Positions 1 to 64,000 of a stretch of 64,000 nt of DNA are shown piece after piece (positions within the stretch are counted from its first letter, which is position 1; each line of letters starts with the position of its first letter). Source of the DNA: Candidatus Acidiferrales bacterium. Lineage in GTDB: Bacteria; Acidobacteriota; Terriglobia; Acidiferrales; UBA7541. The notes below the pieces were generated by a model. It ran no database searches and was not told the DNA's origin. It saw nothing but the letters and a program-made list of their open reading frames with translations. The stretch spans positions 7,834 to 71,833 of the forward strand of contig JBEKHG010000021.1 of NCBI GenBank assembly GCA_050012395.1, given 5' to 3'. The position numbers were made by a program, and so were the translations under genes.

Positions 1-68
1 CGACAACCTGCTTCATGGGCGCTCCTAGCTTTTAGGTCCAGTAAATCTATCACATGGTCTAGACTGGG

Positions 69-767
69 GTGTCGAGCGAACAGATGACGATTGACACTCC
101 ACCTCTTGCCAACGAATCGGCGCCCCGCGAAGCAGGGCGGAATTCGCGGCGCGCGTATCGCTGGATTCCCAGCGCCATGGTCGGGGCATTTTTTGCCGTT
201 CTTTTGCTCGGCGCGGTGGTGTGGTTATCCACCGGGCTGGGGCTACTCCACCTGATGGGGCTTTTGGGCAGGGGACGCACTTTGTTCAACGTGGATCAGC
301 CGACGGTGGTGCACCAGATTCAGCAACTGCAGCGGCTGGAAACGGTGAACTATACGATGGACAAGATTATTTCGGGCGAACACGCGAATGCTTATCTGCC
401 GAAATTCCTGGCGGGCGATCGCTTGCTGCTGGTGGTGCATGGAGAAGTGGTCGCGGGCATCAATCTCGCGAATTTGCAGCCGAGCGAGGTGGTAATACAA
501 GGGCAGAAAGTGTCGATTCGCTTGCCTGCCGCGGAAGTGTTGAGCACGCGTATCGATAATGCGAAAACGAGAGTATATTCGCGCGACACCGGCCTTTTCT
601 CTTCGCCGGACCCCAATCTTGAGAGCGAAGTCCGCGAAGAAGCTGAGCGGGAACTTCAGCAAGCCGCGGTGCAAGATGGCGTCCTCAAAATTGCCACGGA
701 TAACGCGCGAAGCACAATCTCGGGCATGTTAAAAGGCCTGGGGTTCCGCGAAGTGGATATTCACTAG
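69..767 (+). CDS. DUF4230-like membrane-anchored protein
   Basis: 232-aa ORF starting at GTG 69 (alternative ATG 84). One N-terminal TM helix (IPSAMVGAFFAVLLLGAVVWL) is followed by a soluble domain that resembles DUF4230 proteins. Family call is from memory. Confidence 0.6.
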   Translation: MSSEQMTIDTPPLANESAPREAGRNSRRAYRWIPSAMVGAFFAVLLLGAVVWLSTGLGLLHLMGLLGRGRTLFNVDQPTVVHQIQQLQRLETVNYTMDKIISGEHANAYLPKFLAGDRLLLVVHGEVVAGINLANLQPSEVVIQGQKVSIRLPAAEVLSTRIDNAKTRVYSRDTGLFSSPDPNLESEVREEAERELQQAAVQDGVLKIATDNARSTISGMLKGLGFREVDIH

Positions 768-982
768 TTTACTTCGCGCGTACGAGGCCAATGTGCGCTT
801 GGGCGGGCTTATCGTCGGGTGACCTGTACGTGCAGTCTTCGGTGTGATGATTGGCGCGATATCTGTAAGGCTAAGGCCGGAGAGCAAGCGGCGGCGCGTC
901 GGATGGGAAAGTTGATAGCGTCTTGGAGTGAAAAAGCGGATTCAGGTTTACAATGCGGTCCGGTGATTAAAGGAGACTTCGC

Positions 983-1537
983 ATGAACATGAAAAGGGCA
1001 GCGGGACTACTCGGATTTCTGCTTTTGCTGGCTGGGGTTCGTGTTGCGCAGGCACAGAACGCAACGGTGGCTCAAGTGCTGGACCGGGGCGTTTCGGGGG
1101 TGGAGGGCGAATTTGTTCCCGCAGCCGAAGCTATGCCGGAGGACAAATACTCGTTTGCGCCCACGAGCGGCGAATTCAAAGGCGTGCGCACGTTCGCGCA
1201 ACAGGTGAAACACGTTGCCGCAGTGAACTACATGATCGGCGCGGCCATACTGGAAGAAAAACCGCCGGTGGAATTGGGCGGCGAGAACGGCCCGGATTCA
1301 GTGAAAACCAAAGCGGACGCTGTGAAGTTTCTAAAAGAGTCATTCGCGTACGCGCACAAAGCAGTCGGGACCATCAACGATGCCAATTTTCTGAAGCCGA
1401 TCAAGAGCCCCTTCGGCGAAGGCATGACCACGCGACTGGGAATGGCCACTCTGATCGTCGGGCATTGCTTCGACCATTACGGCCAGATGGTGGAGTACCT
1501 GCGCATGAACAGCATCGTGCCGCCTGCCAGTCGCTAA
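983..1537 (+). CDS. DinB-family protein with signal peptide
   Basis: AAGGAG RBS before ATG 983. Signal peptide LLLLAGVRVAQA. The C-terminal HCFDHYGQMVEYLR is typical of the DinB/YfiT-like four-helix metal-binding fold. Confidence 0.7.
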   Translation: MNMKRAAGLLGFLLLLAGVRVAQAQNATVAQVLDRGVSGVEGEFVPAAEAMPEDKYSFAPTSGEFKGVRTFAQQVKHVAAVNYMIGAAILEEKPPVELGGENGPDSVKTKADAVKFLKESFAYAHKAVGTINDANFLKPIKSPFGEGMTTRLGMATLIVGHCFDHYGQMVEYLRMNSIVPPASR

Positions 1538-1656
1538 CGACGGCTGCAGATTCGCAGGGCAGCGTTCGTCGGGATGTATCTCGCAACCTTTTCGGGTCTA
1601 AGATCTTTGAGAAATAGTTCGAGATTTCAGTTGTAGTTGAGACTGCGAAAACTTTT

Positions 1657-2310
1657 GTGGGGCTTCGCGTGAAAGATGCGCTTCGCTTCGGCTGCGTGAC
1701 ATGTCTGTTGCTCGTCAGCACCACAGGCTTGCGCCTGGTTCCGCGCGGCCATCCGGTGCCGCTCCGCAGCGACTTTGAATCGTTCCCGTACGAGGTAGGG
1801 AACTGGTCGGGAACAGATCTCCCCGATCTTGATTCGAAGACGAAGGATGCGCTCCGCGCTGACAATTATCTCCTGCGACGCTACTCCAACCAGGTCGTTC
1901 AAACAGATCTGCTTGCGGCTTATTACAAGTCCCAAGAAAGTGGAGATACCATCCACGACCCGCGGAACTGTTACCCAGGTGCGGGCTGGGAGCAAGTTTC
2001 GTTAAGTGTCGTGCAGATTCCGAATCCCGAAATTCCCGAAGGATCTTTCCCGGTCAATCATTTTGTCGTAGAGAAGGACGGAGTCAAGCAAGACGTTCTG
2101 TACTGGTATCAAGGCCATGGCCGGGCCTACGCCAGCCCATACCTGGGGAAAATATACCTTGTTTGGGACGGAATCAGGAAAGGCCGTACGGACGGCGCGC
2201 TGATTCGACTTTCAGCAGTCCGAGCTTCCGAAAACGATCAGCCGTTTCCGGCCATGGCGGGGTTCGCGCAAGATCTATCTTCCGTTTTGCCGCAGTTCCT
2301 GCCGAACTGA
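1657..2310 (+). CDS. EpsI-family (exosortase-associated) protein
   Basis: N-terminal TM segment. The motif DTIHDPRNCYPGAGWE matches the EpsI signature (HSPxxCLPGxGW-like). The overall length of about 215 aa fits. Confidence 0.7.
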   Translation: MGLRVKDALRFGCVTCLLLVSTTGLRLVPRGHPVPLRSDFESFPYEVGNWSGTDLPDLDSKTKDALRADNYLLRRYSNQVVQTDLLAAYYKSQESGDTIHDPRNCYPGAGWEQVSLSVVQIPNPEIPEGSFPVNHFVVEKDGVKQDVLYWYQGHGRAYASPYLGKIYLVWDGIRKGRTDGALIRLSAVRASENDQPFPAMAGFAQDLSSVLPQFLPN

Positions 2311-2553
2311 GCAAACGACGGAGCTCGTTCGGTCCATAGCTCGAAAACCTAAATTAATCAGGAGTCGATCGGAAAAACTTCTTCTTTACCGAGACTCGTG
2401 GTTGAATTTGGCCTCGACGGCGTCGGTTCAGAAGAGTGGAGCGCAGACGGTTTCACAAAACTCTGAACCGGGCGTCGATGCAATATTGTCGGGCCAGTGC
2501 TCTCCGCCACGCTCTGATTAGCGAAAGTAACAGAATGCGACGAGGAAATTCAC

Positions 2554-2928
2554 ATGGGCGTTGAAGCGTGCATACCGGTAATTCCCAGCGCTGACCTGGA
2601 GAAGAGTCTGCGGCTGTGGGTGGATGGCCTTGAATTCAAGATGGACACGGAGATGCACGAAGACGGTAAGCTGATCCTGTGCATGTTGCACAGAGGCGGC
2701 TTGACGTTCATGCTCCACAGGCGAGCCGGCACACCGATCAAACCGGAAGATTATAACGGTATTCGGCTTTACTGGGCGCCGTCGGATATTCGAGTGACAA
2801 GAGAACGACTGCTGCGGCTGGGTTACAAAGTGTCCGAGATCGAAGATAGGGACTACGGGCAAACCGAATTCTTCCTGACCGACGACGATGGCTTTTCGCA
2901 CTGCTTCGGAGTCGCGACGCAAAAGTAG
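2554..2928 (+). CDS. VOC (glyoxalase/bleomycin-resistance) family protein
   Basis: 124 aa with a GAGGAA RBS. N-terminal IPVIPSADLEKSLRLW and C-terminal FFLTDDDG are typical of bleomycin-resistance-like VOC folds. Confidence 0.7.
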   Translation: MGVEACIPVIPSADLEKSLRLWVDGLEFKMDTEMHEDGKLILCMLHRGGLTFMLHRRAGTPIKPEDYNGIRLYWAPSDIRVTRERLLRLGYKVSEIEDRDYGQTEFFLTDDDGFSHCFGVATQK

Positions 2929-3326
2929 AACACGGGGTTCTTGGAGTCAGGACAAACGACAGGAAGAGTTACGAAGAGATTTTGTAGGCTCAGGTTTAAA
3001 ACGCGAACATCAAAACAGGAACGTCAAAACACGAACCTTTTCCGTACGAACCACGGAAAAGATTCGGCACCCTCGCGAGGTCGATGGGTGACTGGATTGA
3101 ATGCTGGTACCGCGCGCAACGGTTCGGCACCCGCCACGAACGTCAGAACGCGGCCGCCGCGAAGGTCCGCCAACCGCCAAAATCGTTGCGTCGAAGGCGT
3201 GAGAGGCGTAGGATGCCGGAGTCCGACGGTCCGAATCGGGAATTCCGGATGAATCCAAATTTTCGAGCCCAAGACCTCACTCTCCCGATAACCCACACTT
3301 TCGATCGGTGATTCACCTGGCGTACG

Positions 3327-3332
3327 TATAAT
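3327..3332 (+). promoter_or_regulatory. candidate -10 box (TATAAT) for the 3352 gene
   Basis: A perfect TATAAT lies 20 nt upstream of GTG 3352 and just before the GAGGAA RBS. There is no convincing -35. Confidence 0.25.
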
Positions 3333-3351
3333 CCACTGGCTGCGAGGAACA

Positions 3352-3603
3352 GTGCCGAAACCGACGAGCTTTCAAGCAGATATTCGCCCGCTTTTCACGG
3401 AGCGAGACATTGAAGGAATGAAAAAGGGGTTCAACCTGGCAAGTTATGATGAGGTCAAGGCGCATGCGGCCGCCATCTACGACCGGATACGGGGAATCGG
3501 TGGTGCGCTGATGCCTCCGGCACCGCCAAGAGGAGAAGGTCCCTGGCCTCAGGATCGCATCGAACTATTCGCAAAATGGATGGCGGACGGATACCAACGG
3601 TAG
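3352..3603 (+). CDS. small hypothetical protein
   Basis: 83-aa ORF with a GTG start after a GAGGAA RBS. Composition is protein-like. No family recognised. Confidence 0.5.
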   Translation: MPKPTSFQADIRPLFTERDIEGMKKGFNLASYDEVKAHAAAIYDRIRGIGGALMPPAPPRGEGPWPQDRIELFAKWMADGYQR

Positions 3604-3788
3604 GCGAAGTCATTTCATAAATGCGAGTTGACACATGTGGCGCCGTTGCCAGTTGCGGATGAGCTGCCGCGACGGCGAGTTCGCCGCCTTGGTCCGAAGA
3701 TCAAAATGATCTGAAGGAAAGCAGCCGCAGCGAGTTGCCATCCATTGTCGATCGAGCGAGCTGTGCTGCGATTGTTTCGGGAGGACGT

Positions 3789-4316
3789 ATGTCAAATGAG
3801 AAAACAGGAAGCGCCGCCGGTGCGAGCCCAGCGCTGCAGCCCACGGAAACATATGCTCTCGATTTTGTGCCGGACAAAATGCCTTTCGACACTCCGTATG
3901 GGCCACCGATATCACTGGACCGAGCCCAGGCGCTTATTGAGGCGGCGGTGGCAGAGGCGAAGAAGCGGGGTTGGAAGATGAACGTAGCGGTGGTCGATTC
4001 GGGAGGCAACCTGGTCGCCTTTCAACGAATGGACGGCGCGATGCTTGCATCCATTCAGATTGCCGAGCACAAGGCAAAGGCAGCCGCGACCTTCCGGCGG
4101 CCGACGAAAGAGTTCGAGGTCGGCGTCAATGTTATGCACCTGAACTATCTGCTCGCGTTCGATGGAGTGATTGCGTCGCGAGGCGGCATCCCGCTGATCG
4201 AAAAGGGCGCGATTATCGGCGCAATCGGTTGTTCGGGAGGAGCGGATTCCCAGGACGAGATCGTCAGCAAGGCAGGCGCGGCACTGATCAACCAGCCGCC
4301 GACAACAAGAGGATAG
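3789..4316 (+). CDS. GlcG/HbpS-like (DUF336) haem-binding protein
   Basis: GGAGG RBS before ATG 3789 (the ORF track begins at 3735). The motifs NVAVVDSGGNLVAFQRMDGA and GGIPLIEKGAIIGAIGCSGG are typical of GlcG/DUF336. Confidence 0.8.
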   Translation: MSNEKTGSAAGASPALQPTETYALDFVPDKMPFDTPYGPPISLDRAQALIEAAVAEAKKRGWKMNVAVVDSGGNLVAFQRMDGAMLASIQIAEHKAKAAATFRRPTKEFEVGVNVMHLNYLLAFDGVIASRGGIPLIEKGAIIGAIGCSGGADSQDEIVSKAGAALINQPPTTRG

Positions 4317-4502
4317 TCCAACAATTAACCCAAAACTAATAAAGCGTTGAGGACAATCAAGCGGTTCCGAGACAAATAATATAGACAGGAGAATGCCATG
4401 ACAACTGCAAGCGCAGCTACGAAGTCCACGCAGATTCGCGTGACAAGGCGGTCTGTGGTTATGTTCAGCATATTCTGAGGACCATATCGAAAGGAGCGAT
4501 CA

Positions 4503-4949
4503 ATGAGCGCCGTACAAGTGGAACAGAAGGCCTATGAGATGCCCCCGAAAGAGGGGATCAGCATCGCGTATTTTCTCACCGTCGCCGACAAGGAGCGCTC
4601 TGCTCGCTACTACGAAAAGGTTTTCGGCGCTCGCATTCTGACCATGGGTGACGGCAACGCGCCTCCGTACCTTCAGCTCGCGAATATCTGGATGATTCTG
4701 AACGTGGGAGGCGGGCCGACCCCGGATAAGCCGACGGTAACGCTCAGCACCCCCGACCCCAATCACATCAACAGCTTCATGAATTTCCGCGTTGCGGATA
4801 TTCAAGCTTGCTATGAACTTTGGAAAAGCCGAGGAGCCGAGTTCCTTACTCCGCCGATACCAAAGTACGGCGAAATTCGCTGCTACATACGCGATCCTGA
4901 CGGCTACATTATCGAGGTCGGACAAAGCACTTCGCTCAAGTACGGTTAA
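4503..4949 (+). CDS. VOC family protein
   Basis: 148 aa with an AAAGGAG RBS. The C-terminal CYIRDPDGYIIEVGQ is a typical glyoxalase-fold strand. Confidence 0.7.
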   Translation: MSAVQVEQKAYEMPPKEGISIAYFLTVADKERSARYYEKVFGARILTMGDGNAPPYLQLANIWMILNVGGGPTPDKPTVTLSTPDPNHINSFMNFRVADIQACYELWKSRGAEFLTPPIPKYGEIRCYIRDPDGYIIEVGQSTSLKYG

Positions 4950-5031
4950 CGCTCGGCGCGGATGGGATGCCGGCCGATTAGCCAATTCATATTCGGGAGA
5001 ACAGAAGCCGATTTCAAAAAGGAGAAGAACA

Positions 5032-5844
5032 ATGGCAACTAAAGGAAAAGTCTTGGTGTTAGTCTCGAGCGGTCGCGGTTTGCCCTTGAAGGATGGCAAG
5101 GTTTATACCGGCGCCGGCTACTACCTCAACGAGCTGACGGTTCCGGTTCGCGCCCTGATGCAGGAGGGCTACGAAATCACTTTCGCCAACCCCAAAGGCA
5201 ACGCGCCCCAAGTGGATGTGCATTCAGAGGTCGCCGATTTCTTCGGCGGGGACGCGGCCAAGCTTCAGGACTACATGCTATTCCGCGACGGCCTGGCTGG
5301 GCTCAGAGATCCAAGCCGCATCGCGGATGTCATCGCATCGGGCCTGGATCAATATGACGCTGTGTTCGTCCCCGGCGGCCATGGTCCGATGATCGATCTT
5401 CTCGATGATCCCAATGCCGGGATAGTGATGAGGCACTTTCACGAAAAATCCAAGCCTACGGCTGTGCTCTGCCATGGCCCGATTTCACTTCTTTCGGCGC
5501 TTCCGAATTCGAAAGAGTTCGTCGCCGCGCTTAGTGCGGGCGATGCCGCCGGAGCGCACGCCAAGGCGCAAGGCTGGATCTATGCTGGATATAAGATGAC
5601 TATCTTTTCGACGGCAGAAGAGCAGCAACGGGAACCGCTTGAGATTGGTGGCAAGGTTCTCTTCTACCCGGACTTTGCCTTGCGTACGGCGGGCGGCGAC
5701 GTGAGCGTAGTCGCTCCATGGCAGAGCTACGTCCTTCAAGATCGCGAGTTGATCTCAGGCCAGAACCCGTTTTCGGATCAAGCGCTGCTGAAGCTTCTTC
5801 TGCCGGCACTCGAAGGGAAGAAGAAGTCGATTTCAGCGCACTAG
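5032..5844 (+). CDS. DJ-1/PfpI-type (class I glutamine amidotransferase-like) protein
   Basis: AGGAGAAG RBS before ATG 5032; the longer ORF from 4792 overlaps the previous gene. Motifs VFVPGGHGPMIDL and AVLCHGP (nucleophile elbow Cys-His) support the call. Confidence 0.8.
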   Translation: MATKGKVLVLVSSGRGLPLKDGKVYTGAGYYLNELTVPVRALMQEGYEITFANPKGNAPQVDVHSEVADFFGGDAAKLQDYMLFRDGLAGLRDPSRIADVIASGLDQYDAVFVPGGHGPMIDLLDDPNAGIVMRHFHEKSKPTAVLCHGPISLLSALPNSKEFVAALSAGDAAGAHAKAQGWIYAGYKMTIFSTAEEQQREPLEIGGKVLFYPDFALRTAGGDVSVVAPWQSYVLQDRELISGQNPFSDQALLKLLLPALEGKKKSISAH

Positions 5845-5885
5845 CCGCAAGGTATCCGGGCACAACGGAGGGTAGTCCGCGCGAG

Positions 5886-6350
5886 CTAGCGTGTTTGATC
5901 GAAGTAAAGGTTAGTTTTTAGCTTTAGGAAGATTATCGGTGCCGCCATAAGAGCAGCGCCGATAGCGAAGGCGATAACGATAGTCAATTCGTCCGGGCGC
6001 GCTGCACGGAATGTAAAAATTCCAAGAGGAAAGAACAGAAGTGTTGCAGTGATGAGTCCGGGCGAAAACCGTCCGCGTGTCCAGGCGAAGGGCGCTACAT
6101 GAAAAAAGGCCGCATTAATCAGCATCAGCGCCGGAAATCCCAGCGCGATTGCTGGCCATACCGACGCCAGCTGTGTCGCTACGACGCCGAGGACAACTAC
6201 CAAGCTATTGGTCACATAGAAATCGGTCCATTCTGCAGGCAGATGGAGAACGTTGCGAGCCCAATCTCGCCAATCGAAAATGAACTCCTCAAGTATGTGG
6301 ATTCCATATGCGGCGAGACAGAGCCACAACAGTGCCTGAAATTTTGGCAT
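5886..6350 (-). CDS. HXXEE-domain membrane protein
   Basis: 154 aa. The N-terminal GIHILEEF motif (HXXEE) is followed by four hydrophobic helices. Confidence 0.7.
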   Translation of the reverse strand: MPKFQALLWLCLAAYGIHILEEFIFDWRDWARNVLHLPAEWTDFYVTNSLVVVLGVVATQLASVWPAIALGFPALMLINAAFFHVAPFAWTRGRFSPGLITATLLFFPLGIFTFRAARPDELTIVIAFAIGAALMAAPIIFLKLKTNLYFDQTR

Positions 6351-6551
6351 AGCGCATTTTAAACGAACCTATAAACCACAACTATCGCAAACTACGAGCC
6401 GGAATTGCCGGACAGGATGTATTCAACGACGCAGGATTTTCGGCGCCTAGCGGGTCGGCGCCTCGGCTCGGCACGGATGGGCTGCGGTCGCGGTTGTTGT
6501 TCGGATTCCCGCAGCCACAGCCCACACCAACTGCTGTGCGAATGTTTCCTC

Positions 6552-6582
6552 GCGCATGGCTGTGGTGATGTTTTACATTTCC
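6552..6582 (+). repeat. 31-nt direct repeat, copy 1 (GCGCAYGGCTGTGGTGATGTTTTACATTTYC)
   Basis: 29/31 identical to 7617-7647. Contains the palindromic core ATGTTTTACAT. Lies 89 nt upstream of the SDR start. Confidence 0.85.
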
Positions 6583-6617
6583 AACACGAAGTACAGGTTA
6601 AGTATTGGGTGAACTTG

Positions 6618-6648
6618 TCCGGTAATCCGACTAATCAGGAGTCGACCG
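6618..6648 (+). repeat. two-tier hairpin element, copy A
   Basis: Sequence TCCGGTAATCCGACTAATCAGGAGTCGACCG. Outer stem 6620-6623/6645-6648, inner stem 6628-6632/6640-6644, loop AATCAGG. Lies 23 nt before ATG 6671. Confidence 0.75.
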
Positions 6649-6670
6649 ACTCGCCGGGCATGGAGTTGTC

Positions 6671-7507
6671 ATGAGTAACAAGAAGGTCTGGTTTATCACT
6701 GGTGCCGGCCGTGGCATGGGCGTTGACTTCGCCAAGGCCGCCCTTGCGACTGGTCACGCAGTTGTGGCTTCCGGCCGGGATAGGGATCGCGTGTCCGATG
6801 CCTTGGGGCAGTCGGACGACTTACTGGCCGTCAAGCTGGACGTCACTAGCCGCCCCGATGCCGAGGCGGCGGTGCGGGCCGCGGTCGACCGATTCGGCCG
6901 GATCGACGTGCTGGTGAACAATGCTGCTAGCTTCTACGCGGGCTACTTTGAGGAGCTGACGCCGGAGCAGATGGAGCGACAGTTGGCGACGAGCCTCATT
7001 GGCCCAATGAACGTCACTCGCGCCATCCTGCCGGTCATGCGCAAACAGCGCTCGGGGCACATCATCTCAATTTCGTCGTCAGCAGGCCTCGTCGGCTTCG
7101 AGTTCTGTACCGCGTATGCCGCGTCGAAGTTTGGGCTGGAAGGTTGGGCGGAGTCGCTGCAGTTCGAGGTCGCGCCGTTCGGCATCGCCACAACGATCGT
7201 CAACCCAGGGTTCTTCCGCACGGAACTTCTCACGGAGCAGTCAACGAACTACGCCCGGCCGTCCATCAAGGATTACGACGAGCGCAGAGCGAAGCAGCTC
7301 CAATTTTGGAAATCCCAGAATGGCCGGCAAACCGGCGACCCGGCGAAACTCGCGCGAGCGCTGATCATCGTTGCGAGTCAGGAACCGCCGCCGCGCCGCT
7401 TTATCGCCGGCGCCGATGCCATTGCCACCGCGGAACAGAAAGTCGCCGATCTGAAGGCGCAGATCGGCGCAAACCGGGACCTCTCTACGTCCCTCGCCTT
7501 CGACTGA
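6671..7507 (+). CDS. SDR-family oxidoreductase
   Basis: N-terminal VWFITGAGRGMG (TGxxxGxG), NNAA, and the S...YxxxK catalytic pattern (YAASKFGLEG). Confidence 0.9.
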   Translation: MSNKKVWFITGAGRGMGVDFAKAALATGHAVVASGRDRDRVSDALGQSDDLLAVKLDVTSRPDAEAAVRAAVDRFGRIDVLVNNAASFYAGYFEELTPEQMERQLATSLIGPMNVTRAILPVMRKQRSGHIISISSSAGLVGFEFCTAYAASKFGLEGWAESLQFEVAPFGIATTIVNPGFFRTELLTEQSTNYARPSIKDYDERRAKQLQFWKSQNGRQTGDPAKLARALIIVASQEPPPRRFIAGADAIATAEQKVADLKAQIGANRDLSTSLAFD

Positions 7508-7616
7508 TTAATGTGTTAACCCGAGCGAGTGGGAGCTTGATGATTCGAAACCGAGGAATCGGCACTGCGAAACTTCTTTAGCCGTTACGAGACTCCTGTC
7601 GTGTTTGTAGCTGCTT

Positions 7617-7647
7617 GCGCACGGCTGTGGTGATGTTTTACATTTTC
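7617..7647 (+). repeat. 31-nt direct repeat, copy 2
   Basis: 29/31 identical to 6552-6582. Ends 4 nt before the AAGGAGG RBS of the cupin gene. Confidence 0.85.
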
Positions 7648-7665
7648 TGAACAAAGGAGGATTAC

Positions 7666-8136
7666 ATGTCTCAGGAAACCGGGGGCGCACAACGCGCTCC
7701 GCAAAGCGAAGTCCGGCCTCACCAACTCGGGGAGGATGTTTTCAAAACCATTTTGCCCGACGACGTCGATTGGAAGCCGTTCCCGGAGTTTCCGCGTGGC
7801 GTCCTGCTGGCCGTCGTCGTGGGCCAGCCCTCGCAGCCGGGCCCTTACACCATCAGGGTCAAAGCGCCGCACGGCGCAAAGCTGATGCCGCACAAGCACC
7901 CGGAAGATCGCGTCTATACCGTGATTTCCGGCGTGTTTTATATCGGGCTGGGTGACGAATTCGACGCGAGCAAGCTCGAAGCCTATCCGCCCGGCGCCGT
8001 GATCGTTCTTCCCGGCAACACGCACCATTTCCACTGGGCGAAATCCGGCGAATACGTCACGCAAATAACCGCGATCGGCCCGCTCGGACTGGAATACCTC
8101 AACCCCAAAGACGATCCGCGAAACGAAAAATCGTAG
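7666..8136 (+). CDS. cupin-domain protein
   Basis: AAGGAGG RBS. MPHKHPEDRVYTVISGVFYIG ... GNTHHFHWA matches the two cupin His-containing motifs. Confidence 0.8.
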   Translation: MSQETGGAQRAPQSEVRPHQLGEDVFKTILPDDVDWKPFPEFPRGVLLAVVVGQPSQPGPYTIRVKAPHGAKLMPHKHPEDRVYTVISGVFYIGLGDEFDASKLEAYPPGAVIVLPGNTHHFHWAKSGEYVTQITAIGPLGLEYLNPKDDPRNEKS

Positions 8137-8204
8137 GAGGCGTCTGCACGGCGATTTTGTAGGCCCGAAAGATCGATTTTTTAATCTTGAGTTTGGAGCA
8201 CGGG

Positions 8205-8642
8205 ATGAATGGTCAAGTACAGAAAAAGCAGGATCCAGAAGCGCGAGATAACCCTGCAGCGCGAGACCAAGCGATCCGTGCGGCGCTGGATCAGCATTGG
8301 GCGGCGTCCGATGCCAACGATTTTGTGACGGAGCACCTCATCTACCGCGAGGACGCGGTGCTGGAATACCCGCAGTCGGGCGAGCTAACCCGCGGCCGAG
8401 CCAACATACAGGGGCAGCGCGAGAGCCAGCCGAGCAAAAAGCGTTTTAAGATCCGGCGAATCGTCGGCAGCGGCGATCTTTGGGTGACCGAATACATCCT
8501 GACCTATGACGGCAAGCCGTCCTACACCGTGAGCATCATGGAGTTCACGGGCGACAAGGTTGCGCGGGAGACACAGTACTTTGCGGATCCATTTCCGGCT
8601 CCCGCATTCCGGGCGAAATGGGTCGAACGGATGCCCAAATAA
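8205..8642 (+). CDS. NTF2-like (SnoaL/ketosteroid-isomerase-like) protein
   Basis: ATG 8205 follows GGAG (the ORF track TTG start is at 8187). Size of about 145 aa and the pattern EDAVLEYPQSGE ... LWVTEYILTYDGKPSY fit the NTF2-like fold. Confidence 0.65.
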   Translation: MNGQVQKKQDPEARDNPAARDQAIRAALDQHWAASDANDFVTEHLIYREDAVLEYPQSGELTRGRANIQGQRESQPSKKRFKIRRIVGSGDLWVTEYILTYDGKPSYTVSIMEFTGDKVARETQYFADPFPAPAFRAKWVERMPK

Positions 8643-8648
8643 TCTCGA

Positions 8649-8667
8649 GGCGCGAGAGATGAGCGCC
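8649..8667. terminator. GC hairpin between convergent genes
   Basis: GGCGC (8649-8653) pairs with GCGCC (8663-8667) around a 9-nt loop. It sits between the NTF2-like stop and the barrel-gene stop. There is no U-tract. Confidence 0.3.
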
Positions 8668-9690
8668 TTAGGGCTTTGCAGCCGCAGGCTGCGCCGGCGC
8701 AGGAGGCACTGGTTTCGGAATACGCAAGGTCCACGAAAAACCGAAGACGAAAGTGCGGCCCTGGGGACGCGCGAGTGCGCGGTACTCATCATAATATTTG
8801 AAGAAGGTTGACAGATTCTTGGCTGGAAGAATGAAGTTGGCTTGAACACCGATGGCATGCACCGAGTAGAACGGGATTGAGCTCTCAGGGATCGGCGGCA
8901 AAGGAGGAGGGAGAGTTAATGTTCCGCTGCTGTGCGAAACTTGCCATTGGTCATACCCAACGACGCCGAGCTGAGCCAGCATGCTCATGTCTTTCTTTAT
9001 GGGAAGAACCTGGCCGATTCCCCATTCCATGGTGAACGCCTGACCGGGCGTAATATTTGTACCGCTCTTTTGCCCGTGGATCTCCCAGGCAGTGGCCAAG
9101 TTTGCAGTGGTCCCATGATTCTTGGTGATGTAGAGAGTAGTGCCACTGGTAATATCGTTACCCCAATATCCGGAACCCACGTTGTTGCTGGCTCCCTGAG
9201 TGAATCGGCCCGTAGGAGCGGTGAAAGCGTATCCGGCGTTGAAGTCCACTCGCGTCCCAAAGTGCCATCCGATGTTCAATGGTTCGACGAACATGTCGGC
9301 AAAACCAGAACCGCCTCCGGCAGCATTTAAGTTAGTTCCGGTGAAGCTAGCTACCAGCTCACCGCTCGCCCAGTTGAGTGCGACATAGGGCATGAAGTAG
9401 CCGCCGAGGAATTTGTGATCCGGGACGTAATAGAAAATATTTTCGTCCACCCAGAACGAATAGGTTCCTGTAATACCCGGAACGGCGTTTCCGTTGGGAC
9501 CATTCAATTGACTGGCGGAGTAATTGAGCGCCAGATTGGCGTAGGTGATACCCGGAGCGGGGATCACTCCGGCGTTCAGGCCAAATTGTCCGGGAACCCA
9601 TTGGCCTTTCTGTTGCGCCCGTACTGACGAAGCGCACGCCAGAATAAGCGTGGCGAGGACCACGAGTACAAACTTGGTTCGAAGAGTCAT
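8668..9690 (-). CDS. outer-membrane beta-barrel transporter (MetA-pathway/phenol-degradation-like family)
   Basis: AAGGAGAA RBS. Signal peptide ends ...SSVRAQQ. Alternating beta-strand pattern with aromatic-rich strands. Pro/Ala-rich C-terminal tail. Family call is from memory. Confidence 0.6.
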   Translation of the reverse strand: MTLRTKFVLVVLATLILACASSVRAQQKGQWVPGQFGLNAGVIPAPGITYANLALNYSASQLNGPNGNAVPGITGTYSFWVDENIFYYVPDHKFLGGYFMPYVALNWASGELVASFTGTNLNAAGGGSGFADMFVEPLNIGWHFGTRVDFNAGYAFTAPTGRFTQGASNNVGSGYWGNDITSGTTLYITKNHGTTANLATAWEIHGQKSGTNITPGQAFTMEWGIGQVLPIKKDMSMLAQLGVVGYDQWQVSHSSGTLTLPPPLPPIPESSIPFYSVHAIGVQANFILPAKNLSTFFKYYDEYRALARPQGRTFVFGFSWTLRIPKPVPPAPAQPAAAKP

Positions 9691-9741
9691 TTCGTTCTCC
9701 TTTTTTTCGGAACGGAACTCGTCTGCGTTCCATCAAGCCTA

Positions 9742-9777
9742 TTTCGGCGGAAATGGGCCGAACGGATGCCGACGTAG
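9742..9777 (+). pseudogene. remnant of an NTF2-like gene 3' end (FRRKWAERMPT*)
   Basis: 28/36 nt identical to 8607-8642 and 32/36 to 13361-13396. Similarity continues past the stop (TCTCGAG ... GAGCGCC). No upstream coding part remains. Confidence 0.5.
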
Positions 9778-9885
9778 TCTCGAGCCGGGAGAATCCGCGA
9801 GCGCCACCGCCATTTGCGGCTCGCAGCGCAATTGTCGAAAACAACGTTTACGCGAAGTGAGAGGAGGCTCGAAGCGGAGTGCGTG

Positions 9886-10836
9886 CTACTCGACGACCTC
9901 CCAATCGGCGGTTGGGTTGTATTCGCGTATCGAAGCCGCGACTTTGCTCGTCTCGTCGCCCAGGTCCTGCTGATACACATCACCTTCCTGGTTGATGATG
10001 AAGGTCATGATTCCGGACTCCCCATACTTGACCGGGGAGGCGATGATCGCGAACCCTCCACTCAATTTGCCGTCGATGATGTAACTCTTCGCTCCGCCTT
10101 GCGCCGCCTGCCCTCGCGCGGTCAAGATGCGGAAGGTGTAGCCGTCGATCACCGGCGCTCCGTTCGCTAGTGCATCCGCGGCAAACTCATTCACTCTGCC
10201 GAGCGGACTGAGTTCCTTGTCCTCCGGAACCTCCCAGTACAAACCGTCCTGTTTCCCCGGGGTACTGAAGATCTTCGTGGTGTAGAGGCCTGCCGGATTT
10301 CCGTCGTGGGAACGACGAGCGTAGATATCCTCGGCGTACGCAATGGCGCAAATAGCATCGATGGCCAACAGTTCATTGCGGCCGATCCGCCGCGCCAGGA
10401 TTTCATCGGAACCGCCGCGGGTGTCGAAAAACCATTTGGACGAACTGTTCTGCCGCAGAGGGATCGGAAACGGATAATTGTCCGCGCCGATTTTGAGGAT
10501 TTCCGTCCCGTCGGTCATCAACACCCAGCGATTCATTTCATCGTACTTGCTGACGAATTCCTGCAAGGCAGCCGCATCTTCCTTGAGGTCACCGGAACTC
10601 ATAATCGCCTTGGACTCGGGCCCCAGGATTGAGTTCAAGGCGCTTTCATCTCCCTTCTGCGCCGCGTTACGAAGCGCTGTGCCGGCTTCCGACGGCCCGG
10701 AAAAAGTGACTTGGTCGGTAGTGGGAGACGATGCCGCTTTTGCGGAATGAATGCCGACGCTTCCCAGAGCGAAGAGAGCCATCACCAGCCAGTGCAACCT
10801 TTTTTTGCCACCTGATACTTTCGTTTGCAGATTCAT
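9886..10836 (-). CDS. DUF2950-family secreted protein
   Basis: Signal peptide present. The C-terminal FRILTARGQAAQGGAKSYIIDGKLSGGFAIIASPVKYGESGIMTFIINQEGDVYQQDLG matches the DUF2950 signature. Confidence 0.85.
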   Translation of the reverse strand: MNLQTKVSGGKKRLHWLVMALFALGSVGIHSAKAASSPTTDQVTFSGPSEAGTALRNAAQKGDESALNSILGPESKAIMSSGDLKEDAAALQEFVSKYDEMNRWVLMTDGTEILKIGADNYPFPIPLRQNSSSKWFFDTRGGSDEILARRIGRNELLAIDAICAIAYAEDIYARRSHDGNPAGLYTTKIFSTPGKQDGLYWEVPEDKELSPLGRVNEFAADALANGAPVIDGYTFRILTARGQAAQGGAKSYIIDGKLSGGFAIIASPVKYGESGIMTFIINQEGDVYQQDLGDETSKVAASIREYNPTADWEVVE

Positions 10837-10933
10837 TTTCGCGCCTCTCGCTTCTTATATACGGTTCATTCTTCTTTTTACTTTTTGCAATCCCCGTCGT
10901 ATTCAGGCTACGAGCTCCATCTTCCGGCATCTG

Positions 10934-12784
10934 TTATCGATGGTGCCCGGACGAGTGCGCATGCGACTCGTGCGGATGCGAAGCGTGGGTACTCTCGGAG
11001 CGATGCATACTGTCTCGCCCGCGAGCGCTTTCGGCGTGAGCGCGTCCGCCATCCCCACTCCAGGCGCTGTGGCCGCCCTCTGGCTTGCCGCCGCGCGTGT
11101 CGTTGTGGTAGCCGCCTGCCGGCGCGACGCCGGGTCCATTCTTCCCCGCATTAGGATTTTGGACGCCGCCCTTGCCGCCGATTAATCCGTGATCGCCGTT
11201 GTGCCCACCATTAGGCTCATCCTTTGTCGGAATCTGGGAGTTGGGGTGCCAGCCGCCGTCGGGGCCATAATACCCGTTCGCGTGATAGGCGCCGCCGGGG
11301 CCGTAGTGGGTGTCCTGGCCCGGATGCCAACCAGCTTCGGGATGATAGTAGCCGCTCGGGCCATAGTATCCGTGCGGGTTGTCGGGATGATCGCCATTCG
11401 GGACAGCGCCGCCTCCCCGGTTCGGTCCCCAGGGATGGTAATTGTTGTAATTCGCGCCGTGCCAATTGTGGATATTCGTTCTGTTGATGTAGGTGTTGTT
11501 GTTGAAAATGACGGTTCCTCCGCCGCCACCGCCGCCCCAGTTGCAGCCCCACGCGTGCCAGCCCCAACCAAAGCCCACGCCTCCGACAACGGCGCCTCCC
11601 CCACCGAAGAATCCAATTGAAACGCCGGCCCCGAATGAAAGGCCAGCGCCAATGGCGACTCCGGCGAAGACAGCCGGCGTGTAGTAGGGCACCACATACG
11701 GCGTGCCGTAAACGACCGCCGGGTTGTACTGCGGCACATAAACCACCTGTGGATCGGCCGGCTGAATCACGATGGTGCTGGGAGACTGCTGAACAACTTG
11801 GATCTGCGGAGTGGACGCCAATGTGCCCGCCGCTTGTGCTTTGGCGCGCATGGCCTGAATCGCCGCCATCACGTCGGGCTCCTGATTGTGGAAGGCCTCT
11901 CCGAGGTTGGAAGTCCATGTGAGGTTGGTAGCCATCGCGTGCAGCACTGTGGGAAATTGCGTGATTGCCTTCACACTGGAGTCCCAAGGTTGCTGGTCCG
12001 CTGCCTGAGCCAGAGCCGCGCCCGTTAAGGTCTTGTTCTGTGACTCCCAATAATCAGCGAACGCAATTTGCTCGGGGTAGCTGGCTGCGGCAAGCACTTG
12101 CGCAACCAGCGAATCCGGATAGAGCGCGATGGGGGCGACAAGGGCTTGCAGTTGTTCCGGAGTCTGGGGCGCTGGCGCCGGTGCCGGTGCTGAACTGCTT
12201 TGCTCAGGCGTCGAACTGGTTTCTGCCGTCGCGTCCGGCGGCGCTGCTTCTTGTTCTGCAGGTGCGGGCGCTGGCGCAGGCGGCGGAAGAGCGGGCGCCG
12301 GCGGTGGCGTAGGCGCAGGAGGTGGCACAGGCGCAAGAGGCGGCGTGGGAACCAACATCGGCATGCCGGAAAGTATTGTGCCGGTCGGATAATCCTGGCT
12401 CGACGCGGTGGTGCGAATGGCTTCCCACGAGGCGCGCCGGCCATGGATTCCGTAGGATCCAGTTATAGTGTCTCCAAAAATATCGCCGCCAAAATGGAGC
12501 ACATTGCGAGTTACGGTGCTGAACCGTATGCGATGTCCGTGGACCTCGCCTTCAATGGCGCCTGACTGCATGGGCCCGTCGAAGTGACCCGTGATTTGGT
12601 TGCCGTACTGCACGATCTGAACGTGCTTAACCTCGATGCTGCCGTTCTCGGCATTCGTGGAATAAATAATCCAATCGCCTGCCACATTGTCGGGCGGCTT
12701 CTGTGCCGGTGTCGCACTGCAAACCAAGAGGGAAAATAGAGCAATACCAACAAGCCTGAGCGCCGCGCTGATTTTCTCCATCAC
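10934..12784 (-). CDS. DUF3300-domain protein with extra N-terminal domain and Gly/His/Tyr-rich tail
   Basis: LVAPIALYPDSLVAQVLAAASYPEQIAFADYW is the DUF3300 core. A signal peptide, a ~130-aa N-terminal domain and a Pro-rich linker precede it. The C-terminal ~220 aa are low-complexity. Confidence 0.85.
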   Translation of the reverse strand: MMEKISAALRLVGIALFSLLVCSATPAQKPPDNVAGDWIIYSTNAENGSIEVKHVQIVQYGNQITGHFDGPMQSGAIEGEVHGHRIRFSTVTRNVLHFGGDIFGDTITGSYGIHGRRASWEAIRTTASSQDYPTGTILSGMPMLVPTPPLAPVPPPAPTPPPAPALPPPAPAPAPAEQEAAPPDATAETSSTPEQSSSAPAPAPAPQTPEQLQALVAPIALYPDSLVAQVLAAASYPEQIAFADYWESQNKTLTGAALAQAADQQPWDSSVKAITQFPTVLHAMATNLTWTSNLGEAFHNQEPDVMAAIQAMRAKAQAAGTLASTPQIQVVQQSPSTIVIQPADPQVVYVPQYNPAVVYGTPYVVPYYTPAVFAGVAIGAGLSFGAGVSIGFFGGGGAVVGGVGFGWGWHAWGCNWGGGGGGGTVIFNNNTYINRTNIHNWHGANYNNYHPWGPNRGGGAVPNGDHPDNPHGYYGPSGYYHPEAGWHPGQDTHYGPGGAYHANGYYGPDGGWHPNSQIPTKDEPNGGHNGDHGLIGGKGGVQNPNAGKNGPGVAPAGGYHNDTRGGKPEGGHSAWSGDGGRAHAESARGRDSMHRSESTHASHPHESHAHSSGHHR

Positions 12785-12893
12785 ATTCTCCTTCTTCTCG
12801 TTGCGAGGGCTCTTCGGGTTTGTCGGTTGCCTGGCTAACGCAGCGCATTATAACCACAAACGAATAACGCGGAACAGCCGGGGCCCGGAAAAA

Positions 12894-13250
12894 CTATATG
12901 GAACGGAAGAATTGGATGGCGCCGACGAAAATGCAGACGATGGCCGACCACAGGAGAATGAATCGGACCCAGAGCAGGAAACGGAACCATCGGATGCTGT
13001 CGTCGCCGATTTCTTTGAGCGGGAGGATCACGGCGACGGTGGGGAAAATCGCGAAGACCCACCAATGCAAGGAGGATTGCAGCGCGAGCTTGTGAGGTGC
13101 GTCGAGCGAGGTGGCCAGATAGGTGACGCCGGCGACGATGGCGAAGCTGAGGAACAGTAACACTTGCGTGGCGGTGTTGTTGAGTTCCTGGAGACGGAAG
13201 GCGAGATGGGTGAGGTTCGAGCGTTCGGAATCGGTGGGAGCGGGATGCAC
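12894..13250 (-). CDS. hypothetical small membrane protein
   Basis: 118-aa ORF with a GTG start, three hydrophobic helices and GC-rich third codon positions. No RBS or family recognised. Confidence 0.45.
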   Translation of the reverse strand: MHPAPTDSERSNLTHLAFRLQELNNTATQVLLFLSFAIVAGVTYLATSLDAPHKLALQSSLHWWVFAIFPTVAVILPLKEIGDDSIRWFRFLLWVRFILLWSAIVCIFVGAIQFFRSI

Positions 13251-13309
13251 GGGCGAATTCTACAGCATTCGAAGGCAATTCCATGCCGAGAAAGACATGG
13301 CTGGCACGA

Positions 13310-13396
13310 AAGGATGTGCGGGAAACACAGTACTTTGGGGATCCATTCGTGGCTCGCGCATTTCGCGCGAAATGGGCCGAACGGATGCCCACGTAG
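13310..13396 (+). pseudogene. truncated NTF2-like paralog (last ~28 codons only)
   Basis: 73/87 nt identical in frame to 8556-8642 (KDVRETQYFGDPFVARAFRAKWAERMPT*). Many of the differences are synonymous. The N-terminal ~120 codons are absent. Confidence 0.65.
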
Positions 13397-13477
13397 ATTT
13401 CGGTTCCCGGTTAAAGCGAGAATTCGTGTCAGACTCGCGGATTGCCCAGACAACAATCGCAGCACTATACTTGCTTC

Positions 13478-14347
13478 GTGCCACCCATTTATCTCGGAAC
13501 CTCCGCATTCACCGCAGCCGGGTGGAAAACAGCGTTCTATCCTTCCGGAATGAGGTCAGCAGATTACCTCACCTACTACGCGACGAAGTTTCAGACAGTC
13601 GAAATAGACTCCACTTTTTATGCGACACCGGCGGCAAGCACGGTGATTGGCTGGAGAAATAAAACCCCGGAGAGTTTCATTATTGCAGCAAAAGTTCCTC
13701 AAGAAATCACGCACGAAAAGTGCTTGCTGGAATGCGACAAAGAGTTCGAAATCTTCGTTGAAACGATGAGCCTATTGGGAAACCGGCTCGGTCCCCTCCT
13801 GCTCCAGTTTCCCTACTTCAGCCCGGAAGTATTCCAGTCCGGGGTGCAATTCCTGTCCCGACTTAAGGCATTTTTCAAGAGGTTGCCCGCTGACAAGAAG
13901 TTTGCCATCGAGATTCGAAACAAATCGTGGATCAAACCTCAATTTCTGGATCTGCTCCGCGAATATAACGTTGCCTTTGTGCTGCAAGATCAATCGTGGA
14001 TGCCCGGACCGGCCGAAGTCTTCGAGAAATACGATCCCATTACAGCGGACTTCACGTACATCCGCTGGCTGGGCGACCGAAAAGGAATCGAGAAGATCAC
14101 GAAGGTTTGGGATAAGACGATCGTTGATCGCACGGCTGAGTTGCAGGAGTGGGTAAAGCATTGCCAGAAGATCCAGAAACGAGGAGTTACGATTTACGCT
14201 TACGCCAACAATCATTACGCGGGATTCGGGCCGGCGACTGTTGAACAGTTTCGGTCGCTTTGCAGAGAAAAAGGAATTGAAATTCCAAGCGCGGTACAAC
14301 TGCCGATGAAGCTGGAAGCTGGAACACTCTTTGACAATTCCCAGTAG
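13478..14347 (+). CDS. DUF72-family protein
   Basis: IYLGTSAFTAAGW ... YYATKFQTVEIDSTFY is the DUF72 N-terminal signature. GTG 13478 is preferred over TTG 13442 in the ORF track. Confidence 0.85.
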   Translation: MPPIYLGTSAFTAAGWKTAFYPSGMRSADYLTYYATKFQTVEIDSTFYATPAASTVIGWRNKTPESFIIAAKVPQEITHEKCLLECDKEFEIFVETMSLLGNRLGPLLLQFPYFSPEVFQSGVQFLSRLKAFFKRLPADKKFAIEIRNKSWIKPQFLDLLREYNVAFVLQDQSWMPGPAEVFEKYDPITADFTYIRWLGDRKGIEKITKVWDKTIVDRTAELQEWVKHCQKIQKRGVTIYAYANNHYAGFGPATVEQFRSLCREKGIEIPSAVQLPMKLEAGTLFDNSQ

Positions 14348-14599
14348 GTGGAAGGGAACTCCCTACCTGGAATAAACTTTATCAGCGGAAGAAGAAATCT
14401 CCCCAACTTGTCTGAGCCCTCTGTATCTGAGGTACTCGTAGTAATCGAACACAATTCATTTCTGCAACCAATTGTCCGCTTCTTGGACGGTGACGTACTT
14501 CCAAGGAAGGAATCGAACGATCCGATTAACGTGGTTGCCGGGAAGTCACGCTGCATGATATGGGATATCGTTGCAGTACACCCGATGGAGGGACGAGAG

Positions 14600-15073
14600 A
14601 TGGATTGGAAACAGTTGGTCCAGTTTGCGCTGCAGGGTAGCAGCGGGTTGGAGCAATATGCCATTTTGCTGGTACGCGTTTCGATTGGGCTCTTCTTTGC
14701 CATCTCCGGGGCAAATAAATTATTTGTACCGGGCGGCACGAGACCTGTTTACGAAACGCTGGTTAAGGCCAAAGTCCCGTTTCCCCGGCAGACGGCTTAT
14801 TTCGTGGCGAGTGTGGAGTTCGTTTGCGGGTCCTTGGCGGCTGTGGGGTTTCTTTCGAGCCCGGCCTGCGCGGCATTAATGATCGATATGATTGTCGCCA
14901 CGCTGACCAACGCGATTTCCACCTTGCCGAAAGGGCTTTCACCCCTGAGCTGGCTCGACGATTTCCTCTACCTTCCGGAAGTCTTGTACGTGCTCTTCTT
15001 TATCTGGCTGATCTGCTCTGGCCCGGGAAAATTCAGTGTGGATTACTGGCTGGCCGGGAAGTTACTGGGGTGA
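14600..15073 (+). CDS. DoxX-family membrane protein
   Basis: GGAGG RBS before ATG 14600. Four TM helices. LLVRVSIGLFFAISGANKLF is typical of DoxX. Confidence 0.7.
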   Translation: MDWKQLVQFALQGSSGLEQYAILLVRVSIGLFFAISGANKLFVPGGTRPVYETLVKAKVPFPRQTAYFVASVEFVCGSLAAVGFLSSPACAALMIDMIVATLTNAISTLPKGLSPLSWLDDFLYLPEVLYVLFFIWLICSGPGKFSVDYWLAGKLLG

Positions 15074-15112
15074 TCGATCGACGAAACAGTTTGTTCTACC
15101 GCTTTTCCGTGT

Positions 15113-16027
15113 TCATCCTGCTCTCGGAATGAAGCCTGGAACGCCGGTTGCCACCACTGTATTCAGCCGCCGCCTGGTCTGAATGCGGTTGATTTCGTCG
15201 AGCGCGTATTGCGGAAGAGCGGAAATGTCGAAATTCTCTTTCGCACGGGCCGCACTCGTGGGCGTGGTAAGCAAAGCCGTGCCGCGCTGCACCGCCCAAG
15301 CAAGCAGGACCTGCGCCGGCGTCTTTCGAACTCGCGTAGCGATAGCCGTAATGACCGGATCTTCGAGAAGCCCCGGCTTCATGCCGTGGCCTAACGGCGC
15401 AAAAGCCAGAAGCACAATGCCGTTCTGCTTACAGTATTCCAACAGCTCGGTTTCCGGCAGATACGGATGCGATTCTACCTGGACCACGGCGGGCTTCAGT
15501 TGCTTTAGATCGATGTCCGAAAGGCCGATGGCCCGGCACTTGCCGTGATCGACAAGAGTTTCCATCGCTTTCCAGGTGTCGAACAGAGTCACGCCGCGAT
15601 CGTAAATCACGTTGCCATTTTGATCCCGCGGATCCTGATTGTCTCCGGGTTGAAATGCAAATGGAGTGTGAATGAGATAGAGATCCAGATAGTTTAGCCG
15701 GAGCCTTTGCAGGCTCGCTTCGAAAGCCGGTTCCACGCGCTCGGGCCGGTGATTGGAGTTCCACAACTTTGTGGTGACGAAAATATCTTCGCGCGCGATG
15801 TTTCCGGCGGCGGCAAGTCCTGCCTGCAACGCGCTGCCTACTTCGCGCTCGTTCCCGTACCGTTCCGCGCAATCGAAGTGTCGAAACCCAGCTTCCAGCG
15901 CGTCTCTGGTCGCACTTATCGTCACAACTGGATCGGGAATTAAGGTGCCGAAGCCGAGTGCAGGAATACGACCGGCTCCGTGGCTGAGTGGAATTCTCGT
16001 CATTCGGAGATCAGTAGGGTCGAGCAT
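15113..16027 (-). CDS. aldo/keto reductase
   Basis: GGAGG RBS. IPALGFGT ... FDCAERYGNEREVG ... LWNSNH ... LIHTP are AKR motifs. Confidence 0.9.
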   Translation of the reverse strand: MLDPTDLRMTRIPLSHGAGRIPALGFGTLIPDPVVTISATRDALEAGFRHFDCAERYGNEREVGSALQAGLAAAGNIAREDIFVTTKLWNSNHRPERVEPAFEASLQRLRLNYLDLYLIHTPFAFQPGDNQDPRDQNGNVIYDRGVTLFDTWKAMETLVDHGKCRAIGLSDIDLKQLKPAVVQVESHPYLPETELLEYCKQNGIVLLAFAPLGHGMKPGLLEDPVITAIATRVRKTPAQVLLAWAVQRGTALLTTPTSAARAKENFDISALPQYALDEINRIQTRRRLNTVVATGVPGFIPRAG

Positions 16028-16242
16028 GGTTATACCTCCAAATCCAAGACGAAAATGGGCAGACTCTGCAGCGGGCCCCGTTCAGAAAACGAGCGAAGTG
16101 GGGAGTTTACAACGAAATCGGAGGGCCCAATCGCTATTAGTCAAATGGCCGGACATCTGAGCTACGGACCCGCTTTATCCGCGGAACGTTAGCGAAGAGG
16201 TGGACACGCCGGAGTTCCATCGGGAAGCTGGTGTAACTTATA

Positions 16243-17148
16243 ATGCTCGGCGTGAAAGCACGACTACTGCTGGCCAATACGTTCCTTCTTTTTTATTTGT
16301 TTTCGGCAAATGCACAACAAGCGCCGTTGAAAGTTTTAATTTCGGCTGATATGGAAGGCGTCGCCGATGTCACCAACTGGAAGATCGATTCTCAACCCGC
16401 AGGGCGCGACTACGCGCAGATGCGCCGGCTGATGACCAACGAAGTGAACGCCGCGGTCAGCGCTGCGTTCGATGCCGGCGCTACGGAAGTCACAGTTGCC
16501 GACTCACATGGCGATTTCGCAAATCTTGATCCCGAGGCGCTGGACCCGCGATGCAATCTAGTTCGCGGATGGCCTCGACCGCTCGGCATGATGCAGGGGC
16601 TGAGGGCCGATACGGCAGCGGTGGTTTTCATCGGCTACCACGCGCCGGAGGGAAGCCCAAATGCGATACTCGCGCATACGTTTACCGGCAGCATGGATCT
16701 TCGGCTCAACGGCAAATCAGTGTCTGAGGGCGCTTTCAACGCGGCGGTAGCCGCGGAACTTCATGTGCCGGTCGTGTTTTTGTCAGGTGACGACCAAGCA
16801 GTGGCCGACGCGAAAGCCAATATCGGCCCGATCGAGACGGTCAGCACGAAAGAATCTTTGGGTTTTAATGCTGGGATCATGAAGGCGCCCGCAACGGTCA
16901 CGCTGGCGATTCGTGAAGGAGTACTTCGCGGCATTCGCCGAAGGGCCGACTTTCACCCCGTCGCGCCCACTACACCGATAGTTCTGGAGTGGCGTTTTAA
17001 TAATGTGACGCAAGCAGATCTGGTGAGCTACTTGCCCAGCGCAACGCGCATTGACGGCTACACCGTGCGGTTCACAGTGCGCAGCATGACGGAAGCATCC
17101 CGCCTGCTCACCGTCGTGAACGTAATCTCCGCCACTTCGCACGAATAG
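16243..17148 (+). CDS. M55-family metallopeptidase (DppA-like D-aminopeptidase)
   Basis: ISADMEGVADV near the N-terminus and ADSHGDFANL. Carries a signal-like N-terminus. Confidence 0.8.
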   Translation: MLGVKARLLLANTFLLFYLFSANAQQAPLKVLISADMEGVADVTNWKIDSQPAGRDYAQMRRLMTNEVNAAVSAAFDAGATEVTVADSHGDFANLDPEALDPRCNLVRGWPRPLGMMQGLRADTAAVVFIGYHAPEGSPNAILAHTFTGSMDLRLNGKSVSEGAFNAAVAAELHVPVVFLSGDDQAVADAKANIGPIETVSTKESLGFNAGIMKAPATVTLAIREGVLRGIRRRADFHPVAPTTPIVLEWRFNNVTQADLVSYLPSATRIDGYTVRFTVRSMTEASRLLTVVNVISATSHE

Positions 17149-17388
17149 CAGTGAAATGTGGCCAGTCAGGGTAGCAACAGGGGAATCATGGGGCGGCCGA
17201 GGTCCAAGAAGTACTTCTCTGGGCTACTCTCCATTTGCACAAGGTGACAAGACCTTTCCGAGGATGTGCAAAACCCTTGCGCGGGAAGGCCACACACCAA
17301 GAATATGTCCTTTATTTACGGCGAATTGGATTTGGAATTTGGCTTGCTTGGGTACTGTCACCGTTTTCCGCAGAACTAAGGGGGAAAT

Positions 17389-17943
17389 ATGAACCGAAGG
17401 ATTTTCTGGGCCCCGGCAATAGCTTTAGCCCTATTGATTTTCCTCTGCATACCCTCGGTTGCATCTGCCGACAGCAACAAGACCTGGACCATAACGGATG
17501 CTATTTCGAGCGACGGCTCGACGATCTCGGGGTCGTTTGCCTACAACGCAGGTACGGGCCTATTCAGCAGCATTGATATCGTCACCACGGTCGGCTCGGC
17601 TTTTGGTGGGTCCACCTACACGGTTGTGGACGATGGCTTCTACAATGCCAACGAACTTGTGGTTATGGCTAACAATTCGTATGCTGAGGGCACCCCGGTA
17701 TTGGCCCTTGATTTTTCACCTGGTCTTACCAGTGCGGGCGGGGAAGATTTATTCCTGGCCTTTGAAGGTCTCTGCAACGCTGGATGCACTAATTTTGAAG
17801 GTGGAGACGGGGGAGAGGGAGGAGGGGCCCTCAGGGAATTCGAAGGCTATGTCGTCACATCCCCGGAGCCGAGCTTGATTTTGTTCCTGGGTACCGGGCT
17901 TCTGGGATTGGTCCCCTTACGGCGAAAGCTGGTCAGCCGCTAG
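17389..17943 (+). CDS. PEP-CTERM sorting-domain protein
   Basis: Signal peptide present. The C-terminus SPEPSLILFLGTGLLGLVPLRRKL gives PEP motif, TM helix and basic cluster. Confidence 0.85.
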   Translation: MNRRIFWAPAIALALLIFLCIPSVASADSNKTWTITDAISSDGSTISGSFAYNAGTGLFSSIDIVTTVGSAFGGSTYTVVDDGFYNANELVVMANNSYAEGTPVLALDFSPGLTSAGGEDLFLAFEGLCNAGCTNFEGGDGGEGGGALREFEGYVVTSPEPSLILFLGTGLLGLVPLRRKLVSR

Positions 17944-17977
17944 GTCAAAAAAACTAAATCGCGACATTTCGCAAAGA

Positions 17978-18016
17978 ACAGGCGACTCAGACAACTGGCT
18001 CGCCTGTTTCTTTTCT
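17978..18016 (+). terminator. candidate intrinsic terminator
   Basis: ACAGGCGA (17978-17985) pairs with TCGCCTGT (18000-18007). TTCTTTTCT follows. The loop is long (14 nt). Confidence 0.5.
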
Positions 18017-18092
18017 GCCCACCACCGTATGCATTTTTCCGAGCCGGGAAAAGTTTGCGCGTCTTCCCATGCGACAAACTGCGCCATAAATT

Positions 18093-18266
18093 TTAGATTT
18101 TAGGGTGCTTAAAATCTTTCTTGAGCCGGATTTTTACCCACCCTCCGAGTGCGGCGTAATCGCGCTGGCTTAGTATTCGTGCTGCTTCACGAGTTTCGCC
18201 GACTTTCAGCAGCAATTCCTGCCTCTGCTTACCATCCAAACCGTTGTAATTCTGTTCTGCGGGCAT
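18093..18266 (-). CDS. tiny hypothetical protein (57 aa)
   Basis: AGGAGG RBS upstream of ATG 18266. Starts 22 nt downstream of the preceding small ORF. Lies in an AT-rich region. Confidence 0.45.
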   Translation of the reverse strand: MPAEQNYNGLDGKQRQELLLKVGETREAARILSQRDYAALGGWVKIRLKKDFKHPKI

Positions 18267-18288
18267 AAGTGTCCTGACCTCCTGGATG

Positions 18289-18513
18289 TTAATGGGAAGC
18301 TTTAGGTTCCGGGAAAACTTCGCCGCCAACAGCAGCGCGGACCTCAGCGTAATACTCAGGGTGTCTTACCAGAATCGACTTTATCTCCTGGGCCAGCGGA
18401 CTTTCCGCAAGCCACAGCTTTTGCTGATCAGGAAACATCGGGAGCATGAGAGGTTTTGCCTGTTGGAGCAACAGCTCGAGCTGAGCGTGGTCGGGCTTTC
18501 CATTTTCAGTCAT
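18289..18513 (-). CDS. tiny hypothetical protein (74 aa)
   Basis: GGAGG RBS 8 nt before ATG 18513 (MTENGKPDHAQLELLLQQAK...). No family recognised. Confidence 0.5.
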   Translation of the reverse strand: MTENGKPDHAQLELLLQQAKPLMLPMFPDQQKLWLAESPLAQEIKSILVRHPEYYAEVRAAVGGEVFPEPKASH

Positions 18514-18746
18514 TTTTCGATCCTCCAAGGATGTGCTCTATATTTCGTGGAAGCAAGGGCAGCGTTGTTTGCGTTTCTGAAAAATCGGCGGAAGCCAGGT
18601 TAGACTTTATTATTCTCCGTCCAGTTCCGAAGAATGTCTGGCGCGCTCGTTCAAACGAATCTTCTTCCTTTGAACTTGTTGGTTTCGTTTCAGTCTGATT
18701 ATTCACGTTTCCTCTTAACTTTAGGGAAGCACCGTTTTCCACTCTT

Positions 18747-19007
18747 TCAAGAATTGCTAAGTGGAAGTCTCCCAATTACTTGAATTCCCATCGAAGCCCT
18801 GATTTCTCTTTTGAGGATCGACAAGCCGTTCATAGCATCTTCGATGGCCTGCCATTCCAATTCTCCGTCAGGGGTTGTGCGCATCTCGGTAGTGCGCAAT
18901 CTAATGGCTTTTTCTACATCGGCTATTCGGGCGGGAAGGTGCAGATGGTTCGTCTCCAGGAATGCTTTCAGATAAAGTTCTTCCCATTTCCATTGTGGAT
19001 TGGACAT
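18747..19007 (-). CDS. tiny hypothetical protein (86 aa)
   Basis: GGGAGGAG RBS before ATG 19007 (MSNPQWKWEELYLKAFLETNH...). Helical. It resembles small proteins I recall as common in Acidobacteria, but this is unverified. Confidence 0.5.
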   Translation of the reverse strand: MSNPQWKWEELYLKAFLETNHLHLPARIADVEKAIRLRTTEMRTTPDGELEWQAIEDAMNGLSILKREIRASMGIQVIGRLPLSNS

Positions 19008-19191
19008 GTTCTCCTCCCTATACCAGGTGAAAGGAGGGTAAAGGTTTCGAATTTTGATAGCTGTGCAATTTTGCACACTTTTTAAATCGGCTTTGGCACG
19101 AGCGTTCGTGCAGGGACATGCGTCAGAAGCGAATGCGGGAACGAATGCTTTCGAAACTTCTTGAATACTACAGCTCCCAGCCAGCATCTAG

Positions 19192-20202
<1,011 letters not shown>

Positions 20203-20381
20203 CCTCCAAGAGAGAAGACACGCATAGCTCGGGCGTCTCATACCGGCGGATGATTGATTACCTTCCGTCCTGAAACTTTTCGGATGGGCGCGGTAATCGC
20301 GACAGGGCGCCGCTGGTATCACTGAAAACTGGCGCGGCGCAGGACTGCCGGCTACGAGTTAGAACCGCAGCAAAGCTTAGT

Positions 20382-20885
20382 TCACGAAATCGGGACGCGC
20401 TTCACGCCCGCAAAAATTTTGTCGAGGAGTTGCGTGTGCCCGCTCTCGTCGAGCACCAGAACCAGTTTGAGATTCTCCACGTAAACCGCTTCGAGCGTAT
20501 AGTTTCCCGGCCCCTGTCCGTGCCTTACCAAAAGGGCGCTGTGTCCCTGGTCGCGAACCGGGGTTGGCGGGATAGGTTTAGACTCCACCACGACCTCACT
20601 CCCTTCCCGGCGGAACATCACCAATTTCATGCCGTCTTCGAGTGTCTTTACCACCACGGTGTAATCGCCGGGCTCCAATTTGTGCATGTGGCACTGTACT
20701 TTATACGGCAAGGAGAACTTTCCCTCGAACTCCGTCTTCGCGGATAGCGCCTCGATGCGCGCCATATTGTCGGCCTTGTATTGATCCGGGGCGGTTTCCA
20801 CCTGCGCATGAGTGGTGATCGGGAAGAGAACTGCAAACGCCAGACCTAGTGTCGTCCACGTAATTTTCGTCATTCTCTTTTTCAT
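20382..20885 (-). CDS. hypothetical secreted protein
   Basis: GGAGG RBS before ATG 20885. Signal peptide ends ...ITTHAQ. No family recognised. Confidence 0.55.
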   Translation of the reverse strand: MKKRMTKITWTTLGLAFAVLFPITTHAQVETAPDQYKADNMARIEALSAKTEFEGKFSLPYKVQCHMHKLEPGDYTVVVKTLEDGMKLVMFRREGSEVVVESKPIPPTPVRDQGHSALLVRHGQGPGNYTLEAVYVENLKLVLVLDESGHTQLLDKIFAGVKRVPIS

Positions 20886-21218
20886 CGGAACCTCCATTCC
20901 TCCGCCACTTCGTGGCCTCTTCCCCAAGCTCGACTAATTTGTCTCGCGGGCTCGACTAATCATCGTCCTGAGAGCCCTGCATGCGACTTGGGCGGCCGCG
21001 GGTCTCGCCGATTCGCCGGAGGGTCGATCCCGCGTTCGCCGAGGCGGCGGTCTCTCTGCCGCGAGTTTTCTTTTCCGCCGGCCGTGTCACTCTTGGCCGA
21101 AATATTACTCCCGATCGCAAGAATCAGCAACGAACAGCGGTTTCAGTTTGAGATGTTCTTCCCTCTGGCACGGAAGGATTTCTTTTACGAAGCTCCATTG
21201 ATTTGGAAAATCTTTGCT

Positions 21219-22496
21219 CTAAATTTTCAGCAACCAGCGATATTCGCGCAGGAAGAGCACGGCTATACCGAGAAGCACCAGCGCTAAAGTGAGCACGGTC
21301 AGCCGGCGTGTCAATGCAGGGTTCTTCGCCCGGCGCTGAATGATCGGCAGATTGATCAGCGCGCTAGCAAGGGACGCAAGCACCACTCCCGTTCCCGCCA
21401 ATCCTGGCTGCAATTGTCCGTTTACAACCATGTTGGCCGCTGCTGCAGTGGTGCTAGCGCTGCTTACCAACCCGCCCAAAATGCTAATGCCAAGAAAGCC
21501 AAATTTGCCCAGGTGGCGCTCGCCGAGCGTGGAGACGACCTGGATCAACAAGAACAGTCCAGCAAAATTCAGTACGTGTCCGAGCGAAACAGGCGACTCA
21601 AGATGTATTTCCGCCGGGGTGTCCGCGGCGCGCGCACGCGAGCGGCGAACGAGCATGAGCGCCCCGAGGGCCATGACCAGCAAAGGCGCGGCGGCAACAC
21701 CAACCGCGGACGGCGAAAAAATCGCCAGAATTACAAGATTCCGCGCAAACATAGCCACAATCGTGAGCAACAGCGCCGCAACCGCCACGCCGGAGGGCGT
21801 GCTACCGGCACCCAGCGGCCGGGCCAATTCAGCAGCCGCAGCGGTGCTATTAACCAGCCCGCCCAGAAATCCGCTTACATAGATACCGCGGGTGCCATAA
21901 AGCTTCAGCAGGACGTAGTTGGCGAACCCGATCCCCGCGATCACAATCACGATTACCCAGGCGGCGCGAGGATTGATCAGTTGCCACGGATCCACGAAGC
22001 GATTCGGTATAATTGGATAGATTACAAAGCCGAGCAGGCCAAGCAATACCGCGCTGCGAATTTCCTCCAACGTGAGCCCACCAGCGAATTTCCGCAGTTC
22101 CAGCTTCCAAGCAAGCAACATGGTAATGATTATTGCCGAGGCCACCGGAGTGAAAACGTGGCCGCTTCCGACTAGATATCCGGCAGCGAATACCAATAAC
22201 ACGGCCATGGAGGTGGTCAATTCAAGGGGGCGAGCGGAAAGAAAATTTTTGACGTCGGAGGCAGCGATCAGCAGCAAGACGCCGACAAAAGCGATGCAAG
22301 CAAGCGGTACCGGAAGATGCGCGCTTAGCATTCCCAGGACCGAAACAAATGCAAAACTGCGCAGGCCGAAATCTTTGTTAGCCCACTCGCGCTCAATGCC
22401 GACGAGCATTCCAATGCACAACGACGCGGCGAGTTGCACTGCCACGATCGGAGTCGGAATCCTGAAAGCTGGCGTGTAGGGCTGCTGCCAAAGCAT
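21219..22496 (-). CDS. MgtC/SapB-family plus DUF4010 membrane protein
   Basis: N-terminal LCIGMLVGIEREW (MgtC motif) is followed by about 10 further TM helices, typical of the fused DUF4010 architecture. Confidence 0.8.
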   Translation of the reverse strand: MLWQQPYTPAFRIPTPIVAVQLAASLCIGMLVGIEREWANKDFGLRSFAFVSVLGMLSAHLPVPLACIAFVGVLLLIAASDVKNFLSARPLELTTSMAVLLVFAAGYLVGSGHVFTPVASAIIITMLLAWKLELRKFAGGLTLEEIRSAVLLGLLGFVIYPIIPNRFVDPWQLINPRAAWVIVIVIAGIGFANYVLLKLYGTRGIYVSGFLGGLVNSTAAAAELARPLGAGSTPSGVAVAALLLTIVAMFARNLVILAIFSPSAVGVAAAPLLVMALGALMLVRRSRARAADTPAEIHLESPVSLGHVLNFAGLFLLIQVVSTLGERHLGKFGFLGISILGGLVSSASTTAAAANMVVNGQLQPGLAGTGVVLASLASALINLPIIQRRAKNPALTRRLTVLTLALVLLGIAVLFLREYRWLLKI

Positions 22497-22603
22497 CGCC
22501 GTAGTATACGACTGGTGTGTGTGAAGGTTGCGGCAGAAATTCGCCAGCCCGCCCCAGTGCCTGATAATCGGAAAACCGGGCAGTGGAGGCAGCGCTTTAT
22601 TTC

Positions 22604-22639
22604 TCCGGCAAGCGCACTTAATCAGGCGTGTACTGCCGG
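22604..22639 (+). repeat. two-tier hairpin element, copy I
   Basis: Sequence TCCGGCAAGCGCACTTAATCAGGCGTGTACTGCCGG. Outer stem CCGGCA/TGCCGG (6 bp), inner stem GCAC/GTGT. The loop contains TAATCAGG. 20/25 to the family consensus with one indel. Confidence 0.65.
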
Positions 22640-22725
22640 TTAATATTCCCAGGAATCCATTCGCGACCCAATTGTATTAATATGTGCGCGGATTTGCTGG
22701 GGCGACCGAGGTAAGGAGAAAGACT

Positions 22726-23304
22726 ATGAAGCGCAAAATAACGCAAGCGGCGGGATTGGTTGCAGCGTTTGTTGCGGGCATGGTGGTGGCAACCGCGTTG
22801 GGTGGGGGAGTGACTGCGGGAGGAGCGAGGACGCCGACGGCAGCGATGCAACAGCAGCAACAGCAACTTACCGTGGAGAGGGTTATTAGCCCAACGGTGA
22901 CGGACGAGGACATCGCATTGCTGCGCCGAGATATTCGGGCAACGAAAATGCAGGTCATCGGGCAGAATATGTCGCTTTCTGATGAGGAGGCGCAGAAGTT
23001 CTGGCCGGTCTACAACCATTACACCAAGGACCTGGTGGAGGTGAACAACCAGAAGTATGCACTGTTGAAGCAGTACGCCGAGATGTGGGCGACGATGACA
23101 GATCAGGATGCATTGATTTACGTGCGGCACTGGTTGGAGGCGGATGGAGATGCGCAGGCGCTGCGCTTAAGGTATGTGCCGGTCGTGAGCCAGGTGTTAC
23201 CGGGAAGGAAGGCGGCGACGTTTTTTCAGTTGGACCGGCGGCTGAACATGATCATCGATCTGCAATTGTTTTCGCAGATCCCGCTGGCGCACGTGAAGCA
23301 GTAG
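22726..23304 (+). CDS. hypothetical exported protein
   Basis: AAGGAGAA RBS before ATG 22726. N-terminal TM/signal segment, a poly-Q run, and a helical remainder. Confidence 0.6.
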   Translation: MKRKITQAAGLVAAFVAGMVVATALGGGVTAGGARTPTAAMQQQQQQLTVERVISPTVTDEDIALLRRDIRATKMQVIGQNMSLSDEEAQKFWPVYNHYTKDLVEVNNQKYALLKQYAEMWATMTDQDALIYVRHWLEADGDAQALRLRYVPVVSQVLPGRKAATFFQLDRRLNMIIDLQLFSQIPLAHVKQ

Positions 23305-23443
23305 GCGGAAAGAAATACCAACCGCTGGTCATTGCCGTGGCAGGCTAGGTCCCGGTAAGTCGCGCTACTGAACAAGTTCACGCAGGCTTTCTACTTGTCC
23401 GGTTTAAGGTTCAGCTAAACCAGTGCGAAGCCGGCGGACGGCA

Positions 23444-23836
23444 TTATCCGGCGGGGCGCAACTTTTGCAGCCTCTTGATGATTTCTTTGGCCGTGGCATT
23501 CGCGGCGCCTTCATCGGTTTTACGTCCTTGGCGAGTGAATTCAAAAAGTTCAGTGCCTCTAGCGTCAAACACCTTCGTCACCGATGCACTGGCCGGCGCA
23601 TAGCCATAGGGAGTGAAACCACCGGTCCCGTAAGCGATTCGATAGTCGAAATTCTGGTTCACAAATTCAATCTTGATATGGTGATCGGCAGCGTGTTCGT
23701 TGAGCTTTTGGATCAGCAGTCCGCGATCCGGATCCTGCGCGTCAACCCTCATCCTCCAGGTTTGCTGGCCCATTGCAAACGGGGCGAAACAGCAGCTAAA
23801 GATCATCAGCGCCAGTAAATATCGCAGAAACTTCAT
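23444..23836 (-). CDS. hypothetical secreted protein
   Basis: GGAGGG RBS before ATG 23836. Signal peptide ends ...FAMGQQ. 130 aa. Confidence 0.55.
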   Translation of the reverse strand: MKFLRYLLALMIFSCCFAPFAMGQQTWRMRVDAQDPDRGLLIQKLNEHAADHHIKIEFVNQNFDYRIAYGTGGFTPYGYAPASASVTKVFDARGTELFEFTRQGRKTDEGAANATAKEIIKRLQKLRPAG

Positions 23837-24015
23837 AGTTTCCCTCCGCGCTAAAACTTTATCACGCCTGAGCGTCCTTATGACCAGCACCGTCGCCAGA
23901 ACAGCGCTTGAGTAATCAACACCGCGAGGCCCGCACCTGCGCGTAACTTTAGTTCCGCTTAGAATTGTCTTGCAGTATAGTCGCGTCCGTTGATTCTCTG
24001 TGCGGGGAGGTCTTT

Positions 24016-24537
24016 GTGCCGCACCCTCGAACTGCGCGAAGCAACGTTGCATTTATTTTTCTTGCTGCGGCGGCGCTTCTACTTTCAGTAATCGGCCCGG
24101 CTTTGCCGTCTGCAAGTGCGCAACAAAAGGACCAAGCTCCCAAGCCTGCAGTCGGCGTCGGTGTCAGTGTCACTGTTCTGAGTGACCTTAAGGGAGTAGA
24201 TTTCGCTCCGTATATGCGTGCCATGCACGATTCAATCATGCGCAACCTCTCCGCGAAGTTGCCTGAATCGGTCAAGAATGGACAAAAAGGAATCGTGATC
24301 CTCCGGGCCCGCATAGAAAAAGACGGATCGCTGTCTGATGAAGGTGTGACAATCACACGCGGGTCGGGAAGGGATGACATGGACGCTGCGAGCATTAAAG
24401 CGATTCGTGCAGCCGCCCCATTCGGGCCTCTGCCCGAAGGATACAGTGGCTCTAATCTTGAACTGAAATTTGTCTTCTACTTCAACCTCCCTCCTCAGAA
24501 GCCGGACGAGACGCCCAGACCCGTTCCTGCGAGTTAA
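24016..24537 (+). CDS. TonB C-terminal-domain protein
   Basis: GGGGAGG RBS before GTG 24016. TM anchor present. GIVILRARIEKDGSL ... SGRDDMDAASIKAIRAAAPFGPLP matches the TonB_C pattern. Confidence 0.6.
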   Translation: MPHPRTARSNVAFIFLAAAALLLSVIGPALPSASAQQKDQAPKPAVGVGVSVTVLSDLKGVDFAPYMRAMHDSIMRNLSAKLPESVKNGQKGIVILRARIEKDGSLSDEGVTITRGSGRDDMDAASIKAIRAAAPFGPLPEGYSGSNLELKFVFYFNLPPQKPDETPRPVPAS

Positions 24538-24661
24538 TCGGCAGAATGTATGGCGACGATAGGTTCTTTCCCACTCTGGCGCAAATTCAGCTAGAGAATC
24601 CTCAACGGGTTGGTGAGAGATCAAACCAAGTTGAATGCCAATTCGGAAGGAGATTTAAGCT

Positions 24662-25648
24662 ATGAGGCGGACGAAAATATGCTTGCAGGTCTCGCGCGCT
24701 ACGATGCTGGTTTTTGTGATGCTCGCGTCTATACAATTGTCAGCGCGAGCGGAAGGAAAGGAGCGACCTATGGAACATCGAGGAGTACACAGCGGGGACC
24801 ACGGAACGGCTTATCGCACGGTGCAAGTTGACGGACTGTCCATTTTTTACAGAGAGGCGGGGCCGAAAGATGCGCCCACGCTTTTGCTGCTGCACGGACT
24901 TCCGTCTTCATCGCGAATGTTCGAGCCGCTTTTCACGCGGCTTGGGGATCGGTATCACATGGTGGCGCCGGATTATCCCGGCTTTGGACACAGCGACTGG
25001 CCCGACGCGAAAAAGTTCGCGTACACGTTCGATCACATTGCCGAGGTGATGAATCATTTCACCGAAGCGCTTGGGCTTTCGCACTACGCGCTTTACATGC
25101 AGGATTACGGCGGCCCCGTGGGCTTCCGAATGATTCTGGCGCATCCCGAGCGCGTGGAATCGCTCATCGTTCAAGACGCGGTAGCGCATGATGCCGGCCT
25201 GGGAGCGAACTGGAAGACCCGGCGCGCTTATTGGGCCGACCGCGCGGCGAACGAGAGTGCGTTGCGCGAAAATCTACTTTCGCTGGCGACCACGCGCGCG
25301 CGCCACGTGGGCGACGACCCCAACGTGGAACGTCACGACCCTGATTTGTGGACCGATGAATTCTATTTTATCAACCAGCCCGGCCAGATTGACATTCAAA
25401 GCGACCTTTTCTACGACTACCGCACGAACGTCGAGAATTATCCGAAGTGGGATGCCTGGATGCGCGAGAAGCAGCCGCATCTGCTGGTGATATGGGGAAA
25501 GTACGAGTCGTCATTCGATCCGTCCGAGCCGGAATCCTATCGGCGGGACGTGCCCAAGGCCGAAATTCACGTGGTGGATGGCGGCCATTTCGCGCTGGAT
25601 ACCGCGTCGGATGAGATCGCCTTCATTGTCCGCGAATTCCTGAAGTAG
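24662..25648 (+). CDS. alpha/beta hydrolase (epoxide-hydrolase/haloalkane-dehalogenase-like)
   Basis: LLLLHGLPSSSRMF, MQDYGGPVGF (nucleophile elbow with Asp), and a C-terminal GGHFALD. Has an N-terminal signal-like segment. Confidence 0.85.
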   Translation: MRRTKICLQVSRATMLVFVMLASIQLSARAEGKERPMEHRGVHSGDHGTAYRTVQVDGLSIFYREAGPKDAPTLLLLHGLPSSSRMFEPLFTRLGDRYHMVAPDYPGFGHSDWPDAKKFAYTFDHIAEVMNHFTEALGLSHYALYMQDYGGPVGFRMILAHPERVESLIVQDAVAHDAGLGANWKTRRAYWADRAANESALRENLLSLATTRARHVGDDPNVERHDPDLWTDEFYFINQPGQIDIQSDLFYDYRTNVENYPKWDAWMREKQPHLLVIWGKYESSFDPSEPESYRRDVPKAEIHVVDGGHFALDTASDEIAFIVREFLK

Positions 25649-25740
25649 CTGCGTCTAACGAAACAAAACCGGCCTGGTGCAGTCCGACTTTAGTACTGAT
25701 AGTTTTGCGCCGGCGGTTGGTTTGCGAATACTATAAATCG

Positions 25741-26538
25741 ATGAGCATGGATCGATGGACTTCAGGTGCGCAGTACGAGCGGTGGATGGGGCGCTGGAGC
25801 CGTCTGCTGGCGCAGGAATTTCTGAGCCGGCTGGCCGCGCCCGCGGGACTGCGCTGGCTTGATGTTTGCTGCGGAAGCGGCGTGGTCACCGAGACGATCT
25901 TTGAACGCGCCGCGCCGCAAAGCATCACGGGCGTGGATGCTTCCAGCGCGCAGATCGAGTACGCTCGCGAACATCGCGCGTATCCCAACGTCAGCTTCGA
26001 GACGGGCGATGCGATGGCGCTGCGTTTTCCGGACGCAACCTTCGACGTAGCCGTCTGCGGCTTGGGGTTGAATTTCATCCCGAGTCCCGCGCGGGCACTG
26101 GAGGAATTCCGGCGCGTCGTGCGTCCCGGCGGAACGATTGCTGTGTACGTCTGGGACTACGCCAGCGGCGCGATGTTTGTGCGTCATTTCTGGGATGCTG
26201 CGATCGCAGTCGATGGCGAAGCAGCCGCCTTCGACCAGGCCCACCGTTTTCCAATGTGCACGCAGGAAGGATTGCGCAGCCTGTTCAAAGAAGCGAAGTT
26301 GGAAGATTTACGCGAGCATGCGCTGGAAGTAGTAACGCGTTTCACCAGCTTCGACGATTATTGGGAGCCGTTGATGACCGGCCAAGGCTCCGCGCCAACC
26401 TACTTGGCTACGCGCGACTCGAGGATTCAAGCGGCCATTCGCGATCGGTTGCGCACGACGCTGCCGGCAAATCCGCAAGGCGCAATCGAATTGCCCGCGA
26501 GGGCCTGGGCCATCCGCGCGCGAAGGCCTGAGGCGTGA
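25741..26538 (+). CDS. class I SAM-dependent methyltransferase
   Basis: Motif I WLDVCCGSGVVT. Post-I and motif II pattern (FDVAVCGLGLNF). Confidence 0.85.
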   Translation: MSMDRWTSGAQYERWMGRWSRLLAQEFLSRLAAPAGLRWLDVCCGSGVVTETIFERAAPQSITGVDASSAQIEYAREHRAYPNVSFETGDAMALRFPDATFDVAVCGLGLNFIPSPARALEEFRRVVRPGGTIAVYVWDYASGAMFVRHFWDAAIAVDGEAAAFDQAHRFPMCTQEGLRSLFKEAKLEDLREHALEVVTRFTSFDDYWEPLMTGQGSAPTYLATRDSRIQAAIRDRLRTTLPANPQGAIELPARAWAIRARRPEA

Positions 26539-26631
26539 AAGCGGTTAGCCCAGCGGGTAACGGCTGGGAAAGCGAAACCTGCTTTCGTCGCAAGGCTGGA
26601 ATTTCGTCCTCGGGTGGCGAGATGGCGGCGG

Positions 26632-27366
26632 TTAATGGGGCGGGCAGGTTTGTTGCAGGCGCATCGTGTCCACGACGAACCTTTGCCAGCGAGCTTTGTC
26701 GACTACCGCGCCGTTTTCGTGTGCCGCGATGCGAGCTTTGTATTCGGCGTCGATTTCGTTATAGCGCTGTTTTTCCTGCGGGTTCGCGGCGAGCACGGCG
26801 GCGTTGCGCCAGTCGGGGACGGATTTGTCGAGCTCGCGGGCTTCTTCCTGGCGGATGGCCTGGGTGCTTTGTTCCGCGTCGATTAGCGACTTCGTTTCGG
26901 GCTTCATCAGTTCGGTAAATTTACCGGCAACGGTGAGTAACTCGTGCCATTGCGCCGATAGCGCCGGATCCTTGGGCTCGCTGGAAGGGAGGCGGCCACC
27001 GTTTGCAGCGCACACGCTTTTGGCCAGCTCGACATAGCGTGCGAACACATCCTCATATTCAGGACCCATGTCGGTGGCGAGCGCCGAGCAGCTTTGTTCG
27101 GCATTGGGGTCTTTGCGTTGGCGCAATTCGTCGCAATAGGCTTGCTTGTCGGGCGAGAGTTTTCCGCCGCTTGCTGCGCCAGCTTTGGATTTGGGCATAT
27201 TGTCGTCGTCCAGCACGACGGCTGATTTTGGGGTGGAAGATTTGGCGGCGCGCGCTTGACGCGCTACGTCACCGAGCGATTGTGGTTGTGACTGGCCGTC
27301 CTGCGCGTGCGCGATGCTCGCGAAGCTAACGATCAGCAGAAAATTCAGGGCCGCGACTCGCATCAT
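26632..27366 (-). CDS. secreted 4-Cys helical protein, tandem paralog 1
   Basis: Signal peptide present. SLGDVARQARAAKSS ... VVLDDDNMPKSK is followed by four conserved Cys. Homologous to the next two genes. Confidence 0.75.
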   Translation of the reverse strand: MMRVAALNFLLIVSFASIAHAQDGQSQPQSLGDVARQARAAKSSTPKSAVVLDDDNMPKSKAGAASGGKLSPDKQAYCDELRQRKDPNAEQSCSALATDMGPEYEDVFARYVELAKSVCAANGGRLPSSEPKDPALSAQWHELLTVAGKFTELMKPETKSLIDAEQSTQAIRQEEARELDKSVPDWRNAAVLAANPQEKQRYNEIDAEYKARIAAHENGAVVDKARWQRFVVDTMRLQQTCPPH

Positions 27367-27393
27367 TAGTTAGCCTCCAGAACCTACATGTAG

Positions 27394-28137
27394 CTAGTTT
27401 CGGTGGCACAGTTCTTGCAGGCGGGCCATGTCGTACACGTACCGCAGGCCACGCGAGCGTTGCTGATTCGCTGCGTCATCTTTTTCCTGTTCACGCGATT
27501 TATATTTCGCTTCGATCTCAAAGAAGCGCTGCTTTTCTTCCGGATTCGCCATGAAATCTGCGTTGGTACGCATATCCGGGATTTCGGCGTATTCTTCGCG
27601 GTATTTCTCCATGCGGATGGCGTTGAGGGCCGCTTCTGAGTTTTTGAGGGTCTTCAGTTCCGCGTCCATCATGACTTCGAATTTGCCGCTTATTTCGCTT
27701 AGCTCTTTGTATTTTGCGGCAAGCGAAGGATCTTTTGGATCGCTCTTGGGAAAGTGGCCGCCGTTTCCGCCGCAGGCGTTTTTTGCGACCTCAACGTAGC
27801 GCGCGGTCATGTTTTCGTATTCGGAACCCATATCGATGGCCAGGACGGCGCAAATTTGCTCTGCCGCGGGGTCTTTGCGCTGGCGGGCCTGGTCGCAGAA
27901 GGCTTGTTTGTCGGGAGAGAGTTTCCCGCCAGCTGCAGCGCCACTTTTGGATTTGGGAAGATTGTCGTCATCCAGCACGACGGCCGATTTTGGCGCGGAA
28001 GATTTCGCGGCGCGCGCTTCTCGAGCAACGTCACCAAGCGATTGCGGTTGAGATTGGCTGTCCTGCCCGCGCGCGATACTAGCGAAGGCGGCGAAGGAGA
28101 GAAGAACGAGCCAAAGTTTCAGAGGCGCGAGTGGCAT
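27394..28137 (-). CDS. secreted 4-Cys helical protein, tandem paralog 2
   Basis: GGGAGG RBS. The N-terminal ~80 aa are about 75 percent identical to paralog 1, and the C-terminal half is much more diverged. Confidence 0.75.
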   Translation of the reverse strand: MPLAPLKLWLVLLSFAAFASIARGQDSQSQPQSLGDVAREARAAKSSAPKSAVVLDDDNLPKSKSGAAAGGKLSPDKQAFCDQARQRKDPAAEQICAVLAIDMGSEYENMTARYVEVAKNACGGNGGHFPKSDPKDPSLAAKYKELSEISGKFEVMMDAELKTLKNSEAALNAIRMEKYREEYAEIPDMRTNADFMANPEEKQRFFEIEAKYKSREQEKDDAANQQRSRGLRYVYDMARLQELCHRN

Positions 28138-28168
28138 TCAGATGTAGCCTCCCTAGAAAGCATGCCGG

Positions 28169-28846
28169 CTAGTGGCGTCCGCAAATTTCCTGCACGCGCT
28201 CCAAATCGTAGAAATACTTCTGCACGCGAGGTTTTTCCTGCGCCGCGATCTGTTCCACTCCCTGGATGCGCGGCTTGTATTTTTCCTGTATCTCGTGGAA
28301 GCGCTTCTTTTCGTCGGGATTGTGCGCCACCGCGTGCGCGTCAGGCCAATCCGGCAGTTTTTCTGACGCTTCGCGCAATTCTTCCTCGCTGATGGACTTG
28401 ACGGCGGCCTCCGCGTCGCTGAGCGTTTTCATTTCCTCTTTCATCATTTCCGAAAACTTCGCATTGGCAGCGCTCAAATCGCGCCACTGAGCCGCAAGCG
28501 CAGGGTCCTGCGGCTGGGCGGAAGGCATCTGCCCGTTGTTCGCCGCGCATACCGCTTTTGCGAGCAGGGTGAAGCGCTCGGCCAGCGCCTCGTATTCCGG
28601 CCCCATGTCCACAGAGAGCGCCGCGCACGCTTGTTCGGCCGACGGGTCTTTCCGTTTGCGCAATTCATCGCAGAAGGCTTGGCGGTCCGCGGAAAGTTTA
28701 CCGGCAGGGGGTGTATCTTGTTTTGTAGAAGCGGCCGGTTGAGTTTGGGATGGCGGCTGGGATGGATGGTCCTGCGCGCATGTGACGCTCGCGAGCGATG
28801 CGACGGCTAAGATCAGGACAAGATTCGGGGTTGCAGCGCGCAACAC
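28169..28846 (-). CDS. secreted 4-Cys helical protein, tandem paralog 3
   Basis: GGGAGG RBS 5 nt before GTG 28846 (the ORF track extends to 29107). Same four Cys, but lacks the SLGDVAR...DDDN segment. Confidence 0.7.
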   Translation of the reverse strand: MLRAATPNLVLILAVASLASVTCAQDHPSQPPSQTQPAASTKQDTPPAGKLSADRQAFCDELRKRKDPSAEQACAALSVDMGPEYEALAERFTLLAKAVCAANNGQMPSAQPQDPALAAQWRDLSAANAKFSEMMKEEMKTLSDAEAAVKSISEEELREASEKLPDWPDAHAVAHNPDEKKRFHEIQEKYKPRIQGVEQIAAQEKPRVQKYFYDLERVQEICGRH

Positions 28847-29114
28847 GATTACCTCCCAAGGGCAGCGTGCTGATTGTGACAGTAACATCCGCAAGCTGTA
28901 GAACGAATTTGAAGCAGTCGTTTTGTGCTGAGATGAGTACGTGCGCGGCTGCCGCGGCGCGCTTGACGGCAAAATCAAAAGTGGGTCCTTCGAACTGCTT
29001 CCCGCGCTCCGATACTTCCGGGGCAAGAAAGAAGCGTGGGACTTCGCTCGGGATGGCAGGGGAGCGGAGTTGCGGCTGAGGCGAAAAGCCGGCCTGATGG
29101 GCGGCACTAGAAAA

Positions 29115-32100
29115 TTAGAGCGAGACGGGAGGGCGCATACGATAGATTAAAGTTCCACTAGGCTTTTTGTCGGCCACGCCGGCGGCCAGCAGTTTAGCGA
29201 ACTCCGCGGGAGGAAGCGGTTTGCTGAAGTAGTAGCCTTGCGCTTCGTCACATTTGTGATTTTGCAGGAAAAGCATTTCCTGTTGAGTCTCCACGCCTTC
29301 GGCTACTACGCGAAGCTTCATGTTGCGAGCCATGTTGATAATTGCGGTGACAATCGACGATTCGTCCGGAGAAATGGTGATCTGACGGACGAAGGACTGG
29401 TCGATTTTCAAGGCGTCAATGGGAAACTTTCGCAGGTAGCTTAAGCTGGAATATCCGGTACCGAAATCGTCGATGGCTACCTGCACACCTCGGGCTTTCA
29501 GCGTTTTCAGCACGGATTCGATGGATTCGGCGTGCTTCATCAAAACTCTCTCGGTGAGTTCCAGTTCAAGACATCTGGGATTAAATCCCGTTTCCTCGAG
29601 AATGGCGAACACGCCCTCCAGGAAATGTTCGCTGCGAAATTCCATGGCGGAGACATTCACCGCCATGGTAGTGAGCGGCAACCCCGCTTCCACCCAGGCG
29701 CGCGCCTGTTTGCAAGCTTCGCGAAGAACCCAACTGCCGATGGGAACGATCAGTCCGCAATCTTCCGCTACAGGAATGAACTCGGCTGGAGAAATCAGGC
29801 CGCGAGTGGGGTGGGTCCAACGCAGCAAGGCCTCGCAACCGGTAATTTCGCCGATGGCCAGGTTGACCTTGGGCTGATAGAGCAATGTGAATTCCTTGCG
29901 CTCCAGGGCGCGACGCAACCCTTCTTCGATGGATTGTCGCGCGACGGCGCGCTCGTTCATGGCCGGCTCGAAAAATCGAAAGCCGTGATGGCCATTCTCT
30001 TTGGCTTGATACATGGCGAGGTCGGCGTTTTTGATCAAAGTTTCCGCATCCAGGCCATCCTGCGGATAGACGCTGATGCCGATGCTGGCGGTGACGTGGA
30101 GATCGTGCTCATCGATCCAATGAGGTTTACCAACGGCATCGAGGATTCTCCGCGCCGATATGGCCGGGTCTTCAACGTGTTCGATTTCGGAGAGTAAAAC
30201 GACGAATTCGTCTCCGCCTTGGCGGCTCACCGTGTCAGACGCGCGCACGCAGCCCAGCAGGCCTCTGGCTACCGCCTGAAGAAGTTTGTCTCCGATTGGA
30301 TGACCGAGCGAATCGTTGATGTGTTTGAAGCCGTCCAAATCCAGAAATAAAACGGCAATTTTTTTATTGTGGCGCGGTGCGAGTGCTATGGCCTGGCGGA
30401 CGCGGTCATTCAGCAGCATGCGATTAGGCAATCCGGTCAGAAAATCGTGCTGCGCGGTGCGCGCCATCTCCAGTGACATGGCGCGAGAAGCGCTCACATC
30501 GCGGAAAACGATTACGGCTCCGGTGGGCTTGCCGTCACGCCCGTGAATGGGAGCCACGGAATCTTCGATAGGAATTTCAAATCCGTCACGGCGTAGCAGG
30601 ATGCAGTCATCCGGCAAATGCACCGTTCTATTTTGTCCAACGGCTGCTTCCATCGGATTTGGGAGAAGCGCGCGAGTACCACCTTCGAGAATTTTAAAAA
30701 CTTCGGGCATCGGCCGCCCGGCCGCTTCCTGCTGCGACCAACCGGTCATTCGCACCGCGACAGAATTGAGGAAGGAAATGTTTCCTGACTTGTCAGTGCA
30801 AATCACGGCGTCGCCGATGGAGTTCAGCGTCACCTGAGCGCGCTCTTTCTCCGCGAACAACGCATCTGCGGCAAATTTGCGCTCGGTGATGTCGTGAATG
30901 ATGCTGAGAACTCGCGCCGGCGCGCCGTCTTTATCGCGCTGCAAAGCCCAGCGGCAGGAGACATTTAAGCGGGTGCCGTCGCGCGTGTAATGAACGGCTT
31001 CGCCTTCCCAGTGATTTTCGCGGAAGAGTTGCGCGTCGATTTCTGCGAGAGGTTGAGAGAACTCGGTTTTCAAGAGGTCAAGGCTGTTTCTACCCAGCGC
31101 AACCTGGGCGGGCCAGCCGTACATTATCTCGGCAGCACGATTCCAGAAGAGAATACGATTTTGCATGTCGCGCATTACGATGGGATCGCGGGCCAGATCC
31201 AGCAGCGCGGCCTGCTCGGCGAGAACCGCCGTCTGCCGCTCGAGCGTTTCCGTGCGGTTGGCAACGCGGATTTCCAGATCCGCATTGAGTCGGCGGACGG
31301 CAACTTCCCCTTTCTTGCGCAGTTCATATTCCCGATTCATGCGGCGCGCGCTTAACCAGACCAAGACCGCGAAGGTGACGATTGTCGCCGTGACATATAG
31401 CGAGAGGCCCAATTCCGTCCCATAAAAGCCCTCATACTGTCCTTGCAGTCGAATCCAGCCCAGAACCACTGGAATTAAGAAGACCGCGGGAAGGAATTGG
31501 CGAGCCATAACACTGCCCGACCCTTCGCCGGTCAGGTCACCGGAGATTCCATTGCGAGGCCGTGCGAAGAAAACGGCGATGCTCAGGAGAGAAAAAGCGA
31601 TAGAGGTGTGCAACGCCATCTGCGTGTAAAACAAAATTCGGGTCAGCGCCATCGCGTGATAGATGTAAGCGCTAAGGACCAGCATCGCGATCAGGCCGGA
31701 ACACAGACTGACGACCTGGGAGGGCCGACGCCCGCGCTTTGTTTTCCAATTCACCAACATCAGAGCCAATCCCGTTGTCAGTAAAACCGTCGCGGTCATG
31801 GGCGACATGCGTCCGGGCGATGACGCTCCGTGGGATCCTTTTAGGTCGGGGAAAATCAACTGATCAATGCCTAAATTCACATGGAATATGTACTCACTCA
31901 AGGTGAGCGAGCCGATCAACATCGGCACCAGTGGAAGCAGCCGCCCGAAGTGTCTCTTAAGCGGGGGAGACTTTTCGGGAAGCAGCAACCATAAAGCCGC
32001 GCCGGAAAACACGAGTCCCGTGGCGGTATTCACCTTCATCGAAGCGAAGCCGGGAAGGATCGTCTTTAACGCTTCAATATTAAACACCCAGCCGTAAAGA

Positions 32101-32189
32101 ACGGCACATCCCAGTACCATGGCGCCGATGGCCGTGACCTGGCAATAGAGGAGGAGATTTTTGAATAGGCGAGCGTTGGGTTCAGACAT
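29115..32189 (-). CDS. membrane sensor PAS-PAS-GGDEF-EAL protein (diguanylate cyclase/phosphodiesterase)
   Basis: 1024 aa. Contains a ~280-aa polytopic N-terminal domain, a coiled coil, two PAS-like regions, RQGGDEFVVL (GGDEF) and EALLRW ... DDFGTGYSS (EAL). Confidence 0.95.
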   Translation of the reverse strand: MSEPNARLFKNLLLYCQVTAIGAMVLGCAVLYGWVFNIEALKTILPGFASMKVNTATGLVFSGAALWLLLPEKSPPLKRHFGRLLPLVPMLIGSLTLSEYIFHVNLGIDQLIFPDLKGSHGASSPGRMSPMTATVLLTTGLALMLVNWKTKRGRRPSQVVSLCSGLIAMLVLSAYIYHAMALTRILFYTQMALHTSIAFSLLSIAVFFARPRNGISGDLTGEGSGSVMARQFLPAVFLIPVVLGWIRLQGQYEGFYGTELGLSLYVTATIVTFAVLVWLSARRMNREYELRKKGEVAVRRLNADLEIRVANRTETLERQTAVLAEQAALLDLARDPIVMRDMQNRILFWNRAAEIMYGWPAQVALGRNSLDLLKTEFSQPLAEIDAQLFRENHWEGEAVHYTRDGTRLNVSCRWALQRDKDGAPARVLSIIHDITERKFAADALFAEKERAQVTLNSIGDAVICTDKSGNISFLNSVAVRMTGWSQQEAAGRPMPEVFKILEGGTRALLPNPMEAAVGQNRTVHLPDDCILLRRDGFEIPIEDSVAPIHGRDGKPTGAVIVFRDVSASRAMSLEMARTAQHDFLTGLPNRMLLNDRVRQAIALAPRHNKKIAVLFLDLDGFKHINDSLGHPIGDKLLQAVARGLLGCVRASDTVSRQGGDEFVVLLSEIEHVEDPAISARRILDAVGKPHWIDEHDLHVTASIGISVYPQDGLDAETLIKNADLAMYQAKENGHHGFRFFEPAMNERAVARQSIEEGLRRALERKEFTLLYQPKVNLAIGEITGCEALLRWTHPTRGLISPAEFIPVAEDCGLIVPIGSWVLREACKQARAWVEAGLPLTTMAVNVSAMEFRSEHFLEGVFAILEETGFNPRCLELELTERVLMKHAESIESVLKTLKARGVQVAIDDFGTGYSSLSYLRKFPIDALKIDQSFVRQITISPDESSIVTAIINMARNMKLRVVAEGVETQQEMLFLQNHKCDEAQGYYFSKPLPPAEFAKLLAAGVADKKPSGTLIYRMRPPVSL

Positions 32190-32414
32190 GGGAGTTCAAG
32201 GCTTCAGACCGATAAAAACTGAAACCGTAAGTTATGAGTACTAAGTGTGGAAGGGAGCACAAGTATGACTCATTGGGCCGCATAAACAAGCAGGTCGCGA
32301 GTGGGTGGCGCTTAACAGCCATCAAAACTATGCGGCCGAGCGGCGATGGCTGACACAGTATCCGGGCTAGGTCGCGTTGACTTGCGCTGGCGCGCAACTT
32401 ACCATATGCGGCAC

Positions 32415-34862
32415 ATGGCGGACGCGTCTTCGCTGATCGGTCAGACCATCTCGCATTACCGCATCGTGGAAAAGCTGGGCGGCGGCGGGATGGGCGTGGT
32501 TTATAAAGCTGAGGACATCAAGCTGCGTCGTTTTGTAGCGCTGAAATTCCTGCCCGACGATTTGTCGAAGGACGAGTTCGCGCTAGAACGTTTTCAACGC
32601 GAAGCGCAGGCCGCGTCGGCGCTAAACCATCCCAACATTTGCACCATTTACGAAATTGACGAGTTCGACGGCCGCCGCTTTATCGCCATGGAATTTCTCG
32701 ACGGGCAGACGCTGAAGCACAAGATCGATGGCCGCCCGCTGGGCATTGAGAATCTCCTGGATTGGAGCACGCAAATCGCGGAAGGCCTGGACGCGGCGCA
32801 CTCCGCCGGAATCATTCATCGCGACATCAAGCCTGCCAATCTTTTCATCACCGCGCGCGGGCATGCAAAGATTTTGGATTTTGGATTGGCGAAGCTCGCG
32901 CCCGTGGGGCAGAAGGTGGCAGAGGGCGTTACGGTCACCGCGCAAACGGCGCCCGCTGATGCGTTGTTGACCAGCCCGGGCACGTCGCTCGGCACCGTGA
33001 CCTATATGTCGCCGGAGCAAGTCCGGGGAATCGATCTGGACAAGCGCACGGATCTTTTTTCCTTGGGCGCGGTGCTTTACGAAATGGGCACGGGCGCGAT
33101 GGCGTTTACCGGCGCGACCAGCGGAGTGATTTTCGACGGTATTCTGAATCGCGCTCCCATCGCGGCACTGCGTCTGAATCCGGCGCTGCCTTCGGGCTTC
33201 GAGCACGTAGTGAACAAGGCGCTGGAGAAGGATCGCAAGATGCGTTACCAATCGGCCGCAGACTTGGGCGCGGATTTGCGAAGGCTGCGGCGGGAGACAG
33301 ATTCGTCGCGCGTGGTGACAACGCGGGAAGTCGGCGAGGAAGACGAGCAACCTTCGAACGCATCGGCGTCGCAACCATCGACAGGATCGTCCGGAAGGAT
33401 CTCATCGCGGGCAACTTCGCCGGGTTCAGAGCGCGTGGCATCTCGAGTAGGTTCGGAGCCCACCGCTCCTATGGAAACAAAATCGAATCGTTGGGGAGTG
33501 TACGCGGGGGCAGCCGCGCTGGTGGTGCTGCTGGCCATCGGCGCGTTCTGGTATCAGAAGCGATCCACTCCGTCCGCTGCCGTAGTGGCTACGAAACCAT
33601 CGGTAGCCGTTCTGCCGCTGCAAAATCTGAGCACCGATCCCGACAGCGTTTATTTCAGCGACGGCATGACGGACGAAATCACGACCAAGCTTTCGAAGAT
33701 TCAGGGAATTGATGTTGCTCCGCGCGCCAGCGCCGCCGCGGTGAAAAGCGCGGACCAGAACGCCGGGGCCTTGGGGCGTCAACTCGGCGTGCGCTATTTG
33801 CTGGAAGGCACCGTGCGAAAATCCGGCGATCAGGTGCGCATTAACGTGCATTTGATTGATTCGACCACGGGATTTCAGGTCTGGGCCGACGATTTCACCG
33901 GGCAAATGAAGGATGTTTTCTCGCTGCAGGAGCAAACCGCGCTGAAAATTGCGCAAGCGTTGAATTTGAACCTGAGCCCGCAGGAAACCAAGGCCATTCA
34001 GCAGCGCTACACTCAAAATCCTCAGGCTTACGAAGCCTTTTTGTTGGGACGCGGGCTCCTCGAAGTGGAAACGGCGGAAAGGTTTGAAGCCGCGCGGAAA
34101 AACTTTGAAGATGCTCTGAAATTCGATCCCAACTACGCTCTCGCGCTAGCCGGACTTTCTCACGTGGAGAGCTTGTACTACCGCGACCTCGACAGCAATC
34201 CGGTGCACCTGCAGCGAGCGGAGGAATACGCGCAGCGGGCAGTCACTATCGATCCGAACCTCGCCGAGGCTCACGTCGCGCTGGGCCAGACCTACGGCCT
34301 GAAATATAACTATGCCGCCTCGGTCGCCGAACTTCGCGAAGCCACTCGGTTGGAGCCGGACAACTATCTCGCCTGGGACTTGCTGTCCTGGTCGCTCGGA
34401 TACGAGCAGCCTCCTGAGGCGGTGGAGGCGGAGAAAGCAGCGCGCGAAGCGATCCGCCTTCAGCCCACTTCGGCGGCGGCGCAGTATCACCTGGCGCGCG
34501 CGTTTATTTTTCAGAAGCGTTACCAGGAAGCGGAAGTGGCTATTCATCGCGCGGGAGAAATAGGAGACAAGACTTACGAAGTCATGGGTATGGCTCAGCT
34601 TTCTCTGGCTCAAGGCAGGTGGGATGACGCTGTCGGCTACATGTCAAAATTAGCGCATCAAAAGACGGCGTTGAATTATTACTGGCTGAGCGCGGCCTAC
34701 GCCGGTAAAGGAGACAAAAATAAAGCGCTCGAATCGTTACAAGAATCCCTCAAATTAGGTTACGGCGATTTTGTGTCATTGGAATCCAGCCCCTATTTTG
34801 CATCATTGCGCGACGACCCGCGCTACAAGCAGCTCATCCAGCAATACCGCAAGAAAGCCTAA
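32415..34862 (+). CDS. Ser/Thr protein kinase with TM helix, TolB-N-like periplasmic module and TPR repeats
   Basis: [27 protein letters not shown] and TVTYMSPEQ support the kinase. These are followed by the TM helix [19 protein letters not shown] and C-terminal TPRs. Alternative start at 32406. Confidence 0.95.
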
Positions 34863-35012
34863 CGTTGAGCGTTAGTTTTTGTCGCCCCAGCGGCCGTTAC
34901 ATTCCGAGGATCGAAAGATTGTGGAACTTTTGCGCTCCCCGGCGGAAATAGGGGTAGACGAAGGCTAGATATTTTCGTGTAGAATATTTTCCGTCGAGCA
35001 AGGGTTGGTTCC

Positions 35013-36857
35013 ATGGTTTGTGGTTTGCGGTGGAAATTATGGAAACCCTCGTTACTGGCTCTTCTGATTGCTGGTTTTACTGCTCCCCATCCCGCTAAGG
35101 CACAGGGTTTTGTGAACGCCATACCGGCGCGCGCACGGGTGTTCCCGGAGATCAGTTCCGGCGTCACCGCGATGAAGCGCGATACGGCACGGCATTACTA
35201 TGTATTGGCGAATCCTCCGAACGTCATATGGATATTCGATTCCGACGGCAAGCGCATGGGCCAGATTCCACACGCCGGGAGTGAAACCGCAAAAATTCAG
35301 TACGCCGCCGATTTCGACATCGATAGCGACGGCCGCGTTCTGGTAGCCGACCGCGCCGCAAACGCGGTCGAGATTTTCTCGGCTGACGGAATGCTCGTGG
35401 CAAAGATTCCAGTCTTTGCGCCGACCGGCATTGTCGGGCTCCCGGACCACCAGTTCGCCGTTTCCACGCTACGTTCGAAGCGGCTGGTGGAAATTCTCAG
35501 TGACGACGGCAGCCTGGTGCGCAGCTTCGGCGAGCTGTCGGAAGCGGGCGCGGAGCCGCAGTCGGCAAAACAACTTCAAAACCTGGGAAAAGTTTTCGGC
35601 GACAGCAGCGGAAACATATATTTTGCATTCATCGCGCTGCCGGATCCCACTGTCCGCAAATATGACCGCTATGGCTATGCCGCCAACGACGTTACTTTCG
35701 ATTTGAAACTTTACGGCACGGAATTGCCACCGGATCCCACCGATCGCGTGCAGTTTGGCGTGAATTACAGCCAGTCGAACTTTTCTGATTCCTACAACAC
35801 CTTCGCAGCCATCGGAAACAAAGGCGGCATATTTTTCGGCGGAGGAGTGTCGCCCGGCCTGGGCGCGCATAACGGTGAAGGCCCGCAGACGGCACAGACG
35901 GCCACCGCCAACATTCTTTCAACCGGAGGAGCGAATGGTTTTGGCGGCGGCGGACCCGGCGGCTCGGCGGGCGGAGGAATGTTGTCAGCGCAAGGAGCGA
36001 TCACGCCGGATTCCAAGCAATTTCATTTGGGAGGCAAGCGCGCGAACCAGAACTCCACGGGCGCGACTGACGAGAAATCCGTATCCAGCTCGATCGGCTC
36101 CTCCGATTTGCAATTCAGCGCGCAATCTTCCGGTTCGAGCGATTCTTCCGCGAGTAATGCTTCTGAGGCGAACAATTCTGACATCAGCCTCCCCGAACTT
36201 TTTTCCACGGCACCGGTGAGCGGACTGGGCGTGCAATCCGCAGCGGTCGCCGGACGCGGTATGGGCGGGATGGGAGGCATGGGCGGGTTTGGCGGTGGAA
36301 TGGCCGCCGGCCAAGGATTCTTTCCAGGCCTGGGAAGCTTTGGACAATTCGGAGACACTTCGCAGCGAGCTCAGGCAATTTATTCTCCGACGATTTCCAG
36401 CGCGCCAGGCTCGAGCGGAACCACGACCGGCCATTCATTCGAACGCGGAGCCGGAGAAGGGCATTTCGGCGGCCCTCACGGACGCTTCGGCGAGGGCATC
36501 TACAATTTGACGGGCACGGTGAAAGTGAATCTGGATCATTTCGTGGATACCTCAAAAGAAAATCCGAAAATTACCGCGCTGGGCGTCGATCCTGTTTCGC
36601 AAGACATGTGGGCGGGAATCGGCCGAACCCTCGCGCACTTTGACAAGAACGGGGATTATCTGGGCGACTATTTTATTGCCACCCCGGAAGGGGCGCTGGT
36701 GCGGGCAAGCGCGATCATCGTGGAACCAGACCGTTTGATCGTAGCCACGGACGCGCGCGGCATTTACGAATTCGCTCGGGCCAGCACGTCTAGTCGCCAG
36801 TCGTTGCCCGCAGCGATCATTAGCCAGCCCAAACAGCAGCCCGCCTCCAGCCACTAA
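35013..36857 (+). CDS. secreted NHL/beta-propeller-like protein with long Gly/Ser/Met-rich insert
   Basis: Signal peptide present. NHL-like blades (DIDSDGRVLVADRAANAVEIF) at the N-terminus and again at the C-terminus flank a low-complexity core (GMGGMGGMGGFGGG). Confidence 0.7.
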   Translation: MVCGLRWKLWKPSLLALLIAGFTAPHPAKAQGFVNAIPARARVFPEISSGVTAMKRDTARHYYVLANPPNVIWIFDSDGKRMGQIPHAGSETAKIQYAADFDIDSDGRVLVADRAANAVEIFSADGMLVAKIPVFAPTGIVGLPDHQFAVSTLRSKRLVEILSDDGSLVRSFGELSEAGAEPQSAKQLQNLGKVFGDSSGNIYFAFIALPDPTVRKYDRYGYAANDVTFDLKLYGTELPPDPTDRVQFGVNYSQSNFSDSYNTFAAIGNKGGIFFGGGVSPGLGAHNGEGPQTAQTATANILSTGGANGFGGGGPGGSAGGGMLSAQGAITPDSKQFHLGGKRANQNSTGATDEKSVSSSIGSSDLQFSAQSSGSSDSSASNASEANNSDISLPELFSTAPVSGLGVQSAAVAGRGMGGMGGMGGFGGGMAAGQGFFPGLGSFGQFGDTSQRAQAIYSPTISSAPGSSGTTTGHSFERGAGEGHFGGPHGRFGEGIYNLTGTVKVNLDHFVDTSKENPKITALGVDPVSQDMWAGIGRTLAHFDKNGDYLGDYFIATPEGALVRASAIIVEPDRLIVATDARGIYEFARASTSSRQSLPAAIISQPKQQPASSH

Positions 36858-36942
36858 ATGACAAATCGCGGGGAACGCCGCTGCATCACCAGCGCTCCCC
36901 GCGATTGATTGTTTTTTTCGCCGACGAAGCGTAGCGGTAAAG

Positions 36943-37407
36943 CTACCCGGCGCGTTTGGCGGTAAAGTCACGGCTGCCTTGTCCGCCCGCTATGGTCCCG
37001 CTCATGGAGTCGCCGCTGAGCGTGGCTTTGAATTGAGCCGTGTGGCTGTTGCCATCTCGGCCTTTGCGCTCTTCAGTCCATGAAATCGTGTTGCCCGAGA
37101 CGGTGGCATTCGATACCACGTCGCCGCGTGGAGTTTTGTGGTCCACTTTGAAATTGTCGCCATCCCTGGTGATTGTGATGGTTTGCGCTCCGCCTCCGCC
37201 ACCGCGATGACCGCCGCCTCCACCTTGCGCTTCGCCCTGGTCACCGCCCTGGCCGCCTCCGTGACCCTGGCCTCCGCCGCCGGTGACAGTCAAATTCCAC
37301 GTGCCCACAAAATTCGCTTCTTGAGGCGCAGCGTGAATAGCCGCCGCTGCGAAGATCAACAGGATTCCGAAAACGCAAAACGCCAATTCGATTCTCGACT
37401 TCCGCAT
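36943..37407 (-). CDS. small secreted protein with Gly-rich insert
   Basis: Signal peptide present. A GTWNLTV beta-rich domain is interrupted by GGGGQGHGGGQGGDQGEAQGGGGGHRGGGGG. Confidence 0.6.
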   Translation of the reverse strand: MRKSRIELAFCVFGILLIFAAAAIHAAPQEANFVGTWNLTVTGGGGQGHGGGQGGDQGEAQGGGGGHRGGGGGAQTITITRDGDNFKVDHKTPRGDVVSNATVSGNTISWTEERKGRDGNSHTAQFKATLSGDSMSGTIAGGQGSRDFTAKRAG

Positions 37408-37705
37408 CTCTGACTCTCCTTTGTATCAAACGTCGCTTCTTCGCCTTCGTCTAGCGCGTCGCGGGCGGCGAATGACCTTACAAAATTGCCGGGCTAATAT
37501 TAATTGCGTGGGAGCGCGCCGAAAGGTTCCATAAACTTGGAAGCGCTCCGGCGAGGGGACCTGTATCGATATTTGCCGATTGGAAGCCCAGGAAAACGCG
37601 GTCATTTTCGATACCTAGAAAGGCACATCTAAGGTCCCAGACGCTTGTAGGGCCTGTAAAGTATTGTTAAGTTTGGGTGTGACGTTCATCGCCCCCATCC
37701 CGGAA

Positions 37706-38074
37706 ATGCGTCCGCAGAACCGCCGGCGCAGCAAGCGCGTGCTGAAACGCGTTCCTGTCGTGGTCAGGCTGCGTGATGCGGGCAAGCAGTCGCTCGCGGA
37801 GCGCACGGAAGCCATCATCGTGAACGACCACGGCGCGCTAATTCTGCTAGCCGCTTCGGTGAAGGTGAATCAAATCATCCGCGTGGAAAATCCGCTCATT
37901 CGGGAGGAATTGCTGTGCCGCGTCACAAGCGTTGGCGACAGCTTCATGGGAAAAACGCAGGTGGGCATCGAGTTCATCGTGCCCACGCCTGGTTTTTGGC
38001 AAGCGCCGCCGAAGCCCAAGCACGCAGAATCCAAACCCGCCGAGAAGCTAGAAACCACCGGCGCAAAGAAGTGA
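37706..38074 (+). CDS. PilZ-like domain protein
   Basis: ATG 37706. The N-terminal RRRSKR fits the RxxxR motif. VNDHGALIL sits where (D/N)xSxxG is expected but is degenerate. Size and beta pattern fit PilZ. Confidence 0.5.
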   Translation: MRPQNRRRSKRVLKRVPVVVRLRDAGKQSLAERTEAIIVNDHGALILLAASVKVNQIIRVENPLIREELLCRVTSVGDSFMGKTQVGIEFIVPTPGFWQAPPKPKHAESKPAEKLETTGAKK

Positions 38075-38139
38075 CCAGCCTACCTGACGTCAAATAAATT
38101 TCTTGTGTTATTTATCAGCGCAGAGTAAATACACCCAGC

Positions 38140-38496
38140 ATGGCAACCGACGCTTCGATAGGTGCGCGCACACTAACGCTGGAAACGTACGCCTGGGAGG
38201 ACGCCACCGTCGTCGGCTGCACCGGCCGCCTCACCACGGAAACCGCGGTCCAGCTGAAAACGGAAGTGAAAGCGCTAATCCTGTGCAAGCGAAAAGTAAT
38301 TCTGGACTTGACCGACCTCGCGCACATGGATAGCTCCGGCCTGGGCGCGCTGGTGGCGCTTTATATTTCAGCGAAAGGCGCGAAGTGCCAGTTGCAATTG
38401 GTGAATTTGAGTCCACGCATCCGCGATCTCCTCAGTTTGACGAACGTCCTCTCCGTTTTCGAAGAGTGCGGCCGCTGCGGCACCCGTATGCCGTAA
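38140..38496 (+). CDS. STAS-domain anti-sigma-factor antagonist (SpoIIAA/RsbV-like)
   Basis: LDLTDLAHMDSSGLGALVAL carries the conserved phosphorylatable Ser context. 118 aa. Confidence 0.85.
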   Translation: MATDASIGARTLTLETYAWEDATVVGCTGRLTTETAVQLKTEVKALILCKRKVILDLTDLAHMDSSGLGALVALYISAKGAKCQLQLVNLSPRIRDLLSLTNVLSVFEECGRCGTRMP

Positions 38497-38765
38497 AATT
38501 CTGCTCGCCCGCCCCGACCCTCCCAAGGGCAGTGGGTCAGTTTCCGGTTATCCGTGCGGGTTCAAAGGGTCGGTGCAACACTTGCGCGCAGTTTACTCGC
38601 TGGAGTCTGAAAGCCGAGAGTTTATCGCGGGCGTTGATTTAGGCGCAGCGCGATGTTGTCCACCTTCGATCTCAGCGTTCGCCATTCGGAAAACAACTGT
38701 TTTCGGAGAACCCGACAGCAAGAATTGCGCAAACCGGCAAGCTAGAATGTGTAGAAATTCACTTT

Positions 38766-38803
38766 TCCGGTAATCCGGCTAATCAGGACTTAGCCGAGAC
38801 CGG
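38766..38803 (+). repeat. two-tier hairpin element, copy B
   Basis: Sequence TCCGGTAATCCGGCTAATCAGGACTTAGCCGAGACCGG. Outer stem CCGGT/ACCGG, inner stem CGGCTAA/TTAGCCG. CTCTTTTT follows. Confidence 0.75.
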
Positions 38804-38815
38804 CTCTTTTTCGCG

Positions 38816-39334
38816 CTAGTCGTTCGGAACCAAGTAGCCCTGGACGGTGCTAGCTCCGGTAGAGCTACTGGCAAGTGAGTCTGCAAGCGTCACTCCCGAG
38901 CCAACCCGGAAACCCGTTACGTAGTGCTCGTGCGCATAAGCCTCACCGATTTGGTTAGCTTGGGCGAGACTGCCGTTAAATAACCCTCCTTTGGGATTGG
39001 AAAGGACATCGCCGATAAGGCCTGTGTTCCCGGAAGGGGGGGCTTGCCATTCATAGTCAGTCACAATCAGCGTGAAGCCTTTGGGGACTACATAGGGGGT
39101 AGACTCTTCGATATTCCCTTCGGCGTCGATCTCAGAGCAGTAAGCTTTGCCCTCTAAACAATGCAATGAGACCAGTTGGCTCTCGTGCTGGCCTACGTGC
39201 GTGGTGTTGCCGGGGACAATCTGCACCAGCGTCGCCGCCACGGCGCGTGCCCTGTTGGGTGCGACGAACGCTACGATTACCGCAAGGACAACCATAGCTC
39301 CCAAAATTCCCAATGTCTCTTTCAATAGCCGCAT
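38816..39334 (-). CDS. novel membrane-anchored beta-rich protein, paralog a
   Basis: AAGGAGAA RBS before ATG 39334. TM helix followed by AVAATLVQIV, two Cys, VVPKGFTLIVTDYE, and a C-terminal GYLVPND. Paralogous to 39643-40173. Confidence 0.7.
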   Translation of the reverse strand: MRLLKETLGILGAMVVLAVIVAFVAPNRARAVAATLVQIVPGNTTHVGQHESQLVSLHCLEGKAYCSEIDAEGNIEESTPYVVPKGFTLIVTDYEWQAPPSGNTGLIGDVLSNPKGGLFNGSLAQANQIGEAYAHEHYVTGFRVGSGVTLADSLASSSTGASTVQGYLVPND

Positions 39335-39547
39335 GTGCTTTCTCCTTTTCGTCAGTGACTTCTTGTGGCTGCGTCGGTTCATGCATGAGCACTATCCCGA
39401 CGCTTGTATCGCTGCCCTATCTATGTAAACGGAAACGGCGGGCAAAAGACGACAGGCTGGCGAAAAAATTTATTGGGGCCAGATATGTCGGACCTAAGTC
39501 CTGATAAACGCAATAACCGGACAAGCAAAGTTCTAGTGCGTGACTTT

Positions 39548-39581
39548 TCCGGTTATCCGACTAATCGGGAGTTAAACCGGA
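39548..39581 (+). repeat. two-tier hairpin element, copy C
   Basis: Sequence TCCGGTTATCCGACTAATCGGGAGTTAAACCGGA. 7-bp outer stem TCCGGTT/AACCGGA, inner stem GACT/AGTT, loop AATCGGG. Lies 61 nt upstream of ATG 39643. Confidence 0.75.
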
Positions 39582-39642
39582 ATATTCGTTTGTCCTCGGA
39601 GGCGACAGTAGTAAGCTTCATCCGAAAGGGAGGACCATAATC

Positions 39643-40173
39643 ATGATGCGATTAGCGAAAAACCTATTGATGGCCGTAGGCGCCGTGGTGCTGGCAGCGA
39701 TACTGCTTAGCGTGATGGCTCCGAAAGCCGTGCATGCCGTTGCGGCAACGATGGTGCAAGTGGTCAACACCATCTCGAGCCCGGTGCCCTCCGAAGACAT
39801 TTACCGCCTGCCTGCCAGAAACATTCAATTGGTTTGCAACGCTTCTGTCAACAATTGCGCCATAGCGGAGCAGAATGGCACCTTCGACGCGTCCACTCCC
39901 TGGAAAGTGCCGAGCGGAATGGATTTCATCGTCACGGATATAGAGATCACTACCGACGGCACAGGGTCCACAATTCAGACCGCCTTCAACCTGGAATGGA
40001 CGCCCACCGGCGGAAAATTGACAGGGTTCGGCTGGCAGGTGCTCAACAACGGTGTGACCGCGGAGTATCAGTTCACCAACGGAATTGTAATTCTAACTGG
40101 ATCCACGCCAACTCCAGTTTTCGGAGCAAGCGTCAACTTCACAACCATTCGTGGCTATCTGACGCCAAACTGA
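39643..40173 (+). CDS. novel membrane-anchored beta-rich protein, paralog b
   Basis: AAGGGAGG RBS. TM helix followed by AVAATMVQVV, two Cys, KVPSGMDFIVTDIE, and a C-terminal GYLTPN. Confidence 0.7.
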   Translation: MMRLAKNLLMAVGAVVLAAILLSVMAPKAVHAVAATMVQVVNTISSPVPSEDIYRLPARNIQLVCNASVNNCAIAEQNGTFDASTPWKVPSGMDFIVTDIEITTDGTGSTIQTAFNLEWTPTGGKLTGFGWQVLNNGVTAEYQFTNGIVILTGSTPTPVFGASVNFTTIRGYLTPN

Positions 40174-40210
40174 ACTTGGTAACTGAGCTATCTAATACTG
40201 TTCGAAGATG

Positions 40211-40235
40211 TCCGGTAATCGGACTAATCAGGCAA
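40211..40235 (+). repeat. hairpin-element family, copy D (5' part conserved)
   Basis: TCCGGTAATCGGACTAATCAGGCAA is 20/25 to the consensus. I found no good closing stem. Confidence 0.55.
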
Positions 40236-40358
40236 GTGACGCGGCCTTTTGCGTTTTCCCGCCCTTGCCCGAAGCATTCGTGTTTTAAGGCAGTGCCGAG
40301 AATAACAGGGTTAGCAGCATAGGCGGGTGGCGCAAGACTCACTCTGCCAAAATCGACA

Positions 40359-41378
40359 GTGCCTCAGTTTCTGAGAATCCGCAGCAATATTTGGTATAGT
40401 CTCCTCCCGGGGGAACGCGAGTTTGCCGGGTTCGAGCGTTGGGATCGGGGAAACCTCGACCTTAGCGCGGACAAGAAACCGGAAATGCTCCAGTACGAAT
40501 ACACTCGCTCGGCGTTGAAGCTCGGTCTCAAACTCGAAAACGAACTCGGCGTCAACCCCTACAAGTTTGGGCTGATCGGCAGTACTGACTCGCACACCTC
40601 ACTGTCCACGGCAGATTCGGATAACTTTTTTGGCAAGCTCCCCGCCTACGAGCCATCAGCGGATCGCTGGCATCATGCGTCAGCTTTTCCCAATGGGAAA
40701 TCCTATGTTGGATGGGAGTTCGTTGCTTCCGGCTACGCCGGCGTGTGGGCCACAGGAAATACACGCGAAGCTTTGTGGGACGCGATGAAGCGCAAAGAAA
40801 CCTATGCCACCACCGGACCACGGATGGTCGTGCGCTTCTTTGGAGGTTGGGACTTTGTCAGCAGGGATGCGCAAACCCCGAATCTTGCTGCTGTCGGCTA
40901 TGGAAAAGGTGTGCCGATGGGCGGCGACCTTCGACAAGCTCCGTCCGGGAAATGCCCGACATTTCTTGTGGCCGCGCTCAAGGACCCTATTGGCGCTAAC
41001 CTGGACCGCGTTCAGATCGTCAAGGGCTGGCTGGACGCAAAGGGTGAGGTACAGGAGAAAATCTACGATGTGGCCTGGTCAGGAAATCGCAAACCCGGAG
41101 CAACCGGTAACGTGCCAGCCGTTGGTAATACCGTTGATATGAAAACGGCCACATACTCCAATTCGATAGGCGCGCCCGAGTTGACCGCGACATGGAAAGA
41201 CCCAGACTTCGATCCATCGCTCAAGGCATTCTACTACGTGCGCGTTTTGGAAATACCAACTCCACGCTGGACGCTCTACGATGCTGTAAAATTCGGTGTC
41301 ACGATGGACCCAAAGGTCCCGATGGTCGAACAGCAGCGCGCCTACACCTCGCCCATCTGGTACACGCCGCAGAAATAA
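40359..41378 (+). pseudogene. DUF3604-family gene, C-terminal half only
   Basis: YEYTRSALKLGLKLENELGVNPYKFGLIGSTDSHTS ... RAYTSPIWYTP matches the central-to-C-terminal part of DUF3604 proteins, which I recall as about 600 aa or longer. No N-terminal half, no signal peptide and no RBS at 40359. Confidence 0.6.
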
Positions 41379-41562
41379 ACGCAGCGGAGCCGGGCCATGC
41401 CCGATTAACGCGCTGGTTGTTCGTGTAAGAAAGTTCAGCTTCCGGCAACGCGAGCGAGTAGAACCTTTAGCGAAACGGTGGCGATAGCTCGCAAGGCGGA
41501 GGTCTGCTGGGGTCGCATAACGCGACCAACCGCAATTGCGTGAGCCACCGCCGGGAAGCCGG

Positions 41563-41922
41563 TTAGTCGGGTGTGATCCCGAGAAATTCGTCGTGGCCCT
41601 CGAGCATTGGCGCCAGATTGGACATCAGGAACAGGTCGACAATTCGCTGATGGGCGTTGACGATCTTCAACTTGGATTTTGCTTTCTTCGCGCTTACCCA
41701 AAAGCCTACAAGCGTCCCCAGCCCCGAACTGTCCAGGAAACCTACGTTGGTAAGATCAATCACGACAGTCTTGGCCTCGGTAATCAGGGGACGGACGGTG
41801 CTCTTGAGCATTTCGGCTGTGCCGGAAGTGATTCGGCCCGAACAATGAACGATTGCTTCCGTTGGGGTCGTTTCGACTTCGATCTTCATATCAGGCGAAG
41901 GAACAGCGCCGGTGAGAGACAT
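41563..41922 (-). CDS. STAS-domain anti-sigma-factor antagonist, second paralog
   Basis: GGAGG RBS before ATG 41922. IDLTNVGFLDSSGLGTLVGF. Inverted relative to 38140-38496. Confidence 0.85.
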   Translation of the reverse strand: MSLTGAVPSPDMKIEVETTPTEAIVHCSGRITSGTAEMLKSTVRPLITEAKTVVIDLTNVGFLDSSGLGTLVGFWVSAKKAKSKLKIVNAHQRIVDLFLMSNLAPMLEGHDEFLGITPD

Positions 41923-42191
41923 AAAGTGCCTCCAGTTAGATGGGGTTCCCGGGGAAACTGCGATGGCCGTGAGTCTAACATAATGGACGAAGTGTGTGGA
42001 GATAGATGAGCGCACTTCAGAGCTACGGAGCGGCTATCGCGTATTCACGCGCGTATTCTCCAGTCCTGAATAACGCACTTATCGGAGACTGAGCCATCCA
42101 CCCGAAAGCGATGACTCGCCATCGTACCTTTTAGATTACCGGCTTCACGAAACAGTTCTCGCTGCCGACGGATGGAAGTATTGTTGAAGCA

Positions 42192-43100
42192 ATGAAGAAG
42201 CTGAAATTTCTAGTGTCCCTTCCCACCGACGACAACGATTTCCAGTTGGAGCAGGCCCTTTCCGCGCAGCGGGCGGGCACGAAACTGGGCGTTGACGTAA
42301 GCGTACTTTATTCCGAAAACGACACGGTAAATCAAAGCACGCATATTTTGAAAGCGATCCAATCTCCGGCGGAGTCGCGCCCGGCCGGAATTATTCTGGA
42401 ACCAGTGCGGGGAAGCGCGCTTCCTCAGGTGGCCCAAGTTGCTTGCGACGCGGGAATCGCCTGGGCAGTAATGAATCGCGCTCCGGATTATATTTCGGAA
42501 TTGCGGCGCAAAACGAGAGCGCCGGTCTTCGCGGTCACTTCCAGCCACGCGGAAATCGGACGCATTCAGGGAAAGCAATTCGCCGCGCTTTTGCCGCAAG
42601 GCGGATCGATTCTGTACATCGAGGGCCCCTCATACAGCACTTCGGCGCAGGAACGCACGGCCGGCATGATGGAATCCAAGCCAAAAAACATTCAGGTGAC
42701 GACGCTGAAAGGGCAGTGGACAACCGAAAGCGCCGAACGCGCGGTAAGCTCCTGGCTGAAGTTGAGCACGTCGCACAAAATCCCCGTGGATTTAATAGGA
42801 GCGCAGGATGATTCCATGGCCATGGGCGCGCGCGCCGCGTTCGACAAAATACAAGAAGACGACGATCGCAAACGCTGGCTGAGTTTGCCCTTTACCGGAT
42901 GCGACGGCGTCCCGAAGACCGGCCAGAAATGGCTCCGCGACGGTTTGCTTGCCGCAACAATTCTGATTCCCCCGATCGCCGGCAAAGCCGTCGAAATGTT
43001 GGCGAACGCGATGAGCACTGGGAAACAACCTATCGAGCATACGGTGACCGCCTCTGCATCGCTCCCACCGTTGAACGAGCTGAAGCCCCGAAAATCGTAA
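42192..43100 (+). CDS. periplasmic-binding-protein-fold (sugar-binding/LacI-type) domain protein
   Basis: KFLVSLPTDDNDFQLEQ ... AQDDSMAMGA is typical of the Peripla_BP fold. There is no signal peptide, lipobox or HTH. Confidence 0.6.
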   Translation: MKKLKFLVSLPTDDNDFQLEQALSAQRAGTKLGVDVSVLYSENDTVNQSTHILKAIQSPAESRPAGIILEPVRGSALPQVAQVACDAGIAWAVMNRAPDYISELRRKTRAPVFAVTSSHAEIGRIQGKQFAALLPQGGSILYIEGPSYSTSAQERTAGMMESKPKNIQVTTLKGQWTTESAERAVSSWLKLSTSHKIPVDLIGAQDDSMAMGARAAFDKIQEDDDRKRWLSLPFTGCDGVPKTGQKWLRDGLLAATILIPPIAGKAVEMLANAMSTGKQPIEHTVTASASLPPLNELKPRKS

Positions 43101-43308
43101 ACCGCGCTTTGACCGCTGCCGATCGTACGAAAGGGTCGCATGGTTCAGAGGGGCGCAGCGGGCCCGCGTCCGATTGGCGCGTGTTGCGTTTCCCGGCGGC
43201 AGGTTAAACCTAAGACAACTGCAACACATTCTCTAAGCTTCCGGGTAGGAATTGCCAGCCGCGCCAACTAGTATTAGTTGAAGAACGTAATCTCGGCGGC
43301 ACCCCTCG

Positions 43309-44079
43309 ATGGAGCGTATGGGCATAAGCATGGATATAAAAACCGCGTTCGCCGCGATTTCGAACCTGGAGTTAAAAGCGAAGATCGCGATTGCCGCCGT
43401 CATCGTAGCGCTCTGCCTTACGATTTCCTCATTCATCGAAACGCGCTATATCGCGGACGGCAGCGGCGTCACGCTTTATTGGAAGGGAAACGAAGCATAC
43501 ATTTTCATCGAGCAATCGCACACCGGCTACCACATCAATTATTTGGAGCTTCCGGTTATTGTGCTCATGCAGTTTTATTGGACGCCCGATCCGGCCAACC
43601 AACGTGATTGCCCGGTGGTAATTCACGTCACCGCCACAGACGTGGAGCGCCATCGCGGCCCCTGCGGCGGCCCGGAAGTGCAAGCCACGTTGATCACTCC
43701 ATACGACAACAAATTCTTCGCGCTCTGCCAAAGTGGACGTCTTTGCAAGTGGACGATTGACGGCTACGTGATGGCTAGTCCCGCCGAGGTGCGAAACTTA
43801 GACCCCACAACTTTGCCGACCTTAGCGCGCCAAGACGGCCAAGTGATCAGCGGATGGACCTTGCATTATTCTCCCGGCCCCGGCGCGCAATATGACGTTC
43901 CACTCAGCGACGGTTCGATAATTTCCGTCATCAATCGCCAAAAAAAAGCGCACTCGTTTCCATGGATTGAAGTAGTGCTGCAGCGCCCCGGCCAAAAACC
44001 TCAAAGTCTTTATAATGTGGACGCCACCCCGCACAAGGCCACGGTGCAGGAATATATCGCCACATTCCCACCCCAGTAA
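43309..44079 (+). CDS. hypothetical membrane-anchored protein
   Basis: 256-aa ORF with one TM helix (IAIAAVIVALCLTISSFI). Start is uncertain (no clear RBS). No family recognised. Confidence 0.5.
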   Translation: MERMGISMDIKTAFAAISNLELKAKIAIAAVIVALCLTISSFIETRYIADGSGVTLYWKGNEAYIFIEQSHTGYHINYLELPVIVLMQFYWTPDPANQRDCPVVIHVTATDVERHRGPCGGPEVQATLITPYDNKFFALCQSGRLCKWTIDGYVMASPAEVRNLDPTTLPTLARQDGQVISGWTLHYSPGPGAQYDVPLSDGSIISVINRQKKAHSFPWIEVVLQRPGQKPQSLYNVDATPHKATVQEYIATFPPQ

Positions 44080-44164
44080 CCTATTTGCTCGGAGCAACAG
44101 AAGCGCCCTGGTTGCAGCCTTTGCATTGCGTGCGCTTTGTGCCGGGCATGGTTAAGCAAAGAAG

Positions 44165-44410
44165 TTAATTGCTAACGCAGCTCGTTCTGCCATCGCGGTC
44201 GGTGAAAAGATGTTGGCCGTCTGGACATCCTGTCTGATGGTCGCGGTCAGCGTCTCTATCTTTGTCCTTATCGCGATCTCTGTCGCGATCATCTCTGTGC
44301 GGGTCGGGTTGCGCCTGAACAGCAGAGGCCGGAGCGACGGGTTGGGTACCTGAACATCCTGACGTCATTATTGCTATCAGGAAAGCGCTAACGATTAACG
44401 ATCTCTTCAT
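44165..44410 (-). CDS. small lipoprotein with Asp/Arg/Lys repeat
   Basis: AAGGAG RBS before ATG 44410. Lipobox-like IAIMTSGC. Contains a DRDRDRDKDKDRDADRD tract. Confidence 0.6.
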   Translation of the reverse strand: MKRSLIVSAFLIAIMTSGCSGTQPVAPASAVQAQPDPHRDDRDRDRDKDKDRDADRDHQTGCPDGQHLFTDRDGRTSCVSN

Positions 44411-44779
44411 TCGGAATCTCCTTGTGTTATCGCAAGACAAACTCGTGGAGTGTGCGCGTGCATGTTGAACGATATCCGGGGTTCGCAAGGCAGCGCTGTC
44501 CCAATTAGCACACATTCCAATAATGATGATGATGGCTTGGGCGAAGGTGGGTCGCCAAGGCGGAAGCGATATGTCCCGAAGGCCGGATTCAGCGTCGCCC
44601 GTTCCTGATGGAGCTTGGCAATTCCGCCGAATCCGCATCATTGCCAGCGGACTGAAGCTGTTGCGCCAACTTCGCCGCCTGTGATAATATTGGGGTGCGT
44701 TTGTTGCTTCAGGGCAAGTCCTCGGGGTCGCCGACGCGGTGGCTAACATCCACACAGTCAGTACTTTAGGAGTAGGTCA

Positions 44780-44986
44780 GTGGCAAAAGAGCAAGGAACA
44801 GTGAAGTGGTTTAACGCGGCGAAAGGATATGGTTTTATCCAACGCCAGTCCGGCGAGGACGTCTTCGTGCACTTCTCGGCGATCCAGTCCGAGGGTTACA
44901 AGAGCCTCAATGAAGGGCAAGCAGTCGAGTTCGAGGTCAAGCAAGGCCCCAAGGGCCTGCAGGCCGAGAACGTTGTCGGACTCTGA
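44780..44986 (+). CDS. csp: cold-shock protein (CspA family)
   Basis: [15 protein letters not shown] (RNP1) and DVFVHFSAI (RNP2). 68 aa with a GTG start. Confidence 0.95.
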
Positions 44987-45273
44987 CCCTTTCCAGGTTA
45001 CGTTTTAAAATTCAGCGTATCGATACGAGGGGCGGAGCTAAGTCTTAGCCCTTGTTGAACGCCGTACGCGAAGCTTGGCTCGGAAAATTGGGATACGTCT
45101 GCTACCGTACGCAGGCGAGAATCACAAGTCCTGCGGACTGTTATCAAGAACGAGCGAAGATTTTGGGATATGCGGTACGGGCAAGTACAGGCGGCCGCAT
45201 TTGCAGTTGAATCGAGCGGACAGCGGTTGCAATTTATAAGAAACAAATTTAGTAATCATTCAAGGAGGCAGCG

Positions 45274-45489
45274 GTGCAGATCCTATCGGAAGGGCAGTCG
45301 ATTCGTCACGAGCAATACGGAATGGGAACAGTCACGGAATCCAATACCGAACGTACCACCATCGATTTCGACGATCACGGCGTCAAACGTTTCGTGACAT
45401 CGATTTGGTCCGCGGAACTCATCGGCGAAGCCCCCGCTCAACCTCCCGCACGCCGCCGCGGCCGCCGCAGGTCCGTAAAGAAGGCGTAA
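45274..45489 (+). CDS. small hypothetical protein with Arg-rich tail
   Basis: AAGGAGG RBS before GTG 45274. 71 aa. GQSIRHEQYGMGTV loosely resembles DUF3553-like small domains (unverified). Confidence 0.5.
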   Translation: MQILSEGQSIRHEQYGMGTVTESNTERTTIDFDDHGVKRFVTSIWSAELIGEAPAQPPARRRGRRRSVKKA

Positions 45490-45761
45490 TCCGCATCTGC
45501 GATCAGGTCGTTTGTATCGCGGTTAAATTAGATTCGGTCTTTAATAGGTTGCGTGGCTGAAGAGCCCGCAACCTATTTTTGTTTTATCCCGACGTTGTTG
45601 TTTCGACAGAGGCTTGCCTTTTGGCCGACGAGGGACCTGCGGTTTCTTTCTTGCTGGTATCACTTGCGGGGTTGACCTTGAATCAAGAATTGAAGAAAAC
45701 GGCCGAACAATAGCCAGCTTGCCGCGCAGCCAAGAAGCGCGACGCATTTATCTACAAAGTG

Positions 45762-45959
45762 TTAAGCGCGGTTCTTGAATCGCTGTCGCGAGATGTCAAC
45801 AAACATCTGACGCGAGGGGTCCCACACGCGGTAATCGCCAGGCTTGGTCGAAGCCAGGCTGATAAGACGTTTCTTGGCTGAGGATAAATCCTCCACCGCT
45901 TCTATCCACATGAAATCGTCTTCGGCGGTCAATTGGAAAATATCGTAACGCGTAGTCAT
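45762..45959 (-). CDS. tiny hypothetical protein (65 aa)
   Basis: GGGAGG RBS before ATG 45959. No family recognised. Confidence 0.5.
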   Translation of the reverse strand: MTTRYDIFQLTAEDDFMWIEAVEDLSSAKKRLISLASTKPGDYRVWDPSRQMFVDISRQRFKNRA

Positions 45960-46172
45960 AAAAACCTCCCACACCAGGAATGCGAAAGAGGTCCGTAAGG
46001 GGGGTATGCGCTCTTGCACAAATATTGTCAAGGTTCAAATGAACTGACACATGTTGAATCGCGCGAGACCGTGTGGTAGTGTGCGCGCAAGATTCAAGCG
46101 CGACGGCGCGAGTTCCACTACAAAGCTAAAAGCGCGGCTGCGTTTGACTAGACAGCGATCCGGGAGACCGTT

Positions 46173-46850
46173 ATGGGGCGTGTCGGTCTGCGCACGGTAT
46201 TGCAACTGCATTGGTGTATGCTTTTCTGCGCCGCGCTTGCAACGGCAAATATTTCCGCCGCGTTCGGTCAGACGCACCCTCCGAAAATTGTTCCGCCAGC
46301 GCCAAACTCGGCACTGAACTCCTCGAAGGATTCCGCGCCTGCGAAGGTTTCTTCGCCGGATGAAGCCGCTGCGCGGAATTCTGATTCAGCTTCAGCACCC
46401 GTTGGAACGAACGAAGTCGATGCGAGTCCGCCTGAATGGCGCGCGGACGACGCTGCGTCCAGTACCTTTGATTCGCCTTCCACACGCACTTCCTCGGACG
46501 CGACTCCCGCGCGCACTTCCGACGTGGCGGGTGATTTCTCGGCGCCCGACGGTCTGCCGCTAGCCGGCGCGCGAGGCGTTACACATCCCGTGTGTCTGCG
46601 CTGTCCACCCGCGCAATATTCCTACTCCGAGCTACTCCACAAAATTCAGGGCAACGTAACACTGGACGCCATCGTCGGAAAGGACGGCTGGGTAAGCAGC
46701 GTGAGAATTTTAGGATCGCTAGGAACAGGGTTGGACGAGCAAGCCATGAAAGCCGTCCGCACATGGCAATGGGAGCCTGCACGCGACGCCGAAGGAAAAA
46801 CTGTCGCTGCACATCAAACCGTGGTGGTGACTTTTCGCATTTCCCGGTAA
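46173..46850 (+). CDS. TonB-family protein (C-terminal TonB domain)
   Basis: Signal/anchor segment, a Pro/Ser-rich spacer, and a C-terminal GNVTLDAIVGKDGWVSSVRILGSLGTGLDEQAMKAVRTWQWEPA. Confidence 0.7.
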   Translation: MGRVGLRTVLQLHWCMLFCAALATANISAAFGQTHPPKIVPPAPNSALNSSKDSAPAKVSSPDEAAARNSDSASAPVGTNEVDASPPEWRADDAASSTFDSPSTRTSSDATPARTSDVAGDFSAPDGLPLAGARGVTHPVCLRCPPAQYSYSELLHKIQGNVTLDAIVGKDGWVSSVRILGSLGTGLDEQAMKAVRTWQWEPARDAEGKTVAAHQTVVVTFRISR

Positions 46851-46890
46851 TTCGAAGCCATACCTGAAGGAATTCAAAACGTAAATAAGT

Positions 46891-46919
46891 GTAGCGCGTG
46901 CGCGGGACGCACGCGCTAC
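46891..46919. terminator. 12-bp perfect hairpin between convergent genes
   Basis: GTAGCGCGTGCG-cggga-CGCACGCGCTAC. On the minus strand it is followed by ACTTATTTACGTTTTGAATT, consistent with terminating the 47035-47343 gene. It may also stop the TonB-family gene. Confidence 0.6.
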
Positions 46920-47034
46920 AAAGTCGCCGGCCTTCCTGCCCCCCTTCCGATCATTTTCGCGAGCAGAGGCCATGCGCGGACAGATGAAGGAGCTTTTCGT
47001 TAGCGCTATATGGCGAGCGCCATTTCACGCGCCG

Positions 47035-47343
47035 CTAATTGTGATCCGGATGGTCGTGGCGCCAATTCCAATAAGCCTGTTGCTGCGCGCGATTGTTTCT
47101 GTCGAACTCGACATACTGCCTGTGGTGCTCGCTTAGATAGATCCGGTAGGAACGATCTTCGCCTTCATTCCAATTGTGATAATCCTTGTGCTGGTGATCG
47201 TAGTAACGATGCTCCTGCTCCTGTTCGTGATGCTCTTCCTGGCCGTTTTGCGCGGGTGGATTTGAAGCTGCGACGATGCCAGGCGTCGCAAGCAACGCGG
47301 CTGCGAGAAAAACCGAGCTAACCAATCGATGGCGAGTGTGCAT
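47035..47343 (-). CDS. small secreted His/Gln/Glu-rich protein
   Basis: Signal peptide ends ...GIVAAS. The mature part contains about 17 His in about 75 aa (EEHHEQEQEHRYYDHQHKDYH). Confidence 0.6.
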   Translation of the reverse strand: MHTRHRLVSSVFLAAALLATPGIVAASNPPAQNGQEEHHEQEQEHRYYDHQHKDYHNWNEGEDRSYRIYLSEHHRQYVEFDRNNRAQQQAYWNWRHDHPDHN

Positions 47344-47670
47344 GAAATCTCCTTGGAATGGATATGACGTGCGTTGCTGCAGGGTGTAGTGTCGGCGCTA
47401 ACCGGGTGCAAAGAATGTGCAATACAGCACACTCGGTTGGCGAGTTGAGCATTCGCCTGAATGACTCCCGGCGCGATGAAAGAGGAGCAAGCAGCCGCAC
47501 TCCATGATAGTCACGTTGGAACGCCAGGAAGGTTTGTTGTTGCTGGTGCCCTCAACATTCCGTGAAAGCATCGGTATTGTGGGTAATTGCCAACCGGCCC
47601 TGCCGGCAAAGCAACCCGGACGAATCGTTTTGTATCTGAAGAAGAAATTTCTGTAGCTCGGGGGAGGCCT

Positions 47671-48402
47671 ATGAAGCGAAGGATTCTCAGGACAATCACA
47701 ATTGTGTTGGCGGTAGCAAGCTTCTCGGTTTTTGTTGCGCTCCTCGCGTCGCCACAAGTGTCAGCCCAAACCAAGGACGCGAATTCCGCCTACGCAAACA
47801 TGGCCTCGCTTGACCAATACTTGATGGATCGCGACGCCGAGATAGCTCTTGCGCGCAGCGCGGCCCCAAAAGACCTCTCGGACGACGCCGAAGTCATGGT
47901 CCTCGGACGCCACGGTTACGAAACTGCTGTCAAAGGCAAAAACAATTTCGTGTGCGTCGTGGAACGCGGATGGACGGCCGCAATCGACGATCCCGGCTTT
48001 TGGAATCCGAAGCTGCGCGGTCCGATCTGCTTTAACCCCGCAGCCGCACGCACCTACCTTCCGATCACAATTAAGAAGACCGAGTTCGTTCTCGCGGGCC
48101 AATCCAAAGCTCAAATGGTTGAAAGTCTCAAAGCGGCTTTCGACAAGAAAGAATTGCCGCCACTTGAGATCGGCGCAATGTGCTACATGTTGTCCAAGCA
48201 ACAGTATTTAAACGATAAGGGTGACAACTGGCACCCGCACCTGATGTTCTTCATTCCGCAGGCCGCCCCGGAAACCTGGGGCGCAAATCTGGCGGACACA
48301 CCGGTTGCGGCGACCGAAATGCCTCAGGATCGACTGACGATATTTTTCGTCCCGGTGGCCACCTGGTCGGACGGCACGCCCGATCCCAAGGCCGGTCACT
48401 AG
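47671..48402 (+). CDS. hypothetical secreted protein
   Basis: GGGGAGG RBS before ATG 47671. Signal peptide ends ...PQVSAQ. No family recognised. Confidence 0.65.
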   Translation: MKRRILRTITIVLAVASFSVFVALLASPQVSAQTKDANSAYANMASLDQYLMDRDAEIALARSAAPKDLSDDAEVMVLGRHGYETAVKGKNNFVCVVERGWTAAIDDPGFWNPKLRGPICFNPAAARTYLPITIKKTEFVLAGQSKAQMVESLKAAFDKKELPPLEIGAMCYMLSKQQYLNDKGDNWHPHLMFFIPQAAPETWGANLADTPVAATEMPQDRLTIFFVPVATWSDGTPDPKAGH

Positions 48403-48478
48403 CGACTAGGCGCGAAGTGTGTTCTCGACCATTTCTCGCGCTACGCAATGAAGGGCACGTGACGCCGTGTCCCCTGCA

Positions 48479-49408
48479 TTAGAACTGCATATACCTTTGG
48501 TTGATGGTGACGGCCTGGTTCTTTACTAGACCCGTGAAGGTAATTTGATTCACCACCGAGCCCACCCCATCGACTATGTCCGCAACGTAATTCGCCTCGC
48601 TGTTGCAAGGAGCCGGACCGTCGAGCGTATTAATTGCAAACGCCGTACGGTTCCAGGCGAAAACTGAAGCGGGAAGTCCAACATCCTGGAGTATCAAACC
48701 GTACCCAGCCCCCCAACCCCACGCGCTTTCGTAGGTTCCGCCGTAGTTTTCCGCGAAAGGGGGAGCCGTGTTGGGGACGGCGTTGGCATAGCGTAGCAGG
48801 AGAACCTTCCGCGTCTCGCCGGAAGTGTTCTTGAGCTCTGTCGTAATCTTGGCGTAAGGTATGGCGCCCGGTACCATGGTAAACGTCATGGTCAGCGTCC
48901 AGGCTCCGTCGCTTGTACTCCGCTCGATTTTTACAGACGTCGCGGACTGTGAAAGCGTGGCCGGCGGGTTCCAGTTTCCGCTATCGCCATTTCCGGCGTA
49001 GTCCCAATAAGCGGTGTTTCCGTTAGTAATGTCACAAATGCCGTAGCCTTCAAAGGCGTTGCTGCCGCCGGGACTGAGCTGTTCGACGTCCACCGGGCTT
49101 TGAAATTCTGTAACGTTGCCGTTCACCGTTACACAGAACTGTAAGTACGTATAGCCGCTGCCGGTAGTGAAAGTGTAGCTGCAAGCATCGGTTGCGTCGG
49201 AAGTGATGTTGCTTTGCGTTTTTGGCTTCGATTTGTCGATGGCTGAGGCGTCAGATGCGGCTGCTTTTGCCGTTGCCGGTTCGCCGGGAGAATAGTGTTG
49301 CGTGGGAGGACCCGGAGCTAGCGCGTCCCGCTGAGCGAGAGCGGAATTTGGGGACGATGCAAAAACTATGAAAAACGCGAAGGGAAGGGCCCAAGTTTTA
49401 AGTTTCAC
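48479..49408 (-). CDS. hypothetical secreted beta-rich protein
   Basis: AAGGAGGAA RBS before GTG 49408. Signal peptide ends ...NSALAQ. No family recognised. Confidence 0.65.
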   Translation of the reverse strand: MKLKTWALPFAFFIVFASSPNSALAQRDALAPGPPTQHYSPGEPATAKAAASDASAIDKSKPKTQSNITSDATDACSYTFTTGSGYTYLQFCVTVNGNVTEFQSPVDVEQLSPGGSNAFEGYGICDITNGNTAYWDYAGNGDSGNWNPPATLSQSATSVKIERSTSDGAWTLTMTFTMVPGAIPYAKITTELKNTSGETRKVLLLRYANAVPNTAPPFAENYGGTYESAWGWGAGYGLILQDVGLPASVFAWNRTAFAINTLDGPAPCNSEANYVADIVDGVGSVVNQITFTGLVKNQAVTINQRYMQF

Positions 49409-49630
49409 GTTTTCCTCCTTTTTGTTTCGGGGCGGCGGTCTTAAGAGCATGAAGGCGAAAGAGTGCTCAGCTCATAACGCGAGCAAGCTATGGGCATTCT
49501 TGTTCGTCGTGGGCGCGCGGCACTTCCAGTTGGACAGGTCTGTAAAGCTGCCCCCTACCCTAAATAGCGGATTCCGCGGTTCGAAACTGTCATCCAGATT
49601 AGGGACCAAGCATTGAAGGAGACGATGATG

Positions 49631-49672
49631 GTGTGGTCGGACGGCACTGCCGACCCCAACGCCGGCCACTGA
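49631..49672 (+). pseudogene. remnant copy of the 3' end of gene 47671-48402 (VWSDGTADPNAGH*)
   Basis: 32/42 nt identical in frame to 48361-48402 (TWSDGTPDPKAGH*). Three of the five internal codon differences are synonymous third-position changes. No upstream coding body remains. Confidence 0.5.
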
Positions 49673-49766
49673 CGCTCGTTTTAACAGGAGTCGGCGGACT
49701 AATTTCGAGCGTTTGCCGATCGCGACACTCGTATCATAACTTCTGTTCGCGTCTCGTTTGTAAATT

Positions 49767-50561
49767 CTATTTTCCGATTGAGTAGCCCACGGCGAGGCGC
49801 CCCAAGCCCGCGCCATAGAATTGCGCAACCGCTCGCCGCTCATCTTCATGCATCTCGCTTGCAATCGTACGCATCGGCAGGTCGATATCGTTCATGCGAT
49901 TCTTGTCGGCGAAGTCTTCGAGCTGGCTCAACACGTAATCTGAGTTTTGCGACTCAAGACCGGGCGCTGCGCGAACGTAACCTATCGGTCCATGGCACGC
50001 CTGGCATGGAGGAATACCGCGGTTCGGATCACCCACGGAAAGCATTCGCCGTGCCACGTCGGATAACGATGTGTCCTGCATGCTCTGGGGAAAGCTTTCG
50101 CTGAACTGTCCATCAGGAGTATTGGGCAGCAATGAGAAATACGCGGCCACGTCCGCTGAGTCGCGCGAAGAGAGCGCGAAAGCCATTCGATGCATGACCT
50201 CGGATTTTCGCTTGCCGTCGCGGAAATCGTCGAGTTGCTTCCATAGGTACTCGCGGTCGAGGCCCGCGAGATTCGGCGTGGACGGCCTCGAGCTAAAACC
50301 TTCAATGCCGTGGCAAGTTTCGCATCGTCGCGCAATAAACTGCCCGCGAACCGGATTGCCGTCCGAAGCTGCCGCGATCGTGCTCTTGTCCCACGCAACC
50401 AGCGATGGCGCGCCCTGAAAAAGTGGACTCTCCACGGGAAAAGTTCTGTGCGTCTTCGCCCAGTGAAACAAACTTAGCCCGGTAATCTCAGAGACCACCA
50501 CAATGGCAATGGAAATTACAATTACTTCGCGCGCTCCGAAAGACCATTTAGCGGGATCCAC
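49767..50561 (-). CDS. membrane-anchored dihaem c-type cytochrome
   Basis: Two CxxCH motifs (CETCHG, CQACHG) and an N-terminal TM helix. Overlaps the upstream gene by 14 nt. Confidence 0.85.
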   Translation of the reverse strand: MDPAKWSFGAREVIVISIAIVVVSEITGLSLFHWAKTHRTFPVESPLFQGAPSLVAWDKSTIAAASDGNPVRGQFIARRCETCHGIEGFSSRPSTPNLAGLDREYLWKQLDDFRDGKRKSEVMHRMAFALSSRDSADVAAYFSLLPNTPDGQFSESFPQSMQDTSLSDVARRMLSVGDPNRGIPPCQACHGPIGYVRAAPGLESQNSDYVLSQLEDFADKNRMNDIDLPMRTIASEMHEDERRAVAQFYGAGLGRLAVGYSIGK

Positions 50562-51087
50562 GTGTCACCTCGTCTTGTGATGCAGTACCGGAGCCCAAGT
50601 GATTTTGTGCCGCGAAATCTTTTTGTGGCACCGCCACGAACCGCTCCATCATTGCGTGATGGCCTGGCCCGCAGAATTCTTCGCAGTAAACTTCGTAATC
50701 TCCCGTTGAAGACAACTGGAAATGCACTTCCGTAACAATCCCCGGAATAACTTTCACCCTTACTCCAACGACGCGGAACGCGTGCGGCGCATCCGCGCTA
50801 GTGATACGAAGACGAACCGGAACGCCCACCGGCACAGTAATTCGAGAAGGCACAAAAAGGTACCTCTCCCCGATCATCCTGACGGTGACGGATCCATCCG
50901 CATTGAGCGACGAGCCCAGGTTTGACTCGACAAATTCCCCGCGAAGGTGTAGCGAGGCGGGATCCACGTGATTCGGATTTCCAATCGAGCGGGAAGCCTC
51001 TATCGTGAGCGAAAAACGGGCGGCCGCGTAGAGCAGCGATATCACCAAAACAATCATGTAGGGGCGAATATTCGTCAGGCGAATCAT
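50548..51087 (-). CDS. cytochrome oxidase subunit II-like CuA cupredoxin (ba3/B-family-like, single TM)
   Basis: ITSADAPHAF ... CEEFCGPGHHAMM fits the CuA ligand pattern H...CxExCGxxHxxM. The single TM helix and ~180 aa resemble Thermus ba3 subunit II. Confidence 0.7.
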   Translation of the reverse strand: MIRLTNIRPYMIVLVISLLYAAARFSLTIEASRSIGNPNHVDPASLHLRGEFVESNLGSSLNADGSVTVRMIGERYLFVPSRITVPVGVPVRLRITSADAPHAFRVVGVRVKVIPGIVTEVHFQLSSTGDYEVYCEEFCGPGHHAMMERFVAVPQKDFAAQNHLGSGTASQDEVTRGSR

Positions 51088-51368
51088 TGAGACGCACGAA
51101 CTGTTTTCGAGGTGGCCGACGCAAAGCTCAAGGCATCAGGCGCCCACCGCCAACAAGAAGTTACCGTTTTTCCGGGGGGTTCGGCCAATCTTTTTATTCA
51201 AACCAGTTAGGATTGACCGACAACGTCTCGTCTCCTGCCGCCGAGATTGCAGCCTGTCGGGCACGGACCGAGCAACTCGACGAGACCTCCCACACCGTGC
51301 TTAAAATCGGCAAAGGACTAAGCGTCGCCTGGGGCGACATCAGAGCGCACGCAGCGCCGCGCCGCGTG

Positions 51369-52160
51369 TCACTTATTGAATAAATACAGGAGCAGCCGCG
51401 TCAAAAACAAGTCGGCTATGAGCACGGCCAGCGCCGCATCCACGAATGCCATAATCGTAGCGCGCCCCACGCCCGCCGTCCCGCCCTCCACGCGAAACCC
51501 TCGATAACAACCGACGGTCGCCACAATAAATCCGAAAACAACCGGCTTCCAGAAACCGATCACGAGGTCGCCAAAGGCGAGAGCCTTCACCGCGCGGGTC
51601 CAGAATTGCTGCGCATCGATGTGCAAAGTGAAACTCGCCACCAAAAATCCGCCAAGCAGGCCCGCGCAATCCCCGACCGCCACAATCAGCGGCATGATTA
51701 GCACCGTCGCAAGCACGCGAGGCGTCATCAGTTTGCGAATCGGGTCGATGCCCATGGCCCGCATAGCGTCCACCTGTTCGGTAACCACCATGGATCCCAA
51801 TTGCGAAGCCATGCCCGTCGCGTTTCGTCCGGCGACCAATAGCGCGGTAAACACGGGCCCAAGCTCGCGGACCAGCGAAAGTGAAAGCGCGTCGCCCGTC
51901 AACACTGTTTCGCCGAAGCGGCTGAATTGTGACGCTGCGTTCAAAACAATCACGCCGCCCACGCAAAATAGCGCCACGACGATAATCAAGACGGAGCCTA
52001 CTCCGATCTGGTCCATCTGTTCCAGGGTGTCTTCCACGTAAAGGTGCTTGCTGAAGAGGACCAGCACGGACTCAATAGAGAGCAGCGAGTAGTCCTGCGC
52101 ATAGAAAACCGGCACCTTCAAAACTCTCGTGATGGCTGAGGAAATCGAACCTGATTTCAC
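51369..52160 (-). CDS. mlaE: MlaE-family ABC transporter permease
   Basis: 263 aa. TALLVAGRNATGMASQLGSMVVTEQVDAMRAMGIDP is the conserved MlaE/Ttg2B segment. Confidence 0.85.
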   Translation of the reverse strand: MKSGSISSAITRVLKVPVFYAQDYSLLSIESVLVLFSKHLYVEDTLEQMDQIGVGSVLIIVVALFCVGGVIVLNAASQFSRFGETVLTGDALSLSLVRELGPVFTALLVAGRNATGMASQLGSMVVTEQVDAMRAMGIDPIRKLMTPRVLATVLIMPLIVAVGDCAGLLGGFLVASFTLHIDAQQFWTRAVKALAFGDLVIGFWKPVVFGFIVATVGCYRGFRVEGGTAGVGRATIMAFVDAALAVLIADLFLTRLLLYLFNK

Positions 52161-52241
52161 TATTCAAACCCCCATCAAAATTTTCAGTTCCAGTTTTTGT
52201 TGAAGCTTGCCGTAGAAATGAAACTACTAGGCCAGGACTCG

Positions 52242-52266
52242 TCCGCCAATCTGACTAGCCCGGAGT
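52242..52266 (+). repeat. hairpin-element family, copy F (diverged)
   Basis: TCCGCCAATCTGACTAGCCCGGAGT is 19/25 to the consensus. Intergenic, between two minus-strand genes. Confidence 0.45.
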
Positions 52267-52548
52267 TGTCGTCGATTTACAAATTTGTTCCAGTCTGGCT
52301 GTCGAGGATTATGCTAGGGAATTGTCAAAAGTGACAGTGTCCGATTCGCGCGCGTACCGGACAAGTAAGACCCTTCTTCGCGAATGTCCGCGCATTTGCC
52401 GGGAGTGGGACCAGAGAGTGGAGAATTTCTGGCCGATAGCGGCTCCAGCGACGGGATGGATGGGCGCCGCTACGCAAGAAACTTCCACGTCGAGCGCGTA
52501 GCCCGTTTTCTCGCGCGAGCTAGATCGGATACGCAACGCGTGTTTTTG

Positions 52549-53304
52549 CTAAGGCTGGATCAGGTTGGCGCGTATCGCGAAGCGGATCAGGTCGCTGAAG
52601 CTTTGAAATTCCATTTTGCGCATGATGTGGTTGCGATGGCTTTCCACCGTTCGCGTGGAGACGCCGATCATGGCGGCGGCTTCTTTGTTGCTTTTCCCGC
52701 TGGCGAGGAGTTGCACTACCTCCAACTCGCGCGCGGACAAGGGCACTTCGGCGGCGCCGGTCTCGCGGGTACCGGGGTCGCGCACGAAACTTTCCGCCAT
52801 GCTCATGGCCAGTTTGCTGGTGAAAAAAGGTTTGTGCTGCTGGATGTGACGGACGGCGGTGAGCAGTTCGTGATCCGCGTCGGATTTCAAGAGATAGCCT
52901 CGGGCGCCGCAGCGCAACACTTCTTTAGCGATCTCTTCTGAAAAATGCATGGTGAGAATCAGCACATCGGTCTGGGGAGATTGCTGGCGTGCAACGCGAG
53001 TAACTTCCAGGCCGTTTTTTTCGGGCATGGTGAGGTCGAGCACGATCAGATCCGGATGGTCGGTGTTGACCTTGTGTAGCGCTTCCGCGCCGGTAGCGGC
53101 CTCTCCACAAACTTCCACGCCGGGCTGTGACTCCAGCAGCGAGCGAATGCCGCGGCGCACGACGGAATGGTCGTCAACGATGAGAACGCGGTACATTTTC
53201 GAGACGGCTGGCCTGGGGGCTGTCGCGGGCGCTTCTCTGGGCGCAACTGGTCTGGGCGGCACCGGCGCTTCTCTGACCGCTGCTGCTGTGGCTTCTCTTG
53301 ACAT
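52549..53304 (-). CDS. LuxR/NarL-family response regulator
   Basis: Receiver domain (LIVDDHSVVRRG ... DLIVLDLTMP) plus LuxR HTH (LSARELEVVQLLASGKSNKEAA). ATG 53304 follows GAGG. Alternative start at 53196. Confidence 0.9.
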   Translation of the reverse strand: MSREATAAAVREAPVPPRPVAPREAPATAPRPAVSKMYRVLIVDDHSVVRRGIRSLLESQPGVEVCGEAATGAEALHKVNTDHPDLIVLDLTMPEKNGLEVTRVARQQSPQTDVLILTMHFSEEIAKEVLRCGARGYLLKSDADHELLTAVRHIQQHKPFFTSKLAMSMAESFVRDPGTRETGAAEVPLSARELEVVQLLASGKSNKEAAAMIGVSTRTVESHRNHIMRKMEFQSFSDLIRFAIRANLIQP

Positions 53305-53341
53305 AGTGTGGCCTCGTTTGCTCGCAAAGTGTTCTGCTCGA

Positions 53342-54958
53342 TCAACCGCGATTCGCCGCCGGCTTTGAAACGTGCACGGCTTTTGTGCCACGAATCCCTT
53401 CGTTTTGCTTTTCGCAAGCGGTTTTGGAGCTCCGTGAAATCGGGAGCTCCACGCTGATGGCAGTTCCGCGCCCCGGTTCGCTCCGGACATCGAAGATACC
53501 GCCGAGCTGTTTCACGCGCTCACGCATTCCCGCAATGCCTACGCCCACGGGCGGATTCCAACCGGTCGCAGAGGAGGCGGGCGGCATGCCAACTCCACGA
53601 TCTTCTATCGTGACGCGCACTTTACCGCGCACCTGTTCCAACGTGATTTTTGCGACACGGCTTTTGGAATGGCGGTGAACGTTGGTCAGCGATTCCTGCA
53701 CCACGCGGAACAGCGCGATTTCCATGTCCTGGGACAAAGGTCCGAAACCGCGTTTGATTTTAACTTTCACCGAAATGCCGCTACGTTCCGCGAATCCGGT
53801 TGCAAAACTACGCAGCGCTGCTCCCAAACCGGCTTCGTCAAGCAATAATGGATGAAGCAAATAGGAAACCGTTCGAATCTGCTGAATTACTTCTTCGGCG
53901 AAATCGCGCGCCGAGTGCAGGAACTTTGTGCCGATTGTGTTGCTTTTCGGTAATGTATCTTCCACGCGCGCGAGTGCCATTTTCAACGCAGCCATTTCCT
54001 GCGAAACAGTTTCGTGGAGTTCACGCGCCACGCGGCGCTGCTCTTCGTCGCGCAGGGTGATGAGCTGGTCGGAGACGCGGCGCAAGCCATCCTCCACTTT
54101 CAGCCGTTCGGTGACATCTTCGGTGACGCCAACAAAGCGGGTCACGCGCCCTTCTGCATCGCGAAACGGAAACCCACGGGCATGAAGGTTGCGTTGCCCG
54201 CGGCCACCCGGCAAGTCGTACCGGAAATCGTGCTCGAAAGGTTTGCCCTGCGCGATAGACAGTGCGAGAAGGCGATTCCCCTCGATAAAATCATCAGGGT
54301 GCACGTTTCGGCCCAGCTCTCGCATTTCGACTTCGCGTCCGTGGGAATCAAAACCGAACATTCGAAACAGATTATCGGAGCAGAGAACGGTTCGGAGTTT
54401 CGGATCCACTTCCCAGCTTCCCATGCTGACAAGCTGTTCGGCTTGCGCCAGCAAAGCTTCGCTTTTGCGCAGCTTTTCTTCGATTTTTTTTTGTTCGGTA
54501 ATGTCGCGGGTGAGCAAGGAAACGGTAGGAGGTTGCCCTGGGCGGCGGGCTACCGGTAATACGCGAGCGTAAAACCAGCGTTCGCCGTCATTCGAGTCAA
54601 TGCGGAATTCTATGCCGTCACTCTGCCGGGTATCGATGACGCGATGAAACACGGCGCTAAACGGGCGAAAGACTTCTTCTCCCAACACTTCCATAGCGCG
54701 CCGTCCCAGAAATTCCTCGCGTCGCGCGTTGGTGAGAGCCGGGCTAGAGCTCCACACGCCCAAGAATGTGCCGTCGGCATCAAGTTCAAACAAAAACTCG
54801 TCGAAGGTCTGCGCCAAGGTGGCCAACGGGCGCGAAGCGCCTTGGAGCGGATGCTTGGATCGGAAACTGGAAATTCCCGCGGGAATGGAGTTACGGTCGG
54901 CGCTCTGCGGGCGCCGTTTCGAGGAATAACTGACAGGTTCTCGTTGTTTTCGTGACAC
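53342..54958 (-). CDS. PAS-domain sensor histidine kinase (HisKA_3/NarX-type)
   Basis: Two PAS-like regions, H-box RVARELHETVSQ, and HATPase_c (DRGVGM ... GIAGMRERV). GTG start. Cytoplasmic (no TM). Confidence 0.9.
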   Translation of the reverse strand: MSRKQREPVSYSSKRRPQSADRNSIPAGISSFRSKHPLQGASRPLATLAQTFDEFLFELDADGTFLGVWSSSPALTNARREEFLGRRAMEVLGEEVFRPFSAVFHRVIDTRQSDGIEFRIDSNDGERWFYARVLPVARRPGQPPTVSLLTRDITEQKKIEEKLRKSEALLAQAEQLVSMGSWEVDPKLRTVLCSDNLFRMFGFDSHGREVEMRELGRNVHPDDFIEGNRLLALSIAQGKPFEHDFRYDLPGGRGQRNLHARGFPFRDAEGRVTRFVGVTEDVTERLKVEDGLRRVSDQLITLRDEEQRRVARELHETVSQEMAALKMALARVEDTLPKSNTIGTKFLHSARDFAEEVIQQIRTVSYLLHPLLLDEAGLGAALRSFATGFAERSGISVKVKIKRGFGPLSQDMEIALFRVVQESLTNVHRHSKSRVAKITLEQVRGKVRVTIEDRGVGMPPASSATGWNPPVGVGIAGMRERVKQLGGIFDVRSEPGRGTAISVELPISRSSKTACEKQNEGIRGTKAVHVSKPAANRG

Positions 54959-55783
54959 GATTAATCGCTTCTGCTCAGGTTGCAGTTGAACTTATAGGTG
55001 CGTCGCATGAGCGCAAAACCAGACCGTAGCAGCAGAAGTGTTCAGGCAAAAAGGAAGGCGAGCCCAGGACCACCATTCCGAGGGCCACGTTACTCGCACG
55101 TTAATAACCTGTCAAGATATTTGTGCATAACCGGCTCGCTTTACCGGCAAAGAGGCCCTTTTGGTGGCGCTTTCCCTGAATATCGGCCATTTCTATGGAT
55201 TAGTTTATTAAGTGATTAACCCCCTACTAAAACAAGGGGAATCGAATTTTTGTTTAAAGGCCGCCCGAGTTTCTTTAGATTCGATTTTCTGCCTGAGATA
55301 GATTCGTGCGGAATGCAGCCGTTACGGAACAAGCTTTTTCCTCTTTTGAATCTGGCACTTAAGTAAGGGCCGCAAAGAGGATGCCGTACTGTTGCGAATT
55401 GAAACATTTTTTTTGCGCTCCTATATTGGGTCTGTCGAGCTGGAAGGGAAAGAGCACCAGGGAATCTCGCTAATGTTTCATCGCGAATTTCCGATAAGGA
55501 ATGTGGGAATGGACGGAAGGTTTGGTGCATCTGATCCAGTGCCGCTTGCGATTCCGACGAAACACTGTGCGAGTGAAACTGCGCGCGCAGACGGCACTGG
55601 AAAGATGCGGATGTTTACGAACTACATATCTCGTAAAACGAGGCATGCGCTTGCAACGCCACCTGACGCGCGCTGCACACGTTCCGATTCGTCAGCTTTT
55701 TGGGAAGGGCTTGCAGACAGGAGACTTTCAGAATAGCGGGCGTGTCGGCATCGATTGTCCGTTCCCGGTCAGAAGGGGAAATC

Positions 55784-56425
55784 ATGCCATGCACGACAGC
55801 CGCGCGCATTCTTGTAGCCGGTCGCACCTCACCGTCAACCTCGTTCATCCTTAACCAATTCGAGCGCGAAGGTTGCGCAGTTCAATCCGTCGATACGATC
55901 GCGGAAGCAGAGTCATCGCTGCGGGCAGCGCGGTTCGACGTTGTCCTCGCGGGGGAGTTTTTGCGGGACGGCTGCGGATACGAACTCACAGACTCGGTGG
56001 TAAACCACTCAGCCACTTTGCTGGTGGCTATCGCCCTGTCGGAAACCTGCCTGTGGCTGCCGGTAGTTCAACACGGAGTACGTACGCTCGGGGACCGTGC
56101 GTTGAATTCGCATTCGTTGCATTCTGAAATGATGGAGCTACTGAACAAAAAGTTGGTCCCGGCGGAACATCCGGTGGCATCCGCACGCCACGATTTTGTA
56201 CCGGCGTCGCATCGTTCCATGGCCGGGATCGATCAACGCACAGGTCCGGAAGAAAGAAGGGGACTAGTTTTCAAAACCGCGCTGGAGGAGGAACACTTGC
56301 TGCCATTGCGGGCGGACAATCACGCGAGAAGCCGAGCGGCGGATGGTTCGAGTCCGGTAAAGCGGGTTACCAGGAAGTCCCTGGCGGCACCGCGCGATGC
56401 GATGCCGCAGAGAAACGTTCGATAA
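55784..56425 (+). CDS. receiver-like (pseudo-receiver) domain protein
   Basis: GAAGGGGAA RBS before ATG 55784. RILVAGR ... FDVVLAGEFLRDGCGYEL mirrors receiver beta1/beta3, but the acidic pocket and phospho-Asp appear replaced. Confidence 0.5.
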   Translation: MPCTTAARILVAGRTSPSTSFILNQFEREGCAVQSVDTIAEAESSLRAARFDVVLAGEFLRDGCGYELTDSVVNHSATLLVAIALSETCLWLPVVQHGVRTLGDRALNSHSLHSEMMELLNKKLVPAEHPVASARHDFVPASHRSMAGIDQRTGPEERRGLVFKTALEEEHLLPLRADNHARSRAADGSSPVKRVTRKSLAAPRDAMPQRNVR

Positions 56426-56538
56426 CAAAATTCGGAACGCAGGGCAAAGACTCCGGCCCGAAAGGTGCCACTACAAGTTCACAACCCGCTGCGAGATTCG
56501 GACGGGGCGGAACCGGATGTATCGGTGCATGAGGAGGA

Positions 56539-57207
56539 ATGAGCATGAAGCCGGCGACAATGGGGCGTGCGGTTCCGGCGCCCAAGCATATAAAAACAGC
56601 GCCGCTCGGCGAACCTCTGAGAGAGCAGGTAGCTTTGTGCGACCTCACGGACTGCCTGCTTTCGGCTTACGACGGCGTGGCGCGTCTAGCGTATGAAAAA
56701 TTCCGGGTACGCGGGAAGGATTCCGCGGGGAACGAACTCGAAGACTGGTTGGACGCAGAGAGTGAGCTGCTGGGACAGATGGAGGTAAACGTGTCGGAGT
56801 CCGGCGATTTCGTAAATGCGCTGGCGTCGGTGCCCGGCTATCGAAGCGCCGATATTTCGCTGGGTGTGGAACCTAACTGGATGTTGATATTTGCGTGCAA
56901 CGGTCGCGACGAGCACGTGAACATGCCTCGTATTGTGCATGCGCTCGATCCATTGCGCGGGCCTCGGCCCGTCGATGCAGAGTCACTGGCTGCGATGTGC
57001 GTGCACGCGGCTCGAGATCAGTCTCTTCTGCGTGGCGAGAACAGTGACTGCGTCGCTGCGGCGCATCTTTTTTATATTTGTGAGCTCCCGGCGGAGGTGG
57101 ATCCGGCGTCGTGCAGGGCGATTGTTTCCAACGGTTTGCTCGGAATCCGCCTGGCTAAAGTTCGAATTGTCCCGTCCAAGCCTGCGCAATTGATGCTGAA
57201 GCCGTAG
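56539..57207 (+). CDS. DUF2934 plus Hsp20/alpha-crystallin-like domain protein
   Basis: GAGGAGGAA RBS. ARLAYEKFRVRGKDSAGNELEDWLDAESEL is DUF2934-like. The C-terminal LPAEVDPASCRAIVSNGLLGIRLAK is ACD-like. Confidence 0.6.
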   Translation: MSMKPATMGRAVPAPKHIKTAPLGEPLREQVALCDLTDCLLSAYDGVARLAYEKFRVRGKDSAGNELEDWLDAESELLGQMEVNVSESGDFVNALASVPGYRSADISLGVEPNWMLIFACNGRDEHVNMPRIVHALDPLRGPRPVDAESLAAMCVHAARDQSLLRGENSDCVAAAHLFYICELPAEVDPASCRAIVSNGLLGIRLAKVRIVPSKPAQLMLKP

Positions 57208-57344
57208 AAAACTCATTCCAGCGGGCTGCTACCTGAAAGCAGTTGCGGGATGGACATTCTGCGCGGAGGTTGGTAATTCAGCGAGAGAGAACAGGCGGGC
57301 GCCATAAAATCCATGAAGGCCCACGTGGCGGGAGTGGCTCAGGG

Positions 57345-58250
57345 CTACGCTTCGGCGCGGCGTTCGCGCTTCGATAGCCACAGCCACAAGACCACTCCGG
57401 CGATGACACAGCCAAGCCCGGCGGCCTGCGCGTTGGACATTCCTAAAAACGAGCGCGGGTTGATGCGGATGAATTCAACCAGAAAACGCGCCAAGCCGGT
57501 CCAAATCAGATAGCTTGCGAATACGGATCCATCCGGCGGACGCCGTCCGCCTTCAGCGCTCTTTGCACGCTGTGCAGCGGAATTCCCGTGAAGCGCTACA
57601 ATCTGGCGGGCGCCGACTCTCCATAGCCACCAGGCGATGAGGCACGCGACGATCAATTCGTAAATCGGCGTGGGATGGACGCGCTGAGTGGTGGGGACCA
57701 GGCCGTTGGGAAAACTCATGCCCCAGGGAAGCGAAGTGGGGATTCCGTAATCGCCGTCGCCGGAAAGAAAGCAGCCGATGCGTCCGATTCCGTAGCCGAG
57801 CGCGGCGGCGGGCGAGCCTGCGTCGAGCAATGTAAGGAGCGGGATTTTTTGGCGGCGGCCGACCAGGACGAAGGCCGCGAATCCGGCGAGCAAACCTCCG
57901 AACCACGCGAAGCCGTAAGGGCTGATGAGCTGGTCGAGTGGATGCGCAAAAAAATCCGCGGGCGATTCGAGGACGTGATAGAGCTTCGCGCCAACGATTC
58001 CAGCCAGACAAGGAATCGCGATCAACATTTCGGCTTCGGCGTTGGCGGCCGCGCGAATACCGGCGGCGGGCTTGCCGGAGCGTTTTACCGGGAGATTGTC
58101 GGCCGGCGCAACGAGGCCGCGGCGTATCAAGTCGGCACGCAACATGAAAAACGCGGCAAGCATCGCGCAAGCCACCATCAGGCCAAACGTCGGGATGGTT
58201 ACCGGTCCGAGATGGAGAAAGGGAATCACGCCGCAGAATTGTTGGATCAA
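57345..58250 (-). CDS. lgt: prolipoprotein diacylglyceryl transferase family protein
   Basis: Polytopic membrane protein. Motifs FAWFGGLLAG, GIGRIGCFLSGDGDYG and VHPTPIYE match Lgt-family conserved blocks, though the G-loop is atypical. Confidence 0.7.
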   Translation of the reverse strand: MIQQFCGVIPFLHLGPVTIPTFGLMVACAMLAAFFMLRADLIRRGLVAPADNLPVKRSGKPAAGIRAAANAEAEMLIAIPCLAGIVGAKLYHVLESPADFFAHPLDQLISPYGFAWFGGLLAGFAAFVLVGRRQKIPLLTLLDAGSPAAALGYGIGRIGCFLSGDGDYGIPTSLPWGMSFPNGLVPTTQRVHPTPIYELIVACLIAWWLWRVGARQIVALHGNSAAQRAKSAEGGRRPPDGSVFASYLIWTGLARFLVEFIRINPRSFLGMSNAQAAGLGCVIAGVVLWLWLSKRERRAEA

Positions 58251-58360
58251 TAGTTTACAGGCTTGCGCGGGTAAAACGCATGCTAATCCGCGGCGGCGAA
58301 ATTCTGATATTCTTTCGCGGCCGGTCCGGCGCGCGAGCAGCGGCCGCAGAGGAGCTCATC

Positions 58361-58837
58361 ATGAAGCCCACTACAACTCGCCACAGTAATATAGGCGGTA
58401 GCGCTCTGCGCGCGATTTCAGTTGGTGTGCTGCTCATTTGCGTCGCCGCGTCGGCCTCCTCCGATTCGCCGCGCGAGCCCGTGATTCACCCTTTGCAGAA
58501 CGCAAATTTTGCTTCGCATTCAGACATACCGTGCCTTCAGACGGCGCTCGAAGCGGGAGATCCCGACACTGGCCCTTCGGCCGTGTTGGTGAAGATGGAG
58601 AAGGGCTGTGTCTACGCGTGGCATTTTCACACGGCGGTTGAAGAGATAATCGTGATAAAAGGCGAATTCAAAGTCGAGATGTTCAGCATGCCGGCGGCCG
58701 TTCTCGGGCCCGGCGGTTACGCTCAGGTTCCCAGCAATGAGAAGCATCAATACTCATGCAGCGCGAAGGGCGAGTGTCTTTGGTTCGTCAGGATCGATCG
58801 CGTGTTCGACAGCAAGGAAGTGAAACGCCCCAATTAG
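58361..58837 (+). CDS. secreted cupin-domain protein
   Basis: GAGGAG RBS before ATG 58361. Signal peptide present. CVYAWHFHTAVEEIIVIKGEF ... PSNEKHQYSC are cupin motifs. Confidence 0.7.
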   Translation: MKPTTTRHSNIGGSALRAISVGVLLICVAASASSDSPREPVIHPLQNANFASHSDIPCLQTALEAGDPDTGPSAVLVKMEKGCVYAWHFHTAVEEIIVIKGEFKVEMFSMPAAVLGPGGYAQVPSNEKHQYSCSAKGECLWFVRIDRVFDSKEVKRPN

Positions 58838-59099
58838 CTCGATACAGAACTGCGTATCGCAAAGCCAAAGTGAAATCCGGTGTTGCCGTGTAGCCCTGGA
58901 TAAGTACGGACTCGTTTTCAAATAGGGGCGTTTTTGTCTTCGGGCCGGAAATGGGGCAAAGTTTGAAAGAGCAAGCCGACAGGCAGGTGCGGTGCGGTGC
59001 TCCTCCCAATATTAATCCCTGGCTTGAGCTGCTCCGGACAGGAATGGGCAGGCATAGCTGCCCATTCCCGGGAAGCAGACTGGCCGACCAGCGCCGTGG

Positions 59100-60485
59100 T
59101 CAGAACGTCAGATTGTCGAAGTCTCCCGCCAACTGATTTGCGCCCGAGTTGATAGCATCGTAAGGAACTGAAAATTCGACGTAGGCGATATTAGAGTCGC
59201 TTACAGTCAATTTCTGAAAGGTGGCGGTGTTGGTCGGATCAGCTTCCGCTGTCTGCAATAGCGTTCCGGAAGAGTTAAACGCACTCAGGAACGCAGCTTC
59301 CGAAGCGGGGACGCTGCCAAGGCAAGCTGCATCTTGACCGATGCACGTCTGCAGGACCTCGATGCTCACGCTGCTTTGTACGGACGAAAAGTTGGCGCGA
59401 ACGGTGCCCCACTGTTGCTCCAGCGTTGGTGTATTACCGATCGTACTCACGACGTTCGGCGCGGAGAAGGCAAAGCCGGTGCCGGCCGCGACGGCGAAAA
59501 CCCCGGAACCACCGAGACAAAGCGTGGTGCCCAGAGTGCAAGAGACAAACTGGAAGGTGACGCCGTCCGAGCTATACGTGTTGACGACGGAGGTGCCGCT
59601 GGCGATCGCGCTGCCGCCGGGAGTGGTGTCGAAATTGATGGTGGTGGGCGTGATAGCGCCGCCATCGAGCGTCCTGAGCAGCACTCCAACGGGACTGTAC
59701 ACTGTAATTGATGGGGTGCCGGCGTTCGAAACGTAGATGTTCCCCGTTTTATCCAGTGCAACGCCCTCGGGCAGATTCATTCCGGTGGTGATAGTCAGCA
59801 GGGTCTTGCCTGGGGGACTGTACTTTACGACATCGTTGGAGAACCGGTACGAAACGTAAATGTTTCCGCGGACGAGTATTCCAGTCGGTCCCGTGCTTAC
59901 GGAATCGGTGTACTTGGTAATCTCAATTGGAAAATCCGTGAGGAAATTTCCGATGTTGTAACTGATGACATCGCCCCCAATGACCGCAGCATAAATGTCC
60001 GGTCCCGAAATTGCGAGCGCGCCGGGCGCGGTGAAGGGAACTCCGCTCTTGTCTTGAGTTAGAGTTTCCACCAGGTCTCCCGCGGCGTTGTAGGCCACGA
60101 GATTGTTGGAGAGATTGTTTGCGGCGTAAATGTCTCCATAAGCGTCCACGGCCACGCCCAAAGGATGGCTCAAGCCGCTAATGGTGCGAGTGAGGGCGAG
60201 CGACTTGTTGTAAACCGTGATCGTGCCGGTGGTGAAATTCGTGACGTAAAGATTGCCCGCACCGTCAAAAGCAAGCCGGGTGGGTCCGCTAATTCCGGTG
60301 GTTATTGTGTTCAGCACCGCTCCGGTGGTGGGATTCAATTCGAGCACGTTGTTCGCGCCCTGGTTTGCCACCCAGAGATTGCCGGCAGAGTCAAAAGCAA
60401 GGCCGTTTGGGTCATTGAGCTGAGCGTGGGCCGGCACAGCAAAACAAACGGCCAGTAGCCCGAACAGAAGCAATTTATGTTTCAT
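59100..60485 (-). CDS. secreted NHL-repeat beta-propeller protein with extra C-terminal domain
   Basis: Signal peptide present. Six repeats of the type GLAFDSAGNLWVAN / RLAFDGAGNLYVTN. A ~170-aa C-terminal beta-rich domain follows. Confidence 0.85.
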   Translation of the reverse strand: MKHKLLLFGLLAVCFAVPAHAQLNDPNGLAFDSAGNLWVANQGANNVLELNPTTGAVLNTITTGISGPTRLAFDGAGNLYVTNFTTGTITVYNKSLALTRTISGLSHPLGVAVDAYGDIYAANNLSNNLVAYNAAGDLVETLTQDKSGVPFTAPGALAISGPDIYAAVIGGDVISYNIGNFLTDFPIEITKYTDSVSTGPTGILVRGNIYVSYRFSNDVVKYSPPGKTLLTITTGMNLPEGVALDKTGNIYVSNAGTPSITVYSPVGVLLRTLDGGAITPTTINFDTTPGGSAIASGTSVVNTYSSDGVTFQFVSCTLGTTLCLGGSGVFAVAAGTGFAFSAPNVVSTIGNTPTLEQQWGTVRANFSSVQSSVSIEVLQTCIGQDAACLGSVPASEAAFLSAFNSSGTLLQTAEADPTNTATFQKLTVSDSNIAYVEFSVPYDAINSGANQLAGDFDNLTF

Positions 60486-60713
60486 TGAATCATCTCCCTA
60501 TTACACGGGTTTGACTTTCTATAGAAATGCCCGCCAATGCGGGTTATCACCCCTCAGGCACAACAAAAAGGTTGCGTTTGTGACTCGAAGTCTGCCCTTA
60601 CTCTCTATAGCGGAGAGGGGGAGCGAAAACTGTCATGCGCATGCCTTTTTTCCTGGAGCAAGGGGGCAACGCCGGAACGTGCCAAGGTTGACGCGGGCTT
60701 TTAACGAGTGACT

Positions 60714-63359
60714 TTATTTCTTGGCGGAGGCGTTCGATTCCGCGAGATTGGCGTCGCAGTTCGCAATTCTGGCAAGGAGGTCTTTTTGGGCGGGAGCAAC
60801 CAGGGAATCGGACGCGCCGAGGCGTTTGGCTTCCAGCAAAGTATCCAAACTGCTTTGATAGGCTGAACGCGCCTGGTTCCAGCGAGCGATTTTCTCCGTA
60901 TGCGATATGCCGGGCTGCCCGGCGTCGCGCGAGTAGGCGAAGGCGATGGCGGTGTAAGCGTCAACAATATCCGGCAGCGTGACGTAGGTGCCGGAATTGT
61001 CTCCGCGCCGCATTTGTTGGGCCACATCCAGTCCTTTGCGTAGATTTATCATCCCTTCGGTGGAGTGTCCCAAAGCGCTTTGTACTGCACCGATGTGCAT
61101 GTAGCTGTAGCCGATATACCTCTGGGCGCGGACTTCGGCGGGATCCGCCGTCGAAATGCGCTGAAAAATTGCGAGACCCTGCTGAAGGCTGGCGAGCGCC
61201 TGGGGAAGTTCATTTTTTTTCTGTTCGTAATATCCCGTCCAGTAATAGCTTTCGCCGATGTAATGCGTGTAGGTTGCATTTCCCGGATCGGCTTGCGACA
61301 AGCTCTTCAAGATGGCCATGGCTTTCACTTGCATGGCGATCGCCTGGTCAAAATCTCCTTGCCTGTTAAACGCACCGGCCATAAAACCATAGGTGCCGGC
61401 AAGCCTGGTTTGCATGTTGGCTTGCAGTTCCGGCGAGGCGAAGACAGTTGTTTCGCGAATCGTCGCGGCCTTGCGATAACTTTCCAGAGCTCCTTGCAGA
61501 TCGCCGGTATAAGCCTGGCATTGGCCCATCGAGAAATACTCGCCTGCAAGGGACTCCTGGGATTCCGGCCTAGAGTTCAGAACGCGTCCCTCGATGGTAA
61601 AAGCCTTTTGGAAATATTGCATAGCGCCGGGGCAATCACCGCGCGAGCTGGAAACCAGTCCGAGGCGATGATAATCGGCGGCGAGGAATTGCTCGGCATC
61701 TTCCGAATGGTCACCGCTTCGCTCGATGGATTCTCGAATCGCGAGAGCTTTTTTGTAACTTGCCAGCGCGCCGGTTGTGTCGCCCAAATTTGCGGAGTGG
61801 GGATCACCCTGCACGTCGCCAACTTTTTCGTACGCGGTGGCCAGTTCTTTCTGCAAAGACGGGTCGTTGCCTTCATCACTGGCGAGGCCGTCGAGATAGT
61901 GGAGGGCCCGATCGACCAGAAGCTTGCGAGCTTTGGTGGCACCCGGAAGATCTTTGATGGCGTCGTGTACATCGAACATCAGCGCATTCGCCAGCGCGCG
62001 GACATCTTGAAAGCGCCGCTCGGCACGTTGCTGTTGAAAACGGGCGATCTGCGCTTCGCGCACGATGGCCGCGGCTCCGGCGGTTAATCCAATGGCTATC
62101 AGGATGGCGGCGGCCACGGCGGCTTGATGCCTTCTGATAAATTTGCGGGCGCGATATTGCAGCGTCCCGCTGGCGGCGTTGACTGGAAGACCTTGGAGAT
62201 AGCGCCGTATGTCCTCGGATAATTGGTCGGCGGAAACGTAACGGCGGCCAGGTTCTTTGCGCAGCGCTTTCAAAATTATATTGTCGAGATCGCCGGATAA
62301 CTCTCGCCGAAGCTTTTCCGCGTTCTCCTGAGAAAACTCAATCGATGTTGACGCGCCCGAATACGCGGTACGCACGGCAGGTTCTTGGTCGCGGTCGGGA
62401 TGCATCACGGCGGCGCTGGGCTTCTCCGGTTCGCTGGAACAAATTGCGTTCACCATTTCGTTGAGCGAAGTGGTATTCACACGATACGGACGCCGGCCAA
62501 CGAGCAGCACATACAGAATCGCGCCCAGCGAGTACACGTCCGTGGCAGTAGTAATGGCTTCGTTGCGAACCTGTTCAGGGCTGGCGTAGTCCGGCGTCAT
62601 GATGGGCAGGAGCGTGGCCGTATGCTCCGCGCCAGGTTGGGGCTGCGAAGAGTTCAGGAGTTTTCCGATGCCGAAGTCCAGGAGCTTGGGAACGCCTTGC
62701 GGCGTGACCAAAATATTCTGCGGCTTCAAATCGCGATGAACGACGAGGTTTTGGTGGGCGTACTGCACCGCGTCGCAAACACTACGAAAGAGCATCAGGC
62801 GTTCGCGAATGTCCAATTTGTGAGTGGCGCAATATCGATCGATGGGCTGGCCTTCCACCAATTCCATGACGAAGAAGGGAAGGCCGTCATCGGTGGTGCC
62901 ACCGTCGAGCAGGGAAGCGATATTGGGATGTTCCAGGCCGGCGAGAATTTGCCGCTCATTTCGAAAGCGGCGAACGATCAAAGCAGTGTCGTATCCCTGA
63001 CGAATGAGCTTGATGGCGACTTCTTTATGGAACTGATCGTCGGCGCGCACGCCGCGATACACTTCGCCCATGCCGCCGCTGCCGAGTTTTGCGACCAATT
63101 CGTACTGGCCGATTCGTCTGCCGAGCATGGTGCGGCCATCGGCGTCCTGATTCGCGAAACTTTCGGCGGCCAGCTCAAGGGCGGGAGTTTCAATGAATTT
63201 ATGGGTGTGCGCTCCGTAATAGAGGAGCGATTCCACTTCACGGCGCAACCCGTCTTCGCCGTTGCAGTTTTGTTGCAGGAATGCGGCGCGGGCACTCTCG
63301 TCCTGTTCCAGCGCGGCGTGGTACAAATCTTCGATGCGTTTCCAGCGCTCAGGCTCCAT
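60714..63359 (-). CDS. Ser/Thr protein kinase with TM helix and TPR-rich C-terminal region
   Basis: LGSGGMGEVYRG, HRDLKPQNIL, DFGIGK and TPDYASPEQ support the kinase. These are followed by a TM helix (AAVAAAILIAIGLTAGAAAIV) and multiple TPRs. Confidence 0.95.
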   Translation of the reverse strand: MEPERWKRIEDLYHAALEQDESARAAFLQQNCNGEDGLRREVESLLYYGAHTHKFIETPALELAAESFANQDADGRTMLGRRIGQYELVAKLGSGGMGEVYRGVRADDQFHKEVAIKLIRQGYDTALIVRRFRNERQILAGLEHPNIASLLDGGTTDDGLPFFVMELVEGQPIDRYCATHKLDIRERLMLFRSVCDAVQYAHQNLVVHRDLKPQNILVTPQGVPKLLDFGIGKLLNSSQPQPGAEHTATLLPIMTPDYASPEQVRNEAITTATDVYSLGAILYVLLVGRRPYRVNTTSLNEMVNAICSSEPEKPSAAVMHPDRDQEPAVRTAYSGASTSIEFSQENAEKLRRELSGDLDNIILKALRKEPGRRYVSADQLSEDIRRYLQGLPVNAASGTLQYRARKFIRRHQAAVAAAILIAIGLTAGAAAIVREAQIARFQQQRAERRFQDVRALANALMFDVHDAIKDLPGATKARKLLVDRALHYLDGLASDEGNDPSLQKELATAYEKVGDVQGDPHSANLGDTTGALASYKKALAIRESIERSGDHSEDAEQFLAADYHRLGLVSSSRGDCPGAMQYFQKAFTIEGRVLNSRPESQESLAGEYFSMGQCQAYTGDLQGALESYRKAATIRETTVFASPELQANMQTRLAGTYGFMAGAFNRQGDFDQAIAMQVKAMAILKSLSQADPGNATYTHYIGESYYWTGYYEQKKNELPQALASLQQGLAIFQRISTADPAEVRAQRYIGYSYMHIGAVQSALGHSTEGMINLRKGLDVAQQMRRGDNSGTYVTLPDIVDAYTAIAFAYSRDAGQPGISHTEKIARWNQARSAYQSSLDTLLEAKRLGASDSLVAPAQKDLLARIANCDANLAESNASAKK

Positions 63360-63380
63360 CGTGATTTCCCGGGCGACAAA

Positions 63381-63974
63381 TCATGGCGAAGTATGGGGCT
63401 GTTGCTGGTCGTGGACCATTTCACGCAGCAGCCAACTTTTTGCGAAATTCCAGTCTCGATGCACCGTCTCGTTTGATATTTTCAAAATGTCCGCAGTTTC
63501 GTCCACGGTTAAACCGCCAAAGAAACGCAATTCCACTACTTGCGATTTGCGCACGTCTTTTTCGGCGAGCTTATTGAGGGCATCGTCCAGCGCCACCAGA
63601 TAGGCCGGCAGATTGGGAGAAATGAAAAGCGCTTCGTCGAACGTGATGTGCTCGGCTTCGCCTCCACGTTTTTGCGAGTGGCTCGCGCGCGCAAAGTCGG
63701 TGAGGACGCGCCGCATCATGCGCGCGCAAATGGCGAAAAAATGCGCGCGATTCTGCCAATTCACGTTTTTCAGATCAACCAAGCGGACGTAGGTTTCGTT
63801 GATGAGGGCGGTAGTCTGGAGCGTGTGGCCGCGCGATTCGCGAGCCATGAAACGTTTTGCCAAGCGATGCAGCTCTTCGTAAACAAGAACGGTCAGGCGT
63901 TTCAACGCGTCTTCGTCGCCATTTTCCCAGGCGTGAAGGAGTAGCGTGACGTCGCGAGTTGGGCTGTCGGGCAT
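63381..63974 (-). CDS. ECF-type sigma-70 family factor (kinase-associated Sig70_X6-like type)
   Basis: TLLLHAWENGDEDALKRLTVLVYEELHRLAKRFM ... TTALINETYVRL is the signature N-terminus of this ECF subgroup. The region-4 HTH is at the C-terminus. It ends 21 nt upstream of the kinase gene. Confidence 0.9.
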   Translation of the reverse strand: MPDSPTRDVTLLLHAWENGDEDALKRLTVLVYEELHRLAKRFMARESRGHTLQTTALINETYVRLVDLKNVNWQNRAHFFAICARMMRRVLTDFARASHSQKRGGEAEHITFDEALFISPNLPAYLVALDDALNKLAEKDVRKSQVVELRFFGGLTVDETADILKISNETVHRDWNFAKSWLLREMVHDQQQPHTSP

Positions 63975-64000
63975 TTACACCACCGCCGTGCTGCGGAGGA

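Follow-up and report, generated by a model that had tools for sequence, protein, structure and literature searches.

An ~85-nt asymmetric palindrome around single-gene units in Acidobacteriota: a possible folded-DNA recombination site

The window analysed here (64,000 nt of contig JBEKHG010000021.1 of a Candidatus Acidiferrales bacterium) carries several copies of a repeat whose 25-nt core is the 3' arm of an imperfect palindrome of ~85 nt, with the partner arm located upstream. The family was found at at least 117 loci, nearly all of them in Acidobacteriota MAGs. We tentatively interpret this strand-asymmetric palindrome of Terriglobia and other Acidobacteriota as the folded-DNA recombination site of integron-like cassette arrays, with the recombinase encoded elsewhere (probability about 0.4). 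As a hairpin or cruciform, the site would delimit mobile single-gene units, as attC does in integrase-less arrays (CALINs).

Acidobacteriota dominate many soils and peatlands, and the gene flux of their large, paralog-rich genomes is poorly understood. A conserved site that many species share and that flanks single accessory genes by the hundred in co-oriented arrays would offer a handle on genome assembly and gene exchange. An attC-like site missed by current integron models would mean that cassette arrays of soil bacteria are undercounted; a REPIN-like population would be remarkable for its degree of order. In both cases, metagenomes can be probed with the 21-mer and with the covariance model of the element, and the element marks homing points of IS110/bridge-RNA-type, IS30 and IS91 elements.

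Anatomy of the element

The consensus of the element is yAAsTCCTGATTAACGCGCtAACCGGACAAGT-apex-ACTTGTCCGGTTATCCGACTAATCAGGAGTTrg. The outer stem, (T/G)CCTGATTA / TAATCAGGA, is followed by an internal loop that is both conserved and asymmetric, with ACGCGCT on its left side, ATCCGAC on its right and a CG/CG mini-helix of 2 bp, and then by the inner stem, AACCGGACAAGT / ACTTGTCCGGTT, beyond which lies a variable paired apex. The bases of the internal loop are conserved as strongly as the stems, and high loop-base conservation was also observed in 59 copies outside the fetch-pattern selection. The predicted minimum free energy (MFE) of the long hairpin ranges from -20 to -46 kcal/mol, and 79% of the alignment cells are paired in it.

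The initial annotation had described a different structure, a two-tier hairpin of 31-38 nt with an apical loop AATCRGG and compensatory changes in its stems. This fold was not confirmed: the core plus 22 nt downstream folds at -9.8 kcal/mol, compared with -10.2 kcal/mol with shuffled flank (p=0.97, 140 members), the supposed apical loop belongs to the outer stem of the 85-nt hairpin, and the compensatory changes came from a comparison of non-homologous flank bases. Covariation does exist in the true long hairpin, where it is modest (219 cells changed on both sides vs 154+-10 after shuffling, with 0 of 500 shuffles reaching 219) and is found in part close to the apex; on a smaller alignment the signal was not above that of the shuffles. 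RNAalifold on the MAFFT alignment returned only a trivial 3-bp helix, because the apex was misaligned, and was superseded by per-sequence folds and an explicit structure. The counts of G.T and A.C (88 vs 81) give no indication of the folding strand.

Arrays of single-gene units and insertion sequences

A profile census yielded 359 sites in 0.92 Mb, among them 147 full, 95 right-only and 45 left-only copies, and a covariance-model (CM) census yielded 178 hits. Neighbouring sites form 160 co-oriented and 7 opposed pairs, with a median spacing of ~1.07 kb overall. In 26 array loci, 77 of 120 units (64%) contain one ORF, the median unit is 760 nt long, and the array maps show one element per gap. 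The cargo of the arrays is heterogeneous (S41 peptidase, TonB, RibD_C, cupin, MacB/FtsX, SpoIIE, amidohydrolase). Several arrays occur per genome together with scattered solitary copies, the latter also in the window. ORFs inside arrays run in the direction of the element in 60 cases and opposite to it in 57 (crude gene calls). Convergent, divergent and tandem gene contexts (28/25/49) match random expectation, and the orientation of the element is random relative to both flanking genes (131 instances).

Gene units are shuffled between genomes, and homology stops at the elements: 13.5% of inter-genome homology breakpoints lie inside elements, compared with 2.2% at random. One unit with elements on both sides is common to two loci (L010 and L032) at 88% identity, and beyond this unit no further homology of at least 250 nt was detected between them. 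Among the roles proposed in the initial annotation, that of a marker of module boundaries is supported by these breakpoints and by the fact that copies bound single-gene units in co-oriented arrays. Regarding the surroundings of the element, the recurrent neighbour gene families were only IS families and common acidobacterial paralogs. No tRNA genes were found as integration anchors, and searches of plasmids, phages and viral contigs gave 0 matches to the element.

Members of the IS110, IS30 and IS91 families insert into the repeat at fixed points, and many half copies, including a fragment at 38536-38554 of the window, are due to such insertions. Peaks of breakpoints at profile positions 18/19 and 67/68 were considered as crossover points and ruled out, since they are the insertion junctions of IS30-family elements. 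IS110/IS1111-type elements target attC sites and REPs, and IS insertion at fixed points is a feature of REPs.

Comparison with attC sites, REPs and other elements

The repeat resembles attC sites, which are imperfect palindromes of 55-140 nt, in being an imperfect palindrome of 80-90 nt with the potential to fold as a hairpin, in which an unpaired spacer lies between two paired boxes and the apex is variable, and in forming co-oriented arrays of ~0.6-1.4 kb units, mostly with one unrelated ORF each, as is usual for cassettes. The shuffling of these units between genomes with homology ending at the elements, the absence of target-site duplications (TSDs) and the targeting by IS110/IS1111-type elements likewise fit an attC-like site. 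Its 3' end is near GTTRRRY (GTTRRsC-like), and its 7+5+8 / 8+5+7 layout parallels the published Acidobacteria attC consensus GCCUAAC-AAcuC-GUUgAAGCg...cGCUUAAc-UCGagC-GUUAGGC (PMC8352920 supplement 3). The two stems would act as recombinase-binding arms around an unpaired spacer of 5-7 nt, an arrangement like that of tyrosine-recombinase core sites; strand and polarity may be set by the asymmetric bubble, and circular single-gene units could recombine site by site into existing arrays, which would generate local co-orientation. Since no recombinase turned up at the visible array ends, its gene is presumed to lie elsewhere in the genome.

Several properties set the repeat apart from attC. Canonical attC sites have (near-)invariant AAC and GTT triplets in R'' (RYYYAAC) and R' (GTTRRRY). 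The AAC/GTT bases at the hairpin base, ~99.7% conserved in the published acidobacterial model (PMC8352920 supplement 3), are variable here (A/A/C 82/60/31%, G/T/T 60/82/91%); the spacer adjacent to the base is paired throughout, the bubble being located further in. The sequence is almost invariant across species. It is not that of the canonical acidobacterial attC consensus, whose regular expression had 0 matches in 0.92 Mb. In integrons the final R' bases (TTRRRY) are part of the following cassette and complement its R''; such R'/R'' complementarity across cassettes was not observed (mean matches of 4 positions between the bases after GTT and the 5' flank: 1.17 with the next element, 1.27 within the own element, 1.32 for random pairs), and the random direction of the ORFs in the arrays (60/57) is unlike that of integron cassettes, which are mostly co-directional with their sites. 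Other points against an attC-like site are that genomes hold more than one array and numerous solitary copies, that covariation is only modest and that the G.T and A.C counts do not indicate a folding strand; ordinary homologous recombination between 85-nt repeats could yield mosaic boundaries too.

An integron integrase was not found by tblastn with IntI1 (a query verified as 100% identical to the database IntI1) in the window and the 117 loci (0.92 Mb), which gave only four weak matches to tyrosine recombinases, one of them IS91-associated. With no intI detected in these sequences, a classical integron was rejected: the match in L048 is to a recombinase of 297 aa that accompanies an IS91 transposase, and that in L117 to a small phage-type integrase. 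A protein search with IntI1 returned only relatives that were at least 74% identical, and acidobacterial integrases were therefore out of its reach. Complete integrons have an intI gene and attI at one end of the array, whereas the three array ends that could be seen (L035, L068 and the mini-array of the window) showed no such platform; CALIN-type arrays are still compatible with the absence of intI at array ends. In peat metagenomes, 97.4% of the contigs with integron-type integrases are without attC detectable by IntegronFinder (bioRxiv 10.1101/2025.02.12.637893).

A more far-reaching and rather doubtful proposal is that Terriglobia possess a second, non-canonical gene-cassette system, in which individual genes, each with a promoter of its own and oriented either way, would be exchanged through the 85-nt asymmetric hairpin site by a trans-encoded recombinase. 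Its candidates would be divergent tyrosine recombinases of the IntI-like or Xer-like kind, or a novel enzyme. If the proposal is true, multiple integrase-less arrays per genome follow from it, and it could explain some of the integron-type integrases of peat and soil without attC detectable by current models. A comparable use of folded DNA is made by the single-stranded attP of CTX phage and by Xer-exploiting IMEX, where two paired arms flank an unpaired centre and mimic a tyrosine-recombinase core site, the recombinase is host-encoded and acts in trans, and tandem co-oriented integration is possible. The repeat differs from these in showing no similarity to dif arms, in having 0 matches to viral contigs and in that its units are single genes.

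The main rival, possible though on the unlikely side, is a REP/REPIN-like non-autonomous element, the arms of which would be inverted REP-type units that pair into a hairpin when the DNA is single-stranded; the units would be copied in trans by an HUH Y1 enzyme (RAYT, TIRYT or class 3 TnpA) encoded by a single-copy gene elsewhere, and half copies would be decayed singlets. The REP-like extragenic palindrome family suggested in the initial annotation was right in kind, the repeat being a high-copy extragenic palindrome and an IS target, and wrong in anatomy. As in REP, BIME and REPIN populations and in class 3 TnpA-Y1 hairpins, a doublet-like structure is accompanied by singlet remnants (half copies), IS110-family and other elements (IS30, IS91) use the repeat as a hot spot with fixed insertion points, and TSDs are absent, as expected of HUH/ssDNA mechanisms. 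In the bottom-strand consensus, the inner hairpin is preceded by CGGA, which fits CnGA; this is a lead only. The ~600 'CnGA-foot' hairpins of Solibacter usitatus Ellin6076 are candidate relatives of the repeat, and some members of the family come from Bryobacterales MAGs. Hairpins associated with class 3 TnpA-Y1 have been reported in Acidobacteria (PMC6006769). However, neither tblastn with the sequences of the E. coli RAYT and IS608 TnpA nor a six-frame HUH...Y motif scan revealed a RAYT or other HUH-Y1 gene in 0.92 Mb, and opposed element pairs, considered as possible REPtrons, were dismissed as they have no Y1 gene between them. The GTAG-type foot (5' GT[AG]G) is present at neither end, in the consensus or in per-position counts, and the arms differ by a conserved 7-nt block and hence are not simple inverted copies. 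A preference for gene 3' ends or convergent genes was not seen. Insertion into lagging-strand ssDNA predicts an orientation that depends on GC skew, whereas the skew of the element strand is positive in 49 loci, negative in 58 and near zero in arrays, so that a tie of orientation to replication was rejected. Finally, strict local co-orientation with a median gap of ~1 kb, combined with array-locus units that mostly contain a single ORF, is to our knowledge not described for REP, BIME or REPIN clusters.

The almost invariant loop and stem sequences across many species and the strictly intergenic position, whatever the gene arrangement, would fit a stationary architectural or regulatory DNA site, at which a hairpin or cruciform between genes is bound by some conserved protein of the host (nucleoid-associated, IHF- or gyrase-like, or with an insulator role) and copies are maintained by selection rather than mobility. 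That no mobilising enzyme was found nearby agrees with such a site, but this reading leaves unexplained why copies are co-oriented and grouped in arrays with unrelated accessory genes, why gene units have been shuffled among genomes and why so many copies are decayed, and is considered improbable. Still less probable is a role at the RNA level, in which the hairpin would fold after transcription and serve as a cis-acting element (5' leader, terminator or stabiliser) or as an sRNA. The stable predicted hairpin, the covariation near the apex and the position of five window copies 24-124 nt upstream of + strand genes speak for it; the random orientation to neighbouring genes in the 131 instances and in the arrays, the functional unrelatedness of these genes and the lack of an excess of G.U over A.C pairs speak against it, as does the absence of an Rfam match at the gathering or a relaxed threshold (0 hits in the window at the gathering threshold, and only chance-level hits on two well-preserved copies at E<=10). 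The structured 5' leader or RNA hairpin proposed earlier is accordingly unsupported, and a 5' leader or terminator was rejected from the gene-context statistics. A MITE from a DDE transposon, with two terminal inverted repeats joined, would account for the imperfect inverted repeats of ~40 nt that make up the arms. This origin is close to refuted and was rejected, as no direct repeat of 2-6 nt above background was found at any boundary offset in 119 full copies; in addition, no longer element with the same ends was detected, the IS beside half copies have different ends of their own, and a co-orientation of 160:7 is unexpected for a MITE.

Copies in the window

Copy C is the sole intact element of the window; copy I, on the minus strand, is full-length but diverged, and copies A, B, D and F survive in part or in decayed form. 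The recurrence of the core was borne out: TCCGGTAATCCGACTAATCAGGAGT is present on the + strand at 6618, 38766 and 39548 with 0-2 mismatches (three matches at a tolerance of <=3 mismatches, against a shuffle expectation of 0 in 100 shuffles), a fourth core copy is located at 40211, and all four are intergenic, as had been stated. The claim that copies always lie on the + strand fails for copy I (22550-22634), which scores 25-26 bits on the - strand vs 12-15 bits on the + strand. Among the partial cores listed earlier, that at 38543-38554 belongs to a true fragment cut by an IS30-family end, whereas those at 2354, 20948, 45484 and 49691 are not significant in the profile.

Copy C (39492-39579, + strand, core at 39548-39572) comprises left arm, apex and right arm and scores 79.5 bits with the covariance model R1 (E 1.5e-20) and 73.5 bits with nhmmer; the MFE of its long-hairpin fold is -27.9 kcal/mol. 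Copy B (38711-38797, + strand) retains profile positions 19-85 (nhmmer 40.5 bits, match 38727-38795; CM 23.7 bits), with the outer left arm missing or degenerate. Upstream of it, the fragment at 38536-38554 (+ strand) consists of the apex and the right arm up to ..CCGGTTATCCG (nhmmer, hmm 49-67) and ends at profile position 67; its junction recurs at ~15 further loci, with ..ATCCG leading into an IS30-type inverted repeat. The adjoining sequence at 38555-38655 (no strand assigned) is the remnant of one end of the IS30-family insertion sequence that cut the fragment; over 86-123 nt it shares 86-91% identity with the termini of IS30-family copies at L002 and L028, of which L002 contains a 389-aa IS30-family transposase. 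Of copy D only the right arm is present (40200-40233, + strand, core 40211-40235; nhmmer 23.6 bits, hmm 45-78); the CM, applied globally, gives it a marginal score (12.6 bits, E 0.3), and its degenerate left-arm region overlaps the end of the CDS at 39643-40173.

In copy A (6593-6647, + strand, core 6618-6642; nhmmer 39 bits, hmm 30-85; CM 18.6 bits) apex and right arm are preserved and the left arm is lost. It ends 24 nt ahead of an SDR gene at 6671 and is also present in a related MAG (locus L111, 97% identical). Copy F (52205-52269, + strand), a decayed right arm, is a marginal match (nhmmer 11 bits, E=0.013); a decayed left-half copy at 52335-52390 (+ strand; nhmmer 19.1 bits, hmm 4-59, E 4e-5) had been missed.

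Two single-gene units are delimited by these elements, paralog 1 (38816-39382, - strand) between copies B and C and paralog 2 (39643-40173, + strand) between copies C and D. The two products, for which the gene calls were taken from the identical contig L118, are 31% identical (E 5e-20) and belong to no Pfam family. Copy I lies between the divergent genes 21219-22496 (-) and 22684-23304 (+), and the unit that it forms with an MgtC gene has an 83%-identical counterpart within an array in L006/L057. In other genomes, homologues of the window genes 20382-20927, 21219-22496 and 22684-23304 are dispersed over separate loci, in part within arrays.

Anatomy of the element and its copies in the window

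The element family is real and was mis-drawn in the initial annotation. The element is an imperfect palindrome of about 85 nt, and the 25-nt core is its 3' arm (144 instances lined up, 57 full copies aligned). The consensus is yAAsTCCTGATTAACGCGCtAACCGGACAAGT-[12-20 nt apex]-ACTTGTCCGGTTATCCGACTAATCAGGAGTTrg. A single long hairpin is predicted for most copies (MFE -20 to -46 kcal/mol): the outer stem (CCTGATTA / TAATCAGG) is followed by an internal loop whose two sides differ (left ACGCGCT, right ATCCGAC, and a CG/CG mini-helix at mid-loop), then by an inner stem (AACCGGACAAGT / ACTTGTCCGGTT) and a variable apex that is usually paired. Among 59 full copies outside the fetch-pattern selection, the loop bases AACGC and CGACT were conserved as highly as the stems, which suggests a protein that recognises this sequence specifically. 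The two-tier hairpin of 31-38 nt proposed initially was not recovered: in 140 family members the core with 22 nt of downstream sequence folded no better than with shuffled flank (-9.8 vs. -10.2 kcal/mol, p=0.97), and upstream sequence plus core folded better than the control (p=1e-8). The AATCRGG placed in its apical loop belongs to the outer stem of the long hairpin, and the bases taken for compensatory stem changes are unrelated flank positions.

Covariation of the long hairpin is modest. In the 57-copy alignment 80% of cells were paired, which is not above shuffles. In the alignment of 150 covariance-model matches, which is model-fitted, includes some reverse-strand images and thus leans toward structure, 79.1% of cells were paired (76.6% in shuffles) and 219 cells were changed on both sides, compared with 154±10 (0/500 shuffles as high). 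Per-pair permutation tests picked up covariation in pairs close to the apex and in the pairs 7-79 and 8-78, and in no others. G.T and A.C mismatches were equally frequent (88 vs. 81), so the data do not distinguish which strand folds, nor folding in RNA from folding in DNA.

The 25-mer TCCGGTAATCCGACTAATCAGGAGT occurs on the + strand of the window at 6618 (copy A), 38766 (B) and 39548 (C) with 0-2 mismatches (0 expected, 100 shuffles), and a shorter pattern added 40211 (D); the claimed recurrence is therefore upheld, and all four are intergenic. Scored with a covariance model of the long hairpin, C, which is intact, reached 79.5 bits, I (22550-22634) 25 bits, B 23.7 bits, A 18.6 bits and D, a marginal match, 12.6 bits (E 0.3). 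Copy I is a minus-strand element (25-26 vs. 12-15 bits on +), contrary to the exclusive + strand occurrence reported before. Within the window the family has few members, most of them decayed, and C is the sole intact copy. The Rfam scan of the whole window at gathering thresholds gave no match.

Arrays, mosaicism and distribution

An exact-pattern scan with CCGGTWATCSGRCTAATCRGG, using one genome per species, yielded at least 117 loci (L numbers below). Among the matches listed, nearly all were Acidobacteriota MAGs (Terriglobia, Acidiferrales/Acidoferrum, Sulfotelmatobacter, Terracidiphilus, Bryobacterales). Matches in Glaesserella, Pseudonocardiaceae and Chloroflexia MAGs (L055, L063, L076) were bare 21-mer variants without flanks and are therefore chance matches. 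Full elements in MAGs labelled Binatus, Verrucomicrobiae and Actinomycetota, and a near-full copy in one labelled Chthoniobacterales (L014, L085, L104, L113), point to mislabelling, mis-binning or horizontal transfer. Plasmids, phages and 2.9 million viral contigs gave no match.

Of the 359 distinct sites that a profile HMM located in 0.92 Mb (window plus loci), 147 are full, 95 have the right arm alone and 45 the left arm alone. The features shown directly are co-orientation, the size of the units, their single-gene content and the mosaic boundaries. Neighbouring sites were co-oriented in 160 cases and opposed in 7, and the median distance between them was 1.07 kb (IQR 0.63-2.05). Arrays of 24-40 kb, pieced from contiguous 8-kb loci, occur in CAVVZY010000010.1 (672-712 kb), CAWIRJ010000001.1 (1528-1552 kb) and CAWIRJ010000002.1 (160-184 kb), where most intergenic gaps hold one element. 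By crude ORF calls in 26 array loci, 77/120 units (median 760 nt) contained exactly one ORF, with 60 ORFs co-oriented with the element and 57 opposite. The cargo consists of unrelated stand-alone genes (S41 peptidase, TonB, RibD_C, cupin, MacB/FtsX, SpoIIE, amidohydrolase). Convergent, divergent and tandem contexts of all instances (28/25/49) matched random expectation. Element orientation was not associated with GC skew (49 vs. 58); within arrays the skew was near zero.

In the window, copies B, C and D form a mini-array of two units holding two divergent paralogs, 38816-39382(-) and 39643-40173(+). These share 31% identity (E 5e-20) and an N-terminal hydrophobic segment, match no Pfam family, and each has repeat copies as boundaries. 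The mini-array lies between two STAS-domain (anti-sigma antagonist-like) genes, 38140-38496(+) and 41563-41922(-), and one unit of an array in another genome encodes a SpoIIE/PP2C phosphatase (L004 4739-5743); components of partner switching appear as stand-alone units. GC skew is positive across nearly all of 1-64000 (mean +0.037, cumulative skew climbing throughout), so the window lies within one replichore, with + as the likely leading strand.

Homology between genomes ended inside an element in 13.5% of cases against 2.2% for random positions, an excess partly expected because elements are intergenic. L010 3760-5125 and L032 167-1534 share a unit (88% identical) with elements on both sides; outside it, no homology of ≥250 nt was detected between these loci. 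The adjoining window genes 20382-20927, 21219-22496 (MgtC/DUF4010) and 22684-23304 have their homologues at different loci in different genomes, some in arrays. Compared with the homologous region in L067, the window carries an insertion of ~105 nt (20931-21035) shortly before the RBS of gene 20382-20927(-). Two occurrences of GACTAAT and a GGGCTC/GAGCCC hairpin lie in this insertion, which the repeat profile does not recognise; it may represent another kind of small element. L067 itself (~1960-2200, reverse strand) has two tandem copies of an unrelated ~85-nt unit (..cctgcggggaccaaatc.gaagt..ttgccgaggagcggacacgt..) downstream of its homologue of gene 20382-20927.

Comparison with integron attC sites and REP elements

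No description of the family was found in Rfam or the literature searched, CnGA-foot hairpins and TIRYTs being compared by description only. The preferred reading, with a probability of roughly 0.4, takes the element for a recombination site of folded DNA in cassette arrays that resemble integrons but lack an integrase; recombination would take place at the folded element, through a putative recombinase encoded elsewhere. The Acidobacteria attC model is GCCUAAC-AAcuC-GUUgAAGCg...cGCUUAAc-UCGagC-GUUAGGC, with invariant AAC and GUU (PMC8352920, supplement 3). The element matches this spacing (ysyyAAs-TCCTG-ATTAACGCG...CGACTAAT-CAGGA-GTTrrsC) and resembles the model at its 3' end, but conserves AAC at only 82/60/31% and GTT at only 60/82/91%, and its flank lacks complementarity to the next cassette. 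The canonical acidobacterial attC pattern was absent from the loci, and no integron integrase was found in the loci searched, including three array ends.

The main rival, a REP/REPIN-like element, is somewhat less likely than the preferred reading. The element has no GTAG foot and no bias toward 3' gene ends, and a search of the 0.92 Mb for RAYT or Y1 genes found none. Acidobacteria are, on the other hand, reported to carry TIRYTs (PMC3733652) as well as Y1 genes that go with CnGA-foot hairpins in high copy number (PMC6006769). Readings as an RNA, a MITE or a purely architectural feature are less likely still; no target-site duplication was found at the element.

Insertion sequences within the element

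Many half copies are explained by insertion sequences. An IS110-family element (351 aa) with subterminal repeats is inserted between ..CACTTG and TCCGG.., and a second IS110 type is likewise inserted in the element. Copies of the former outside the window (L028 6300-7830, L029 255-1700, L030 3260-4730) share the insertion point, a transposase of 344-351 aa, subterminal inverted repeats (AACAATGTCGGCTC / GAGCCGACATTGTT) and a non-coding 3' end of ~240 nt; this IS is a candidate for guidance by a bridge RNA, its natural target being defined. IS30-family insertions lie at profile positions 18/19 or 67/68; in the window, the IS30-cut fragment 38536-38554 adjoins an IS30-family end remnant (38555 to ~38655, inverted repeat TGCGGGTTCAAAGGGTCGGTGCAACAC...). 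L002, L028, L045 and other loci hold intact IS30-family copies, whose transposase has 389 aa. In L048 (3390-5474), a tyrosine recombinase of 297 aa is directly followed by an IS91-family transposase (396 aa), and the pair adjoins an element fragment; the recombinase aligns with IntI1 over its full length (33% identity) and is ~40 residues shorter.
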